Under the pieces are notes generated by a model. It searched no databases and had not been told where the DNA came from. It saw only the letters and a program-made list of their open reading frames with translations. A program made the translations under genes and the position numbers. From assembly GCA_051006395.1 (NCBI GenBank), contig JBPCTG010000074.1, positions 1 to 55,776 of the forward strand: a stretch of 55,776 nucleotides of DNA. Direction: 5' to 3'. Each line of letters opens with the position of its first letter. Position 1 is the stretch's first letter. Of the stretch, positions 1 through 55,776 are shown piece by piece. This DNA is from Candidatus Limnocylindrus sp. GTDB lineage: Bacteria; Chloroflexota; Limnocylindria; Limnocylindrales; Limnocylindraceae.

Positions 1-1101
1 CAGATCGCCATCGAGAGTGAGATCGCGGCAGATGATGATCAGAAGCGCCGCCTGCGCGCCGAGGAGGAGGCGCTCGACCTACGGATGCGTCCTCTTGAGC
101 GCGAGAGTCAGTCGCTCGACTTTGAAGAGGAGCGCCTCCTTGAGGAGCTCGCCGGAGACCTCGCCACGTTCGGGCGCCGCCTCTCCGACGATGTGCGGAT
201 CGCCGCTGGCATCCCTGCGCACCTTCGCGGCGGAGAAGCTCAAGCGAGATCCAGCACTACGGTGGCGGACGGCGCGGCGGAGACACCTCGCGACGATGCA
301 GCCGATGCCTCGTCGCGCGAACACCGTGCGCGCGAACAGGCGACTGCGCTCTTCGCCCACTGGTCTGGTGTAGCTGCGGGCAGTAACGTGACGGAGTCGG
401 CGGCACCAGATCCCGAGGAGCTCCGCGTCCTCGAGCGCCTTCGACGCAAGATCGGTCCACTTGAAGCGGGGGGCGCAAGCATTGCGATTGAACACCGCGA
501 GCTCCGCGAGCGCCTCGAATCGCTCGAGTCGCAGGCGGCAGACCTCGACGGCGCAATCGCGAAGTCGGCGCAACTCATGGAGGAGCTCGACCGTCTCGTC
601 GAATCCACCTTCTCCGAACAGTTCACCGCGTTGCAGGCGAGCTTCTCAACGAACTTCCAGCTGCTCTTCGGTGGCGGAGACGCGCAGCTTCGCCTTGTCG
701 AAGACGGCGGGCGACGCGCAGGGGTCGAGATCGACGCGCGTCCGCCGCTGAAGCGCCGCCAACAGCTGTCGCTCCTCTCGGGCGGTGAGCGCGCGCTTAC
801 CGGCGTCGCCCTGCTCCTCGGGATGCTCGCCGTGCGACCGCTCCCCTTCGTCGTGCTCGACGAGGTCGACGCTGCCCTCGATGAGGCCAACGTGACGCGC
901 TTCGGCGATGCGATCCGCGAGCTCAGTGAGCGCACCCAGGTGATCGTGATCACACACAACCGCGGCACCGTTGAGGTTGCCGACAGCCTCTGGGGCGTCA
1001 CCGTCGGCGAGGATGCGGCGAGCCGTGTCTTCGGGTTACGCCTCGACGAGGCGAAGCGCATCGCCGATCAGGCGCGCGCCGAACGCGAGGCGGCGCGTTG
1101 A
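1..1101 (+). CDS. smc: Chromosome segregation ATPase SMC, C-terminal part (5' end lies outside the window)
   Basis: The frame is open from nt 1. An E/R/L-rich coiled-coil-like segment is followed by the ABC signature LSGGERALTGVALLLG and the Walker B/D-loop FVVLDEVDAALD. Stop TGA 1099-1101. Confidence 0.9.
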   Translation, partial: QIAIESEIAADDDQKRRLRAEEEALDLRMRPLERESQSLDFEEERLLEELAGDLATFGRRLSDDVRIAAGIPAHLRGGEAQARSSTTVADGAAETPRDDAADASSREHRAREQATALFAHWSGVAAGSNVTESAAPDPEELRVLERLRRKIGPLEAGGASIAIEHRELRERLESLESQAADLDGAIAKSAQLMEELDRLVESTFSEQFTALQASFSTNFQLLFGGGDAQLRLVEDGGRRAGVEIDARPPLKRRQQLSLLSGGERALTGVALLLGMLAVRPLPFVVLDEVDAALDEANVTRFGDAIRELSERTQVIVITHNRGTVEVADSLWGVTVGEDAASRVFGLRLDEAKRIADQARAEREAAR

Positions 1102-2024
1102 GGCTCGCCTTCTGGCGAAAGGCACAATCCGAGGAGAAGGAGCGAGTCGCAACGGCAGCCGCGCCGGTTGCAAGCGGCATTGTGGGAGCGCTACGCCGGA
1201 TCTCCGAAGGGGCTGAAACATGGAAGCCACTCGAGGAGGCGCTCCTCCTCGCTGACGTCGGCCCGGCGACGAGTGCAGCGATCGTTGCGACCGCGCGGGA
1301 TGCGTCGGGGGGATCTGCTCGCGATCGCCTTGAACGCACCCTCATGGAGCTGTTGCACGAGGTGGATGGCGCGCCCTCTGCCGACGATGCGGCGATCATC
1401 TTGCTCGTGGGCGCGAACGGAGCGGGGAAGACGACAACGGCAGCGAAACTCGCTGCGCGCGCTAAGCGCGCTGGGGCGTCACCACTCCTTGTCGCCGCCG
1501 ATACCTTTCGCGCGGCGGCGATCGATCAACTCCGCCTGCTGGCAGAGCGCGAGGGGGTTCCGATCATCGAGGGCCGCGCAGGCGGTGATCCATCTGCCGC
1601 CATCCACGACGCGCTCACCGCTGCCGCAGCACGAGACCTCACTCCGGTGATCGTAGACACGGCGGGGCGCATGCAGACGAAGGTCGGCCTAATGGAGGAG
1701 CTTGCAAAGATTCGGCGCGTCATCAGCAAGGTTGCACCAGACGCCGCGACCGAGGTGCTGCTGGTACTCGACGCAACGCTCGGTCAGAACGGCCTCGCGC
1801 AGGCACGTGGCTTCGATCGCGCTGCAGGGATTGACGGAGTGGTGCTCACAAAACTCGACGCTGGTGCTCGCGGTGGTGCGGCGCTCGGACTACGGAGGGA
1901 GCTCGGCCTGCCGATTCGCTGGATTGCCGCCGGCGAGCGAGCGGAGGATCTCCTCCCGTTTGACGCGGCGGCCTTCGTTGCCGGACTGCTCGGCGAAACT
2001 ATTACGAAGAGCGCGGGCGAGTAG
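1098..2024 (+). CDS. ftsY: Signal recognition particle receptor FtsY
   Basis: The TTG start overlaps the smc stop (TTGA). SRP-GTPase NG motifs: GANGAGKTTTAAKLA, VDTAGR, LTKLDAGARGG. Confidence 0.93.
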   Translation: MRLAFWRKAQSEEKERVATAAAPVASGIVGALRRISEGAETWKPLEEALLLADVGPATSAAIVATARDASGGSARDRLERTLMELLHEVDGAPSADDAAIILLVGANGAGKTTTAAKLAARAKRAGASPLLVAADTFRAAAIDQLRLLAEREGVPIIEGRAGGDPSAAIHDALTAAAARDLTPVIVDTAGRMQTKVGLMEELAKIRRVISKVAPDAATEVLLVLDATLGQNGLAQARGFDRAAGIDGVVLTKLDAGARGGAALGLRRELGLPIRWIAAGERAEDLLPFDAAAFVAGLLGETITKSAGE

Positions 2025-3309
2025 CGTTCAGGTCAGCGATGGTGCGGAGCCGTCCGAGCGGCGAAATGCCAAGGTAGATACCGACGAGCACCGCGGCAGC
2101 TCCGCCAACAACCAGTGAGGCGCCGCTCCCCGATGCGCTCGATCCGATGAGTCCGCCAACCACGATTCCAGCAAGGCGCGCCAGGATCCCGACGCCTTCA
2201 AAGGCGGCATTCGATCGACCTTGATACGCGTCGGGGATGAGCCTCGCGCGGATCGTGGCCTGGTTCGCCTCCCAGACGGTCTCGAATCCATCGCTCAGGA
2301 GCTGATGGCCGATGAGCATTGCGAATCCGAGGAGCGTTGGCCCAGGGGAAAGCGGCACCAGGAGGAGCCCAGCGCCGACCAACGCATAGCTCACCGCGAG
2401 CGAGCGGCCGAGGCCGAGCCAGCGCGAGAAGCGCTCGGTGAGGATCCCGCCGCTGAATGCGGCGATTCCACCGACCGCGGCGATCGCTCCGATCGCCTCT
2501 GGCCCGAGGCCGAGCCCACGCGTGAGGAAGAGCATGTACGACGAGCGGAAGAGTCCGAAGTAGAGGCCAATTACCGCTCCGCTGAAGAGGAGCGGACGAA
2601 GCGGCTGCTCCGCCCACGTTCGGCGGAGCCCGTCGATCACCTCGTAACGAACGCTCTTCCGTGCTGACGTTGGCGGCAGCGCGGGCTCACGGACGCGGAG
2701 CAGAGTGAGGAGCGCCGCGGATGCAACATAGGTGAGTGCGTCAACGCCGATCGCCGCTGGCCCGCCGATGCGGGCGACGAGGAGGCCGGCAACGCCGAAC
2801 CCGAAGAACTCAGCAGCGCCGCGGATGCCGAGAAGGCGCGCGAGAATCCGGCGCAGCTGCGGTGCGGGGACGAGTCCAACCAGGTAGCTGCGTTCTGCGA
2901 TGTCGAATGCGGTCGTACAGGCGCCGCTCGCTGCGCTCACGAAGATAAGATGGGGGAGCGCCACGCCGCCGAAGAGAAGGGCGCTTGCTGGGATGCTTCC
3001 GAGGAGCGCTGCGCGCGCGAGGTCAGCGGTGATGAGGAGTGGTCGTCGCGGGAGCCGATCGATCCAGACGCCTGCGAACTGGCTGATAAGCGCCGCAGCC
3101 AGCAGGTCGACTGCCGCGAGGAGCGCCGCCTCGATGGGGGTGACGCCGAGGCCGAGGATCGCGAGCAGCGGAAGCGCCGAACGAGTGATGAACGATCCGA
3201 AGCTCGAGATCGCCTGTGCCCCCACGAGTAGGTTCACATCGCGCGAGACGGCCCGAGGTTCGTCGCGCCGTGGTGCGCGTCCACGGGTTAGGGGCTTCGC
3301 CGTTGGCAT
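2002..3309 (-). CDS. MFS-type transporter (multi-pass membrane protein)
   Basis: About 12 hydrophobic segments with an MFS-like pattern (DRLPRRPLL loop). The longest ORF runs to 3912 but would overlap ffh. ATG 3309 is chosen as the start (MPTAKPL...) because of the -10-like hexamer geometry upstream. ATG 3330/3333 remain possible. Confidence 0.78.
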   Translation of the reverse strand: MPTAKPLTRGRAPRRDEPRAVSRDVNLLVGAQAISSFGSFITRSALPLLAILGLGVTPIEAALLAAVDLLAAALISQFAGVWIDRLPRRPLLITADLARAALLGSIPASALLFGGVALPHLIFVSAASGACTTAFDIAERSYLVGLVPAPQLRRILARLLGIRGAAEFFGFGVAGLLVARIGGPAAIGVDALTYVASAALLTLLRVREPALPPTSARKSVRYEVIDGLRRTWAEQPLRPLLFSGAVIGLYFGLFRSSYMLFLTRGLGLGPEAIGAIAAVGGIAAFSGGILTERFSRWLGLGRSLAVSYALVGAGLLLVPLSPGPTLLGFAMLIGHQLLSDGFETVWEANQATIRARLIPDAYQGRSNAAFEGVGILARLAGIVVGGLIGSSASGSGASLVVGGAAAVLVGIYLGISPLGRLRTIADLNATRPRSS

Positions 3310-3315
3310 CGGCGC

Positions 3316-3325
3316 ATCGTACACT
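3316..3325. promoter_or_regulatory. Candidate back-to-back -10 hexamers for leaderless MFS (minus) and ffh (plus) transcripts
   Basis: The 22-nt intergenic sequence is CAT-cggcgc-ATCGTACACT-cgcatc-ATG. TACACT (3320-3325) lies 6 nt before ffh ATG 3332. TACGAT (reverse complement of 3316-3321) lies 6 nt before MFS ATG 3309. Neither gene has a Shine-Dalgarno sequence. Confidence 0.35.
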
Positions 3326-3331
3326 CGCATC

Positions 3332-4732
3332 ATGTTTGACGCGCTTGGCAGTCGCTTGCGAGCAACCCTTGGCAAGATCTCGGGGCGCGGCCGCATCAGC
3401 GCCGCAGACCTCGATGCCGGGCTGGCCGAACTTCGCACGGCACTGCTCGAGTCGGACGTTGCGCTCCCTGTCGCCGACGCGCTTATCGCGCGCATCCGTG
3501 ACGAGGCCACACGCGGCGAGATTGTCGATGGCCTCGGGGCTGGTGAGCGCCTTCTGGGCATCGTGCACGGCGCGCTAACTGCAACCCTTGGTGGCTCGGG
3601 CCGCGAACTCGACCTCCGTGAGCGCCCAGCATCGATTCTGTTGCTCGGCCTGCAGGGCGCCGGAAAAACGACTACCGCCGCAAAGCTTGCCGCACGTCTC
3701 GAGCGAGAGGGTCGCCGTCCGATGCTCGTCGCCGCAGACCCGCGCCGACCAGCCGCCGCCGAGCAACTCGCCCTCCTCGGCGCCGCGATCGGCGTGCCTG
3801 TGCACCGGGAGCCGATCGGCACCCCTGTCGACGAGATCGGCCGCCGCGCCCTCGAGGCGGCGAAGCGACTCGGCCGTGACCTGCTCATCATCGACTCCTC
3901 TGGTCGCACCACCCTCGACGCAGAGTTGCTGGACGAACTTGTTGCGTTGCGCGACGCAGTGCGTCCGCGCGAGCGGCTCCTCGTCCTTGATGCCGCAACT
4001 GGGCAGCAGGCGCTCGCTGTCGCCGAGGGATTTAAGGCGGCGGTCGATCCGACCGGCCTTATCCTTGCGAAACTCGACAGCGACGCGCGCGGTGGCGCCG
4101 CACTCTCGATCGCTGGCGGCGCAGGGATTCCCGTCGTCTATCTCGGCACCGGCGAACGCCCCGACGCGCTGGAGCGATTCCATCCCGACCGGATCGCCGG
4201 GCGCATCCTGGAGATGGGTGATCTGGCAACGCTCGCCGAAATCGTCGCCTCGGCGGGGGCTCAAGGATCGCAGGAGCAGAAGGCGCCAGCGCGACCGAGC
4301 GGCGAGCTGACGTTCGACGATCTTCTCGAGCAACTGCGCCAGATGGCGTCAATGGGGCCGATCGGCAACATCGTCAAGATGATCCCTGGCCTCGGTGGCG
4401 CTGCCGCGCAGATCGAGGAGTCGGTCGCTGGCGGCGAGCTGCGACGCGCCGAGGCGATCATCCTCTCGATGACGGCTCGTGAGCGCCGTGAACCCGCGCT
4501 CCTCACGCTGGCGCGGCGCCGCCGCGTGGCGGCCGGGTCGGGGCGGAGCATCGAAGAGGTGAATCGCCTTGTGAAGCGCCTTGAGGAGATGCGCGTCTTG
4601 GTGCGTCGCACTGGCGGCATCGACCCCGCGCGCCTGGTTGGTGGAGGCGGTGCTCTACCCTCGAAGCACGCTCGCGGAAGGACACCCTCGAAGGGGGGTC
4701 GCAAGGCGAAGAAACGGGGGGGGCGACGATGA
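3332..4732 (+). CDS. ffh: Signal recognition particle protein Ffh
   Basis: Starts MFDALGSRL. Motifs GLQGAGKTTTAAKLA, IDSSGR, AKLDSDARGG. Met-rich M domain (MASMGPIGNIVKMIPGLG) and a basic C-terminal tail. Confidence 0.95.
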   Translation: MFDALGSRLRATLGKISGRGRISAADLDAGLAELRTALLESDVALPVADALIARIRDEATRGEIVDGLGAGERLLGIVHGALTATLGGSGRELDLRERPASILLLGLQGAGKTTTAAKLAARLEREGRRPMLVAADPRRPAAAEQLALLGAAIGVPVHREPIGTPVDEIGRRALEAAKRLGRDLLIIDSSGRTTLDAELLDELVALRDAVRPRERLLVLDAATGQQALAVAEGFKAAVDPTGLILAKLDSDARGGAALSIAGGAGIPVVYLGTGERPDALERFHPDRIAGRILEMGDLATLAEIVASAGAQGSQEQKAPARPSGELTFDDLLEQLRQMASMGPIGNIVKMIPGLGGAAAQIEESVAGGELRRAEAIILSMTARERREPALLTLARRRRVAAGSGRSIEEVNRLVKRLEEMRVLVRRTGGIDPARLVGGGGALPSKHARGRTPSKGGRKAKKRGGRR

Positions 4733-4845
4733 CTCAGCGCTCAGGAAACAACCTCCTCGCCCTGCTCCTCGCTGCTCTGGCGATTGGGGTCGGGCTCCTC
4801 TCGGCCCTGCTCGCCGCCTCAGGGGCAGGGCTCCTCGGGCGGTAG
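4729..4845 (+). CDS. Candidate 38-aa hydrophobic small protein, ATGA-coupled to the ffh stop (not in the ORF track)
   Basis: ATG 4729 overlaps ffh TGA 4730-4732. It translates to MTQRSGNNLLALLLAALAIGVGLLSALLAASGAGLLGR, with stop TAG 4843-4845. One predicted TM helix, and strong G/C preference at third codon positions. Confidence 0.3.
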   Translation: MTQRSGNNLLALLLAALAIGVGLLSALLAASGAGLLGR

Positions 4846-4881
4846 CAGCGGGCTCTGAGTGCGCCAACCGTGCGGAGCGGG

Positions 4882-4887
4882 TACGAT
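4882..4887 (+). promoter_or_regulatory. Possible -10 hexamer (TACGAT) for the rpsP operon
   Basis: TANNNT match about 75 nt upstream of the rpsP ATG. Two small hairpins follow: CCCGG-tctg-CCGGG at 4901-4914, and a GGCTCG/CGAGCC stem. Confidence 0.2.
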
Positions 4888-4962
4888 CCGACGACAACTT
4901 CCCGGTCTGCCGGGGTCACCGGCTCGGCCGAAGCGTCGAGCCCAATGGAGGAACCTACAGGG

Positions 4963-5508
4963 ATGAGCGTTCGCATCAGGTTGAGTCGCGTTGGTGCAAC
5001 TGGTCAGCCGTCGTATCGCGTCGTCGCGACCGACCGCCGCTCGCCACGTGATGGACGCTCGCTTGAGATCCTCGGCCACTACAATCCACGCACCGAACCG
5101 CTCACCCTCGTCCTTGATCTGCCAAAGATCGATGCGTGGATCGCCAAGGGGGCTCAGCCTTCCGAGGTCGTGACGAAGCTCATCGGCAAGGCGCGCGCCG
5201 GCGTGAACAGCCGTGGCGGCAAGACCGGTCCGAAGTCGGCACAGGCCGGCTACACCAAGCCTGGCACGCGCCCTGCGAAGGTTGAAGAGACCGTCGTGGT
5301 TGAGGCGGCGCCAGCAGAGACTGCAGCGAGCGAAGAGGCCGCATCAACAGCTGACGCCGCACTTGAAGCGGCGGCCGCTGCAGAGGTTGCCGCAGAGCCG
5401 ATCGTCGAGAGCGCCACTGATGCTCCAGCCGTTGATGCAGCCCCCGCCGCCGAAGCAGCGCCTGTCGCTGACGCTGCACCTGCTGACGCGCCAGCAACGG
5501 AGGCTTAA
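4963..5508 (+). CDS. rpsP: 30S ribosomal protein S16 with a ~100-aa Ala/Glu/Pro-rich C-terminal extension
   Basis: MSVRIRLSRVGATGQPSYRVVATDRRSPRDGRSLEILGHYNP. GGAGGA lies 10 nt upstream of ATG 4963. Confidence 0.93.
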   Translation: MSVRIRLSRVGATGQPSYRVVATDRRSPRDGRSLEILGHYNPRTEPLTLVLDLPKIDAWIAKGAQPSEVVTKLIGKARAGVNSRGGKTGPKSAQAGYTKPGTRPAKVEETVVVEAAPAETAASEEAASTADAALEAAAAAEVAAEPIVESATDAPAVDAAPAAEAAPVADAAPADAPATEA

Positions 5509-5742
5509 ATGCCTGCTGCACAGTTGGTTGAATTTGTCGCAAAGTCTCTCGCCGACAATCCCGACGGCGTGAGCGTCGAAGTTGAAGAGGATGGCGATGC
5601 CATCGTTCTGCGACTGATCGTCGACGAGGACGACATGGGTCGCGTCATCGGCCGCAATGGCAGCATCGCCAAGGCGTTGCGCAGCCTCCTGAAAGTTGTC
5701 TCGAACCGCACCGGAGAGAACTACGTCCTCGAGATCGGCTGA
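5509..5742 (+). CDS. KH-domain RNA-binding protein (UPF0109/YlqC family)
   Basis: 77 aa with the KH GXXG motif (GRVIGRNGSIAKALRSL). It occupies the conserved position between rpsP and rimM, and its ATG directly follows the rpsP stop. Confidence 0.9.
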   Translation: MPAAQLVEFVAKSLADNPDGVSVEVEEDGDAIVLRLIVDEDDMGRVIGRNGSIAKALRSLLKVVSNRTGENYVLEIG

Positions 5743-6352
5743 GAGCGAACGGCACCTGCGCGTCGCGCGCGTGCGCGGCCTCCGCGGCCTGGATGGAACG
5801 CTCCGCCTCGAGATGCTTACCGACCGCCCCGAAGAGCGCTTTGCGATCGGGTCGATCCTGACCATCGAAGGCGACGGACGCACCCTCAAGGTCGATGACT
5901 TCCAGCCCGCTGCGCCGGGGAGCTTTGCGCGCTTTCGCGAGGTGCAGTCACGCGACGCGGCCACGCCGCTCGTCGGACGTTTCCTCACGGTCGCCCTCGC
6001 CGCCGCACCGAAGGCGAGCGATCCGATCCATTGGGACGAGGTGATCGGCATCACCGTGCGCGACGCAGCAGGCGATCCGATCGGCGAGATCGTCGATTGC
6101 TATCGCGCAGGCGGCGCCGAGGTCTATCTGCTTCGCACCCCCGGTGGCGGAGAGCTAGATCTTCCTGCGGTGGCGTCGATCATCACCACGTTTGACCCGC
6201 GTGCTGGGATCATCGTCGCCAACCTCAGCGCCATGGAGCTCGAGCCGCGCCGAGCACGCATCAAGGATCTAGAGCGGAAGCAGCGCCCGCGACGCGGAGG
6301 CGTGCGTGGCGTGCCCGCGGCGGCGAGCGGCGAGGAGGGCGAGCGTGCCTGA
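5696..6352 (+). CDS. rimM: 16S rRNA processing protein RimM
   Basis: RimM-like N-terminal beta-barrel (LRVARVRGLRGLDGTLRLE) and a PRC-barrel C-terminus, in conserved synteny. The start is uncertain. ATG 5696 overlaps the KH gene by 47 nt, and the only downstream in-frame alternative (GTG 5771) would cut into the conserved N-terminus. Confidence 0.85.
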   Translation: MSRTAPERTTSSRSAESERHLRVARVRGLRGLDGTLRLEMLTDRPEERFAIGSILTIEGDGRTLKVDDFQPAAPGSFARFREVQSRDAATPLVGRFLTVALAAAPKASDPIHWDEVIGITVRDAAGDPIGEIVDCYRAGGAEVYLLRTPGGGELDLPAVASIITTFDPRAGIIVANLSAMELEPRRARIKDLERKQRPRRGGVRGVPAAASGEEGERA

Positions 6353-7091
6353 CGGAACGGTTCAAGGGGAGGCGGCGCTGCGCATCGATGTCGTCTCGCT
6401 CTTCCCTGAGACGATCACCGCAGCGCTCGCCGCGAGCATCCCTGCACGCGCCATTGAGCGCGGCCTTGCGGCGCTCACAGCGCACGATTTGCGTGAATGG
6501 GGGATCGGCAAGCATCGTGCGGTGGACGACGCACCCTACGGTGGAGGTGCCGGCATGTTGCTGCGCCCAGAGCCACTCGTCGCAGCAATCGAGGCGCTTC
6601 GCACCCCAGAATCAACGGTGATCCTTCTTGACGCCGGCGGTGAGACGCTGCGCCAAGAGCGAGCGCGAGATCTTGCAGCGCGTCGACACCTGATCATCTT
6701 GTGTGGGCGCTACGAAGGCGTCGACGACCGCGTGCGCGCCTACGTCGACCTTGAGTTGAGCCTGGGGGATTTCGTCTTGTCGGGAGGGGAGCCGGCTGCG
6801 ATAGCACTCTGTGATGCGATCCTTCGACTCGTCCCCGGATCGATCGACGCAGCCTCGCTCGACGAAGAGTCGTTCTCCACCCCAGAGCTTCTCGAGTATC
6901 CGCAGTTCACCAGGCCCCCTGAATTTCGTGGCGCCAGTGTCCCCGACGTCCTCGTCTCTGGGAATCATGGCGCGGTTGCGGCGTGGCGGAAGGGCGAGGC
7001 TGCACGGAGGAGCGCCGCGCGTCGGGGCGGGGCGCCAGGGCGGTTGGCAGAGCCGCAGGTCGAGGCCCCAGAGGGGGAGAGGGGGCGCTAG
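6345..7091 (+). CDS. trmD: tRNA (guanine37-N1)-methyltransferase TrmD
   Basis: RIDVVSLFPETI, YGGGAGMLL, LILCGRYEGVDDRV. GTG 6345 is the in-frame start nearest the conserved N-terminus and gives an 8-nt overlap with the rimM stop. The longest ORF starts at 6306. Confidence 0.92.
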   Translation: MPDGTVQGEAALRIDVVSLFPETITAALAASIPARAIERGLAALTAHDLREWGIGKHRAVDDAPYGGGAGMLLRPEPLVAAIEALRTPESTVILLDAGGETLRQERARDLAARRHLIILCGRYEGVDDRVRAYVDLELSLGDFVLSGGEPAAIALCDAILRLVPGSIDAASLDEESFSTPELLEYPQFTRPPEFRGASVPDVLVSGNHGAVAAWRKGEAARRSAARRGGAPGRLAEPQVEAPEGERGR

Positions 7092-7117
7092 AGCCCAGCG
7101 AGGGCCGCTGAGCCCTG

Positions 7118-7126
7118 TGCTATCCT
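7118..7126 (+). promoter_or_regulatory. Possible extended -10 (TGC TATCCT) for rplS
   Basis: TGnTAnnnT match 49 nt upstream of the rplS ATG. The ~42-nt leader contains a 7-bp hairpin (7138-7156) just before the GGAG Shine-Dalgarno. Confidence 0.3.
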
Positions 7127-7174
7127 CGCCCTCCGTCGCGGCAGGGTTCCCGCCGCACCACATCGGAGTGACCA

Positions 7175-7798
7175 ATGGACATCATTCGCGCCCTTACCGA
7201 CGCACAGATGAAGACGGACCTGCCGCAGATCAAGACTGGTGACACCGTCAAGGTCGCAGCGAAGGTCGTCGAGGGCACGCGCGAGCGAATCCAAACCTTC
7301 GAGGGGACTGTCATGCGCATGCACGGCGGCGGACTTGGCCTCACCATCACCGTTCGTCGCATCGCCTCTGGCGTTGGCGTGGAGCGCACCTTCAAGGTGC
7401 ACAGCCCCCGCATCGACTCCATTGAGGTCGTGCGCCACGGCATCTCGCATCGCGCGCAGCTCTACTTCCTCCGTGATCGCGTCGGCAAGCGCTCCTCGCT
7501 CCGCGAGAAGTTGGGAGACGCCGCCGAGATCGCCGAGGCAGTAGCAACCGCGAAGGCCGTAAAGGCGAGCGCGAAGGCTGCGAAGGCCGCCGCTGACGGC
7601 GCCGCGGCTGAAGTGGCAACCGCCGCTGCGGCGGCAGCCGTCGCCCCTGCTGTCGCAACTGCGACCGCTGAGCCGGTCACTGAAACCGTCGTCGAGCCGG
7701 CCGTCGAGGCTGCACCAGCGCCAAGCGCTGAACCGACCGCCGCGGCTGGGGCCGAAGGCGGCGAGGCCGCAGCCGCGACGGACGCGACGCCGGAGTGA
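7175..7798 (+). CDS. rplS: 50S ribosomal protein L19 with a ~94-aa Ala-rich acidic C-terminal extension
   Basis: MDIIRAL...IKTGDTVKV...ERIQTFEGTVM...RRIASGVGVERTF matches L19 for the first ~113 aa. The remainder is A/E/P/T/V low complexity. Confidence 0.93.
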   Translation: MDIIRALTDAQMKTDLPQIKTGDTVKVAAKVVEGTRERIQTFEGTVMRMHGGGLGLTITVRRIASGVGVERTFKVHSPRIDSIEVVRHGISHRAQLYFLRDRVGKRSSLREKLGDAAEIAEAVATAKAVKASAKAAKAAADGAAAEVATAAAAAAVAPAVATATAEPVTETVVEPAVEAAPAPSAEPTAAAGAEGGEAAAATDATPE

Positions 7799-8481
7799 CG
7801 CCAGCGCGGCCGCGTATCGGCCGCGAGCTTCCCACCCGCGACCTCGAAATTCATCACGGTCATCCGCAGCGCGCCGTCATTGGCATCGATGAGGTCGGCC
7901 TCGCCCCGCTTGCAGGACCCGTCGTCGCCTGCGCGATCCTCATGCCGGCTGGTGAGCCGATCAGCGGCGTCGCCGATTCGAAGGCGCTCACGCCACTGCA
8001 GCGCCAACGCGCCGCGGTTGCCATTCGCGCCGCAGCGGTCGCGATCGGCGTTGGTGCCGCCTCGGTTCGAGAGGTGGAGAGACTCAATCCTCGCGCCGCG
8101 TCGCACCTTGCAATGCGCCGTGCTGTCGCCCAGCTCGTTCGCCGCCGCGGCGCTCCAATCGACTTTGCGTTGGTCGACGGGTCAGCGGCGCGAGAGCTCA
8201 GCGATCTCATCGGCGCCCATGCGACGATCGTGCGAGGTGACGTGAGCGTTTATCCGATCGCGTGCGCTTCAATCGTAGCGAAGGTGCTCCGCGATGAGTT
8301 AATGCGCCGCCTCTCGTTGCGGTATCCTGGGTACGCCTGGGAGCGAAACGTTGGCTATCCGGCACCCGTCCATCTCGCCGCGCTCGATGCGATCGGAGTG
8401 ACGCCGCATCATCGCCGCAGCTTTGCCCCTGTTGCGGCGCGGCTCGGCGTGTGGAGTGCCGAGGGTAAGCACTCCACGTAA
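7795..8481 (+). CDS. rnhB: Ribonuclease HII
   Basis: The GTG start overlaps the rplS stop (GTGA). VIGIDEVGLAPLAGPVVACA catalytic DE motif, plus DSKALT. Confidence 0.92.
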   Translation: MTPARPRIGRELPTRDLEIHHGHPQRAVIGIDEVGLAPLAGPVVACAILMPAGEPISGVADSKALTPLQRQRAAVAIRAAAVAIGVGAASVREVERLNPRAASHLAMRRAVAQLVRRRGAPIDFALVDGSAARELSDLIGAHATIVRGDVSVYPIACASIVAKVLRDELMRRLSLRYPGYAWERNVGYPAPVHLAALDAIGVTPHHRRSFAPVAARLGVWSAEGKHST

Positions 8482-8491
8482 GACTGATCGG

Positions 8492-8836
8492 GTGACGAGC
8501 GAACAAGAGCGTCAGCGCCGTGGGCGAGCGGGTGAGGAGATCGCCGCAGTGGCCCTCGAGCGATCCGGTTGGAGCATCCTTGCGCGCAACCACCGTCTCG
8601 CGGGGCTTGAGATCGACCTCCTTGCGCGCGATCCCAGCCGGCGACTCGTTGCGGTCGAAGTGCGTCGCAGGGCATCAATCGGCGCAGCAACCCCGCTGCA
8701 ACTTCTCGGCGCGCGCAAGGTTGCGGCGCTCCGCCGCCAGCGCGAGGCGCTCCCGGCCCTTGAACGTATCGACCTACTCCTTGTTCTGGGCCCCGATGGG
8801 GGTGAGCGGTTACGGCTCATCCGAGGGATCACCTAG
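8492..8836 (+). CDS. yraN: YraN family (UPF0102) endonuclease-like protein
   Basis: GRAGEEIAAVALERSGWSILARNHR...EIDLLARD...LVAVEVRRR. GTG 8492 lies just after the rnhB stop. The longest ORF, from 8423, would overlap rnhB. Confidence 0.85.
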   Translation: MTSEQERQRRGRAGEEIAAVALERSGWSILARNHRLAGLEIDLLARDPSRRLVAVEVRRRASIGAATPLQLLGARKVAALRRQREALPALERIDLLLVLGPDGGERLRLIRGIT

Positions 8837-8882
8837 GTCCGAAGCGATGGCCTGGCGGCCCGCGAGAGGGGTCAAGGGCTCG

Positions 8883-8891
8883 TGGTAAGAT
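8883..8891 (+). promoter_or_regulatory. Possible extended -10 (TGG TAAGAT) for rpsB-tsf
   Basis: TGnTAnnnT match about 130 nt upstream of the rpsB ATG, followed by a structured leader (see findings). Confidence 0.3.
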
Positions 8892-9022
8892 CTGCTGGCA
8901 CCCGGCAAACGGGGCCCTCGCCGCAAGGCGGGTAGAACGCACGCGGAGTCAGACGTCCCGCAACGGTGGCCCTTCGGGGTCGCGACGACGTCCCGCGGTG
9001 GAATAACCGTGCAAGGAGAACC

Positions 9023-9895
9023 ATGGCAGCAGTGACGATGCGCGACCTCCTCGAGGTCGGTGCGCATTTCGGGCACCAGACGAAACGCTGGAATCCCAAG
9101 ATGGCGCCATTTATTTACGCCCAGCGCAATGGGATCCACATCCTCGACCTTGCGAAGAGTGCCCAGCACCTCGCAGTCGCCCTCGACGCGGTGCGCGCGT
9201 GCGCCGCAAGCGGCGAGACGATCCTCTTCGTTGGAACAAAGAAGCAGGCTCAGGGCCCAATCACCGAAGAGGCGACCCGCGCCGGCCAGCCATACGTGAC
9301 GAAGCGTTGGCTCGGCGGGATGCTCACGAACTTCCAGACGATTCGCAAGCGCCTCACCCTCATGGAGCAGCTTGAGGCTCGAGAGCAGGCTGGCGAATTC
9401 GCGATCATGTCGAAGAAGGAGGCGGCGCGTCTCGGCGACAAGCTTGAGAAGCTGCGCGGCACCCTCGGTGGCATGCGTCGGCTGCGCCGTGCCCCAGGGA
9501 TGGTCTTCATCATCGATCCGAGCCGCGAGACCCTTGCGGCGACTGAGGCGAACAAGTTGCAGATTCCGGTCGTCGGCACCGCCGATACCAACGTCAACCC
9601 AGACCAGCTCACGTACCCGATCCCGGTGAACGATGACGCGATCAAGTGCATCAAGTTGATCTGCAAGGCTGTTGCCGACGCAGCGATCGAGGGCGCAGCA
9701 GAGCGTGCAGCGCGACTCCCAGAGATCGAGGCGCAAGAGGCGGCCGCTGCCGCCGGCGAGGCCGAATCGCAGCAGCTCCCATCCGACGTGCAGGACGATC
9801 TCGTTGCCGCGATGAGCGCAACGGGAACGCTCAGCTTCTCACCAGACGAAGATCCGCCCGTAGCGCCCGCCTCTGGCGGCGCTTCGGTCGCGTAA
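9023..9895 (+). CDS. rpsB: 30S ribosomal protein S2 (acidic Ala-rich C-terminal tail)
   Basis: [33 protein letters not shown] lies 5 nt upstream of ATG 9023. Confidence 0.95.
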
Positions 9896-9905
9896 GGGGT
9901 TCGGC

Positions 9906-10502
9906 ATGGCAATCAGCGCAGAGGCGGTCAAGGACCTTCGTGAACGAACCGGTGCGGGCTTCATGGATTGCAAGCGCGCACTGGAAGAGTCTGGCGGCGA
10001 CGTCGAGAAGGCGGTCGCAACACTTCGCGAAGCTGGCCTCGCAGCGGCGGCGAAGAAGGCGGGGCGTGACGCTCGCGAGGGGCTCGTCTCTTCGTACATT
10101 CATACGGGGGGTCGCGTCGGCGTGCTCCTCGAGGTGAACTGCGAAACTGACTTCGTTGCTCGCAACGAACAGTTCCAAAAACTCGTGCGCGACATCGCGA
10201 TGCAGATCGCTGGGCTGGCGCCGCTCTACGTGAGCCAGGAGCAGATCCCAGCCGCAACGCTTGCTGCGAAACGCGCGGAGCTCGAGGCCGACGAGGCGCT
10301 CGCTAAGAAGCCCGAGGCGGTGCGCGCACAAATCGTTGAGGGGCAGCTGCGCAAGTGGTTCGAAGAGGTGTGCCTCCTTGACCAGCCCTTCCGAGACGGT
10401 GAGCAGAGCGTTGCCGGTTTGATCACCAACGCCATCGCCACCATCGGAGAGAACATTCGCGTTCGGCGCTTCGTGCGCTACGCGCTCGGCGAGGAGCTCT
10501 GA
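9906..10502 (+). CDS. tsf: Translation elongation factor Ts (short form)
   Basis: UBA-like N-terminus [20 protein letters not shown], plus [14 protein letters not shown]. Confidence 0.95.
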
Positions 10503-10530
10503 GCCCCGCCGCGGGCGCGGCAGGCATGCG

Positions 10531-11262
10531 ATGAGCGGGGCGACGCGTTATCGGCGGATCCTCCTCAAACTCTCCGGTGAGGCCCTTCTCGGTGAACAGC
10601 CGTACGGCGTCGATCCGGCCATCGTCGCTTTCGTCGCTGAACAGGTCCGTAGCGTCCGCGAACTCGGTGTTGAAGTCGGGATCGTGGTTGGTGGCGGCAA
10701 CATTTTCCGTGGCATGGCCGGCGCCGCAACCGGCATGGATCGCGCGACCGCCGACTACATCGGAATGCTTGCCACCGCCATGAACGGCCTTGCGCTCCAA
10801 GACGCGCTCGAACGCGCCGGGGTCCCCACGCGGGTGATGACGGCGATTGACATGAATGAGGTCGCCGAGCCCTACATTCGCCGCCGCGCACAGCGTCACA
10901 TGGAGAAGGGGCGCGTCGTGGTCTTCGTTGCCGGTACTGGCAATCCCTACTTCACCACCGACACCGCCGCGGCCCTACGCGCCGTGGAGATCGGCGCTGA
11001 GGTGGTGCTCAAGGCGACGAAGGATGATGGCGTCTACGACAAAGATCCAGCGAAGCACACCGACGCAAAGAGATTCTCTGCAATCTCGTACACGAAGGTG
11101 CTCGTAGATGGGTTGAAGGTGCTCGATGCGGCGGCGGTCTCGCTCTGCATGGAGAACGACCTACCGATTGTCGTCTTTGATCTCGATGCGCCGGAGAACA
11201 TCCTGCGCGCCGTGCGCGGCGAAGATGTTGGAACCATGATTAGTTCGAAGGGGGAGCGATGA
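10531..11262 (+). CDS. pyrH: UMP kinase
   Basis: [20 protein letters not shown], and the amino-acid kinase fold pattern. Confidence 0.95.
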
Positions 11263-11804
11263 GCGAGAGCGTTGACGTGCGCATGGCAAAGGCGGTCGAG
11301 GCGTTCGGCCGCGACCTAGGCGGATTCCGCACCGGCCGAGCGAGCGCCTCGCTCGTCGAACGCGTGGTTGTTGAACACTACGGCGCCGCGACGCCGCTCA
11401 ACCAACTCGCTGGGATCAGCGTCCCCGAGAGCACGCTGCTCGTGATCCAGCCATACGACCCTGGAGCGATCGCTGCGGTCGAGAAGGCTCTCAACAACGC
11501 GCAGCTCGGAATGACTCCCGCCGTCGATGGCGGCGTTATTCGCCTCCGTGTTCCTTCGATGACTGAAGAGCGCCGCAAAGACTTGGTGAAGCAGATGCAC
11601 AAGCGCGCCGAAGAGGCGCGTATTGAGATCCGTAACGTGCGACGCGATGAGCAGGAGGCAGCGAAGCGTGCCGAGAAAGATAAGGAGATCGGCAGCGACG
11701 AGGCACATCGACGCCTTGACGCCCTCCAGAAGCTAACCGACGCGAAGACGACAGAGATCGACAAGTTGCTTGCATCGAAGGAGCGCGAGGTTCTCGAGAG
11801 TTGA
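11259..11804 (+). CDS. frr: Ribosome recycling factor
   Basis: ATGA overlap with pyr[16 protein letters not shown] and IRNVRRDE motifs. Confidence 0.95.
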
Positions 11805-12550
11805 CCGACGGCGGCCTGCGCCGACCGGAAGACGCTCCGTCACTCGTCCACGCTGAGGCGGTGATTGGCGTCGCCCCGCGCCACGTGGCGATCATCATGG
11901 ACGGCAACCGACGTTGGGCCCGCGACCGCGGCATTGACGAGCTCGATGGGCATGCAGCTGGCACCGAGGCGCTGCGTGGTGTCGTCACTCGTGCCGCAGA
12001 GCTGGGGATCAAACACCTCACGGTCTATGCGTTCAGCCGTGAGAACTGGGGGCGCTCCGATCGCGAGATCGAGCAACTGTTTACCCTTCTCGCGAGCACC
12101 ATCGAGCGCGAGACGCCTGAGCTTGCCAAGAATGGCATCAGTGTCGACTTCCTCGGCCGGCTGGGTGAGCTCCCTGAAGGCGCTGCGGCACGGATCGCCG
12201 CAGCGTGTGCAACCACTGCCGCCGGCAGGAGAATGCATCTCCATGTGGCATTCAACTACGCAGGGAGGACGGAGATCATTGACGCTATTCGAGCGATCGT
12301 CCGCTCTGGGGTCAAGGCTGAGGCGATCGACGAGGCGAGCGTCGCGACCCATCTCTACACGAAGGGAATCCCAGATCCAGATCTGCTTATTCGCACCGGA
12401 GGTGAAGAACGCCTTTCGAACTTCCTTCTCTGGCAGACCGCCTACGCCGAGATGATCACGCTGCCGACCCTCTGGCCCGACTTTACCGCAGAGGATCTCG
12501 ACCGCGCGCTACAGGCCTACGCTGAGCGCCCGCGGCGGTTCGGCCGATGA
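11801..12550 (+). CDS. uppS: Isoprenyl transferase / undecaprenyl diphosphate synthase
   Basis: TTGA overlap with frr. HVAIIMDGNRRWA, TVYAFSRENWGR, RTGGEERLSNFLLWQ. Confidence 0.92.
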   Translation: MTDGGLRRPEDAPSLVHAEAVIGVAPRHVAIIMDGNRRWARDRGIDELDGHAAGTEALRGVVTRAAELGIKHLTVYAFSRENWGRSDREIEQLFTLLASTIERETPELAKNGISVDFLGRLGELPEGAAARIAAACATTAAGRRMHLHVAFNYAGRTEIIDAIRAIVRSGVKAEAIDEASVATHLYTKGIPDPDLLIRTGGEERLSNFLLWQTAYAEMITLPTLWPDFTAEDLDRALQAYAERPRRFGR

Positions 12551-13380
12551 TGAGCGGCGTGTTGGCGAACAGCGTGTTGCGCGAAAGGGCCCGCGGTGCG
12601 CTCTACGTGGTGCCTGCGGGCGTCCTGCTCCTTGCCTGGCCGCTCGGAACCTACCTCGTTACCTTCGCCCTGATCGCCTTGGCGTCACGGGAGGGAGCGC
12701 ACCTGTTCGGCGCCTTTAGCGGTGCTGCATCGGAGCGTCGCATCGCGCTGATGCTCTCCGTAACGCTCTTCGGCGGCGCGATCTCTGGTGGCGCGGCGAT
12801 CGCTGTGCTCTCGATCGCTGCGCTATCGATCATCGCCGGCGAGCTCTACGTGCTGCTCGACGCTGATCACGAACACATTGTCGAGCGCGCGCACGGACTG
12901 ATCGCCGACCTCACGGTGGCGCTCTGGCTCTCGCCGCTGCTGCTGTTGCCAGCGCTCGCCTCGGCACGCGTCGGCTTCCCTGCGCCGCTTCTTGCCTGGC
13001 TCCTCGCAGTTGTTTGGGGCGCCGACACTGGCGCCTATTTGATTGGACGCCGATACGGTCAACGCAAGCTTGCGCCGAGCCTGTCGCCGAAGAAGAGCAT
13101 CGAGGGCCTCATCGGTGGGGTTGCCGTGGCAGCGGTTTCGAGCGCGCTCGTCGCAGTGTTGCTCCTCGGCGCTTCGCCGCTTTGGGGGATCTTTTGGGGG
13201 GCGCTCACCGCGGTGGCTGCCGAGGGTGGAGACCTGCTCGAGTCGATGATCAAGCGGGCCGCTCGTGCAGAGAACGCGTCGACGCTGATCCCTGGTCACG
13301 GCGGCGTGCTCGATCGCATCGATAGCCTGCTGCTCGCGCTCCCCGTGGCGCTGATCGCTTCGTTCAGCCTCGGTGGCTGA
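12547..13380 (+). CDS. cdsA: Phosphatidate cytidylyltransferase
   Basis: ATGA overlap with uppS. Multi-pass membrane protein with the CTP-transferase signature SMIKRAARAENASTLIPGHGGVLDRIDS. Confidence 0.88.
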   Translation: MMSGVLANSVLRERARGALYVVPAGVLLLAWPLGTYLVTFALIALASREGAHLFGAFSGAASERRIALMLSVTLFGGAISGGAAIAVLSIAALSIIAGELYVLLDADHEHIVERAHGLIADLTVALWLSPLLLLPALASARVGFPAPLLAWLLAVVWGADTGAYLIGRRYGQRKLAPSLSPKKSIEGLIGGVAVAAVSSALVAVLLLGASPLWGIFWGALTAVAAEGGDLLESMIKRAARAENASTLIPGHGGVLDRIDSLLLALPVALIASFSLGG

Positions 13381-13381
13381 G

Positions 13382-14518
13382 ATGCGCCAGAGGGTTGCGA
13401 TCCTCGGTGCGACTGGTTCGATCGGCAGCCAGGCGCTCGACATCATCGTCCAGAACCCGGAGCGCTTTGAGGTTGTCGCCCTTGCCTGCGGTCGGCGATC
13501 GGATGCCGCCGGAGCCGTAGCGGCGGCGCACCCAGGGGCGTCGCTGCTCGTCGGTGGGAACTCATCAGAACTGGAGAAGCTCGTCCTCTCTTCTGCGCCA
13601 GACCTTGTGTTGGTGGCAACAACAGGGCTGGTTGCACTCCCAGCAACGATCGCTGCGCTCGATGCCGGGGTGGCGGTCGCGATCGCCAACAAGGAGACGA
13701 TCGTCGCCGGCGGCGAGTTGGTGATGGCCGCGGCACGGCGCGCGGCGCAGGCTGCAAAGAGCACGCCGCTCGAGCGGCTGCGGCCGGTCGACAGCGAACA
13801 CTCAGCGCTCTGGCAGTGCCTCAACGGTGAGGACCCCGCGCGCGTGGAACGCCTTTTGCTCACGGCGAGCGGCGGACCGTTTCGCACCTGGGAGGCGGAG
13901 AGGATCTCCGCAGCGCTCCCCACCGAAGCGCTCAAGCACCCAACGTGGAGCATGGGGGCAAAGATCACCGTCGACTCGGCCTCGCTCGTGAACAAGGGGC
14001 TCGAGGCGATCGAGGCGCAACGCCTCTACGGAGTGCCGATGGAGCGCGTCGGAATCCTCGTCCACCCCGAGAGCGTGGTGCATGCGCTCGTGACGTTCAG
14101 TGACGGTTCGACGATGGCCCAGCTCGCGAGCGCCGACATGCGCGGGCCGATCGGATACGCCCTCGGGTATCCTCAGCGTATGGAGCGCTTGATCCCTCCC
14201 GTCGACTTGGCGGCGCGCGGCACGCTCACCTTTGACGCCCCCGATCTTTCGCGCTTCCCAGGACTAGCTATCGCGATCGCAGCGGGGCGCTCTGGGGTTC
14301 GTGCGACGAGCGCTCTCATCGCCGCAGATGACGTGGCGGTCAGCCGCTTCCTAGCTGGCGAGTGCAAGTTCGGTGCAATCCCCGTGATCATCGAGGCTAC
14401 GGTTGCTTCCTTGGAGAGTGGAGCGACGCCGACGAGCGTCGAAGCGCTACTGGAGCTCGATGCAGAGGCACGCGCGTACGCAACGGCGCTGCCGATCCCT
14501 GAGGTGCTTCGTGCCTGA
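13382..14518 (+). CDS. dxr: 1-deoxy-D-xylulose 5-phosphate reductoisomerase
   Basis: MRQRVAILGATGSIGSQALDI, DSEHSALWQ. ATG 13382 is preferred. GTG 13373 is the longest-ORF start. Confidence 0.93.
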   Translation: MRQRVAILGATGSIGSQALDIIVQNPERFEVVALACGRRSDAAGAVAAAHPGASLLVGGNSSELEKLVLSSAPDLVLVATTGLVALPATIAALDAGVAVAIANKETIVAGGELVMAAARRAAQAAKSTPLERLRPVDSEHSALWQCLNGEDPARVERLLLTASGGPFRTWEAERISAALPTEALKHPTWSMGAKITVDSASLVNKGLEAIEAQRLYGVPMERVGILVHPESVVHALVTFSDGSTMAQLASADMRGPIGYALGYPQRMERLIPPVDLAARGTLTFDAPDLSRFPGLAIAIAAGRSGVRATSALIAADDVAVSRFLAGECKFGAIPVIIEATVASLESGATPTSVEALLELDAEARAYATALPIPEVLRA

Positions 14519-15590
14519 TCTCGGTGCGCTCCTCGGCGGCATCGTCGGGCCACTCCTCGCGATGATCTTCATCGTCGTCCCGCTCGTGGTCATCCACGAG
14601 CTCGGACACCTGTTCGCCGCGCGTTGGCGCGGTATTGCCATCGACGAATTCGGGCTCGGCTTTCCGCCGCGCGTCGCGACGATCGCCCAACGTGGGCGCA
14701 TGGCGATCACCCTCAACGCGCTGCCGATCGGAGGATTCGTGCGCATGGTCGGCGCGGAGGAGGGGAGTGACGAGCCAGAGGGGTGGGACCGCTCCTCGCT
14801 TCGCTCAAAGGTGCTCGTCATGCTCGCCGGAATCGCCGCAAACTTCCTGCTTGCCTTCGTGTTGCTCACCGCCGTCGCCGGCCCGTTCGCCGAGCGCGGC
14901 GCCGTGGTCGTGGGAAGTGTTCAGGCTGACTCGCCGGCAGCAGCCGCAGGCCTACAGATTGGCGATCGCATCACCGCGATCAACGGCGCGGCGTTCGACC
15001 GTATGGGTGGTAGCCCCTTTGCGGCGCACGTTGGCGAGAGGGTTGTGCTCACCATTGAACGGAGCGGGACCAGCAGCGACGTCACTGCAACGCTCCGCGA
15101 CGGCGAAGGTGCACTTCGCAGCGGAGTGCTCGGGATCTCAATTCGCGAGTTTGCGGCTGCCGGAGCGTACGACCGCTCCCTCGTTGAAGCGATCACGATC
15201 GGTGCAACCGAGACGGTCACCAGCTCCGTGGCCGTTCTGGCCGGGCTCGGTGCAATTGCTGCCGCGCCTTTTAACGGTGACGGCGCGGGTCTCTCTGGTC
15301 CGATCGGGATTGCAGTGAGCGTCTCTGAGGTGGCGGGATCGATCGGTATCGCAGGACTCCTGCGCTTCGCCGGCCTCCTCTCCGCAAACCTTGCTGTGCT
15401 CAACCTGCTGCCGATCCCACCGCTCGACGGCGGGCGCATCGCAGGGCTGCTGCTCCGCCGTGTGCTCGGTGGCGCGCGCGGAAAGACCGTGGAGCGGCGT
15501 TTGATCATCGTCGGCGCAGTGGCGATGCTCGCCCTCTTCGCAGTGGTCACCTTTGGAGACCTGCTGCGTATCTTCACGGGGCAGGGATAG
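14511..15590 (+). CDS. rseP: Site-2 (M50) zinc metalloprotease, RseP/Rip1-like
   Basis: GTG 14511 overlaps the dxr stop by 8 nt. HELGH zinc motif in TM1, a PDZ segment ([13 protein letters not shown]), and [11 protein letters not shown]. Confidence 0.88.
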
Positions 15591-16870
15591 TGGCCCGCGA
15601 TCTCAACGTGGTGGCGCGACCGGCCGCTGATCGCCCCGACCTGCTGCGCCCAAAGCGCCGTTCGACCCCGAGCGTTGATGTCGGGGGAGTGCTCGTCGGA
15701 TCCGCGCATCCAGTCGTGGTGCAGTCGATGACGAACACCGACACCGCCGACGCGGCCTCAACGGCAACGCAAGTTGCCAGCCTTGCCGCAGCAGGGAGCC
15801 AGCTCGTTCGAGTCACGGTGAACACCGACGCGGCGGCGAAGGCGCTCCCTGAACTCGCCACACGTCTGGCCGATCTTGGCGTAAAGGTACCGATCGTCGG
15901 CGACTTTCACTACAACGGCCACAAGCTGCTTGCCGCGTATCCGGCAGCGGCGGCGATGCTCGCGAAGTACCGGATCAATCCCGGCAATGTCGGAACAAAG
16001 CACCGCGACGAGAACTTCCAGACGATCGTAAAGATTGCGGTCGACAACGGGAAACCGGTGCGCATCGGAGTGAACTGGGGATCGCTCGACCAGGATCTGC
16101 TCACGAGGCTGATGGAGGAGAACGCAGCATCATCGGCGCCAACTTCGTCGCGCGCCGTCACCATTGAGGCGATTGTGCGGAGCGCACTGCAGTCAGCGGA
16201 GCTTGCCGAAGCAACGGGCCTTGGACACGACCGGATCTTGCTCTCAGCAAAGACATCGAACGTGCGCGACCTCATCGATGTGTATCGCGAGCTCGCCGGG
16301 CGTTGCGACTACCCGCTGCATCTCGGCCTTACCGAGGCGGGGATGGGGGCGAAGGGGATCGTCGCCAGCGCATCAGCCCTTGGCGTGCTTCTCAACGAGG
16401 GGATCGGCGACACGATCCGCGTCTCCCTGACCCCAGAGCCTGGGGCCGACCGTGCCCTTGAGGTTGAGGTGGCGCAGCAGATCTTGCAGTCGATGGGGTT
16501 GCGCGCGTTCATGCCGCAGGTCACATCGTGCCCGGGCTGCGGCCGAACGACGAGTAGCTTTTTCCAAGAGATGGCCAAAGAGATCCAGGACTACCTACGC
16601 GAGCAGATGCCACGCTGGCGCGGCGCTCACCCCGGCGTCGAAGGGCTCGAGGTGGCGGTGATGGGCTGCGTCGTGAATGGCCCTGGTGAATCAAAGCACG
16701 CCAACCTCGGCATCAGCCTCCCTGGAACGTTCGAGGAGCCCGTTGCCCCCGTCTTCGTCGATGGCGCACTCCGCACCACCCTCCGAGGCGATCGGATTGT
16801 CGCGGAGTTCATCGAGATCCTCGATGCCTATGTGGCCCAGCACTATCCCGCGGTGCCGCAGGAAACCTGA
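15590..16870 (+). CDS. ispG: 4-hydroxy-3-methylbut-2-enyl diphosphate synthase
   Basis: The GTG start overlaps the rseP TAG by 1 nt. [29 protein letters not shown]. Confidence 0.93.
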
Positions 16871-17022
16871 CCAGCGTCGTAGCTCGGCGGCCCCGCCCCT
16901 AGCCCCCTTCCTGTAGGGCCTTGGCGACGCAAGCCTCGTGCTGGCCGTGAGCACCCCCTTCGAGACCAGAATCGGGGGGACCCCCGTGCTATGATTCCCC
17001 CGATAACGGCCGCCGGACGAAG

Positions 17023-17052
17023 AGACGTGGGTGACCCCGCGTCTTTTTTATT
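17023..17052 (+). terminator. Intrinsic terminator-like hairpin plus T-tract between ispG and nusA
   Basis: AGACGUGGG-UGAC-CCCGCGUCU forms a 9-bp stem with one G-U pair and a 4-nt loop (17023-17044). It is followed by TTTTTATT, a T-run that is conspicuous in this GC-rich sequence. Confidence 0.6.
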
Positions 17053-17082
17053 CGGGGTCGACTGAACAAAAGGAGGCTGCCG

Positions 17083-18183
17083 ATGAGTAAGGAGCTGGTG
17101 AGCGCCCTCGTGCAACTGGGGGCGGAGCGGGGGATTGACCGAGAGAGCGTCCTCCTGGCGGCGGAGGAGGCCTACGGCGCCGCCCTCAACCGCAAGCACG
17201 GATCTGCGGATATCCATGTGCGCCTTGATCCAGAGAGCGGTGCGATGCGCGTCTTCCGCGCCCGTCGCGTCGTGGAGGAGGTGCTCCAGCCAGGGGCGGA
17301 GTGGACGGTCGATGAGGCGCGCGGCACGAAGGCTGACGCCGCAGTCAACGACCTTGTGGAGACCGAAGAGCTGAGCCCTGAGATCGGCCGAATCGTGGCG
17401 GCACAGGCGCGCCAGACCCTTCAGGCTCGCCTTGTGCAGATTCAACGCGACAGCGTGATGCGCTCCTTCGCCGAGAAGGCGGGGGGGATCGTCACCGGTG
17501 TCGTCGCGCGCGCCGACCGGCGCAACTTGGTGCTCGACCTCGGCAAGGCCGAAGGGTATCTCCCTGCGACGGAGCAGAGCGCCCTCGACACCTTCCGCAT
17601 CGGCGAGAACGTGCGCGCGCTCCTCTTGGAGGTTCGCACCACCGTTCGAGGACCAGAGATCATGTTGAGCCGCACGCACAAGGACTTCGTGCGCAAGCTT
17701 TTCGAGATCGAGGCGCCCGAGATCGGTGACGGAAGCGTCGAGATCGTTGGGCTCGCGCGCGATCCAGGAAGTCGCACCAAGGTCAGCGTCCTCTCCCGAG
17801 TCCCTGGCCTTGACGCCGTCGGCGCTGTCATCGGGCAGCGCGGCTCGCGAGTGCAGGCGATCGTGGAGGAGCTCGGCGGCGAGAAGATCGACATCATCGG
17901 ACACGTTGACGACGCCGCTGAAATGATCGGGCGCGCCCTCTCGCCGGCCCCGGTGAGCTCGGTGGTGATCGACGAGGCGACGAAGACCGCGCGGATCATC
18001 GTTCCTGAACGCGCCCTCTCCCTTGCGATTGGGCGCGAGGGCCAGAACGCACGCCTTGCTGCGCGCCTGACCGGATACCGCATCGACATCGCCAGCGACG
18101 CACCAGCTGCCCATGAAGGTGGGGAGGTGGTTGCCGCCGCAGCGACGGACGAGAGCGACGCACAGCCAGTGGGCGAGGCGTAG
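17083..18183 (+). CDS. nusA: Transcription termination/antitermination factor NusA (no C-terminal AR repeats)
   Basis: AAAGGAGG Shine-Dalgarno 7 nt upstream. NTD, S1 (GIVTGVV) and two KH domains (GQRGSRVQAI, IGREGQNARLA). Confidence 0.95.
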   Translation: MSKELVSALVQLGAERGIDRESVLLAAEEAYGAALNRKHGSADIHVRLDPESGAMRVFRARRVVEEVLQPGAEWTVDEARGTKADAAVNDLVETEELSPEIGRIVAAQARQTLQARLVQIQRDSVMRSFAEKAGGIVTGVVARADRRNLVLDLGKAEGYLPATEQSALDTFRIGENVRALLLEVRTTVRGPEIMLSRTHKDFVRKLFEIEAPEIGDGSVEIVGLARDPGSRTKVSVLSRVPGLDAVGAVIGQRGSRVQAIVEELGGEKIDIIGHVDDAAEMIGRALSPAPVSSVVIDEATKTARIIVPERALSLAIGREGQNARLAARLTGYRIDIASDAPAAHEGGEVVAAAATDESDAQPVGEA

Positions 18184-18460
18184 CACGACGCACCGCAGCC
18201 ATCGCACCTGCGTCGCGTGCAGGCGCATCGGTGACACGAGCCAGATGGTGCGAATCTCTCGTGCTGGGAACGGCGGCCTGCAGATCGGTGCCAGCGGAGG
18301 ACGTGGAGCATGGATCTGTGCCAGGGATGAGGCGATTGACGTTGCGGCGACGACCGCCTCGCTCTCGCGGGCGCTGCGAGGAAAGGTTGAACGAGAAGAG
18401 ATTGAGCGGTTGAACGAATCGTTGCGTGAGCGACGAGCGACGGAGAGGAGGGGAGCATGA
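18113..18460 (+). CDS. ylxR: YlxR/RnpM family (DUF448) RNA-binding protein
   Basis: RTCVACRR...GRGAWICA motif, in the conserved position between nusA and infB. The only canonical in-frame starts (ATG 18113, GTG 18119, TTG 18131) all lie inside nusA. Confidence 0.8.
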   Translation: MKVGRWLPPQRRTRATHSQWARRSTTHRSHRTCVACRRIGDTSQMVRISRAGNGGLQIGASGGRGAWICARDEAIDVAATTASLSRALRGKVEREEIERLNESLRERRATERRGA

Positions 18461-20346
18461 CGAAGCAACGGAAGAGCAATCGACCCGTCCGTCCAGAGCG
18501 CGGCGCCCCAGAGCCCCGCGCTCCTCGTCCAATCACTCCTCAAGACCCCTCTCAGGTGCTGGTGCTTCCGAGTTCGATCACCGTCGGTGCGCTCGCGCAG
18601 CTACTGCGCGTAAACCCAGCTGACATCATCAATCCGTTGATTCGGAGCGGTGTCTTCGCCACCATGAACCAGGGTGTCGATCGCGAGACGGCCTCGCTGA
18701 TCGCAACCGAGCTCGGATTCAACGTTGCCGAGCCTGAGCCAGAGACCGCTGAAGCTGAACCGAGCGAGGCGCCAGCGGCGCCGCCTCCAGCGACCAAGGA
18801 GACGCTCTTCGAAGAGGACCCGAACGCCACCCTCGTAACTCGTGCGCCGATCGTCACGGTGATGGGCCACGTTGACCACGGAAAGACGAGCCTCCTCGAC
18901 GCGCTGCGTAAGACGACTGTTGCAGCGGGCGAGCGCGGAGGGATTACGCAACATCTTGGCGCGAGCGAGGTGAAGCGCGGCGATCGGAGCATCCTCTTCC
19001 TCGACACGCCGGGTCACGAGGCCTTCACCGCGATGCGGGCGCGTGGCGCGCGGGTTACTGACATCGCCGTTGTGGTGGTCGCTGCGGACGATGGCGTCAT
19101 GCCGCAGACAAAGGAGGCGATCAGCCACGCGCGCGCTGCGAAGGTGCCGATCATCATCGCCCTCAACAAGATCGACAAACCTGACGCGAATCCTGATCGC
19201 GTGAAGACCGAACTCGCCGAGGCGAACGTGGTGATCGAGGCGTACGGCGGTGATGTGCCGCTCGTGGCGGTCTCCGCGCGCTCAGGCGCTGGCCTCGATG
19301 AACTTCTCGACATGATCCTGCTCGTCGCCGACATGGGCGACTACCGCGCCGATCCGAAGCGTCCCGCTGTGGGCACCGTGATCGAGGCGCGACGCGACAA
19401 GGGGCGTGGCCCGGTCGCTACCGTGATCGTTCAAACTGGAACTCTTAAGGTCGGCGACAGCGTCGTTGCCGGCGGGGTCGCCGGTCGCGTCCGCTCACTG
19501 GAGAACGCCGACGGGGTACGGATCAAGCTCTCCGGCCCCTCGAGCGTCGCAGTAGTTTCAGGTCTCCCCGAGGTCCCCGATAGCGGCGACATCCTGCGTG
19601 TGGTCGCGGACGAGCGCGAGGCGCGCGAGATCGCCGAACGCTTCCGCGACAATGCCGCGAGTGGGCGAGATGGGGGCGGACACGCCACGATGGAAGAACT
19701 CTACCAGCGCATTCAGTCGGGCCAGGGGAAAGAGGTTCGCGTCATCCTCAAGTCCGACGTCTCCGGCTCTCTCGACGCAATCGTCCACCAACTCGAGAAG
19801 TTGCAGGGCGACGAGGTTCGGATCAACGTCCTACATGCCTCTGCTGGCGAGGTCACCGAGAACGACATCCTCCTCGCCTCCGCCTCGGACGCTGTTATCC
19901 TCGGATTCACGACCACGTTGACCCCAGGTGCCCGCCGCATGGCCGACGCCGAAAAGGTTGACGTGCGCCTCTACGAGATCATCTACGAGCTTGCCGACGA
20001 CATGCGAGCTGCCATCGAAGGGATGCTCGACCCAGAGAAGTCCGAGGTCGTTGAGGGTCGCGCCGAGGTAAAGCAGCTCTTCGATGTCGGCAAGGGGATC
20101 ATCATCGCCGGCTGCATCGTGCGCGAGGGGCGCGTCACGCGCGGCGCCAAGGTGCGCATCCTCCGTGGCGGGTCGCTGGCCGGGGGCGATGTGGTCGAAT
20201 CGCTCCGCCGCTTCCGCGACGATGTACGCGAGGTGAAAGAGGGCATGGAGTGCGGCATCGGCCTTGGGCCAGGCATCGAGCTGCGTGAGGGCGACATCCT
20301 AGAGATTATCGGTGAGCAGTCGACCCGGAGAACCCTCGCGCAATGA
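18457..20346 (+). CDS. infB: Translation initiation factor IF-2
   Basis: ATGA overlap with ylx[31 protein letters not shown]. Confidence 0.96.
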
Positions 20347-20768
20347 GCGAGCGCATGCCGCGCGTCGACGAGTTGCTCCGAGAGGAGATCGGCACGCTCG
20401 TCTCCTCTTCGATGAGCGACCCACGCCTCGGGTTCGTCACGATCATCTCCGTCGAAACGACTCCAGACTTGCGTCACGCGAAGGTCTTCGTGAGCCTCAT
20501 CGGCTCCGAGGAGCAGCAGGCCGCATCACTCGCTGCGCTGCGCAGCGCGGTTCCGTTCTTGCGTACAAAGATCTCAAAGGGGCTGCGGATCAAGCGCGTC
20601 CCCGCCCTCCATTTCGCGATCGACGAGAGCGGTCTGCGCGGCGCTCGCATTCAGCAGCTGCTCGGGAGCCTCGCCGATGGCGAGACCGCTCACCCAACGG
20701 AGCTCGCGCCGCTCCCTGAGCCGACGCCACGAAGTGGACGCGTGAAGGTGGCGCCCGATGCAGAGTGA
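20343..20768 (+). CDS. rbfA: Ribosome-binding factor A
   Basis: ATGA overlap with infB. RVDELLREEI...FVTIISVETTPDLRHAKVFVS. Confidence 0.93.
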   Translation: MSERMPRVDELLREEIGTLVSSSMSDPRLGFVTIISVETTPDLRHAKVFVSLIGSEEQQAASLAALRSAVPFLRTKISKGLRIKRVPALHFAIDESGLRGARIQQLLGSLADGETAHPTELAPLPEPTPRSGRVKVAPDAE

Positions 20769-21819
20769 GCGACACGCAGAGGCAATAGCGCGCGCCGCCG
20801 CCACCCTTGCGCCGGTAGCAGCCGCGGTTGTCCCAGCGGCGCTCGTTGCCCTTCTCATTGGAGCGCGGCGCGTGTGGATCACGCCGCATGAGCGCCCCGA
20901 TGGTGATGCGCTTGGCGCCGCACTCGCACTCCAGGCGATCCTGGAACAGCGCGGCGCCGAGGTCGCGGTGATCAGCGCCGACGCCCCGGCGGCAGTCTAC
21001 GACGTGATTCCAACGATCGGTCGCGTGCTGCGCACCGCACCCGCCTGGGAGCCAGACGCGGCCATCCTCGTCGACTGTGCCGATCCGGCACGAGCGGGGA
21101 GCGCAGGGGCGTTGGTGGCTGCACTGCCTGCAACGACACCGCGGGCGATCCTCGATCACCACGTCTCGAATCACTCCGACGCGCCGACGGCATGGATCGA
21201 CCCGACCGCCGCCGCAACGTGCGAGATGGTCACCCTCCTTGGCATCGCACTTGGCGCCGATCTTGCGGCCGATAATGGGTCAATCGCTTCGGCACTCGGT
21301 GCGGGCTTGATCATGGACACGGCAACGTTCCAGCACGGCAACACGACCCCACGTACGTTGCAAGTTGCCGCGCTTCTGCTGGCGGCAGGGGCGCCGCTCA
21401 GCGAGATCTCCCGCCGCCTCTATCGCTCACGACCGCTTTCGCAGTTGCAGCTCCATGCACGCGTGCTTGGGCGCGTCGAACGCAGCGATGCTGGTCGTAC
21501 TGTTTGGGCGGCACTATCATTCGCGGATCTAGCGGCGACGGGATCGACCGTCGAAGAGAGCGAGGGGATCGTCGATGCGCTCGCGCAGGTGGTTGAGGCA
21601 GACGTCGCTCTTTTCCTCAAGGAAGACGGACCGACGGCCACGCGCCTCTCCATTCGCACAAAGGAGCTGGGACCTGATGCGACGAAGATTGCAGCGGTCT
21701 TCGGCGGCGGCGGTCACGCACGCGCTGCTGGCGCGACCATCGCCTTGCCGCTCGCGGAGGCGAGCGGTGCTGCGTTGAAGGCCGTCGCCGAGCTCCGCGC
21801 TGGCGCCAGCGCGTCGTAA
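20758..21819 (+). CDS. nrnA: DHH/DHHA1 phosphoesterase (NrnA-like oligoribonuclease/pAp phosphatase)
   Basis: HERPDGDALGA, ILDHHVSN, DHHA1 GGGGHARAAGA. This is the usual position between rbfA and truB. The start is uncertain. Confidence 0.83.
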   Translation: MQSERHAEAIARAAATLAPVAAAVVPAALVALLIGARRVWITPHERPDGDALGAALALQAILEQRGAEVAVISADAPAAVYDVIPTIGRVLRTAPAWEPDAAILVDCADPARAGSAGALVAALPATTPRAILDHHVSNHSDAPTAWIDPTAAATCEMVTLLGIALGADLAADNGSIASALGAGLIMDTATFQHGNTTPRTLQVAALLLAAGAPLSEISRRLYRSRPLSQLQLHARVLGRVERSDAGRTVWAALSFADLAATGSTVEESEGIVDALAQVVEADVALFLKEDGPTATRLSIRTKELGPDATKIAAVFGGGGHARAAGATIALPLAEASGAALKAVAELRAGASAS

Positions 21820-21821
21820 CC

Positions 21822-22796
21822 GTGGCGCGTCGTCGCCCGAGCACGCCCGGCATCGACGGGCTGCTACTCGTCGATAAGCCGAGCGGTCCAACGAGCCACG
21901 ATGTGGTTGCGAAGGTTCGCCGCCTTGCTGGACAGCCGCGCATCGGTCACGGCGGAACTCTCGATCCATTTGCAACGGGGCTGCTCGTGCTCCTTCTCGG
22001 CAAGGCAACCCGCCTCGCCGGACTGCACCTTGGCGGCGCCAAGCACTATCACGCAACCTTCTCGTTCGGCGGCGCTACGACCACCGATGACCTCGATGGC
22101 GAACGCCTCGGTACAGCTGGGGCTCCGCCAACGCGCGCGATGGTTGAGTCGTTGCTGCCACGCTTTCGCGGCGCACTTGAACAGATCCCACCGAGCCACT
22201 CGGCGAAACGCCTTGACGGAGTTCGCGCTTACGAGCTCGCACGCGCCGGGGAGATCGTGGCGCTTGCACCGCGTGCCGTAGAGGTACGGCGCTTTGATCT
22301 AACGAGTTGGGACGACTCCCGCGCCGACGAGCCGCTGATGAAGGCCGACCTTGAGGTGAGCTCCGGTACATACATTCGCGCGTTGGCACGCGACCTCGGT
22401 GCCGCTGCGGGGTCGGGGGCCCATCTCGTTGCCCTTCGACGCGTCGGTTCAGGAGACTTTGACGTTGGTGCGGCGCACTCCATGGAGTCGATAGCCCTCG
22501 CTGCCTTGGAGCGACGCATGCCGAATCTCCTGCTGCCGCTCGATGCTGGCCTCGGCGGTATCCCCGCGCTTGAGGTGGCAACTGCGGCGCTGCCACTCCT
22601 TGCCGACGGGGCGACGATGAACAGCGCGCAACTTTCGGCACGCCCGAGCGGACTTCTCGACGGAGAGCTCGTACGCCTCGTCGCTGATGGGGAGCTCGTC
22701 GCGCTTGCTCGCGCCACCGCAACAGGCGCCCAGCCAGAGCGCGTTTTCATCGACGCACGATCCGAGGGCGCACGATCCGAGGCGCCACTGCCGTGA
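21822..22796 (+). CDS. truB: tRNA pseudouridine55 synthase TruB
   Basis: GLLLVDKPSGPTSHDVV, GHGGTLDPFATG. Confidence 0.93.
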   Translation: MARRRPSTPGIDGLLLVDKPSGPTSHDVVAKVRRLAGQPRIGHGGTLDPFATGLLVLLLGKATRLAGLHLGGAKHYHATFSFGGATTTDDLDGERLGTAGAPPTRAMVESLLPRFRGALEQIPPSHSAKRLDGVRAYELARAGEIVALAPRAVEVRRFDLTSWDDSRADEPLMKADLEVSSGTYIRALARDLGAAAGSGAHLVALRRVGSGDFDVGAAHSMESIALAALERRMPNLLLPLDAGLGGIPALEVATAALPLLADGATMNSAQLSARPSGLLDGELVRLVADGELVALARATATGAQPERVFIDARSEGARSEAPLP

Positions 22797-23674
22797 GCAT
22801 TCCGCCGCGCGTCATCGGCTGGGAGGAGCTGGAGTCCCGCGACCTTGACCCCCTCCGTGCAACCGGCACAGTGGTGACGATCGGGATCTTCGACGGGCTC
22901 CACCGCGGCCATCAACGCCTCCTGAGTGCGGCGGCCCGCCTCGCCGCCGCCTCGGGGCTGCAGCGACTGCACATCGGCTTCGATCCGCACCCGGACCTGC
23001 TGCTCCGCGGTAGCCTGCCGCCCCGCCTCCTCGACGATGTCGAGCTGGACCTCCGCCTCGCCGACGCGGGAGTTGACCGGCTGCTCGAGCTCCCCTTTGA
23101 CGCTGCGATGCGGGAGACCCCCTGGGAGGATTTCCTGGCCCGCCTCGTTGTGGGGGGTGGGGCGCGCAGCCTCGTCCTCTCGCCCGAATCTGCCTTCGGC
23201 AAGGGTCGTGAAGGGACCCTACCGCGCATACGTGCCTGGGGCGGCGGCCTCGGGCTGCAGGTCCACCCCGTCGCCGTGGCGCGGGCGGGCGGGACCGCCA
23301 TCAGCAGCACTCGCATCAGGGGCGCGATCGCGTCGGGCGATCTTGCCGGGGCGGCCCAAATGCTGGGGCGCCCCCACGCCGTCTCAGGACGCCTGAGGGG
23401 GTCTACCCTGCATCTTGAGGGGGGCCCAGAGGGGTTCGCCCTTCCGCCGGCGGGGGAGTATCGCCTCCGCCTTGGACACGCTGCACGGGTCGTGGGGCGC
23501 CTCCCGCTCACGGGACGCCTGGCCACGGGGCGCCTCGACCCCCGCACCGCCACCATCGAACTCCCCTCCGTCGCCCTCGAGGGTCGAGCAAGAGGGGTCG
23601 GCCGTGACGCCGAGCGGCTCGAAGATGGGGGGCAACTCCGCGCGGCCCTCCTCGCTGGACGGGTCGGCGCCTGA
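22793..23674 (+). CDS. ribF: FAD synthetase (RibF-like) with a divergent C-terminal module
   Basis: GTGA overlap with truB. The FMN adenylyltransferase motifs VVTIGIFDGLHRGHQRLL and ISSTRIR are present. The C-terminal ~100 aa lack the usual riboflavin kinase motifs. Confidence 0.8.
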   Translation: MSIPPRVIGWEELESRDLDPLRATGTVVTIGIFDGLHRGHQRLLSAAARLAAASGLQRLHIGFDPHPDLLLRGSLPPRLLDDVELDLRLADAGVDRLLELPFDAAMRETPWEDFLARLVVGGGARSLVLSPESAFGKGREGTLPRIRAWGGGLGLQVHPVAVARAGGTAISSTRIRGAIASGDLAGAAQMLGRPHAVSGRLRGSTLHLEGGPEGFALPPAGEYRLRLGHAARVVGRLPLTGRLATGRLDPRTATIELPSVALEGRARGVGRDAERLEDGGQLRAALLAGRVGA

Positions 23675-23678
23675 TCGC

Positions 23679-23684
23679 TACCCT
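23679..23684 (+). promoter_or_regulatory. Possible -10 hexamer (TACCCT) for rpsO
   Basis: TANNNT match 5 nt after the ribF stop. It would give a ~65-nt leader containing the palindrome GGGCGCCC. Confidence 0.2.
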
Positions 23685-23755
23685 AGGAATCATCCACGAA
23701 GAATGTGAGAAGCACGGGCGCCCAATGGGGCCCGAGAAGACAGGAGAGATACGCC

Positions 23756-24025
23756 TTGCCCCTCGACACCACAACCACCCAGCGGATCGTCGCTGAGAAC
23801 GGGCGACACGCCGGAGACACTGGCTCCGCCGAGGTCCAGATCGCACTCCTTTCGGAGCGGATCGAAGGCCTCACCCGCCACCTTCAGACGTTCAAGCAGG
23901 ACAATCACTCGCGCCGCGGGCTCCTCAAGCTCGTTGGTCAGCGACGCCGCCTGCTGACATTCCTCAAGCGTGAAGATGGAGCGCGCCACGCCGCGCTCAC
24001 CGAGAAGCTCGGACTTCGCCGCTAA
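23756..24025 (+). CDS. rpsO: 30S ribosomal protein S15
   Basis: TTG 23756 with AGGAGAG 7-8 nt upstream gives the canonical 89 aa (…[17 protein letters not shown]…[17 protein letters not shown]). Confidence 0.93.
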
Positions 24026-24034
24026 CCACCCCCT

Positions 24035-24048
24035 CCAGCTTCGGCTGG
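24035..24048 (+). promoter_or_regulatory. UUCG-tetraloop hairpin in the rpsO-pnp spacer
   Basis: CCAGC-TTCG-GCTGG 10 nt after the rpsO stop, followed by the palindrome CCACGTGG (24052-24059). No T-tract. Confidence 0.3.
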
Positions 24049-24097
24049 TACCCACGTGGCTGACGCGCCGTAGTGCGCGAGCCTGACAGGAGCAGAG

Positions 24098-26692
24098 ATG
24101 AACATCACGACCGTATCCGCCGAGTTCGGCGGCCGAACACTCACGATCGAGACAGGGCGCATGGCGCGCCTCGCCGGCGGTTCCGTCACGGTGCGCTACG
24201 GCGACACCATGGTGCTTGGCACCGCGAATCGCAGCGATCCGCGCCCCGGTCTCGACTTCTTCCCAATGACGATCGAGTTCGAAGAGCGCATGTACGCGGC
24301 CGGCAAGATCCCGGGCGGCTACATCAAGCGCGAAGGACGCGCCTCCGAGAACGCGATCCTTTCGGCGCGACTCACCGACCGTCCGATCCGACCGCTCTTC
24401 CCTGAGGGGTACAAGGACGACGTACAGATCGTCATCACCGTCCTCAGCCACGACCAGGAGAACGATCCGGACATCCTCGGCACGATCGCTGCATCCGCGG
24501 CGCTCACGATCTCCGAGGTCCCATTCCTCGGGCCAATCGGCGCAGTCCGCATCGGACTGATCGACGGAGCCTTCGTGATCAATCCAACCTTTGATGAGTT
24601 GAAGGGGAGCGATCTCGACCTCGTGGTCTCCGGCACGCGCGACGCAATCATGATGGTCGAGGCAGGTGCGAACCTCATCAGCGAGGCGAAGATGGCCGAG
24701 GCGATTGAATTTGGCCACAACGCGATCAAGGATCTTGTGAAGCTCCAGGAGGAGCTCCGCGAAAAGGTCGGAAAGGCGAAGCGCGTCCCGTACATTGAGC
24801 CGAACATTGACAGCGTGCTCTCGTTCGCTGAAGCGGTGAAGAGCGGCGCATCGTTCGTGATCGTTGATACAGAGACGACCGGCCTTGACCCGAAGCTCTC
24901 CGACCTCGTTGAGGTCGCTGCAGTGAAGGTGAAGGGCGGCAAGATCACCGATCGCTGGAGCACCCTCGTGAATGCTGGGAACGAGATCGTCGGCGCCCAG
25001 ATGCACGGCTTGACGACGAAGGAGGTCGCTGGAGGGGTCGCCCCGAAGGAGGCCGCCACGAAGCTGAAGGCCTTCGCCGACGGCTCGATCCTCGTTGGCC
25101 ACAACCTCGGGTTCGATGTTGGTTTCCTTGACGAGGCGCTCGGTGCCGGCCGCAGTTTTGCTGTGGAGCAGGGGAGCTACCTCGACACCTTCGTTCTTTT
25201 CAAGGAGGCGTATCCCGAGGCTGAGTCGTACAAGCTCGGTGACCTCGCCCGTACCTTCGGCGTCGCGACGACACCGAATCATCGCGCGCTCCCCGACGCG
25301 GAGGCCACAGCTGAGCTGCTGATTGCCCTTGGCGCCGAGTTGCCCGCCCGACTCCAGACGCTGAAGAGCGAGATCGCCGACTCGATCCGCGCCGCTCGTA
25401 GCGGCAAGGGCGAACCGAAGGCAATGCTTGAGGCCGCACGCCGCAAGGCGCGCGTCGGCAAGAACCTCTTCGGCTGGGCGCATAAGAAGACCGCCCGCAA
25501 CCTCACATTGAAGGAGGGGATCCGCATGGACGGCCGCAAGGTCGACGAGATCCGCCCGATCACCGTGGAGGTGGGGCTGCTACCACGCGCACACGGCTCG
25601 GGCCTCTTCACGCGTGGCGACACGCAGGCACTAAGCGTTGCAACGCTCGGGCCTGTGACCGCAGCGCAGCGACTCGACACTGTCTCGCCAGAGACGACGA
25701 AGCGCTATCTGCATCACTACAACATGCCCCCGTACAGCACCGGCGAGAACAAGCCGATGCGCGGCCCTGGTCGACGTGAGATCGGACACGGTGCACTCGC
25801 CGAGCGAGCACTCCTTCCAGTTCTCCCATCGACGGAAGAATTCCCCTACGCGATTCGCGTCGTGTCGGAGTGCGTCACGTCGAATGGATCGACGTCGATG
25901 GCCTCTACCTGCGGCTCGAGCCTCGCACTTCTCGACGCAGGCGTGCCGATCAAGGCGCCTGTTGCAGGAGCCGCGATGGGCCTCATGTCTGAGCCCGACG
26001 GCGAGTTCATCGTGCTCACCGACATCCTCGGAAAAGAGGATGCCTTCGGCGACATGGACTTCAAGGTGACGGGGACCCGCGATGGGATCACCGCGCTACA
26101 GATGGACATCAAGGTCCTTGGGATCAACGGGAAGATCATCGCGACGGGGCTGAAGGATGCGCTCACCGCGCGCCTTGCAATCCTCGACAAGATGGAGGCG
26201 GTCATCTCGACCGCCCGACCAGAGCTCTCGGACTTCGCGCCGCGCATCACCACGCTGAAGATCAATCCGGAGAAGATCCGCGACATCATCGGCAAGGGCG
26301 GCGCAGTGATCCGCAAGATGCAGGACGATTTCCAGGTGAACATCAACGTTTCGGATGACGGGACGGTGCAGATCGCCTCGGCAGACCCGGAGCGCACCAA
26401 GGGGGTCGTCGACGCAATCAACGCGATCACCAAGGAGGTCGAGGTCGGCGCGCTCTACATGGGGAAGGTCACACGGCTGATGGGCTTCGGCGCATTCGTC
26501 GAGATCCTCCCTGGTAAGGAGGGGCTCATCCGCATCGGAGAGCTTGCCGACTACCGCGTCAACACCGTCGAAGATGAGGTCGCCGTCGGCGACGAGGTGA
26601 TGGTCATCGTCACCGAAGTCGACCGCCAGGGCCGCGTAAACCTCTCGCGCCGACAGGCAATGCAGCGCCACAAGGCGACCCCGCGCGACTGA
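24098..26692 (+). CDS. pnp: Polyribonucleotide nucleotidyltransferase (PNPase), 864 aa, with an inserted DEDDh exonuclease domain
   Basis: AGGAG Shine-Dalgarno. RNase PH domain 1 (FFPMTIEFEERMYAAGKIPGGYIKREGR) and RNase PH domain 2 (RMDGRKVDEIRPI, HGSGLFTRGDTQ, GSTSMASTCG, DMDFKV). KH (GKGGAVIRK) and S1 (GKVTRLMGFGAFVE). Confidence 0.95.
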   Translation: MNITTVSAEFGGRTLTIETGRMARLAGGSVTVRYGDTMVLGTANRSDPRPGLDFFPMTIEFEERMYAAGKIPGGYIKREGRASENAILSARLTDRPIRPLFPEGYKDDVQIVITVLSHDQENDPDILGTIAASAALTISEVPFLGPIGAVRIGLIDGAFVINPTFDELKGSDLDLVVSGTRDAIMMVEAGANLISEAKMAEAIEFGHNAIKDLVKLQEELREKVGKAKRVPYIEPNIDSVLSFAEAVKSGASFVIVDTETTGLDPKLSDLVEVAAVKVKGGKITDRWSTLVNAGNEIVGAQMHGLTTKEVAGGVAPKEAATKLKAFADGSILVGHNLGFDVGFLDEALGAGRSFAVEQGSYLDTFVLFKEAYPEAESYKLGDLARTFGVATTPNHRALPDAEATAELLIALGAELPARLQTLKSEIADSIRAARSGKGEPKAMLEAARRKARVGKNLFGWAHKKTARNLTLKEGIRMDGRKVDEIRPITVEVGLLPRAHGSGLFTRGDTQALSVATLGPVTAAQRLDTVSPETTKRYLHHYNMPPYSTGENKPMRGPGRREIGHGALAERALLPVLPSTEEFPYAIRVVSECVTSNGSTSMASTCGSSLALLDAGVPIKAPVAGAAMGLMSEPDGEFIVLTDILGKEDAFGDMDFKVTGTRDGITALQMDIKVLGINGKIIATGLKDALTARLAILDKMEAVISTARPELSDFAPRITTLKINPEKIRDIIGKGGAVIRKMQDDFQVNINVSDDGTVQIASADPERTKGVVDAINAITKEVEVGALYMGKVTRLMGFGAFVEILPGKEGLIRIGELADYRVNTVEDEVAVGDEVMVIVTEVDRQGRVNLSRRQAMQRHKATPRD
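24845..25333 (+). other. DEDDh 3'-5' exonuclease domain (DnaQ/RNase T-like) nested in the PNPase all-alpha linker (about aa 250-412)
   Basis: Exo I FVIVDTETTGL (D257, E259). Exo II ILVGHNLGFDVGFL (D340). Exo III NHRALPDAEATAEL (H395, D400). It is in frame with the flanking PNPase sequence. Confidence 0.75.
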
Positions 26693-26713
26693 GACCGCAG
26701 GGTTAAGAGGGTC

Positions 26714-26742
26714 GAGGCGGTCGGGGGCGACCCCGCCGCCTC
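26714..26742 (+). terminator. Strong GC hairpin after pnp (possible terminator without a T-tract)
   Basis: GAGGCGG(t)CGGGG-GCGA-CCCCGCCGCCTC: 12 bp, one bulge, GNRA loop, 22 nt after the pnp stop. Confidence 0.45.
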
Positions 26743-26748
26743 TATACT
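26743..26748 (+). promoter_or_regulatory. Candidate -10 hexamer TATACT for a leaderless asd transcript
   Basis: TATACT-ccccgc-ATG: a 6-nt spacer to asd ATG 26755, with no Shine-Dalgarno. Confidence 0.4.
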
Positions 26749-26754
26749 CCCCGC

Positions 26755-27795
26755 ATGAGCAACGCGTCGGAGCGCCAGGGTCCCGGGCTCGTCGTAGCCG
26801 TCGTCGGCGCTACGGGTCTCGTCGGGCGCACAATGATCCAGATCCTCGAAGAGCGAAACTTCCCGGTCGCCGAGCTGCGCCCCCTCGCCGCAAGCGCCTC
26901 CGGTCGCAGGGTGCGCTTCCGGGGGGCTGAGATCCCCGTCGCCGAGGCGACGCCGGATGCTTTCGAGGGGGTTGACATCGCCCTCTTTAGCGCCGGCGCC
27001 GAGGCGAGTCTCCAGCTCGCCCCTGAGGCGGCGAAGCGCGGCTGCACGGTCGTCGACAACTCCAGTGCCTGGCGTATGGATCCCACCGTGCCCCTCGTCG
27101 TATCTCAGGTAAACCCCGAGGCACTCGACGGGCACCACGGGATCATCGCCAACCCGAACTGCTCCACGATGCAGCTGGCCCCGCTCCTTCACGCCCTGCA
27201 GGGGGCGGCCGGACTGCGACGCGTGGTCGTTGCCACCTACCAGGCGGTCTCCGGCGCAGGAGGCGACTCCGTGGAAGATTTGCGCGCGCAGCAACGCGCC
27301 CTCGTGGCGGGGGAGACCCCAGCCTCAACAACCGTGCGACACCCCGTAGTCCTGAGTCCGATCCCTGCAATCGATATCTTCCTCCCGGACGGGAGCACCA
27401 AGGAGGAGACGAAGGTCGTAAACGAGAGTCGCAAGATCCTCAGCCTCCCAGCGCTACGCATCAGCGCCACCGCTGTTCGCGTGCCGGTCGAGGTTGGCCA
27501 CTCCGAGGCGGTGCATGTTGAGCTGGAGCGACCACTCAGTCCCGAGAGCGCAAGGACAGTCTTTGCACAGACATCAGGTGTCTTTGTACAGGACGATCCA
27601 GCGACGCATACCTATCCGCTCGCAGCCGATGCGGCGGGGAGCGATGGAATTTTTGTCGGACGTGTCCGCGTTGACCAGAGTGTCGAGAATGGCTTGGCCT
27701 TCTGGGTCGTGAGCGACAATGTTCGCAAGGGAGCCGCCACCAACGCGGTAGAGATCGCAGAGCTGCTCGTCGCGCGCCGGCTGCTGCATGAGTGA
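26755..27795 (+). CDS. asd: Aspartate-semialdehyde dehydrogenase
   Basis: VAVVGATGLVGRTM, the active-site NPNCSTMQL, and SGAG. Confidence 0.95.
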   Translation: MSNASERQGPGLVVAVVGATGLVGRTMIQILEERNFPVAELRPLAASASGRRVRFRGAEIPVAEATPDAFEGVDIALFSAGAEASLQLAPEAAKRGCTVVDNSSAWRMDPTVPLVVSQVNPEALDGHHGIIANPNCSTMQLAPLLHALQGAAGLRRVVVATYQAVSGAGGDSVEDLRAQQRALVAGETPASTTVRHPVVLSPIPAIDIFLPDGSTKEETKVVNESRKILSLPALRISATAVRVPVEVGHSEAVHVELERPLSPESARTVFAQTSGVFVQDDPATHTYPLAADAAGSDGIFVGRVRVDQSVENGLAFWVVSDNVRKGAATNAVEIAELLVARRLLHE

Positions 27796-28486
27796 CGTCG
27801 CTGCACGGGATGCGGCGCTCAAGGCACTCGCAGTTGAGATCGAAGCGTGTCGCGCCTGCCCGCTCGGCTCCAGCCGCACCCGCAGTGTCCCCGGAGAGGG
27901 GAGTTCGACCGCGGAGATTGTTCTCGTCGGCGAAGGCCCAGGCGCCACAGAGGACGTCGAGGGGCGACCGTTTGTTGGCGCTGCAGGGCGACTGCTCGGT
28001 GGCCTCCTCGCGCTGATCGGCCTTAGGCGCGACGACGTTTACATCGTGAACGTAGTGAAGTGTCACCCGCCGGCGAATCGTGACCCAGAGCCCGAAGAGG
28101 TCGCCGCGTGCACCCCCTTCTTGCGCCGCCAGATGGAGATCCTCGACCCGCTCATCGTTGCGCCGCTTGGCCGCCACGCGCTGCACGCCTTTGCCCCTGC
28201 GGCAAAGATCTCCGCGGCCCACGGCAGTGTTGTTACCCCTGCATCGGGGGCACCGATCCCCACCGACGCGACGCTGCTCCCGCTCTATCACCCAGCGGCG
28301 GCGCTCCACAACGGATCGCTCCGTCCGACCCTTGAGCGTGACGTCGCGGCACTCGCCCGCGCCCTCGACCCCGCACGTGCCCGCCGGGCGGCTGCCCGCG
28401 GAGCGGGTGGGGCGGCTACCCTGTCCCAGATGCAGGAGTCCCCGGAGCAGCATCAGCTCCGACTCTTCGAAGGAGAGAACCCTTGA
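27788..28486 (+). CDS. Uracil-DNA glycosylase, family 4
   Basis: 8-nt overlap with asd (ATGAGTGA). CRACPL, GEGPG, GRPFVGAAG, VKCHPP. Confidence 0.88.
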   Translation: MSDVAARDAALKALAVEIEACRACPLGSSRTRSVPGEGSSTAEIVLVGEGPGATEDVEGRPFVGAAGRLLGGLLALIGLRRDDVYIVNVVKCHPPANRDPEPEEVAACTPFLRRQMEILDPLIVAPLGRHALHAFAPAAKISAAHGSVVTPASGAPIPTDATLLPLYHPAAALHNGSLRPTLERDVAALARALDPARARRAAARGAGGAATLSQMQESPEQHQLRLFEGENP

Positions 28487-30168
28487 GCCGACGACCTCAA
28501 CGCGCCCCTGTCGGGGGCCCGCCGTTTCGCTTTATCCCGCTCGGCGGGATGGGGGAGATCGGCAAGAACCTCTACGTCTATGAGTACGGCGACGAGATCA
28601 TCCTCGTTGATTGCGGCCTCGCCTTCCCCGACGAGACGACCCTCGGGGTCGACATCATCATCCCTGACGTCACCTACCTCCGCGAGCGCAAGCGTCAGAT
28701 GAAGGCGGTGGTGATCACCCACGCGCACGAGGACCATATCGGCGCCCTCCCGCACATCCTGCCGGAGTTCCCGGGGGTGCCCGTCTACGCGAGCACACTC
28801 GCCCGCGGGCTTCTCGCCAACAAGCTGAAAGAGGCGAAGGTCTCTGCGAATCCACTGCGCAAACTCGATCCAGGCGACCGACTCGAACTCGGCGTCTTCA
28901 CGATCGAGCCGTTCCGCGTCGGGCACTCGATCCCTGACGCGATGGGGCTCGCGATCCACACGCCGGTCGGAACCGTGGTTCACACTGGCGACTTCAAATT
29001 CGACCAGACGCCGGTTGATGGACGAGGGACCGACTTCGACATCCTTGCCAGGCTCGGCGCCGAAGGGGTCATCGCCCTCGTCTCCGACAGCACACGTGCT
29101 GAGGTACCCGGCTACACGCCGAGCGAGCGCGTTGTTGGTGAAACCTTCCGCGGGATCATGAGCGAGGCGCAGGGGCGTGTGATCGTCGCCACCTTTGCGT
29201 CGAACATCGCACGCATCCAGCAAGTGATCGATGCCGCCGAGGCGCTCGGGCGTCGCGTCGCCGTCGTTGGCCGCTCAATGGAACAGAATTCGAAGATCGC
29301 GCAAGAGCTCGGCTACCTCACCCTGAAGCGCCCGTTCATCTCCAAAGAGGAGATCGCGCGTCGCGTCAAAGAGCCGCTCGTTATAGCAACCACTGGAGCC
29401 CAGGGCGAACCGATGGCTGGCCTCGCAAAAATGGGGAACGCAGAGCATCGCAACGTCGAGATCCAGCTCGGCGATACCGTGATCGTCTCCGCATCGCCGA
29501 TCCCCGGAAACGAGGAGGCGGTCGGTCGCACGATCGACAATCTCTTCCGCAGCGGCGCCAACGTGATCTATCACTCCATCGCACCGGTGCACGTTTCCGG
29601 CCACGCCTCGCGCGAGGAGTTGAAGATGATGATCTCGCTCACCAAGCCGAAGAACTTCGTACCGATGCACGGCGAGATGCGGATGCAGGTCGCCCACGGT
29701 CGCCTCGCAACCGAAATGGGCGTCTCGCCGCAGAACGTCTTCATCACTGGTAATGGCGTGCCGATCGAGTTCCACGCCGACGGGAGCGCCCGACGACGAC
29801 CAGCGATCGCCCATGGCCAGGTGTTCGTCGATGGATCTTCGGTTGGCGAGATCAGCGAGGTGGTGCTACGCGACCGACGCACGCTTGCCGACGACGGCAT
29901 CGTCGTAGTGGTCGCATCGATCGATCGCAAGAGCGGTCGCCCGATCGGTCGCCCCGCGCTCGTCACGCGCGGATTCCTGAACGGTGACGAAGACAACAAG
30001 CTCGTAGAGCAGGCGATCGAGATTACGCTTCGCGCACTCCAGGCGAAGGGGGACCGCTCCTCTGAGCCTGCGCTCATCAAGGCCCAGATCAGCGAGGCCG
30101 TCTCGCGCTTCCTCCACCGCGAGACGAGGCGACGCCCGCTCGTCGTTCCGGTGGTCGTGGAGGTCTAG
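28483..30168 (+). CDS. rnj: Ribonuclease J
   Basis: The TTG start overlaps the udg stop (TTGA), with AGGAGAG 5 nt upstream. MBL motif THAHEDHIGALP, beta-CASP and C-terminal domain. Confidence 0.93.
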   Translation: MSRRPQRAPVGGPPFRFIPLGGMGEIGKNLYVYEYGDEIILVDCGLAFPDETTLGVDIIIPDVTYLRERKRQMKAVVITHAHEDHIGALPHILPEFPGVPVYASTLARGLLANKLKEAKVSANPLRKLDPGDRLELGVFTIEPFRVGHSIPDAMGLAIHTPVGTVVHTGDFKFDQTPVDGRGTDFDILARLGAEGVIALVSDSTRAEVPGYTPSERVVGETFRGIMSEAQGRVIVATFASNIARIQQVIDAAEALGRRVAVVGRSMEQNSKIAQELGYLTLKRPFISKEEIARRVKEPLVIATTGAQGEPMAGLAKMGNAEHRNVEIQLGDTVIVSASPIPGNEEAVGRTIDNLFRSGANVIYHSIAPVHVSGHASREELKMMISLTKPKNFVPMHGEMRMQVAHGRLATEMGVSPQNVFITGNGVPIEFHADGSARRRPAIAHGQVFVDGSSVGEISEVVLRDRRTLADDGIVVVVASIDRKSGRPIGRPALVTRGFLNGDEDNKLVEQAIEITLRALQAKGDRSSEPALIKAQISEAVSRFLHRETRRRPLVVPVVVEV

Positions 30169-30171
30169 ATC

Positions 30172-32436
30172 GTGGCGCGTAAGTCGCGTTCATCTGATCG
30201 CGCCGGGGGGCGCTTCGCGAGCAGCAGCGCGCTTCGTACGATCATCTTTCTCGCCTTTGCGGTAACTGGCGTGGTGCTGGCCGTTGGCCTACTTCTTCCA
30301 GGCCGTGGCCTGCTTGCCGACGCGCTGCGCGACGTCATCGCCCCTTGGTTCGGCGCGGGGAGGTGGATCCTTCCGCCCGCGCTCATCGGCTTCGGGATTT
30401 GGTACGAGCGTCGGGCCGAGAGCGCCACGCGCCTTCAAATCCGTATCACCCTCGCACTCGTGGCGCTGATCGCCCTCCACGCGATCATCGAGATCCTCCT
30501 CCCCGGAAGAGGCGGAGCCATCGGGCGCATTGCCGGAAACGGCCTCTCCGGGCTCCTGACCTCAATCGGTGCGCTCGCCGTGTGGACTGCGATCCTTATT
30601 GGCATCGGCCTCCTGCTCGCGGAAACGCAGGTGCGGCGCCTCTTCTCGCTTCTCTTCGGCACCGCCACGCTCGGCGCCGGCGCCGTGGCGAAGGGAGTCG
30701 GTGGCATCGCCGCCGCCCGCGAGGCGGCGCGTGAGCGTCGCGCCGCGGCGGCCGATGCAGAGCTTTCGCCAAGCGAAGAAGACGATGAGGCTGCTGAAGG
30801 CTGGGACGACAACGAAGATGATGATGAAGAGAAGATTGATGAAGCACAACCGATCGCCGCACAAGCGGCCGCGGCACCCGCACCGCTCTCGGCCACCTTT
30901 GCCCCGCCACGCGCCGCAGGGGCGAGCGTGCGCGATGGGGCACCGATCCGCCGTGGCGGCGCACTCGGCTCTGGTGAAGGCCGCTCCTACGAACTCCCCG
31001 AACTCGAACTGCTCGAAGCCCATGCTGTTGGCAAGGGCGGCGCCGGCATGGATCACGACGCGAACAGCCGAATCATCGTCGAGAAGCTCGCGAGCTTCGG
31101 CATTCCGACCGAAGTGGTCGGCATGAGCGCCGGTCCAGTCGTCACGCAGTACGAGCTGGAGCCGGACCCCTCCGTGCGCGTGAGCAGGATCGAAGCGCTG
31201 AGCGACGATCTCGCCATGGCGCTATCGGCCCGTTCGATTCGCATTGAGGCGCCGATCCCTGGGCGTTCAGTTGTAGGAATCGAGATTCCGAACCGTGACA
31301 CGCACATCGTAGGCCTGCGCAGCATCTTCGAAGAGGTTGAGTTTGCCAGTGGCGCGTCGCAGTTGGTGTTTGCTCTCGGGCGCGATGTGGCGGGCGCAGC
31401 CCGCGCTGCAGATCTAACCCGCATGCCCCACCTGCTCATCGCCGGCGCGACTGGCTCCGGGAAGAGCGTCATGGTGAACGCGCTGATCGCATCGCTCCTC
31501 TTCCGCTCGCGACCACAGGAGTTGCGCCTGATCCTCGTCGACCCGAAGCGCGTTGAGCTCTCCGGCTACAACGGGCTCCCGCACCTACTCGTTCCGGTGA
31601 TCACTGAGGCCGACAAGGCATCGGCCGCCCTGCGCTGGGCGGTCACCGAGATGGAGTCGCGTTACCGCATCTTCGCGGCGGCTGGCTCGCGTAACCTCGC
31701 CGCGTACAACGAGAGCCGCGCAGACGACAACGACCGCCTCCCGTTCATCGTGATCATCATCGACGAGCTCGCCGATCTGATGATGCAAGACGGTCGTGCC
31801 ACCGAGGAGCCGATCGTGCGCATCGCCCAGAAGGCGCGCGCCACCGGGATCCACATGGTGTTGGCAACGCAACGACCCTCAGTGAACGTCGTTACCGGGC
31901 TCATCAAGGCGAATATCCCGAGCCGAATCGCCTTCTCGATGGCGAGCCAGATCGACTCTCGCACGGTGCTCGACGCACCGGGGGCAGAGGACTTGATCGG
32001 TCGCGGCGACATGCTCTTCCAGCCCTCCGACGCGCCGAAGCCAATCCGCCTGCAGGGCGTCTTCGTCTCTGATGCGGAGATCGCGGCAGTCGTGGAGCAT
32101 TGGCGGAACCAGGGTCTCCCTGACTACCAAATGGACATCGTCGAAGCGGGTGGCGGCGCTCCGGGCACAGGCGGATCTCGCGGCGATGGGGGAGGCGAGG
32201 AGGCCGATCGACTCTTTGAGGAGGCGGTAGCGGTGGTCCAGGAGCATGACCGCGCTTCGGCCTCGCTCCTGCAGCGTCGCCTACGCATCGGCTACGCTCG
32301 CGCGGCGCGAATCATCGACCAGCTCGAGGAGCGCGGCTACATCGGCGCTTTCGACGGATCGAATGCGCGCGTCGTGAACCGCAACGCTGCGATGCGTGAC
32401 GGCGGTGCACCAAGCGCAGATGAGGAGCAGGGATGA
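30172..32436 (+). CDS. ftsK: DNA translocase FtsK/SpoIIIE
   Basis: N-terminal TM segments and an acidic linker. IAGATGSGKSVMVNALI, IIIDELADLM, and the gamma winged helix (LLQRRLRIGYARAARIIDQLEERG). Confidence 0.93.
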   Translation: MARKSRSSDRAGGRFASSSALRTIIFLAFAVTGVVLAVGLLLPGRGLLADALRDVIAPWFGAGRWILPPALIGFGIWYERRAESATRLQIRITLALVALIALHAIIEILLPGRGGAIGRIAGNGLSGLLTSIGALAVWTAILIGIGLLLAETQVRRLFSLLFGTATLGAGAVAKGVGGIAAAREAARERRAAAADAELSPSEEDDEAAEGWDDNEDDDEEKIDEAQPIAAQAAAAPAPLSATFAPPRAAGASVRDGAPIRRGGALGSGEGRSYELPELELLEAHAVGKGGAGMDHDANSRIIVEKLASFGIPTEVVGMSAGPVVTQYELEPDPSVRVSRIEALSDDLAMALSARSIRIEAPIPGRSVVGIEIPNRDTHIVGLRSIFEEVEFASGASQLVFALGRDVAGAARAADLTRMPHLLIAGATGSGKSVMVNALIASLLFRSRPQELRLILVDPKRVELSGYNGLPHLLVPVITEADKASAALRWAVTEMESRYRIFAAAGSRNLAAYNESRADDNDRLPFIVIIIDELADLMMQDGRATEEPIVRIAQKARATGIHMVLATQRPSVNVVTGLIKANIPSRIAFSMASQIDSRTVLDAPGAEDLIGRGDMLFQPSDAPKPIRLQGVFVSDAEIAAVVEHWRNQGLPDYQMDIVEAGGGAPGTGGSRGDGGGEEADRLFEEAVAVVQEHDRASASLLQRRLRIGYARAARIIDQLEERGYIGAFDGSNARVVNRNAAMRDGGAPSADEEQG

Positions 32437-33689
32437 GCGATGAGCGACGGAGCGTCGGCGGAGGGGCGCGCCTGCGCGCCGCCCGAGAGGCGCGAGGGAT
32501 CAGCATCGAGAGCGTTGCCGCAGAACTGCGCATTCGCGTGCCGATCATCCGCGGTCTCGAGGCAGAGGATCCTATGTACCTTCCAGAACGCATCTACACG
32601 CTCGGCATGCTTCGCACCTACGCCACCTACCTCGACCTCGACCCTGAGGCGATCGTCGGAAGCTGGGCTGGCTTTCCTGCGATCACGCGCGCCGCGGCAA
32701 CCTATCGCTCCGATGAGTCGAGCCGCTCCCCACGCTTCGCAAGCGGCGCCCTGCGTAGCCTCACCACCTACGGCGGCATCGGCATCCTTGCGATCGTCGT
32801 TGCGCTCTTCGTCGGCGCCCAAGTCCTTCGCTACGCCGCGCCACCGTCGCTCAGCATCGAGACGCCGGCGCAAGCGGTCAGCACCCTTGACGCAGAGACG
32901 GTCTCGGTCGAGATGCGCGGAACCTCAAACTCCAAGGCGCGGATCCGCATCGAGCGTCTCGGCGGAGAGACGATCACGGCGATTGCCGACGAGACGGGGC
33001 TCTGGAGCGTTGAGGTGCCCCTCGACCGCGGAAAGAACGAGCTGAGCATTACTGCGCTCGACGACGGCACCGGCACGGCGAGTGCGGAAACCCTGACTCG
33101 CGTCTTGATCGTGCCCCTGCCGACGGGGGGCGGCCCAAAGCTCGAGCTCCTCGACCCTACTGAAGGGGCACGCATCGAGAACGCCCCTGTGCGTATCGAG
33201 GCATCAAGCGAGCCTGGCCAGGTCCTCTCCGTCACTGCAACCCCGGCAACTGGGAGCCCTGTTGTGACGCAGTTCACCGCAGACTCCTCGGGCGGCATTG
33301 CCTCTGATCTCCTCCTGCCAGCAGGGGAGTGGCGCATCACCCTTGCCGCAGCAGGGCTCGGCGGCGCGACGAGCACGGTTGAACGCAGCGTCAACGTCAC
33401 CTACAGCGGCGTGGTCGTCACGGTGGAGGCGACGGGCTCTGGCTCCTGGGTGCGAGCCTGGAGTGATGGGGTTGTCGACCCCACGACGGGGAGTACCGGG
33501 CTCACGCTCGTTAAGGGCGGCCGCTTCACCATCAAGGCGACGCGACTCGTGGAGCTCCGCTTCGGGAGTCCGGCCTCGCTTACCCTCAGCCTCAACGGTC
33601 GTATCCTTGATCGGCTCGGCGAGGTCGGCGTGACCGGCGCGTGGGCCTTCGCCCCGAACGGGAGCGTGACGCCGTCGAACCGAAAGTAG
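32433..33689 (+). CDS. RodZ-like protein: XRE-type HTH, one TM helix, two Ig-like repeats, DUF4115-like C-terminus
   Basis: ATGA overlap with ftsK. LRAAREARGISIESVAAELRIRVPIIRGLE, TM GIGILAIVVALFVGA, C-terminal WVRAWSDG...RFGSPASLTLSLNG. Confidence 0.72.
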   Translation: MSDERRSVGGGARLRAAREARGISIESVAAELRIRVPIIRGLEAEDPMYLPERIYTLGMLRTYATYLDLDPEAIVGSWAGFPAITRAAATYRSDESSRSPRFASGALRSLTTYGGIGILAIVVALFVGAQVLRYAAPPSLSIETPAQAVSTLDAETVSVEMRGTSNSKARIRIERLGGETITAIADETGLWSVEVPLDRGKNELSITALDDGTGTASAETLTRVLIVPLPTGGGPKLELLDPTEGARIENAPVRIEASSEPGQVLSVTATPATGSPVVTQFTADSSGGIASDLLLPAGEWRITLAAAGLGGATSTVERSVNVTYSGVVVTVEATGSGSWVRAWSDGVVDPTTGSTGLTLVKGGRFTIKATRLVELRFGSPASLTLSLNGRILDRLGEVGVTGAWAFAPNGSVTPSNRK

Positions 33690-33702
33690 CAAACGTAGTA
33701 CG

Positions 33703-33708
33703 TAGTAT
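33703..33708 (+). promoter_or_regulatory. Possible -10 hexamer (TAGTAT) for yajQ inside a tandem 7-mer
   Basis: ACGTAGT ACGTAGT (33693-33706) contains TAGTAT. AGGAGG Shine-Dalgarno at 33725-33730. Confidence 0.3.
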
Positions 33709-33736
33709 CGACGCGATGAAGATCAGGAGGTGAGTA

Positions 33737-34228
33737 ATGTCAGGCGATAACTCCTTTGACGTCGTTTCAGACTTTGACCGCCAAGAGCTGAAGAACGCCC
33801 TCGATCAAGCGCGCCGCGAGGTCGCCACACGCTACGACTTCCGTGGCGCTATGGCAGAGATTGAAGAGGAGAAGGAGACGCTCATCGTGCGCGTCGACGG
33901 CGAGCTGCGCCTTAAGGCGCTTCGCGACATCCTCGAATCAAAGGCGGTGAAGCGTGGCGTTGACCTAAGGACGTTTGACTGGGGGAAGCACGAGGCAGCC
34001 GGTGGCGACACCCTTCGGGTCGTAGTAAAGCTGCGCCGCGGTCTCGACGATACGACCGCAAAGCAGATCGCAAAATCGATTCGCGACGCCTTCCCGAAAG
34101 TGAAGACGCAAATCCAGGGCCCAGCAGTGCGCGTGACAGGAAAGTCGCGTGACGAGCTCCAAGCGGTCATAGAACTTCTGCGCGGGCTGCCGCTCGACGT
34201 GCCGCTGCAATTCGAAAACTACCGCTGA
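33737..34228 (+). CDS. yajQ: YajQ family (UPF0234) nucleotide-binding protein
   Basis: SFDVVSDFDRQELKNALDQARREVATRYDFRG, 163 aa. Confidence 0.9.
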   Translation: MSGDNSFDVVSDFDRQELKNALDQARREVATRYDFRGAMAEIEEEKETLIVRVDGELRLKALRDILESKAVKRGVDLRTFDWGKHEAAGGDTLRVVVKLRRGLDDTTAKQIAKSIRDAFPKVKTQIQGPAVRVTGKSRDELQAVIELLRGLPLDVPLQFENYR

Positions 34229-34231
34229 GCC

Positions 34232-35803
34232 GTGACCCGCTCGGTCGACGAGATCGGAGCCGGACTCGCGCCCGCTAGGGGCGGCGCCCCCTTTGCGCCG
34301 GGAGTCAGGCTGCACGTGATGGGTGTCGGCGGGACGGCCGCCCTCGGCGCCGCCCTGCACGCTCGCGCGCTTGGCCTCGACGTCACGGGGTGTGATCGCG
34401 ACCTTTCGGAGGAGAGCGCCGCGATGCTCGACACCGCCGGAATCAAGATCGTCGGCGGCGAGAGGGGCGATCACCTTGAAAGTAGAACGCACCTCGCAGT
34501 CTCGAAGGCGATCACGAGCGTCACGCCGAACCATCCCGAGCTTGGTGCAGCTAGAGCGGCGGGCATCCCGCTCCTCTCCGTGCAGCAGCTGATCGCCGAT
34601 GCCGCCGCGACCCGCGGTGGCGCACTGCTCGGCGTTGCAGGGACACACGGTAAGACCACTTCAACGGGATGGCTGCTGGCGGCACTCCGCGCCTCTGGTC
34701 GCGACCCATCGGCGTTCGTCGGCGGTCCACTCAACGCCACGGACGGCACCCCTCCAGGTTCGCCGGTGCACATTGGAGCTGAGCAGGGGTTCATCGTCGA
34801 AGCCGACGAGTACGGGGGAAACTTTGACCCGTACGCCGCCGATTCGGCGCTCATCTTGAACGCCGACTGGGACCACCCCGACATCTTTGCGGATCTCGAC
34901 GCGGTGGTGGCAACGTTCGCCGCCTGGGCGCGCCCTGTCCTTGCGCGCGGGGTCGTCGTCATCAACACTGCCGACCGCGGTGGTGCCGCTATCGTCACGG
35001 CGCTTGCGAGGAGCACGACAGTGGCAGAGCGCAGAAACCTCATCACCTACGCCGTCCGTGCGCACGGACATGACGACCACAACGACACGGCGAGCAATGC
35101 GTCCAACATGACGCGCGCGGATGCCGAGGCGTCACTCATCGTGGGGGAGCGGGGAGCGGTCGCCCTCGACGATCTAAGGATCTCTCCACGCGCGGCAGCG
35201 CTCCTCCCTGTGGCGGAGGCCCTCGCAGGACGGCGGCTCCCGATTGGGCTTCTCGGCGCGCACAACGCGGCGAACGCCCTCGGCGTCGCGCTCCTTGCCG
35301 CCGCTAACGGCGGCAGCGCCGCAGGCATCGCGACAGTGCTTGCGGGCTTCGGCGGAGTTGGCCGACGCCTTGAGGTGCGCTTCGACGACGGAGCGTGCAC
35401 GGTACTTGACGACTACGGTCACCATCCAACGGCGATCCGAGCGACGATTGAAACAGTTCGCGCGCGGTATCCGGGGCGACACCTGCTCCTTGCCATCGAG
35501 CCGCTGACCTACCACCGCACCGCGGCGCTCCTCGAGCCACTCGCGACCGCTGCGGCCCTGGCAGATTCGGTCGTGGTGGCGGACATCTTTGCGGTGCGCG
35601 ACCCAGATCTCAGCATCAGCAGCGCTGGAGCGCTCGCCGCCGCGGTCGCCCGCCACGGTGTCCCTGCAACCGCACCGGGGAGTGTTGAGGCGGCGGCAGA
35701 TGCCATCGCTGCAGCGCTCCCAGCGAACGCCGTAGTGCTGGTGATGGGCGGCGGTCGATCGACGCTCCTCGCGACGCGTCTGGCGGGTCACCTCAACTCG
35801 TAG
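34232..35803 (+). CDS. Mur ligase family protein, MurC/Mpl-like (UDP-N-acetylmuramate-utilising ligase)
   Basis: VMGVGGTAALGAA, GVAGTHGKTTSTG, IVEADEYGGNF, GAHNAANALGVA, FGGVGRRLEV, DDYGHHPTAI. Confidence 0.8.
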   Translation: MTRSVDEIGAGLAPARGGAPFAPGVRLHVMGVGGTAALGAALHARALGLDVTGCDRDLSEESAAMLDTAGIKIVGGERGDHLESRTHLAVSKAITSVTPNHPELGAARAAGIPLLSVQQLIADAAATRGGALLGVAGTHGKTTSTGWLLAALRASGRDPSAFVGGPLNATDGTPPGSPVHIGAEQGFIVEADEYGGNFDPYAADSALILNADWDHPDIFADLDAVVATFAAWARPVLARGVVVINTADRGGAAIVTALARSTTVAERRNLITYAVRAHGHDDHNDTASNASNMTRADAEASLIVGERGAVALDDLRISPRAAALLPVAEALAGRRLPIGLLGAHNAANALGVALLAAANGGSAAGIATVLAGFGGVGRRLEVRFDDGACTVLDDYGHHPTAIRATIETVRARYPGRHLLLAIEPLTYHRTAALLEPLATAAALADSVVVADIFAVRDPDLSISSAGALAAAVARHGVPATAPGSVEAAADAIAAALPANAVVLVMGGGRSTLLATRLAGHLNS

Positions 35804-35832
35804 TCCCCGCGCTACGAGAGTGCTTAGCGGCG

Positions 35833-37443
35833 CTAGGCGCCCTCTGGCCCCCCAGCGAGGGGGTCTGGACCCGGCGGCGGCAGCTGGGCAGCATCCCGTG
35901 CAGCATCACGCGCTGCATCGCTCTGCGGGCGGGCGAAGAGCGGGTGCCCGTCCGAGGTGAGACAGCGTCCAGTCGCGAGATCCCACTGCCATCCATGAAT
36001 ACTGCAGGTGAGAGTTGAGCCGTCACTGGTGCCGAAGCGGGTGAGGTCAGCCTTCATGTGAGGGCAGCGGCGCTGCACCTGCCAACCGGAAAGATCAAAG
36101 GTCCCCTCCGTGGGACCGTTCTCAGCGTAGAAGCCCTCTGCGTACTGGATCCGCGCAACGGAGAGGCACTTGAACCACGTGTACAGGTAGTCGTTGTAGG
36201 CACCTCGGCGCCACGCCGAGAAGCGCATCGAGAGGAAGAGCGAGTTCACCCAGTCGTCGGTTCGCGTGCGCACGAGGTGGTCGAGCAGGAGGCGGGGGAT
36301 CGTGAACTTGAAGTCGACTTCGCGTCCGTCGTCGGCGATCACCGCCCGGTCGGGGAAGTCGAGCAGGATCGAAGCATCGTCGGTCGCGATCCGGACGGTC
36401 GCCCCGATGCCGTCACAGACCCGCGGCCCGAGCGCCATGAGCGGTTCGAACCACGCCCGGAGTTCAGGGAGGAGATCGATGCGCGGTCCGGACCAGCTCG
36501 CCTTTGCCGCCGCAATGCGTGGCGCCCAATCCGCTGCGTAACGGCGCAAATACGTTTCTTTGTTCGCAAAGACGTCTTGCACAGACGATACGCCCGACAA
36601 ATGTTCCACGCGGAACATCCCTGCAGCATCGAACGCACCGACGCTGCCTGGGAGCATCAGGGCCGCCTGGTGGCCCTCGTCAGTGAGGCGCTGCACCATG
36701 ATGCGCTGGTCCGGGAAGATCGAGTCGTCTGCGTCGTGAATGTCGTTCCAGCGGAAGAGTTCATCGTCGAGGAAGCATGGTGGGCCCGCTGAGGGGATCA
36801 CGACGCGTGGGGCGATGAGTTCAACGTAGCGAGCGGCCCGAGTGAGTTGGGCGGCACGCTTCTTCCGCGCGAGCGCTTCGCGCGCCTTTGCGGGGAGCTC
36901 ATAGACCATCGGGTACCAGATCGCGCCGCTGAACTGCAGTAGGCAGATGTCGATCGGCCCCTGCACAAGGAGCCGGTCTGGATCCGTCGGGCGACTGTCG
37001 TTGAGGTTGAGGAGGCGTTCCTCGCCATCATCGACCAGAAGGGCGGAGTCACCGATCGGGCCATCGGTGGGGGCGGTCAACGACTCAACCACGAGCGTCA
37101 GACCGCCATGCTGCACTGGCACCCCAGAGGTCGTGCGGATGAACGACGTGAACCCGAGCTCCCGGAGCGCCTCCTCGAGTTCGGGAAGGGGATAGGCGGG
37201 GAGGATTACCGTCGCGTCTTTGCGGCAGTGCGCCGCGAGCCATTCAGGGTCGAAGTGATCCCGGTGCAGGTGACTGATGTAGAGGTAGTTGGTATCGCCA
37301 AGCGCCGCGTGGTCAAGCAGGTCGTTGCGGGGATACGGGAACCAGCTCGCGTAATAGGCTGGGTTGAACCAGGGGTCGCAGAGGATCGAACCGTGCGCGG
37401 TATGGATCTTTACACCAGCTTGAGCGATGAATTCAACGCGCAT
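35833..37443 (-). CDS. Fusion protein: N-terminal MBL-fold metallo-hydrolase/oxidoreductase domain plus C-terminal Rieske [2Fe-2S] domain
   Basis: HxHxDH motif in ISHLHRDHFD. The Rieske motif CPH-x17-CSIH is in RRCPHMKADLTRFGTSDGSTLTCSIHGWQW. 536 aa. Confidence 0.8.
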   Translation of the reverse strand: MRVEFIAQAGVKIHTAHGSILCDPWFNPAYYASWFPYPRNDLLDHAALGDTNYLYISHLHRDHFDPEWLAAHCRKDATVILPAYPLPELEEALRELGFTSFIRTTSGVPVQHGGLTLVVESLTAPTDGPIGDSALLVDDGEERLLNLNDSRPTDPDRLLVQGPIDICLLQFSGAIWYPMVYELPAKAREALARKKRAAQLTRAARYVELIAPRVVIPSAGPPCFLDDELFRWNDIHDADDSIFPDQRIMVQRLTDEGHQAALMLPGSVGAFDAAGMFRVEHLSGVSSVQDVFANKETYLRRYAADWAPRIAAAKASWSGPRIDLLPELRAWFEPLMALGPRVCDGIGATVRIATDDASILLDFPDRAVIADDGREVDFKFTIPRLLLDHLVRTRTDDWVNSLFLSMRFSAWRRGAYNDYLYTWFKCLSVARIQYAEGFYAENGPTEGTFDLSGWQVQRRCPHMKADLTRFGTSDGSTLTCSIHGWQWDLATGRCLTSDGHPLFARPQSDAARDAARDAAQLPPPGPDPLAGGPEGA

Positions 37444-37450
37444 ATCCCTG

Positions 37451-37456
37451 AGGATA
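37451..37456 (-). promoter_or_regulatory. Candidate -10 hexamer TATCCT for a leaderless MBL/Rieske transcript
   Basis: The minus strand reads TATCCT-cagggat-ATG: a 7-nt spacer with no Shine-Dalgarno. Confidence 0.35.
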
Positions 37457-37546
37457 GCCGCGCGAGGGGCTGGTCGTGCGTGGTGCTCCCTGCTGGTATT
37501 TCACATAACTATCATTATCGGAAGTAAGCAGGGGGTGACGGAGGTG

Positions 37547-38872
37547 TTACCTCCTCTTTGTCGACCTCGTCGTCTCCCTCTTCCCCTGCGGCACTGGCAA
37601 CGCCAGTCGCGCCAACTGACCCGCCACCTCTGACGAGGCGAAGCCGGTTAGACGGATCAGGTCGTCGTCGTAGGCGATCTTCAGGCCGGCCCGCCCGCGG
37701 AGCGCCTCAATGACCCCGGCGGCCGTATACGGGAGGGCAAGGTTGATGGGGCTTCCCTGCTCGCCGAGCTCGCGCTCAAGTGTGGCACGCAACTCGGGCA
37801 GGCCTGAGCCTGTGGCTGCGGAGATCCGCAGGGCGCCAGGAATGTCCGCCGTGGCGGCGCCTGGGAGGTCGCACTTGTTTGCTGCGACGAGGCGCGGCTT
37901 CTCGTCGACGCCCAACTCCTCAAGTACGCCGGCGATGGTAGCCCGATGCTCCTTCAAGTGCGGGTCGGCGGCGTCGACGACCTCGAGGAGCAGGTCGGCA
38001 CGGCGCACCTCTTCGAGGGTTGCGCGGAAAGCGTCGACAAGTTGGTGCGGCAGCTTATGGATGAATCCCACGGTGTCGGTGATGATCGTTGCAGAGCCGC
38101 CTGGGAGGCGCACCCGCCGACTCGTCGGGTCAAGGGTTGCAAAGAGTTTGTCTTCAGCCAGAACGACCTCGCTACCGACGAGGCTGTTGAGCAGAGTTGA
38201 TTTTCCAGCGTTGGTGTAGCCGACGATCGCCACCGTCTGGTTGCCGCGCACATCGCGGGCGCGGGCACCGGTGTCACGACTCCTACGTACTTCGTCGACG
38301 CGCCGCTTCATCACGGAGATTCGATCGCGAATCAGGCGACGGTCAGTCTCAAGCTGCGATTCACCTGGCCCTCTCGTGCCGATCCCACCACCGGTGCGCG
38401 AGAGGTGTGTCCAGAGTCGCGTCAGCCGTGGAAGCTGATACTCCAGTTGTGCCAGTTCAACCTGCAGCCGTCCTTCACGAGTGCGTGCATGCAGCGCAAA
38501 GATGTCGAGGATCAAGCGGCTCCGGTCGATCACCTTCACCTCGAGCAGCTCTTCTAGCGTGCGCTGCTGGGTTGGCGAAAGCTCATCGTCCGCAATCAGT
38601 AGCGTGAATCCAGTTTCGGCTTTCGCTGCGATGAGCTCGCTCGCCTTCCCTGCTCCAATGTAGGAGTCGGGATCTGGATGGCGCCGCGCCTGCCACTCAG
38701 CGCCAACAACCTCGGCGCCCGCGGTGCGCGCAAGGCTCGCCAGCTCTTCGAGGCTCTCGCGTGCCGACCATCCATCTTCGGTGCCACTCTCGACGGCGAT
38801 AAGAAAGGCGCGCTCAATCGGTGGCGCGATCTCGATTCCTGCGCGGCGTCCGCGCTGTGCGTGCTCCCCCAC
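37547..38872 (-). CDS. hflX: GTPase HflX
   Basis: The GTG start overlaps the miaA TAG by 1 nt. IVGYTNAGKSTLLN, DTVGF, NKCD. Confidence 0.93.
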   Translation of the reverse strand: MGEHAQRGRRAGIEIAPPIERAFLIAVESGTEDGWSARESLEELASLARTAGAEVVGAEWQARRHPDPDSYIGAGKASELIAAKAETGFTLLIADDELSPTQQRTLEELLEVKVIDRSRLILDIFALHARTREGRLQVELAQLEYQLPRLTRLWTHLSRTGGGIGTRGPGESQLETDRRLIRDRISVMKRRVDEVRRSRDTGARARDVRGNQTVAIVGYTNAGKSTLLNSLVGSEVVLAEDKLFATLDPTSRRVRLPGGSATIITDTVGFIHKLPHQLVDAFRATLEEVRRADLLLEVVDAADPHLKEHRATIAGVLEELGVDEKPRLVAANKCDLPGAATADIPGALRISAATGSGLPELRATLERELGEQGSPINLALPYTAAGVIEALRGRAGLKIAYDDDLIRLTGFASSEVAGQLARLALPVPQGKRETTRSTKRR

Positions 38873-39873
38873 TACGACCCTCCTCTTGGATGCGCGGTAA
38901 TGAGCCGCTGGGCGATGACGTGCAGCGCCGCTGCGATCTCGATGATGGAGCGCTCAGCACCCCCAACGATTCGTTCATCTATCGGTTCGGCGCGGAACCA
39001 CGTGCGCTGTCTGCGCGCGTAATCCCAGGTGCGTGCTGCGGCGGCGCCGATCGCATGCTCGCGAGTGATCTCAGCGGCGTGATGGCGCAACGCCTCGGCG
39101 TAGCCGATCCCGGAGAGCGCTGGGGTTTCAGGAGGGAGGCGTTCCGCCAGGGCGACAGCCTCTGCAACAAGGCCGCGTGCAAACTGCTTCTCAATGCGTG
39201 CTGTGATGGCGGCGCGATGGTGCACTGGTTCTGGATCATCGATCGTCACATAGGCGTGCGGAGCCTCCCAGGGCTGCTCTTCGATGGCAGAGGCATCGCC
39301 GCCAAGGAACGCGATCTCGAGCGCGCGAACAAGTCGGCGCGGGCTGGCGTTCAGCATCTGCACGGCAACATCGGGCTGCAGTGTCGCCAGGCGTGCGTCG
39401 AGCGGCTCACGACCTTCGGCGGCGAGGAGCGCCTCGAGTTCGCCGCGAAGCCCTGCGTCGTGTGGGCGAGATCCGCCGCGCAGGAACCCACGCAGGAGCC
39501 CGCGGTGGTAGAGCCCGGTCCCGCCGACAACAACCGCGAGACGTGGCGCAGTGCCGGTGCCAGCGCCCTGTGGCCTCGTCGAAGCGGCTGGGCGCGCGAT
39601 CTCTAGCCAGTCGAAGAGGGTGAACGGAAGATCTGCATCGGCAACATCAATCCCCGCGTGAGGCCAGCGCGCCAACGTCTCGCGATCCAACTTGTCGGTT
39701 CCGATATCGAAGCCGCGGAAGACTTGACGCGAGTCCGCAGAGACGAGCGCAACCTCGACCCCTTCGCCGCGCAGGAGCTCAGCGAGCGCGAGTGCAGCGG
39801 CACTCTTCCCGACCGCAGTTGCGCCCCCGATAGCGAGGAGCGGCAGGGGCCTCCCCTCTTCGTGGATCTGCAT
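38872..39873 (-). CDS. miaA: tRNA dimethylallyltransferase MiaA
   Basis: P-loop IGGATAVGKSAAALALA, and DSRQVFRGFDIGTDK. Confidence 0.92.
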   Translation of the reverse strand: MQIHEEGRPLPLLAIGGATAVGKSAAALALAELLRGEGVEVALVSADSRQVFRGFDIGTDKLDRETLARWPHAGIDVADADLPFTLFDWLEIARPAASTRPQGAGTGTAPRLAVVVGGTGLYHRGLLRGFLRGGSRPHDAGLRGELEALLAAEGREPLDARLATLQPDVAVQMLNASPRRLVRALEIAFLGGDASAIEEQPWEAPHAYVTIDDPEPVHHRAAITARIEKQFARGLVAEAVALAERLPPETPALSGIGYAEALRHHAAEITREHAIGAAAARTWDYARRQRTWFRAEPIDERIVGGAERSIIEIAAALHVIAQRLITAHPRGGS

Positions 39874-39889
39874 CCCTGGGAGCGCGGCG

Positions 39890-41416
39890 TCAGCGAGCGT
39901 AATCGACCGCGCGACTCTCGCGGATCACCGTGACTCGAATCTGGCCTGGGTACGAAAGCTGCTCCTCAATGCGCGCAACGACGTCGCGAGCGATATTGCG
40001 CGCTCCTTCGTCGTCGACCTGGTCAGGGCGCACGAGGATGCGCACCTCACGCCCAGCCTGCACGGCGTAGGCACGCTCCACTCCATCGAAGCTCATGGCG
40101 ATCGCCTGAAGGTCTTCGAGGCGTCGTAGGTGCGATTCTGCCTGGTCACCGCGTGCGCCAGGGCGTGCAGCGCTGATTGCATCGGCAACCTGCACGATCG
40201 GTGCCTCTCGCGCCGTGCACTCCACCTCCTGGTGGTGCGCAGCGATCGCGTTCACGATGCTGTCGGGCATGCCGTGGCGCTTGGCGAGATCGGCACCGAT
40301 TGCGGCATGCGTCCCTTCGATCTCGTGATCAAGCGCCTTGCCGATGTCGTGGAGCAACCCGCCGACCTTCGCCGCGCGAATGTCCATCCCTAGCTCGCCG
40401 GCGATAGTGCCTGCAACCTGCGCAGTTTCAATCGAGTGGAGCAGCACGTTCTGGCCGAACGAGGTGCGCCACTGCAGGCGCCCAAGGATGCGCAGCAGCT
40501 CCATTGGGATCCCCGTCACACCCACCTCGAGAGCGGCGCCCTCGCCGTTCTTCAGCGCATCGGCATCGACCTCGGCCTGGGCCTTTATGACGACCTCTTC
40601 GATCCGTACGGGGTGGATGCGTCCGTCTTGCATCAGGCGCTCGAGCGAGACGCGCGCAACCTGGCGGCGCACTGGGTCGAACGATGAGAGGGTCACCTGG
40701 AGAGGAGTCTCGTCGATGATCAACTCTACGCCAGTTGCGGCCTCGAGTGCGCGAATGTTGCGGCCTTCGCGGCCGATGAGGCGCCCCTTCATCTCGTCGT
40801 TGGCAAGCTTGATGTGCGTGACGGAGTGTTCAGCACTGTGGTCGGCGGCGACGCGTTGCATCGCGGTGAGGATCATGTCGCGGGCGCGATCGGCGGCGTC
40901 CTCACGGGCGCGGCGCTCGAGCGTTGCCTGCAACCGAGCGGCCTCTGTCTCCGCCTCTTCAGAAACGCGACGCATCAACTCGGCGCGCGCCGATGCAGCA
41001 TCAAGTCCTGCAACTTCAGCGAGCCGCGTGGCGATCGTCGCGCGCTCGGCGTCGTTCTTTGCCGCCTCTTCCAGGAGTCCCCGCTCGCGCTCGGCAATTG
41101 AAAGCTCCCGCTCAGCGAAGAAGGCGTCGCGCTCGGCGAGTGCAACCTCGCGAAGGCGGAGGCGCTCCCCCTCTGCGGCGGCGAGCTCACGATCAGCGCG
41201 TGCCGCATCCTCCGCGGCAGCACGCATGGCCGAGATCTCCCCCTTCGCGGCGATGATGAGGCTCCCTTGCTGTTGACGTGCCTCCTCAAGGATCGAGGCG
41301 GCACGGCGCGAAGCGGATCTGAGGCTTGCCGCCCCAAGGAGTTGGCGGAGGAGGGCGCCGGCGACAACGCCGACAACGACGAAGAGCACGGGGGTCGCCC
41401 CGTCGAGTCCGGTCAT
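39890..41416 (-). CDS. rny: Ribonuclease Y
   Basis: ATG 41416 with AGGAGA 5 nt upstream. N-terminal TM helix, coiled coil, KH ([11 protein letters not shown]), HD (LLHDIGKA). The longest ORF starts at 41458. Confidence 0.92.
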
Positions 41417-41496
41417 GGTTGTCTCCTGCAGCCCTGCCCGCGGAGCTGCTCGCGTCATAAGGTCAATTGGCCAGCCAGGAGGCTGGGAGATGCAGG

Positions 41497-42072
41497 CTAG
41501 CCCTCGTCGCCTTCGGGGTCAAACACCCCCCCTGCGGCCTCCTGGAGCCCTTCTGCGAGTCGCTCACGAGCCACCTGCCACGCCATCCCAGGGGGGAAGC
41601 CGCGTCGCGCCAACGCCTGGGCGAGCCGCTGCGCCTCGGCTCGTGGCTCCCCTCCGCGCAGCCTGATCCGCGCTGCGGCGGCGCGGGCGGCACGCAGCTC
41701 CACCCCATCGGCTCCCTCGCTCGCCCCCTCAGCGGCGCGTTCAGCGATGAGGCTGCCAGCGAGCTCGTCGCCTACCCCGCGCCGCCGCAGCTCCTGCAAC
41801 AGCGCGCGATCTCCGCGCTGGCGTGACCGATCGCGCGACTCGAGGAGCGAGCGCGCCAGGCGCTCGTCATCGAGGAGTCCGATCTGCTCGAGGCGCTCGA
41901 CGGCCGCGCGCACGTGCTCCTCGGGGTAACCCAGGGAGAGGAGACGCTCGGTCAGCGCCTTGCTCGTCTTGGGTGCCCCACCGAGCGAACGCGCGGCGGC
42001 CTCGAGGACGCGCTCAGGATCCGCCGCCGCACGCTTTGTGCGTTGCGCCTCGGGGTCGCTGCGGCGCCGCAT
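41497..42072 (-). CDS. recX: Recombination regulator RecX
   Basis: Three-helix repeat pattern (…[34 protein letters not shown]…), 12 nt downstream of recA. Confidence 0.88.
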
Positions 42073-42084
42073 CAGCGGCGCCCG

Positions 42085-43167
42085 CTACTCTGCCTCTACG
42101 GGTGGAGCGACAGGCACCTCGACGTTCACGGCAGCCGCGCGGATCTTTGCGTCGATCTCTGCTGCAACCGCAGGGTTCGCCTTGAGGAACTCCTTCGACT
42201 GCTCGCGACCCTGGCCAAGTCGAACGTCGCCAAAGTTGAACCAGGCGCCAGTCTTCGAAACGACGTCAGCAGCGACTCCTACGTCGAGGAGCCCACCGGC
42301 GAGGCTGATCCCCTCGCCGTACATGATGTCGAACTCAGCGATCCGGAACGGTGCAGCCACCTTGTTCTTAACGACTTTGACGCGAACGCGCGAACCGATC
42401 GACTCGGTGCCCGTCTTGATCGTTTCGATACGTCGAATGTCGAGGCGCACCGATGCGTAGAACTTTAGAGCGCGTCCGCCTGGTGTCGTCTCTGGACTAC
42501 CGTACATCACACCGATCTTCTCGCGAAGCTGGTTGGTGAAAAGGAGCACGGTGTTAGAGCGTGCGACGGCGCCGGTGAGCTTTCGCAACGCCTGGCTCAT
42601 GAGGCGCGCCTGGATGCCGACGAACGAATCGCCCATCTCACCTTCGATTTCAGCGCGCGGCACGAGGGCTGCGACCGAGTCGACGACGACGATGTCGACA
42701 CCACCGGAGCGAATGAGCGTTTCGGCAATCTCAAGAGCTTGCTCGCCAGTGTCCGGTTGAGAGACGAGGAGCTCGTCGACGTTCACCCCAGTTTGCTTGG
42801 CGTATGCCGAGTCGAGCGCATGCTCCACGTCAATGAATGCAGCCACCCCGCCACGCCGCTGCGCTTCGGCGATGATGTGCTGGCAGATCGTCGTCTTGCC
42901 AGAGCTCTCTGGTCCGTAGATCTCGCTGATGCGTCCCTTCGGCAGCCCGCCAACGCCGAGGGCAAGGTCGAGACCGATCGCTCCCGTGGGGATGCTGTCG
43001 ATGGCGAGCCGCTCGCGCGACCCGAGCTTCATTATCGCGCCGCGACCAAACTGTTTTTCGATGGTAAGGATCGCTGCGTCGACCGCTCGAGTACGCTCGG
43101 TGTTCGGCTTCGCTTCGCTCTTGGGCTCCGCTGCGGCGACCTTCTTGCTCTCCGACTTCTCGGCCAT
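42085..43167 (-). CDS. recA: Recombinase RecA
   Basis: [53 protein letters not shown]. Confidence 0.97.
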
Positions 43168-43170
43168 CTA

Positions 43171-44403
43171 TTACCTGCCTTCCGGTTCTTGCGCCCTTGG
43201 CTTGATCCCCGTACGAACTATGCCTCCGTCGGCGTACCGTGGACGCATCGCCCCTCGGGGCGGTGCCTCCTCCGGCTCATCGTCGTCGCCAAACCGTGGG
43301 GTTCCTGGTCCCCCGGCCGAGGCGCGGAGCTGCGGCAGTTCGGTTGCGAGTGTACCCGACTGGATGGCCCCCCGAACCCGCCCCATCAGCGCGCTCAGAT
43401 GGCGCAGGTTGTGGATCGTGAGGAGGCGGTAGGCGAGGAGTTCGTCGGCCCGGAAGAGGTGGGCGAGGTAGCCGCGACTGAAGCGGCGGCAGGCGCTACA
43501 GTCGCAGGCGGCATCGACGGGAACCTCCTCGTCAAGGTGCCGCGCGTTCCGCAGGTTGATCCGACCACCGGTGACCCATGCCTGGCCATTACGCGCGACT
43601 CGCGCGGGGAGGACGGAGTCGAAGAGGTCAACGCCGCGCACGACCGCGTCAATGATGTCAAGTGGTGAGCCGAGCCCCATCAAATAGCGCACGCGGCCGT
43701 CGCCCTCGAGCGCTCCGATCGTCGCCTCGACCGCGCGGTTCCGCTCCTCGGGCGTCTCATCGCCAGCAAGGCCGCCAAGGTTGATTCCGTCAAACGGAAG
43801 AGATCGGATCCAGGTCGCCGATGCGGCGCGTAACTCGGGATCAATCCCGCCCTGCGCGATGCCGAAGAGCGCCTGGTCGGCGCGCGTGTGCGCACGCAGC
43901 GAGCGAACCGCCCAACGATGCGTTCGCTCCATGGCACGAAGAACTTCGCGCGGCTCCGTCGAGCCGGGCATCACCGGCTGATCGAACGCCACGGCGACAT
44001 CAGGCGCGAGCGCCTCCTGCACCTCAATGGAACGCTCCGGCGTGAAGAGGTGCTCTCCCCCATCGAGGTGGCTTCGAAAGCGCGCACCCTCTTCGCCAAT
44101 CTTCATGAGCGGACCGAGCGAGACGACCTGAAAACCGCCCGAGTCGGTGAGGATCGGGCGATCCCATCCCATGAACGTGTGGAGGCCACCATGACGCGCG
44201 ATGCGCTCATGGCCGGGGCGCAAGTAGAGGTGATAGGTGTTCGACAAGATGATTTGGGCGCCGAGCGCGCGCAGGTCGTCGGGATCGAGCGCCTTGACGG
44301 TGGCGTTCGTGCCGACCGGCATGAAGTCGGGCGTCTGAACATCTCCATGCGGCAGGTGCAGGACCCCGGCCCGCGCCTGACTCGTGGGGTCGAACGTCAG
44401 CAC
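43171..44403 (-). CDS. tgt: Queuine tRNA-ribosyltransferase with a ~45-aa C-terminal extension
   Basis: ARAGVLHLPHGDVQTPDFMPVGT, and zinc site CDCSACRR...HLF. GTG start. Confidence 0.93.
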   Translation of the reverse strand: MLTFDPTSQARAGVLHLPHGDVQTPDFMPVGTNATVKALDPDDLRALGAQIILSNTYHLYLRPGHERIARHGGLHTFMGWDRPILTDSGGFQVVSLGPLMKIGEEGARFRSHLDGGEHLFTPERSIEVQEALAPDVAVAFDQPVMPGSTEPREVLRAMERTHRWAVRSLRAHTRADQALFGIAQGGIDPELRAASATWIRSLPFDGINLGGLAGDETPEERNRAVEATIGALEGDGRVRYLMGLGSPLDIIDAVVRGVDLFDSVLPARVARNGQAWVTGGRINLRNARHLDEEVPVDAACDCSACRRFSRGYLAHLFRADELLAYRLLTIHNLRHLSALMGRVRGAIQSGTLATELPQLRASAGGPGTPRFGDDDEPEEAPPRGAMRPRYADGGIVRTGIKPRAQEPEGR

Positions 44404-44480
44404 CTCAAATCGCGCCGGGGAGCCGATACGCGCGGGGAGCGTTGACGGATCCGAGAGCGCCGCCAGACGCTGTCCGTTGT

Positions 44481-45503
44481 TCAGCCTCGCCCCCAGATCG
44501 TGTCGCGCGCGCGGCCGAGGTGCGACCTCCCCCGCTCTGTGACGACGCGCCCCTGGGGGGTGCGATCGATGAAGCCGAGGCGCAAGAGGTACGGCTCAAA
44601 GACGTCTTCGAGTGCGTCGGCCGATTCGCCGAGCAGCGCCGCCATGGCCGCGACACCGACAGGACCGCCATCAAACTTCTCGATCATGACCGAGAGGAGC
44701 TTTCGATCGGTCGCGTCGAGGCCAGCATCGTCAATCTGTAGCCCTTCTAGCGCCGCGGCGGCTGCGGTAGCGTCCACACGCACTCCTCCGGCAACCTGGA
44801 CCTCATCACGCACGCGACGCAACAGACGATTCGCCGTGCGCGGGGTTCCGCGACTTCGGGCAGCGATGAGCGCGGCGGCATCGTAGTCAATCGCGATCCC
44901 GAGAATGCCGGCGGAGCGGCGCACAATGGCGGCGAGGTCGGCGTCGTCGTAGAAATCGAGTCGCTGCACCGCGCCGAAACGATCACGTAGCGGCGCTGAG
45001 AGCATGCCGACCCGCGTCGTCGCACCGACGAGGGTGAATGGTGGCACCTCGAGGCGGAGCGGCTGTGCCGAGGCCCCCTTGCCGATCACGATGTCGATCG
45101 CTCGATCCTCCATCGCCGGATAGAGCACCTCCTCAACGGCGCGGCCGAGACGATGGATCTCATCGACAAAGAGCACCTGTCGCGGTGCGAGGCTTGTGAG
45201 GATCGCCGCAAGATCGCCGCCGTGGTCGATCGCTGGGCCAGAGGTGAAGCGGATCGGCACGCTTAACTCGTGGGCCACGATCGCCGCGAGGGTTGTTTTC
45301 CCGAGCCCGGGCGGACCGTGCAGAAGGAGATGGTCGGCCGCCTCGCCGCGCTCGCGCGCCGCCTGTAGAAGCGTCGTCAGCGAACGCTTCGCCTCGCCCT
45401 GGCCAACATACTCGCCGAGTGACGCTGGACGAAGGCTCGCCTCGACGCTCCGCTCCTCTGCGTCAGCACCACGCACCGCTCCCCCATCATGCGCATCGCT
45501 CAT
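44481..45503 (-). CDS. ruvB: Holliday junction helicase RuvB
   Basis: LLHGPPGLGKTTLA, FVDEIHRL. Confidence 0.96.
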   Translation of the reverse strand: MSDAHDGGAVRGADAEERSVEASLRPASLGEYVGQGEAKRSLTTLLQAARERGEAADHLLLHGPPGLGKTTLAAIVAHELSVPIRFTSGPAIDHGGDLAAILTSLAPRQVLFVDEIHRLGRAVEEVLYPAMEDRAIDIVIGKGASAQPLRLEVPPFTLVGATTRVGMLSAPLRDRFGAVQRLDFYDDADLAAIVRRSAGILGIAIDYDAAALIAARSRGTPRTANRLLRRVRDEVQVAGGVRVDATAAAAALEGLQIDDAGLDATDRKLLSVMIEKFDGGPVGVAAMAALLGESADALEDVFEPYLLRLGFIDRTPQGRVVTERGRSHLGRARDTIWGRG

Positions 45504-46105
45504 CAGGCACGCTCCTTCAGCGCCGCGCGCAGACGATCGGTGAGTGAGGCACCACGGAGCGAGTCGTCACCGTTCACCGTGGCGACCAGGTCGCGTGCCT
45601 CTCGGTTCGGGAAGCCGAGGCTCCGAAGTGCTGCGGCAAGATCGCGATCCTCGTCGCTGCGCGGCGTGTCACCGATGGTTACCCCGACTTGCGCCGCTGC
45701 AGTCTCTCGCGCCATGCGCTCACCGAGCTCCACGACGATACGTGCGGCGAGTCGGCGCCCCACGCCGGAGGCGGTGGCGAGGAGCGCCTCGTCGCCATCC
45801 ACGAGGGCGCGACGAATTCGATCAGCGCCATGGGCGGAGAGGAGGGCGAGCGCAACCTTCGGCCCAACACCGCTCACATCGAGCAGCGTTGCGAAGAGGC
45901 GTTCTTGGTCACGGCTGCGGAATCCAACGAGCTGCTCAGCATCCTCGCGCACGAGGTGATGGAGATACAGCTCGATCGTCGCGCCGTCGCGCGCATCGGC
46001 GATGACCTGCGGCAGGACGCGAATGCGCAGGCCGAGCCCGTCGCGAACGACGACCAGCGCATCCTCTTCGACCCAAGCGATCTCACCAGAGATGAACGCG
46101 TACAT
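45503..46105 (-). CDS. ruvA: Holliday junction DNA helicase subunit RuvA
   Basis: MYAFISGEI... OB fold and HhH motifs (LLDVSGVGPKVALALLS). 1-nt TGATG overlaps at both ends. Confidence 0.92.
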   Translation of the reverse strand: MYAFISGEIAWVEEDALVVVRDGLGLRIRVLPQVIADARDGATIELYLHHLVREDAEQLVGFRSRDQERLFATLLDVSGVGPKVALALLSAHGADRIRRALVDGDEALLATASGVGRRLAARIVVELGERMARETAAAQVGVTIGDTPRSDEDRDLAAALRSLGFPNREARDLVATVNGDDSLRGASLTDRLRAALKERA

Positions 46106-46692
46106 CAGCGACGCTCCGCGCGTAGTGCTGCGCGCACTGCACGGTCGAAGCCACTCTCCGCGGCGATCCCCTGCGAAGACGAGCGATCGGCGCGCGAGGA
46201 GCCAGCGGCGCGTTCGAGGCGAGCAGCGCCACCGCCCCAGATCGCGAGACCCAGCGCGTCAGCCGCGTCGTTTGGCGTCGGCGCGGTCGCGAGGCCGAGG
46301 AGCCGAGTGACGGCGAGCGTCACCGCAGCCTTCGATGCGCGACCGTCACCGGCGACGGCACGCTTCATCTCTGACGGCGTCGCTTCAATCAATGGAAGTG
46401 CGAGGTCTGCCGCCACAAGCATGGTGACGCCGCGCGCGGCACCGATCCCGACCGCCGACTGCACGTTTCCCTGACTGAAGATGCGTTCGACGGCGATGCG
46501 ATCGGGCCGCTGTTCGCGAATGATCGCAACGAGCGCGTTGCGAATCACCGCAAGTCGATCGCCGAGCGCAAGGCTCGGCTCAGTGAGGATCACGCCATGG
46601 GCCTGATGAAGGAGCCGTTCGCCACCGCTCTCGACGACCCCCCAACCAAAGGTGGCCGTCCCGGGGTCGAGGCCCAGGACGCGAAGGCTCAT
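46105..46692 (-). CDS. ruvC: Holliday junction resolvase RuvC
   Basis: VLGLDPGTATFGWGVV, catalytic acidic residues, DAADALGLAI. Confidence 0.92.
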   Translation of the reverse strand: MSLRVLGLDPGTATFGWGVVESGGERLLHQAHGVILTEPSLALGDRLAVIRNALVAIIREQRPDRIAVERIFSQGNVQSAVGIGAARGVTMLVAADLALPLIEATPSEMKRAVAGDGRASKAAVTLAVTRLLGLATAPTPNDAADALGLAIWGGGAARLERAAGSSRADRSSSQGIAAESGFDRAVRAALRAERR

Positions 46693-47429
46693 CGCGTGAG
46701 CTCTGCGAAGACCTCGGGCGGGACCTCGAAGTTCGCGGTGACGCGCTGGACATCGTCGAGATCCTCGAGCGCGTCGATGAGCTTGAGATTCTTCCGCGCA
46801 TCGTCAGCCGATACATCGATCGTGGACTTGGCGACAAGGCTCGCCTCGGCAGACTTCACACTCACGCCGGCCTTCTCGAGTCCCGCGCGCACCTCTTCGA
46901 GCTTCGCCGGCTCGGCGTACACGTAGACGCTTCCGGCATCCTCGTCGACGTCGTCTGCCCCCGCCTCAATCGCCGCCTCGCCGACGGCGGCGAGGGTGCC
47001 GCCGCACTCGATCACGCCGCGATTCTCGAACTGCCACGCAACCGCCCCACTGCTCGCCAGCGAACCTCCGGACTTTGTGAAGAGGCTGCGCACCTCTGAG
47101 GCGGTGCGATTGCGGTTATCGGTCGCGGCCTCAACGAGCACGGCGACGCCACCTGGACCGTATCCTTCATACGAGATCTCTTCATACGCCTCGTTCTGGC
47201 CAAGGCCGGCGGCGCGTTCGATCGCGCGCTTGATGTTGTCGTTTGGCATGTTAAGGCCGCGCCCCTTGTCAACGGCAAGGCGGAGCCGTGGGTTTGCCGC
47301 GGGATCAGCACCGCCGATACGCGCCGCGATCGTGATCTCGCGGGCGACCTTGGTGAACTGGGCGGCGCGCTTCGCGTCGTTCGCCCCCTTCTGGCGCTTG
47401 ATCGTGGACCATTTTGAGTGACCAGACAT
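46689..47429 (-). CDS. yebC: YebC/PmpR family transcriptional regulator
   Basis: MSGHSKWSTIKRQKG from ATG 47429. ATGA overlap with ruvC. Confidence 0.93.
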   Translation of the reverse strand: MSGHSKWSTIKRQKGANDAKRAAQFTKVAREITIAARIGGADPAANPRLRLAVDKGRGLNMPNDNIKRAIERAAGLGQNEAYEEISYEGYGPGGVAVLVEAATDNRNRTASEVRSLFTKSGGSLASSGAVAWQFENRGVIECGGTLAAVGEAAIEAGADDVDEDAGSVYVYAEPAKLEEVRAGLEKAGVSVKSAEASLVAKSTIDVSADDARKNLKLIDALEDLDDVQRVTANFEVPPEVFAELTR

Positions 47430-47435
47430 GCGTGG

Positions 47436-47441
47436 AGTATA
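47436..47441 (-). promoter_or_regulatory. Candidate -10 hexamer TATACT for a leaderless yebC-ruvCAB transcript
   Basis: The minus strand reads TATACT-ccacgc-ATG. This differs from the asd arrangement (TATACT-ccccgc-ATG) at only one spacer base, and there is no Shine-Dalgarno. Confidence 0.4.
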
Positions 47442-47496
47442 GGCGAGCGGCACGCCCCAACGGAGCGAGGTCAGGTGCGGCCAAGGTGCGCTCGGG

Positions 47497-48804
47497 CTAC
47501 CGAGCGCGGAGGATGCGATGTTCGCGGCGCCCCTTGCGGATCAACAGTGACCCATCGGCGAGGGGGGCGAAGGTTGCGATCGAAGCAGTGGCGTCCGTGG
47601 CGGGGCTCCCGTTGACGCTGATCCCCCCTTGGTCAATGAGGCGGCGCGCCTCACCCTTCGAGGTGGCGAGTCCGGCCGCGATGACCGCGTCAACGAGCGT
47701 CGCCTCGGCAGCCTGTGGCACGACGCCCCCCTCCAGCTCTGCGGCCAGGGTTGCAAGCGTTGCGGCGCTGAGCGAGCGCGGGTCGCGAGCACCGCCGCCA
47801 GGAACGCCGAAGAGCGTCTCGGCAACTTCGGCGGCACGCGCCTCCTCGTCGGCTCCGTGGACCATTGCCGTCAGTCGCGACGCCAGGTGGCGCTGGGCAA
47901 CCCGCGCCGATGGGTTCGCCTCATGCGCTGCGAGCAGCGTGGTGATTTCAGCCACCGGGTCCAACGTGAAGCGCAGGAGCAGCTCGCCAACCTGTGCGTC
48001 CTCCTGGTCGATCCAGAACTGACGGAAGGCAAATGGGCTCGTGCGCTTCGGGTCGAGCCATACTGCCCCCTCGGCGGTCTTGCCAAACTTTGCGCCGCTC
48101 TTGGCAACCAGGAGCGGATAGCAGAGGCCAAAGGCGAGCGACCCAGCTTCGCCCCCATCGCCCTCAACCCTTCGAATCAGCTCCGTGCCGGCGGTGATGT
48201 TCCCCCACTGGTCGCTCCCGCCCATCTGCAGCTCGACGCCATGAAGACGGCGCAGCATCAGGAAGTCGTAGCTCTGCAACAGCATGTAACTGAACTCGGT
48301 AAAGGAGAGTCCTGCCTCAAGTCGGCTCTTCACCGAATCCTTCGCGAGCATGTATCCGACGGTGAGGTGCTTCCCAGTATCGCGCAAGAAGTCGATCAGG
48401 CCGACCTCGCCGAGCCACTCAAGGTTGTCGAGGAGGAGCGCACCTTTTGCGCCCGAGAAATCGAGAAGTCGTGCGAGCTGGCCGCCGATCGCCGCGCGAT
48501 TCGCATCGAGCGTGGGGCGATCGAGTAGATTCCGTTCGGCAGAGCGACCAGATGGATCGCCGATCATGCCAGTTCCGCCGCCGACGAGTGCGACGGGGCG
48601 CCCGCCGGCAAGTTGCAGTCGTCGAAGTGCAAGGACACCCATGAGATGACCGACGTGGAGCGAGTCGGCGCTCGGATCAAACCCGATGTAGCCGCCGATC
48701 GAAGCGTCGGCGGCAACTCGCTCGTCAAGCCCCGCCGTCACCTCATGGATGAGGCCGCGTGCTGCGAAGTCGCGAAGGAGCTCAGAGCGCGGTGAGGTCG
48801 CCAC
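47497..48804 (-). CDS. tyrS: Tyrosyl-tRNA synthetase
   Basis: HIGH-type HVGHL, KMSKS-type KFGKT, S4-like C-terminus. GTG start at 48804. Confidence 0.94.
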   Translation of the reverse strand: MATSPRSELLRDFAARGLIHEVTAGLDERVAADASIGGYIGFDPSADSLHVGHLMGVLALRRLQLAGGRPVALVGGGTGMIGDPSGRSAERNLLDRPTLDANRAAIGGQLARLLDFSGAKGALLLDNLEWLGEVGLIDFLRDTGKHLTVGYMLAKDSVKSRLEAGLSFTEFSYMLLQSYDFLMLRRLHGVELQMGGSDQWGNITAGTELIRRVEGDGGEAGSLAFGLCYPLLVAKSGAKFGKTAEGAVWLDPKRTSPFAFRQFWIDQEDAQVGELLLRFTLDPVAEITTLLAAHEANPSARVAQRHLASRLTAMVHGADEEARAAEVAETLFGVPGGGARDPRSLSAATLATLAAELEGGVVPQAAEATLVDAVIAAGLATSKGEARRLIDQGGISVNGSPATDATASIATFAPLADGSLLIRKGRREHRILRAR

Positions 48805-48810
48805 GTGCTC

Positions 48811-48820
48811 ATGCTACCCT
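48811..48820. promoter_or_regulatory. Candidate back-to-back -10 hexamers for leaderless tyrS (minus) and PBP (plus) transcripts
   Basis: The 23-nt intergenic sequence is CAC-gtgctc-ATGCTACCCT-cactgcg-ATG. TACCCT (48815-48820) lies 7 nt before ATG 48828. TAGCAT (reverse complement of 48811-48816) lies 6 nt before GTG 48804. Confidence 0.35.
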
Positions 48821-48827
48821 CACTGCG

Positions 48828-51503
48828 ATGAGCACGGTCGCTCCGCACCGCCCCGACGACACCGCCCGCAGGCGCCGCAACCCCTCTGGGGGTCTCATCA
48901 CCCTCCTCCCCGTGGCCCTACTCCTCTCCTGCCTCCTCTTCGCCGCGATCGCCTATGTGGGGGTCGGAGCGATCTACGAGAAGGTGATCAGCGACCTTCC
49001 GAGCCCGAGCGACCTCGACACGATCATCCTCGGCGAGAACTCGGGGGTCTTTGACCGAACGGGCACCGTGAAACTCGCCGAGTTTGGCTCCGACCGACGC
49101 GAGAACGCGTCCTTCGAGGAGATCCCCTAGATCGTCATCGACACCACCACAGCGATCGAAGATAAGACCTTCTGGCAGAACTCCGGATTCGACCCGCTCG
49201 GCTTTGTCGCAGCGGCGCTCGACACCCTGCGCGGGTCAGGTCGTGGCGGCTCGACGATCACCCAGCAGCTCGTCCGTGGCGTACTCCTTCCTGCCGATGC
49301 CTTCAAGGGGAGCATCTACGAACGCAAGATCAAGGAGATCATCCAGGCGATCCGCCTGACGAAAGAGTTCCCTGGTCGCGCCGGAAAAGAGAAGGTCATG
49401 ACGACCTACTTGAACAACAACTACTACGGATCGCGCGCCTACGGAATTCGTGCTGCAGCCGAACAGTACTTTGGGATCACCGATCTCTCGCTGTTGACCC
49501 TCGGCCAAGCGGCGCTCCTCGCTGGCATCCCGCAAGCGCCAAGCACCTACGATCTGCGCGCGAACGCGATCACCTGCCCGGCGGTCCCCGACGCCTGCAC
49601 AGGCATCGCCGATGGGGTGCTCGTCGTGCCGCTCGACACCCCGGTTGCGAAGCGACGCATTGACGTGTTGAATCTTCTCAAGGCGACGCGAGACTCGGGG
49701 ATCCCCCAAGAGACAGAAACGATTGAAGATGCTGCACTTGAGGCGGCAAAGAGCGAGACGATCACGCTCGTTGCGGCGCCGCTGTTGAAGATGAACGCGC
49801 CGCACTTTGTGAATCGCGTCCGTGACTTCGCAAGCGAGATCCTCTGCCCGCCCGAAGATTCGTTCTGCACGCGCCTCGACACGGATGGCTACCGAATCGT
49901 CACCACCCTCGACTGGACCATGCAGCAGGCGGCGGACAAGTGGGCGGCGGCGGTACTTGCCGCCGACATGAAGGACCCGGCCCCCTACCTTGCAGCACTC
50001 GGCGTGCCAAAGGTCGACTGGATCGCCAAGATCAAGAAGACGAATCTGCATAACGCCGCGATTGCAACGCTCGACGCGCGCACGGGAGACGTGCTCGCGT
50101 ACACGGGGTCTGCCGACTATTACGCCACCTCGAGCTCGCCCGCCTTCCAGCCGCAGTTCGACGTGCTGAACGCCTACCGGCAACCCGGGTCTGCCATCAA
50201 GCCGCTCGTCTACGCCTACGCGCTCCAAGAACGCGCCATCACCGCCTCAACGCTCTTTATGGATGTGCCGGTCGACTTTGGCGAAGGGTGGACACCCGCC
50301 GACTGGGACAACGTCGAGCGCGGTCCGGTCGTTGCGCGCAAGGCGCTCCAAGGATCGCTCAACATCCCTGCGGTGAAGACGGCGATCCGCACCGGCGCAG
50401 ACCGGATATTCCGCTGGCTGAAGGACGGCGCGTTCACCCTTCCAGAAGATACGAATATCCACGGCGCTGCCCTCGCGATCGGCACGATGGACGTTCGCTA
50501 CGCCGACCTCCTCTCCGCCTACGGCGGACTTGCGAACGGCGGCAACCTTGTTGCTCGACGCTACATCCTTGAGATCCAGGATCGCTACGGCAACAGCGTC
50601 TGGAAAGCAGCCGACCCTGCGAGCACGCTCAAGACGATGCTCACATCAGATGCCGATGGTCTGATCACCGACATCATTGCGGGGAACACCGACGCCTCGC
50701 AGAATCCCGTCTGGGCTCAGCGCAAACTCATCGCGGCGAACGGTAAGCGTCGGCCGGCAACGTTCAAGACGGGGACCACCGATAACTCCAAGGATCTCGC
50801 CGCCTTCGGCTATCTCGCACCACCGAAGAACTCCAACGCTCCCCTCTTGGTGACCGGCGTCTGGACTGGCAACTCCGACGCAACGCCGACCACCGCTTCG
50901 TCGCTCTCTGCCGCGGGCGGCGTCTGGCAGTCGTACTTCTCGGAGATCTCGGCATCGATGCCGATCGCATCATTCGAGCTGCCAGGGACGCTGCAGGCGG
51001 TCGTCATCGATGCGCAGAGCGGAGAGCTTCCGGGCGACTGCACGAAGTTCACGACCACGGAGTACTACATCCCAGGGACGGCACCAACCACCGCGTGCAG
51101 CCTCTTCCGTTCGGTCACGGTCGACGCGGTGAGTGGTCTCCTGTGGGGGAACGGCTGCAGCGGCACGCCGATCCAACGCGACGTCATCGATCTCGGCCTC
51201 GCCGAGCGCGACTGGCCAACCTGGCAGGCGGCAAACCTTGAGTGGGCTGAACGCGCACGACAGGGCGTCGGCATCGTCGGCGGTGCTCGCGAAGGGAAGA
51301 CCGACTACTTCTACGCATCGTACTGGCGCCCATTTGGCGAGTCGTGGGGCGGCGCGATCGCTCCGACGACCTACTGCGGTTCTGGCGCCCCGACCCCAAC
51401 ACCATCAATCTCGCCGACTCCAACGCCGAGCGGCTCGCCCAGCGACGTACCGACCGAAACGCCAACAGGCGCTCCAACCGAAACGCCTACAACGACGCCG
51501 TAG
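48828..51503 (+). pseudogene. Class A penicillin-binding protein (GT51 transglycosylase plus transpeptidase) interrupted by one in-frame TAG at 49128-49130
   Basis: N-terminal TM anchor. After the TAG, the same frame continues with GT51 motifs AIEDKTFWQNSGFD, GGSTITQQL and RKIKE. Transpeptidase motifs are SAIK (SxxK), SLN and KTGT, followed by a Pro/Thr-rich tail. The ORF track splits the gene into 48759-49130 and 49398-51503, both in the same frame. Confidence 0.8.
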
Positions 51504-51519
51504 CGCCTCGGCGGCGCTA
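51501..51519. terminator. Palindromic hairpin formed by the two convergent stop codons (PBP and mutS2)
   Basis: TAGCGCC-tcggc-GGCGCTA: a perfect 7-bp stem. TAG 51501-51503 ends the PBP gene, and the reverse complement of CTA 51517-51519 is the mutS2 TAG. No T-tracts. Confidence 0.3.
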
Positions 51520-53850
51520 AAGGATGGCGATCGTCACGCCATCACGACCCGGCGCATCGGCATCGCGCACTTCGCGCACCTCGTTCAACTCACGTAGTCG
51601 GCGCCGTACCGCGTCACGGAGCGCCCCTGTGCCAACTCCGTGAATGATCTCCAGGCGATCACCACCAGCCAAAAGCACGGCATCGATTCGCGCCTCAAGG
51701 GCGAGGAGCGCATCTTCAACACGCGCCCCGCGCAGGTCAAGCCGCGCCGTTGCGCCAGGCGGTGGCAACGGACGTGAAGTGAGCACTGGAGAGGCAGGCG
51801 CGCGGCCGACGATCGCAACGATTTCGGCGTAGTCAACCTCGGCACGTAGCCCGCCGAAGGCGATGGTGCAACGCTGACGTGCAGGGTCGAGTGCAACGAT
51901 CTCGCCGCGAGAGCCGCCCCGCGACTCAACAAGATCCCCGACGTGTGCCACCTTCATGTCGGCGCTGGCGGCCACTTCCGCCGACGCTCCAGGTGATGCT
52001 GCGCTACGTAGTTCATCTCGCAACGTTTCCTCGGCGTCTACCAGCTGCGGGGTGACCGAGCCCGACGCGAGCGCCGCACGCAATGCGTCCGCCTTTACGA
52101 GGAGGGACTGCGCGTATGCAGTCGCGCGTTCAGTTGCCGTCTTGCGTGCGGCGGCAAGTTCACGCTCCGCCTCGCGCTTCGTTTGGACGGCGGCGCGAAG
52201 CGCCTCGTCGGCGCGCTCTTGTAGGCGTTCAGCGATGGAACGTGCCTCGTCGGCGCCAATGCGCGCCGTCGCAGCCGCAGCGAGCGACGCGTCTAGGGCG
52301 GCGCCCTGGTCGCTCCTGCGACGTTGGGCCGCCTCGAGCAGCGGCGCGGGGAGGCCGAGCTTCTGGGCAATCGCGAAGGCCTGCGATCCTCCTGGCGCCC
52401 CAACCGTAAGACGATAGGTGGGTCGAAGCGTCGCAAGATCAAACTCCACAGCACCGTTTTGCACCCCCTCGGTGACGTGGGCGTACTGCTTCAGTTCGGC
52501 GTAGTGACTCGTCGCGAGAAGGCGCACGCCACGAAGGCGGAAGTCGTCGATGATCGCGGCGGCAAGCGCCGCCCCTTCGGCCGGATCAGTCCCCGCCCCC
52601 GCCTCGTCGAGCAGCACGAGGTCGCCAGGCGCCGCAGCGGCATGGATCCGCAAGATCGAGGTGAGGTGGCCAGAGAAGGTGGAGAGACTTTGCGCGATCG
52701 ACTGGTCGTCACCGATGTCGGCCCAGACGCCGCCGGTCGGTGGGATCGCCGAACCCTCCCCCGCGGGAATCGGCAGCCCCACAGCGTGCATTGCGGTGAG
52801 GAGTCCGACCGTCTTCAGGGCTACGGTCTTTCCCCCGGTGTTTGGCCCCGTAATGAGGAGCACACGTTGCGTAGCATCGAGGCGCAGATCGATCGGCACG
52901 GGATCGCCGACCAAGAGCGGATGGCGTGCCGTGCGTAGCTCGAGGCGTCCATCGCTTGCCGTCTCGGCGAACTCCCATCCGCGCGCTGCGGCAACGTCAG
53001 CGATCGCGCGCACGAGATCCACTTCGGTCAGCAGCTCGAGATCGCGGCGCAGCGCCACCTCCTCACGGGCGACAATCGCGCTCAGCGCGCTGAGGACGCG
53101 CGCCTCCTCAGCGCTCACCGCCGCCTCCGCCTCGCGCAGGGCGTTCCCCAGCTCCACCACCTCGAGTGGCTCGATCCAGATCGTCTGTCCGGTGGCGCTC
53201 GTGTCGTGCACGATCCCCGCCACCTTCGACTTCGCTTCGGCGCGCACCGGCAGCACGTAACGACCATTGCGCAGGGTGACGATCGCCTCCTGCAGATGTG
53301 GGGCGTAGGCCTTTGCATGGGCGAGCCCCTCGAGGCGCGCCCTCAGGCGTTCGAGTGCGCTGCGTCGATGAGCGCGCAGCCCGCCGAGGAGCGGCGAGGC
53401 GGAGTCGTTCAGCGTTCCGTCAGAACCTACCGCGCGCTCCAACTGCGAGCGGAGGCCACGCAACGGGGCGAGCTCCGTCGCAACCGCGGCGAGGAGCGGC
53501 CCGCCACGCGTGAGCTCTCCCTGCAGGCGATCGACGACGCGCAGCGTCTCGGTGATCGCAAAGAGGCTTCCGCCATCGAGTGCCCCGCCTTTTGCAATAC
53601 GGTCAAGGCCGGGGCGAAGGTCAGCGGCACCACCGATGTGCGGATCGGCCCCATCACGGCGCAGCGCAGAGAGTTCGATCGTGCGACCACGACGCGTCTG
53701 CGCAGCCGGATCTGGCGTCGCAGGAGAGAGCGCCTGAGCCGCCTCGCGCGACGGAGCGAAGGCGCAGTGCGCAGCAACGATTGCCGTCACCGCCGGCCAC
53801 TCAAGGCGCTGCAGTGAGCCGCTGTCGAAGGGGCGCGACGCGGTGTTCAC
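51517..53850 (-). CDS. mutS2: Endonuclease MutS2 (MutS domains plus C-terminal Smr)
   Basis: Walker A GPNTGGKTVALKT, and LLDEAGAGTDP. Smr domain LDLRGARVEDAL...IIHGVGTGALR. GTG 53850 lies 10 nt after the cvpA stop. The longest ORF to 54009 overlaps cvpA. Confidence 0.9.
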   Translation of the reverse strand: MNTASRPFDSGSLQRLEWPAVTAIVAAHCAFAPSREAAQALSPATPDPAAQTRRGRTIELSALRRDGADPHIGGAADLRPGLDRIAKGGALDGGSLFAITETLRVVDRLQGELTRGGPLLAAVATELAPLRGLRSQLERAVGSDGTLNDSASPLLGGLRAHRRSALERLRARLEGLAHAKAYAPHLQEAIVTLRNGRYVLPVRAEAKSKVAGIVHDTSATGQTIWIEPLEVVELGNALREAEAAVSAEEARVLSALSAIVAREEVALRRDLELLTEVDLVRAIADVAAARGWEFAETASDGRLELRTARHPLLVGDPVPIDLRLDATQRVLLITGPNTGGKTVALKTVGLLTAMHAVGLPIPAGEGSAIPPTGGVWADIGDDQSIAQSLSTFSGHLTSILRIHAAAAPGDLVLLDEAGAGTDPAEGAALAAAIIDDFRLRGVRLLATSHYAELKQYAHVTEGVQNGAVEFDLATLRPTYRLTVGAPGGSQAFAIAQKLGLPAPLLEAAQRRRSDQGAALDASLAAAATARIGADEARSIAERLQERADEALRAAVQTKREAERELAAARKTATERATAYAQSLLVKADALRAALASGSVTPQLVDAEETLRDELRSAASPGASAEVAASADMKVAHVGDLVESRGGSRGEIVALDPARQRCTIAFGGLRAEVDYAEIVAIVGRAPASPVLTSRPLPPPGATARLDLRGARVEDALLALEARIDAVLLAGGDRLEIIHGVGTGALRDAVRRRLRELNEVREVRDADAPGRDGVTIAIL

Positions 53851-53860
53851 AGCCAGATGC

Positions 53861-54409
53861 TCACGGCGAAAGGAGCGCGCGGAGCGCGTCGGGGAGCCAG
53901 CCACCGATAAGTGTGCCAATTGCTGGGAAGAGCTCTGCGCGAACCAGCGATGCGGCCGTTGATCCGCTGATCGCGTCAACGAGGGTGGTGAGCCCCCCCG
54001 ACGTGCCACCGAATGAGCGAGCTGCGTCGGAGATAAAGACGAGACCGCCCACGATTAGGATCCCTTGCACAAGGCCGACGAGCGCACCGACCAGCGAGTC
54101 GAGGCCGCCGAGGCGAACGAAGCGAAACAGGGCGCGGAGCGTTGTTCCAAGGATCAGGGATCCAAGCCAGATGATCAGCCACGTGCCACCGACGACAACA
54201 ACGGCGCCGATAAGGAGCGGGTCGACGGCCGGCAGCGCCGTCGAGATCAGCGCGGTGAGCGGGGCGCGACCGACCGCGGCGAGGTAGAGGCCAAGGAGCG
54301 CTGAAGCGACTCCGACGAGGGTGCGCACCGCGCCGACGCGCCAACCGTTCCAAGCAATGATCGCGAGAAGTGCGAGCGCTCCCAGGTCGACGATCAGGCT
54401 CGCGCTCAT
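53861..54409 (-). CDS. cvpA: CvpA family membrane protein
   Basis: 182 aa with 4 hydrophobic helices (IVDLGALALLAIIAWNGWRVG...). ATGA overlap with pheT, in the usual position upstream of mutS2. Confidence 0.8.
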   Translation of the reverse strand: MSASLIVDLGALALLAIIAWNGWRVGAVRTLVGVASALLGLYLAAVGRAPLTALISTALPAVDPLLIGAVVVVGGTWLIIWLGSLILGTTLRALFRFVRLGGLDSLVGALVGLVQGILIVGGLVFISDAARSFGGTSGGLTTLVDAISGSTAASLVRAELFPAIGTLIGGWLPDALRALLSP

Positions 54410-55776
54410 CCGCCTTCCGCGCCGCGCACCCTGGCCCCGAGGTCTTTGCGCGCCGCGGCGGCAAACGCGTCAAGCGCCGTTTCAACTGCAACGTCTGCCG
54501 CACCAGCTGCTTCAGGCTGGAAGGTGAAGCGCAGGCCCGCGGAGCGCTCCCCTGCTCCGAGCGATCCGCCGGCGAAGAGATCGAAGAGCTCGATCGAGGT
54601 GGCGTTGCCCACGTGCGTCCGGGCGAGCGAAACGAGCGCGCCAACGGTCACGCCGGTTGGAAGGGCAATCGCCATGTCGCGTTGGATCGGCGGAGTTGGT
54701 GGAGGCACGATCGCGGAGCGCACCATCGGCGACCCTGCCGCAAGCCCACGAACGGCGAGTTCGGCGAGTAGGATGCGCGGCGATTCTCGCCACTCTGGTG
54801 CCGCAGGGTGCAGCTCACCGAGTACGCCGGCAACCAGATCGCCAACGATCCGAGCTGAGCGGCCTGGGTGCAGCAGGGTCCCCGCCGCGGCGTCAGGGAG
54901 CGCATCGTATGCCGGTCGCACGTCGAGATGCGCAGCAACCCCTGCGACCAATCGCTTCACCTCATCGAGATCCCACGCGCGCGCAACGCCACCGGGGGCG
55001 GCGGGCTCCACCTCACCCCAAAGGGCGAGCGAGAGGCGCGTCCATTCGACCGGGCCACCCTGGGATCCGCCATAGCCGCGACCGACCTCAAAAAGCGCCC
55101 CTGAGTTCGCACCGTAGCGAAGGTTCGCATCAACACGATCGAGGAGGCTCGGCAGGAGTGAGCGGCGGAGCCGGTCGTGATCTACGGAGAGCGGATTTGC
55201 CAAGATCAACTCGCCCGCACTGGCACTGCCAACAGCGCGCCCCTCACTGTCGGCCAGCGCGGCAGGGATTGCATCAGACGGCTCTGCGTAGCGTGCTGAA
55301 AGCTGCTCTGAGACGAGCGCATGGGTGACAACCTCGTGCAGGCCGCGGCCGGCGAGATGCTGGCGAATCTCGTCACGCAGTGCGGTAGGCTGCGCTGCGT
55401 AGCCAACCGGGTCGCTCCCCGGCAGCTGCGGCGTGAGGCGGTCGTAGCCGTAGAGGCGCGCCACCTCTTCGGCGACATCTGCCTCGATCTCAAGGTCGCG
55501 GCGCCAGGTGGGAACGATCGCTCGGTAGGCGCCGTTCGAAGCCTTCACCGAGCGCTTCGGCGTGACTGGGACCACGCTCGCCCCCTTCGCTGGTGTTGCC
55601 ACCATGCCGATGGTACCGAGGAGCTTCGCCTGGCCTGCGTCGTCAAGATCAATGCCGACCAGGCTGCGCACGCGGCTCGGGCGATAGACAACGATCCGCT
55701 CTGCGGAGTCGTACGAGGGGGCGCTATCGAGCCGGCCAGCGCGCGCGCTCCCGCCAGTCCACGCTGCAAGCAACGA
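54406..55776 (-). CDS. pheT: Phenylalanyl-tRNA synthetase beta subunit, C-terminal part (5' end lies outside the window)
   Basis: The frame is open to the window edge. B5/core region (EEVARLYGYDRL, NPLSVDHDRLR) and a C-terminal FDX-ACB domain (DMAIALP...LFDLF...SAGLRFTFQ). Confidence 0.92.
   Translation of the reverse strand, partial: SLLAAWTGGSARAGRLDSAPSYDSAERIVVYRPSRVRSLVGIDLDDAGQAKLLGTIGMVATPAKGASVVPVTPKRSVKASNGAYRAIVPTWRRDLEIEADVAEEVARLYGYDRLTPQLPGSDPVGYAAQPTALRDEIRQHLAGRGLHEVVTHALVSEQLSARYAEPSDAIPAALADSEGRAVGSASAGELILANPLSVDHDRLRRSLLPSLLDRVDANLRYGANSGALFEVGRGYGGSQGGPVEWTRLSLALWGEVEPAAPGGVARAWDLDEVKRLVAGVAAHLDVRPAYDALPDAAAGTLLHPGRSARIVGDLVAGVLGELHPAAPEWRESPRILLAELAVRGLAAGSPMVRSAIVPPPTPPIQRDMAIALPTGVTVGALVSLARTHVGNATSIELFDLFAGGSLGAGERSAGLRFTFQPEAAGAADVAVETALDAFAAAARKDLGARVRGAEGG

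Follow-up and report, generated by a model that had tools for sequence, protein, structure and literature searches.

A polynucleotide phosphorylase with a nested DEDDh exonuclease domain in Limnocylindria

Phosphorolytic and hydrolytic 3' decay in described systems

Polynucleotide phosphorylase (PNPase) is among the most studied RNA enzymes, and to our knowledge all PNPases, from bacterial ones to that of human mitochondria, are taken to share one fixed five-domain layout. Least understood is the helical domain, whose side pore leads to the active site. In structure comparisons, none of the solved PNPases (730 residues at most) carries a DEDDh insert. Elsewhere, as far as we know, phosphorolytic and DEDD-type decay are coupled only in trans, as in PNPase with REXO2/Orn, the Caulobacter degradosome with RNase D and the exosome with Rrp6. 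The eukaryotic RNA exosome itself combines the PH-like ring of Exo9 with Rrp6, a DEDD-y enzyme, and with Rrp44. In the human mitochondrial PNPase-SUV3 degradosome, the 4-5-nt products of PNPase, of which tetranucleotides are the shortest, are hydrolyzed by the DEDDh enzyme REXO2; excess nanoRNA inhibits this degradosome, and removal of the short products keeps PNPase-dependent decay efficient (PMC7261184). This partnership acts in trans, and REXO2/Orn forms a dimeric, dinucleotide-specialized branch of the DEDDh enzymes. In the Caulobacter degradosome, PNPase is physically associated with RNase D, a DEDD-family 3'-5' exoribonuclease (PMC4245959); the association is non-covalent, via RNase E, and this RNase D is a DEDD-y enzyme with HRDC domains. 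The PNPase described here, in which a DEDDh domain is nested within the polypeptide, serves as a 'Rosetta stone' that joins phosphorolytic 3' decay covalently to hydrolytic decay of the DEDD type. A literature search found no publication describing a PNPase of this kind, in line with the first-pass annotation, which had called the architecture undescribed.

The rpsO-pnp locus and the nested domain

The window, the whole 55,776-nucleotide stretch of DNA analyzed, encodes the pnp product at 24098..26692 (+ strand, 864 aa plus stop, starting at the first ATG following a stop); the ORF listing agrees with the ORF first assigned. Directly upstream lies rpsO, encoding ribosomal protein S15 (23705..24025, + strand, Ribosomal_S15 E=1.9e-31), and this adjacency identifies the canonical rpsO-pnp housekeeping locus. 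Genomic neighborhood analysis reveals that rpsO adjoins pnp in 75 of the 80 best related loci listed and that the order infB-DHH-truB-ribF-rpsO-pnp-asd-udg-rnj is syntenic clade-wide. The gene string includes an NrnA-like DHH/DHHA1 gene, whose match lies far below the NrnA cutoff, and a uracil-DNA glycosylase gene (udg) two genes downstream of pnp, with asd between. A 597-aa antisense ORF (23690..25483) overlaps two conserved genes and was rejected as a high-GC artefact. No Rfam match was found across the whole window, no promoter-like or terminator-like site in 23500-27000, and no second DEDD gene in the window.

The pnp product is the housekeeping PNPase of a Limnocylindria (Chloroflexota) bacterium. 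It scores 929.2 bits against the TIGR03591 equivalog (cutoff 525) and 923.3 bits against NF008805 (cutoff 471), in both cases in two stretches flanking the insert; PDB PNPases match it down to E=1.6e-210, and Foldseek returned only PNPases (E down to 2e-56). Pfam places RNase_PH in two stretches with RNase_T between them, followed by KH_1 and S1, and the first-pass annotation's reading of a genuine PNPase holds on domain order and phosphorolytic motifs as well. The order is that of PNPase: two RNase PH-like cores, a helical domain that is interrupted and retained, KH and S1. The first core (aa 1-215; 24098..24742, + strand) contains RNase_PH_C at aa 145-208 and GGYIKRE, the equivalent of the FFRR loop, and aligns over aa 7-229 with residues 21-243 of the solved PNPase 5yjj. 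The second (aa 471-700; 25508..26197, + strand; RNase_PH at aa 484-617) contains RREIGHG (559), SNGSTSMA (595) and GDMDFKV (651), which align with solved PNPases and are kept as RR[DE]IGHG, [SG]NGSTSMA and GDMDFKV in 61/61 complete genes; RRxIGHG, the Ser-rich phosphate loop and GDMDFK in PH2 are established phosphorolytic active-site motifs. The KH domain (aa 718-774; 26249..26419, + strand; KH_1 E=3.4e-9) and the S1 domain (aa 781-852; 26438..26653, + strand; E=7.9e-16) complete the protein. Domain order, equivalog score, phosphorolytic-site motifs and the rpsO-pnp locus are all shared with canonical PNPases (E. coli 3GCM/3CDI, C. crescentus 4AIM, S. antibioticus 1E3P and the staphylococcal 5YJJ).

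The departure from this layout lies in the helical domain. Residues 7-241 and 415-852 of the pnp product match 8zaw 20-253 and 279-713, which gives a net addition of ∼148 aa, ∼173 residues standing where canonical PNPases have ∼25. The N-terminal part of the helical domain (aa 216-250; 24743..24847, + strand) consists, in the AF2 model, of the end of a long helix (196-224) and a short helix (238-248), with the 8zaw alignment reaching aa 241. The C-terminal part (aa 413-470; 25334..25507, + strand) begins within a predicted helix, 397-435, through which the last DEDDh helix runs unbroken into the PNPase helical domain; helices 440-451 and 455-473 follow, and the region contains many invariant basic residues (R449, R452, K455, K463, K464 and R467). 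The AF2 helices and the 8zaw alignment, which restarts at aa 415, bear out the earlier proposal that the linker resumes past the insert.

Between these parts lies a DnaQ-like DEDDh 3'-5' exonuclease domain (aa 251-412; 24848..25333, + strand), and the span first proposed, 24845-25333, corresponds to aa 250-412 and so to the insert. The domain is complete and in frame: Pfam RNase_T (PF00929) matches aa 254-408 over model positions 1-164 of 164, at 94.9 bits (cutoff 24, E=1e-26). The Exo I motif FVIVDTETTGL (D257, E259; 24854..24886, + strand), the Exo II motif ILVGHNLGFDVGFL (D340; 25088..25129, + strand) and the Exo III motif NHRALPDAEATAEL (H395, D400; 25277..25318, + strand), which carries the DEDD-h signature, are present as the first-pass annotation had given them. 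In an alignment with 2p1j, the exonuclease domain of Thermotoga PolC (E=1.2e-23), they fall on its catalytic motifs, and their five residues align with the catalytic residues of 2p1j, 9qpc and 8zef; the motifs also line up with those of PolC and DinG. Both catalytic centers of the protein have their full set of signature residues.

Structurally, the insert is modeled as a monomeric DnaQ fold of the PolC/DinG/epsilon type. The full-length AF2 model, a monomer of moderate confidence (pLDDT 69.9, pTM 0.69), gives the insert block pLDDT values of mostly 76-95, and a model of aa 216-478 (pLDDT 83.2, pTM 0.81) gives it 66-95. Foldseek recovers the RNase H-like alpha/beta DnaQ fold, with DinG-exo, PolC-exo and epsilon as neighbors (epsilon 2ido, TMt 0.82, rmsd 2.3 Å; PolC, rmsd 2.9 Å). 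HMM, sequence and structure searches match the insert best to PRK07883 DEDD(-GIY-YIG), PolC, DinG, CRISPR DnaQ/Cas2-DEDDh, epsilon and ExoX, with FAN1/VRR-NUC-DEDD also among the closest relatives. Both the domain match and the architecture are far beyond chance. The sugar specificity of a DEDDh domain is not readable from its sequence.

Kinship with these families does not extend to membership. DNA polymerase III epsilon (DnaQ proper) models score well below their cutoffs (TIGR01406, 65.5 bits against 222.7; NF004316, 62.6 against 196), the epsilon C-terminal segment is absent, and the DEDDh domain is internal to PNPase, not free-standing. PolC models match the exonuclease segment only (NF001688, 120 bits against a cutoff of 873; TIGR01405, 112.6 against 1043), and Pfam finds no PHP or polymerase domain in the pnp product. 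The PolC exonuclease domain (2P1J, 9QPC) is nonetheless the closest sequence relative (E=1e-23, ∼31% identity), and it too is a monomeric DnaQ fold nested in another catalytic domain, PHP, of a nucleotidyl-transfer enzyme. Unlike PolC, a replicative DNA polymerase, the Limnocylindria host is a template-independent RNA phosphorylase/polymerase without PHP, polymerase or clamp-binding elements. The exonucleases of the DinG helicase, Cas2-DEDDh, PRK07883 and FAN1/VRR-NUC-DEDD represent the same mobile module (37-45% identity), but there it is fused to one end of a protein that serves DNA repair, replication or CRISPR, whereas in Limnocylindria it lies inside an enzyme of RNA decay. The RNase T/oligoribonuclease (Orn, REXO2) branch is more distant: RNase T 2f96 gives E=7e-4 and no significant stretch, and in Foldseek RNase T and Orn fall below DinG, PolC and epsilon (Orn at rank 30, TMq 0.41). 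This distance lowers the case for the insert being Orn or RNase T, not the case for its acting on RNA.

Possible roles of the second nuclease center

The presence of a conserved second nuclease domain in PNPase implies that phosphorolysis and hydrolysis of nucleic-acid 3' ends are probably both carried out by one protein. The balance tips modestly toward the insert being a working hydrolytic 3'-5' exonuclease that acts in cis with the housekeeping PNPase. If the Limnocylindria enzyme keeps the trimer form, the ring would carry three hydrolytic DEDDh sites. With the helical domain, they would sit on the far side of the ring from the S1/KH face at which RNA enters, next to the side pore that leads to each phosphorolytic site. 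Each would be a metal-dependent, phosphate-independent exonuclease acting with PNPase on 3' ends. Its likeliest job would be to hydrolyze the short oligonucleotides left by phosphorolysis, and/or 3' ends that PNPase is unable to bind or to degrade completely, yielding NMPs besides NDPs and making decay independent of phosphate supply. The first-pass annotation had similarly suggested that the domain might clear oligonucleotides, remove structured ends or trim tails. The RNA-clearing ideas are tempered by the DNA-enzyme kinship of the insert and by the NrnA-like DHH/DHHA1 gene of the same string, given which a dedicated nanoRNase may already exist. Candidate substrates are the short products of RNA decay, difficult RNA ends, or DNA.

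A more ambitious and correspondingly tentative extension would make the Limnocylindria PNPase an 'exosome-like' bacterial machine complete in itself, which passes RNA directly to its three covalent DEDDh sites. RNA might enter at the S1/KH face and be threaded along the ring channel to the distal DEDDh sites or, alternatively, limit oligonucleotides might exit to them by the helical-domain pore; one homotrimer would then take RNA fully to mononucleotides in a phosphate-flexible manner. The likeness to the exosome lies in an RNase PH-type ring with S1/KH entry joined to hydrolytic 3'-5' exonucleases, one of them of the DEDD superfamily. In contrast to the exosome, the link here is covalent, the ring keeps its phosphorolytic sites, the host is bacterial, and the nuclease is a DEDD-h enzyme of the DnaQ/PolC type, not a DEDD-y enzyme of the Rrp6/RNase D type. 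Such a machine, if real, would be a covalent counterpart of the exosome's PH-type ring and hydrolytic exonucleases and would give a direct handle on the function of the PNPase helical domain and side pore.

The coupled exonuclease might instead be directed at DNA or RNA:DNA hybrids, serving DNA 3'-end processing, repair or R-loop removal. DNA-end activities have been reported for Bacillus and mycobacterial PNPases, which counts for this reading, as does the fact that the closest relatives of the insert are DNA-metabolism modules (PolC, DinG, epsilon, ExoX and others). The udg gene near pnp points the same way, although its linkage is weak because asd lies between. DnaQ-type DinG exonuclease domains illustrate the ambiguity of kinship, being able to degrade RNA: the DEDD domain of B. 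subtilis DinG favors ssDNA and, in hybrids, the RNA strand, and it needs Mn2+ to degrade ssRNA, while S. aureus DinG degrades ssRNA (PMC12525004). REXO2 does not discriminate between RNA and DNA dinucleotides (PMC6900737). DEDDh kinship is thus no predictor of sugar specificity, and the host is the product of a single syntenic rpsO-pnp RNA-decay gene with S1/KH and the phosphorolytic site intact, so that a primarily DNA-directed role seems unlikely.

Less probable again is that the domain mainly opposes or edits the polymerase reaction of PNPase, trimming heteropolymeric 3' tails made at low phosphate and high NDPs; as a phosphate-independent back-up, it would hold the net reaction on the side of degradation in habitats that are oligotrophic and poor in phosphate. 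Judging by record titles, members of the clade stem from soil, groundwater and lakes. The same domain type is nested in polymerases as an editing exonuclease (PolC P0185 is a PHP domain with RNase_T nested inside), and in the model DEDDh has a rigid connection to the helical domain, the gate for NDP/Pi access. The proposal is purely inferential, however, and the sequence does not tell editing from general co-degradation with PNPase.

Distribution, conservation and selection in Limnocylindria

The nested architecture is widespread in one bacterial class, Limnocylindria. The insert is present in 120/120 of the best protein clusters by whole-protein similarity (ENA, JGI, NCBI and Logan assemblies), with fusion proteins of 858-871 aa and one of 890, and, at the syntenic rpsO-pnp locus, in at least 77 species-level genomes. 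All of these genomes are Chloroflexota except for one mis-binned fragment, and several are named Limnocylindria or Limnocylindrales. The most divergent fusion genes among the matches listed are still 68% identical to the window protein. The first-pass annotation had allowed that the architecture might prove already widespread and characterized; widespread it is, within this class, while no characterization was found.

The insert is under purifying selection and co-inherited with the core, and its junctions are gap-free and fixed in 61 complete genes. Pooled dN/dS, of which only the ranking of regions is meaningful because GC3 bias depresses dS and makes absolute values unreliable, is 0.16-0.19 in the PH cores, 0.34 in the insert and 0.51-0.62 in the flanking linkers; dS is ∼0.5 at ∼72% amino-acid identity, pointing to GC3 codon-bias compression. 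Insert and core distances co-vary (Mantel r=0.74, reached by 0/999 permutations), with the insert evolving ∼1.5 times faster. This faster rate, together with a D-to-H change of D400 in one species (L070), could be taken to mean that the insert is a dead DEDD fold that serves structure, regulation or RNA binding without catalysis. That is very improbable, since D257, E259, D340 and H395 are kept in 78/78 sequences and D400 in 77/78, and all five residues in at least 99% of the 120 protein clusters. Apparently decayed inserts in the 50%-identity representatives P0134, P0149, P0156, P0179, P0127 and P0130, which have partial RNase_T matches only, were rejected: Arg/Pro-rich out-of-frame stretches in the alignment mark them as frameshifted gene calls. 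Two artefactual origins, a chimeric assembly and the recent arrival of a mobile or intein-like element in one genome, found no support and can be dismissed, given the independent assemblies of so many species and clusters, the 80 loci (the best 80 listed) from independent MAGs that share the fusion, Mb-scale long-read contigs included, the gap-free junctions, the lack of any GC anomaly or compositional break at the insert, and a Pfam scan that detects only PNPase and DEDD domains and, as first claimed, nothing intein-like (no Hint, splicing or homing-endonuclease domain).

No independent PNPase-DEDD fusion in another phylum appeared among the best 150 matches of an exhaustive search, which reach down to about 92 bits; the fusions among them are confined to the cluster represented by P0011, plus fragments. 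P0140 (1045 aa, match at 238-436), considered as a second kind of PNPase fusion, is a triple-DEDD/GIY-YIG/UVR protein.

A conserved, selected second nuclease center in the helical domain amounts to a natural experiment on the role of that domain and on the fate of PNPase limit products, and it concerns an entire class of bacteria that are abundant in soil and fresh water but uncultured. The insert also accounts for a repeated annotation error, by which full-length PNPases are called 'DNA polymerase III epsilon subunit family exonuclease': JGI names many of these fusion proteins after the epsilon subunit.

Architecture of the window PNPase and its nested domain

The pnp ORF (24098..26692, forward strand, ORF scan) encodes 864 residues, and score, architecture and site motifs all place its product in the PNPase family. 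It matches the NCBIfam PNPase equivalog (TIGR03591, 929 bits, cutoff 525) in two stretches, and Pfam recovers two RNase_PH stretches, the second at residues 484-617, together with RNase_PH_C (residues 145-208), KH_1 (residues 718-774) and S1 (residues 781-852). Between the first and second RNase PH-like cores (PH1 and PH2) lies a complete RNase_T/DEDD exonuclease domain (PF00929, residues 254-408, model positions 1-164/164, E=1e-26, 94.9 bits, cutoff 24). Alignment to solved PNPases places this insert within the helical domain: residues 7-241 and 415-852 align with residues 20-253 and 279-713 of 8zaw, and ∼173 residues stand where 8zaw has ∼25. The motifs Exo I (D257, E259), Exo II (D340) and Exo III (H395, D400) were found at the residues originally quoted; their counterparts in the alignments are the catalytic motifs of PolC (9qpc), of DinG (8zef) and of the exonuclease domain of Thermotoga PolC (2p1j, E=1.2e-23). 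HMM match, motifs and fold all assign the insert to the DnaQ-like DEDDh superfamily, and the initial observation of a nested domain at 24845-25333 (residues 250-412) held in every detail. Composition along the window shows no break at the insert.

Profile, sequence and fold matches identify the insert as a monomeric DnaQ/PolC-type DEDDh module. In profile searches it matches best to PRK07883 ('DEDD exonuclease domain-containing protein'), to the exonuclease segment of PolC and to the exonuclease of DinG, and it scores far under the cutoffs of the epsilon, ExoX and other equivalogs. In its closest non-PNPase relatives (37-45% identity), the DEDD module is joined to GIY-YIG, PolC PHP/polymerase, FAN1-HTH/VRR-NUC, DinG helicase or BRCT. 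An AlphaFold model of residues 216-478 (pLDDT 83.2, pTM 0.81) was matched by Foldseek to S. aureus DinG, PolC, a CRISPR-associated DnaQ domain, Pol III epsilon (TMt 0.82, rmsd 2.3 Å) and ExoX, with RNase T, Orn and TREX1 ranking lower. Modules of this type occur in many fusions; like the insert in PNPase, the DEDDh exonuclease of PolC (P0185 in the protein searches) is nested, in that case inside the PHP domain. PolC, RNase T/Orn and an intein were each tested as the identity of the insert, and none fits. The nested domain has led to systematic misannotation: among the full-length fusions P0019-P0120, JGI/IMG names many 'DNA polymerase III epsilon subunit family exonuclease'. Identity as the Pol III epsilon subunit is rejected by the dnaQ equivalog score (65.5 bits, cutoff 222.7).

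AlphaFold's full-length model (pLDDT 69.9, pTM 0.69), in which the insert is predicted with high confidence (block pLDDT 76-95), retrieves only canonical PNPases of ≤730 residues in Foldseek. In this model, helices 196-224 and 238-248 come first; a link of four residues then leads into the opening DEDDh strand (253-260), with the remaining alpha/beta fold after it. The Exo III helix, with H395 and D400, extends without a break (397-435) into the helical domain of PNPase, where helices 440-451 and 455-473 follow; it is also continuous in the model of the segment alone. These short or rigid predicted junctions argue for a DEDDh domain held in a fixed orientation to the PNPase core rather than as a tethered bead. 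The PNPase helical domain is dynamic and lies on the torus face opposite S1/KH, where it helps form a pore that opens a second way into the active site, proposed for NDP/phosphate traffic (Nurmohamed et al. 2009, PMC2723993). The three DEDDh domains of a trimer would therefore be expected on this distal face next to the pores. Just past the insert, an unusually basic segment (25433..25507, residues 446-470) is nearly invariant across the clade (EAARRxARVSKxLFGLVHKKTVR, with R449, R452, K455, K463, K464 and R467 invariant) and could form a surface for binding nucleic acid that lies between the PH2 pore and the DEDDh domain.

Distribution, conservation and inheritance of the fusion

The fusion is real and common to many genomes, not confined to that of the window. 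In a search of 5.8 billion proteins, the best 120 clusters (69-100% identity, 858-871 residues, one of 890) all combine PF00929 with PH, KH and S1 domains; ENA, JGI, NCBI and Logan assemblies are all among their sources, and the named clusters belong to Candidatus Limnocylindrus, Limnocylindrales or Chloroflexota. Alignment of the inter-PH segment against GTDB species genomes yields at least 526 tblastn-confirmed stretches, part of which may be other DEDD proteins, the pattern being fairly generic. All but one of the best 80 loci are from Chloroflexota/Limnocylindria MAGs (Limnocylindria is a class within Chloroflexota), which were sampled from soil, groundwater, fen and lakes; several of the loci lie on Mb-scale long-read contigs. 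The sole exception (L069, DATLVO010000031.1) is a 2.2-kb pnp-fusion fragment in a bin labelled Verrucomicrobiia, probably a mis-binned Limnocylindria contig. Two loci of one MAG (L033 and L034, CAYMTJ010000019.1 and CAYMTJ010000068.1) carry identical fusion genes (858/858 residues), which reflects assembly or bin redundancy, not two distinct gene copies.

When 1.84 billion representatives at 50% identity were searched exhaustively with phmmer, the family came down to P0011, the one representative of full length, and to fragments that are truncated or frameshifted; matches weaker than ∼E=1e-30 are generic DEDD proteins. Six of the 50%-identity representatives (P0127, P0130, P0134, P0149, P0156 and P0179) imitate divergent or degenerate family members; their DEDD domains looked partial, and decay was rejected, as the gene calls are frameshifted and contain Arg/Pro-rich stretches read out of frame. 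Another match, of 1045 residues and similarly placed, proved to be a triple-DEDD/GIY-YIG protein and no PNPase. Full-text literature searches on PNPase domains and architecture, Chloroflexi and Limnocylindria ribonucleases yielded no paper describing a DEDD domain nested in PNPase, and the public fusion sequences are annotated as plain PNPase or, wrongly, as epsilon-family exonuclease; the fusion is thus rated a new clade-wide architecture. Both component domains are well known.

Conservation was assessed in 78 sequences, the window gene and 77 genes extracted from the loci (61 genes complete). D257, E259, D340 and H395 are kept in 78/78 and D400 in 77/78, and all five residues are kept in at least 99% of the best 120 protein clusters. 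The single D400 exception (L070, VBEC01000026.1; GAC to CAT, D to H, HRAAPHAEATA) could be an inactivated lineage or a MAG consensus error. The 61 complete genes all retain the PNPase site motifs RR[DE]IGHG, [SG]NGSTSMA and GDMDFKV intact. Pooled over 1829 pairs (Nei-Gojobori), dN/dS is 0.16 for PH1, 0.19 for PH2, 0.17 for KH-S1, 0.34 for the DEDDh insert, and 0.62 and 0.51 for the flanking helical segments, values meaningful as a ranking only because GC3 bias probably compresses dS. Constraint on the insert is clear: stronger than on its host helical domain, weaker than on the cores. Insert and core pairwise distances co-vary (Mantel r=0.74, a value reached by 0/999 permutations), the insert evolving at ∼1.5x the pace of the core, and both junctions are free of gaps in 61/61 complete genes. 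Together, constraint, co-variation and gap-free junctions indicate that the domain stems from a single ancestral insertion and has been passed on vertically with pnp. Two extra residues in a DEDDh loop of the window protein (25160..25165, residues 355-356), absent from 60 of 61 other species genes, are a marker of the Limnocylindrus-like lineage.

Genomic context and proposed function

Genomic neighborhood analysis gives the order nusA, infB, DHH/DHHA1, truB, ribF, rpsO, pnp, asd, udg, rnj, ftsK, which is kept around pnp in most of the 50 full-flank loci and marks this as the classical housekeeping rpsO-pnp locus. RNase J (beta-CASP, RNase_J_C; 28483..30168, forward strand) is encoded three genes downstream of pnp, and the pnp, asd, udg, rnj arrangement recurs in 46/50 of these loci, so that two major RNA-decay enzymes are held near each other in the clade. 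Between infB and truB, an NrnA-like DHH/DHHA1 protein of 353 residues (20758..21819, forward strand), syntenic in 39/50, reaches 85 bits against the NrnA equivalog (cutoff 350) and is a candidate nanoRNase or pAp phosphatase. No second DEDD domain was found in the window, no RNA family at the Rfam gathering threshold across its 55.8 kb, and no promoter-like or terminator-like site around pnp. An antisense ORF of 597 residues (23690..25483, reverse strand), which overlaps rpsO and the first half of pnp, is typical of long-ORF artefacts in high-GC sequence and has no sign of being a gene.

One conserved polypeptide carries, by signature residues, two complete catalytic centers, the second of them under purifying selection, and the DEDDh domain is very probably a functional nuclease. 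On balance we lean towards an active, metal-dependent, phosphate-independent 3'-5' exonuclease that would cooperate in cis with PNPase in RNA 3'-end decay. Its most economical role would be to remove what phosphorolysis leaves or cannot begin on. Precedents exist: in the eukaryotic exosome, hydrolytic exonucleases, among them the DEDD enzyme Rrp6, work together with a PH-type ring. In human mitochondria, the PNPase-SUV3 degradosome yields products no shorter than tetranucleotides, which the DEDDh enzyme REXO2 turns into mononucleotides, and nanoRNA in excess inhibits the degradosome (PMC7261184). The Caulobacter degradosome brings PNPase together with the DEDD enzyme RNase D (PMC4245959). The DnaQ-type exonuclease domains of DinG can act on RNA, and S. 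aureus DinG degrades ssRNA (PMC12525004).

Against such a role in clearing RNA products stand the relatives of the insert, which are modules of DNA enzymes, and the NrnA-like gene in the same gene string. A DEDDh domain directed at DNA or R-loops is conceivable but unlikely. Less likely again is a variant of cis cooperation in RNA decay in which the domain would trim tails or act as a phosphate-independent back-up. A dead structural domain is highly improbable. An artefact is virtually excluded: the assembly chimera that the first-pass annotation had named as a risk is contradicted by the presence of the fusion in 120/120 best clusters from independent assemblies.
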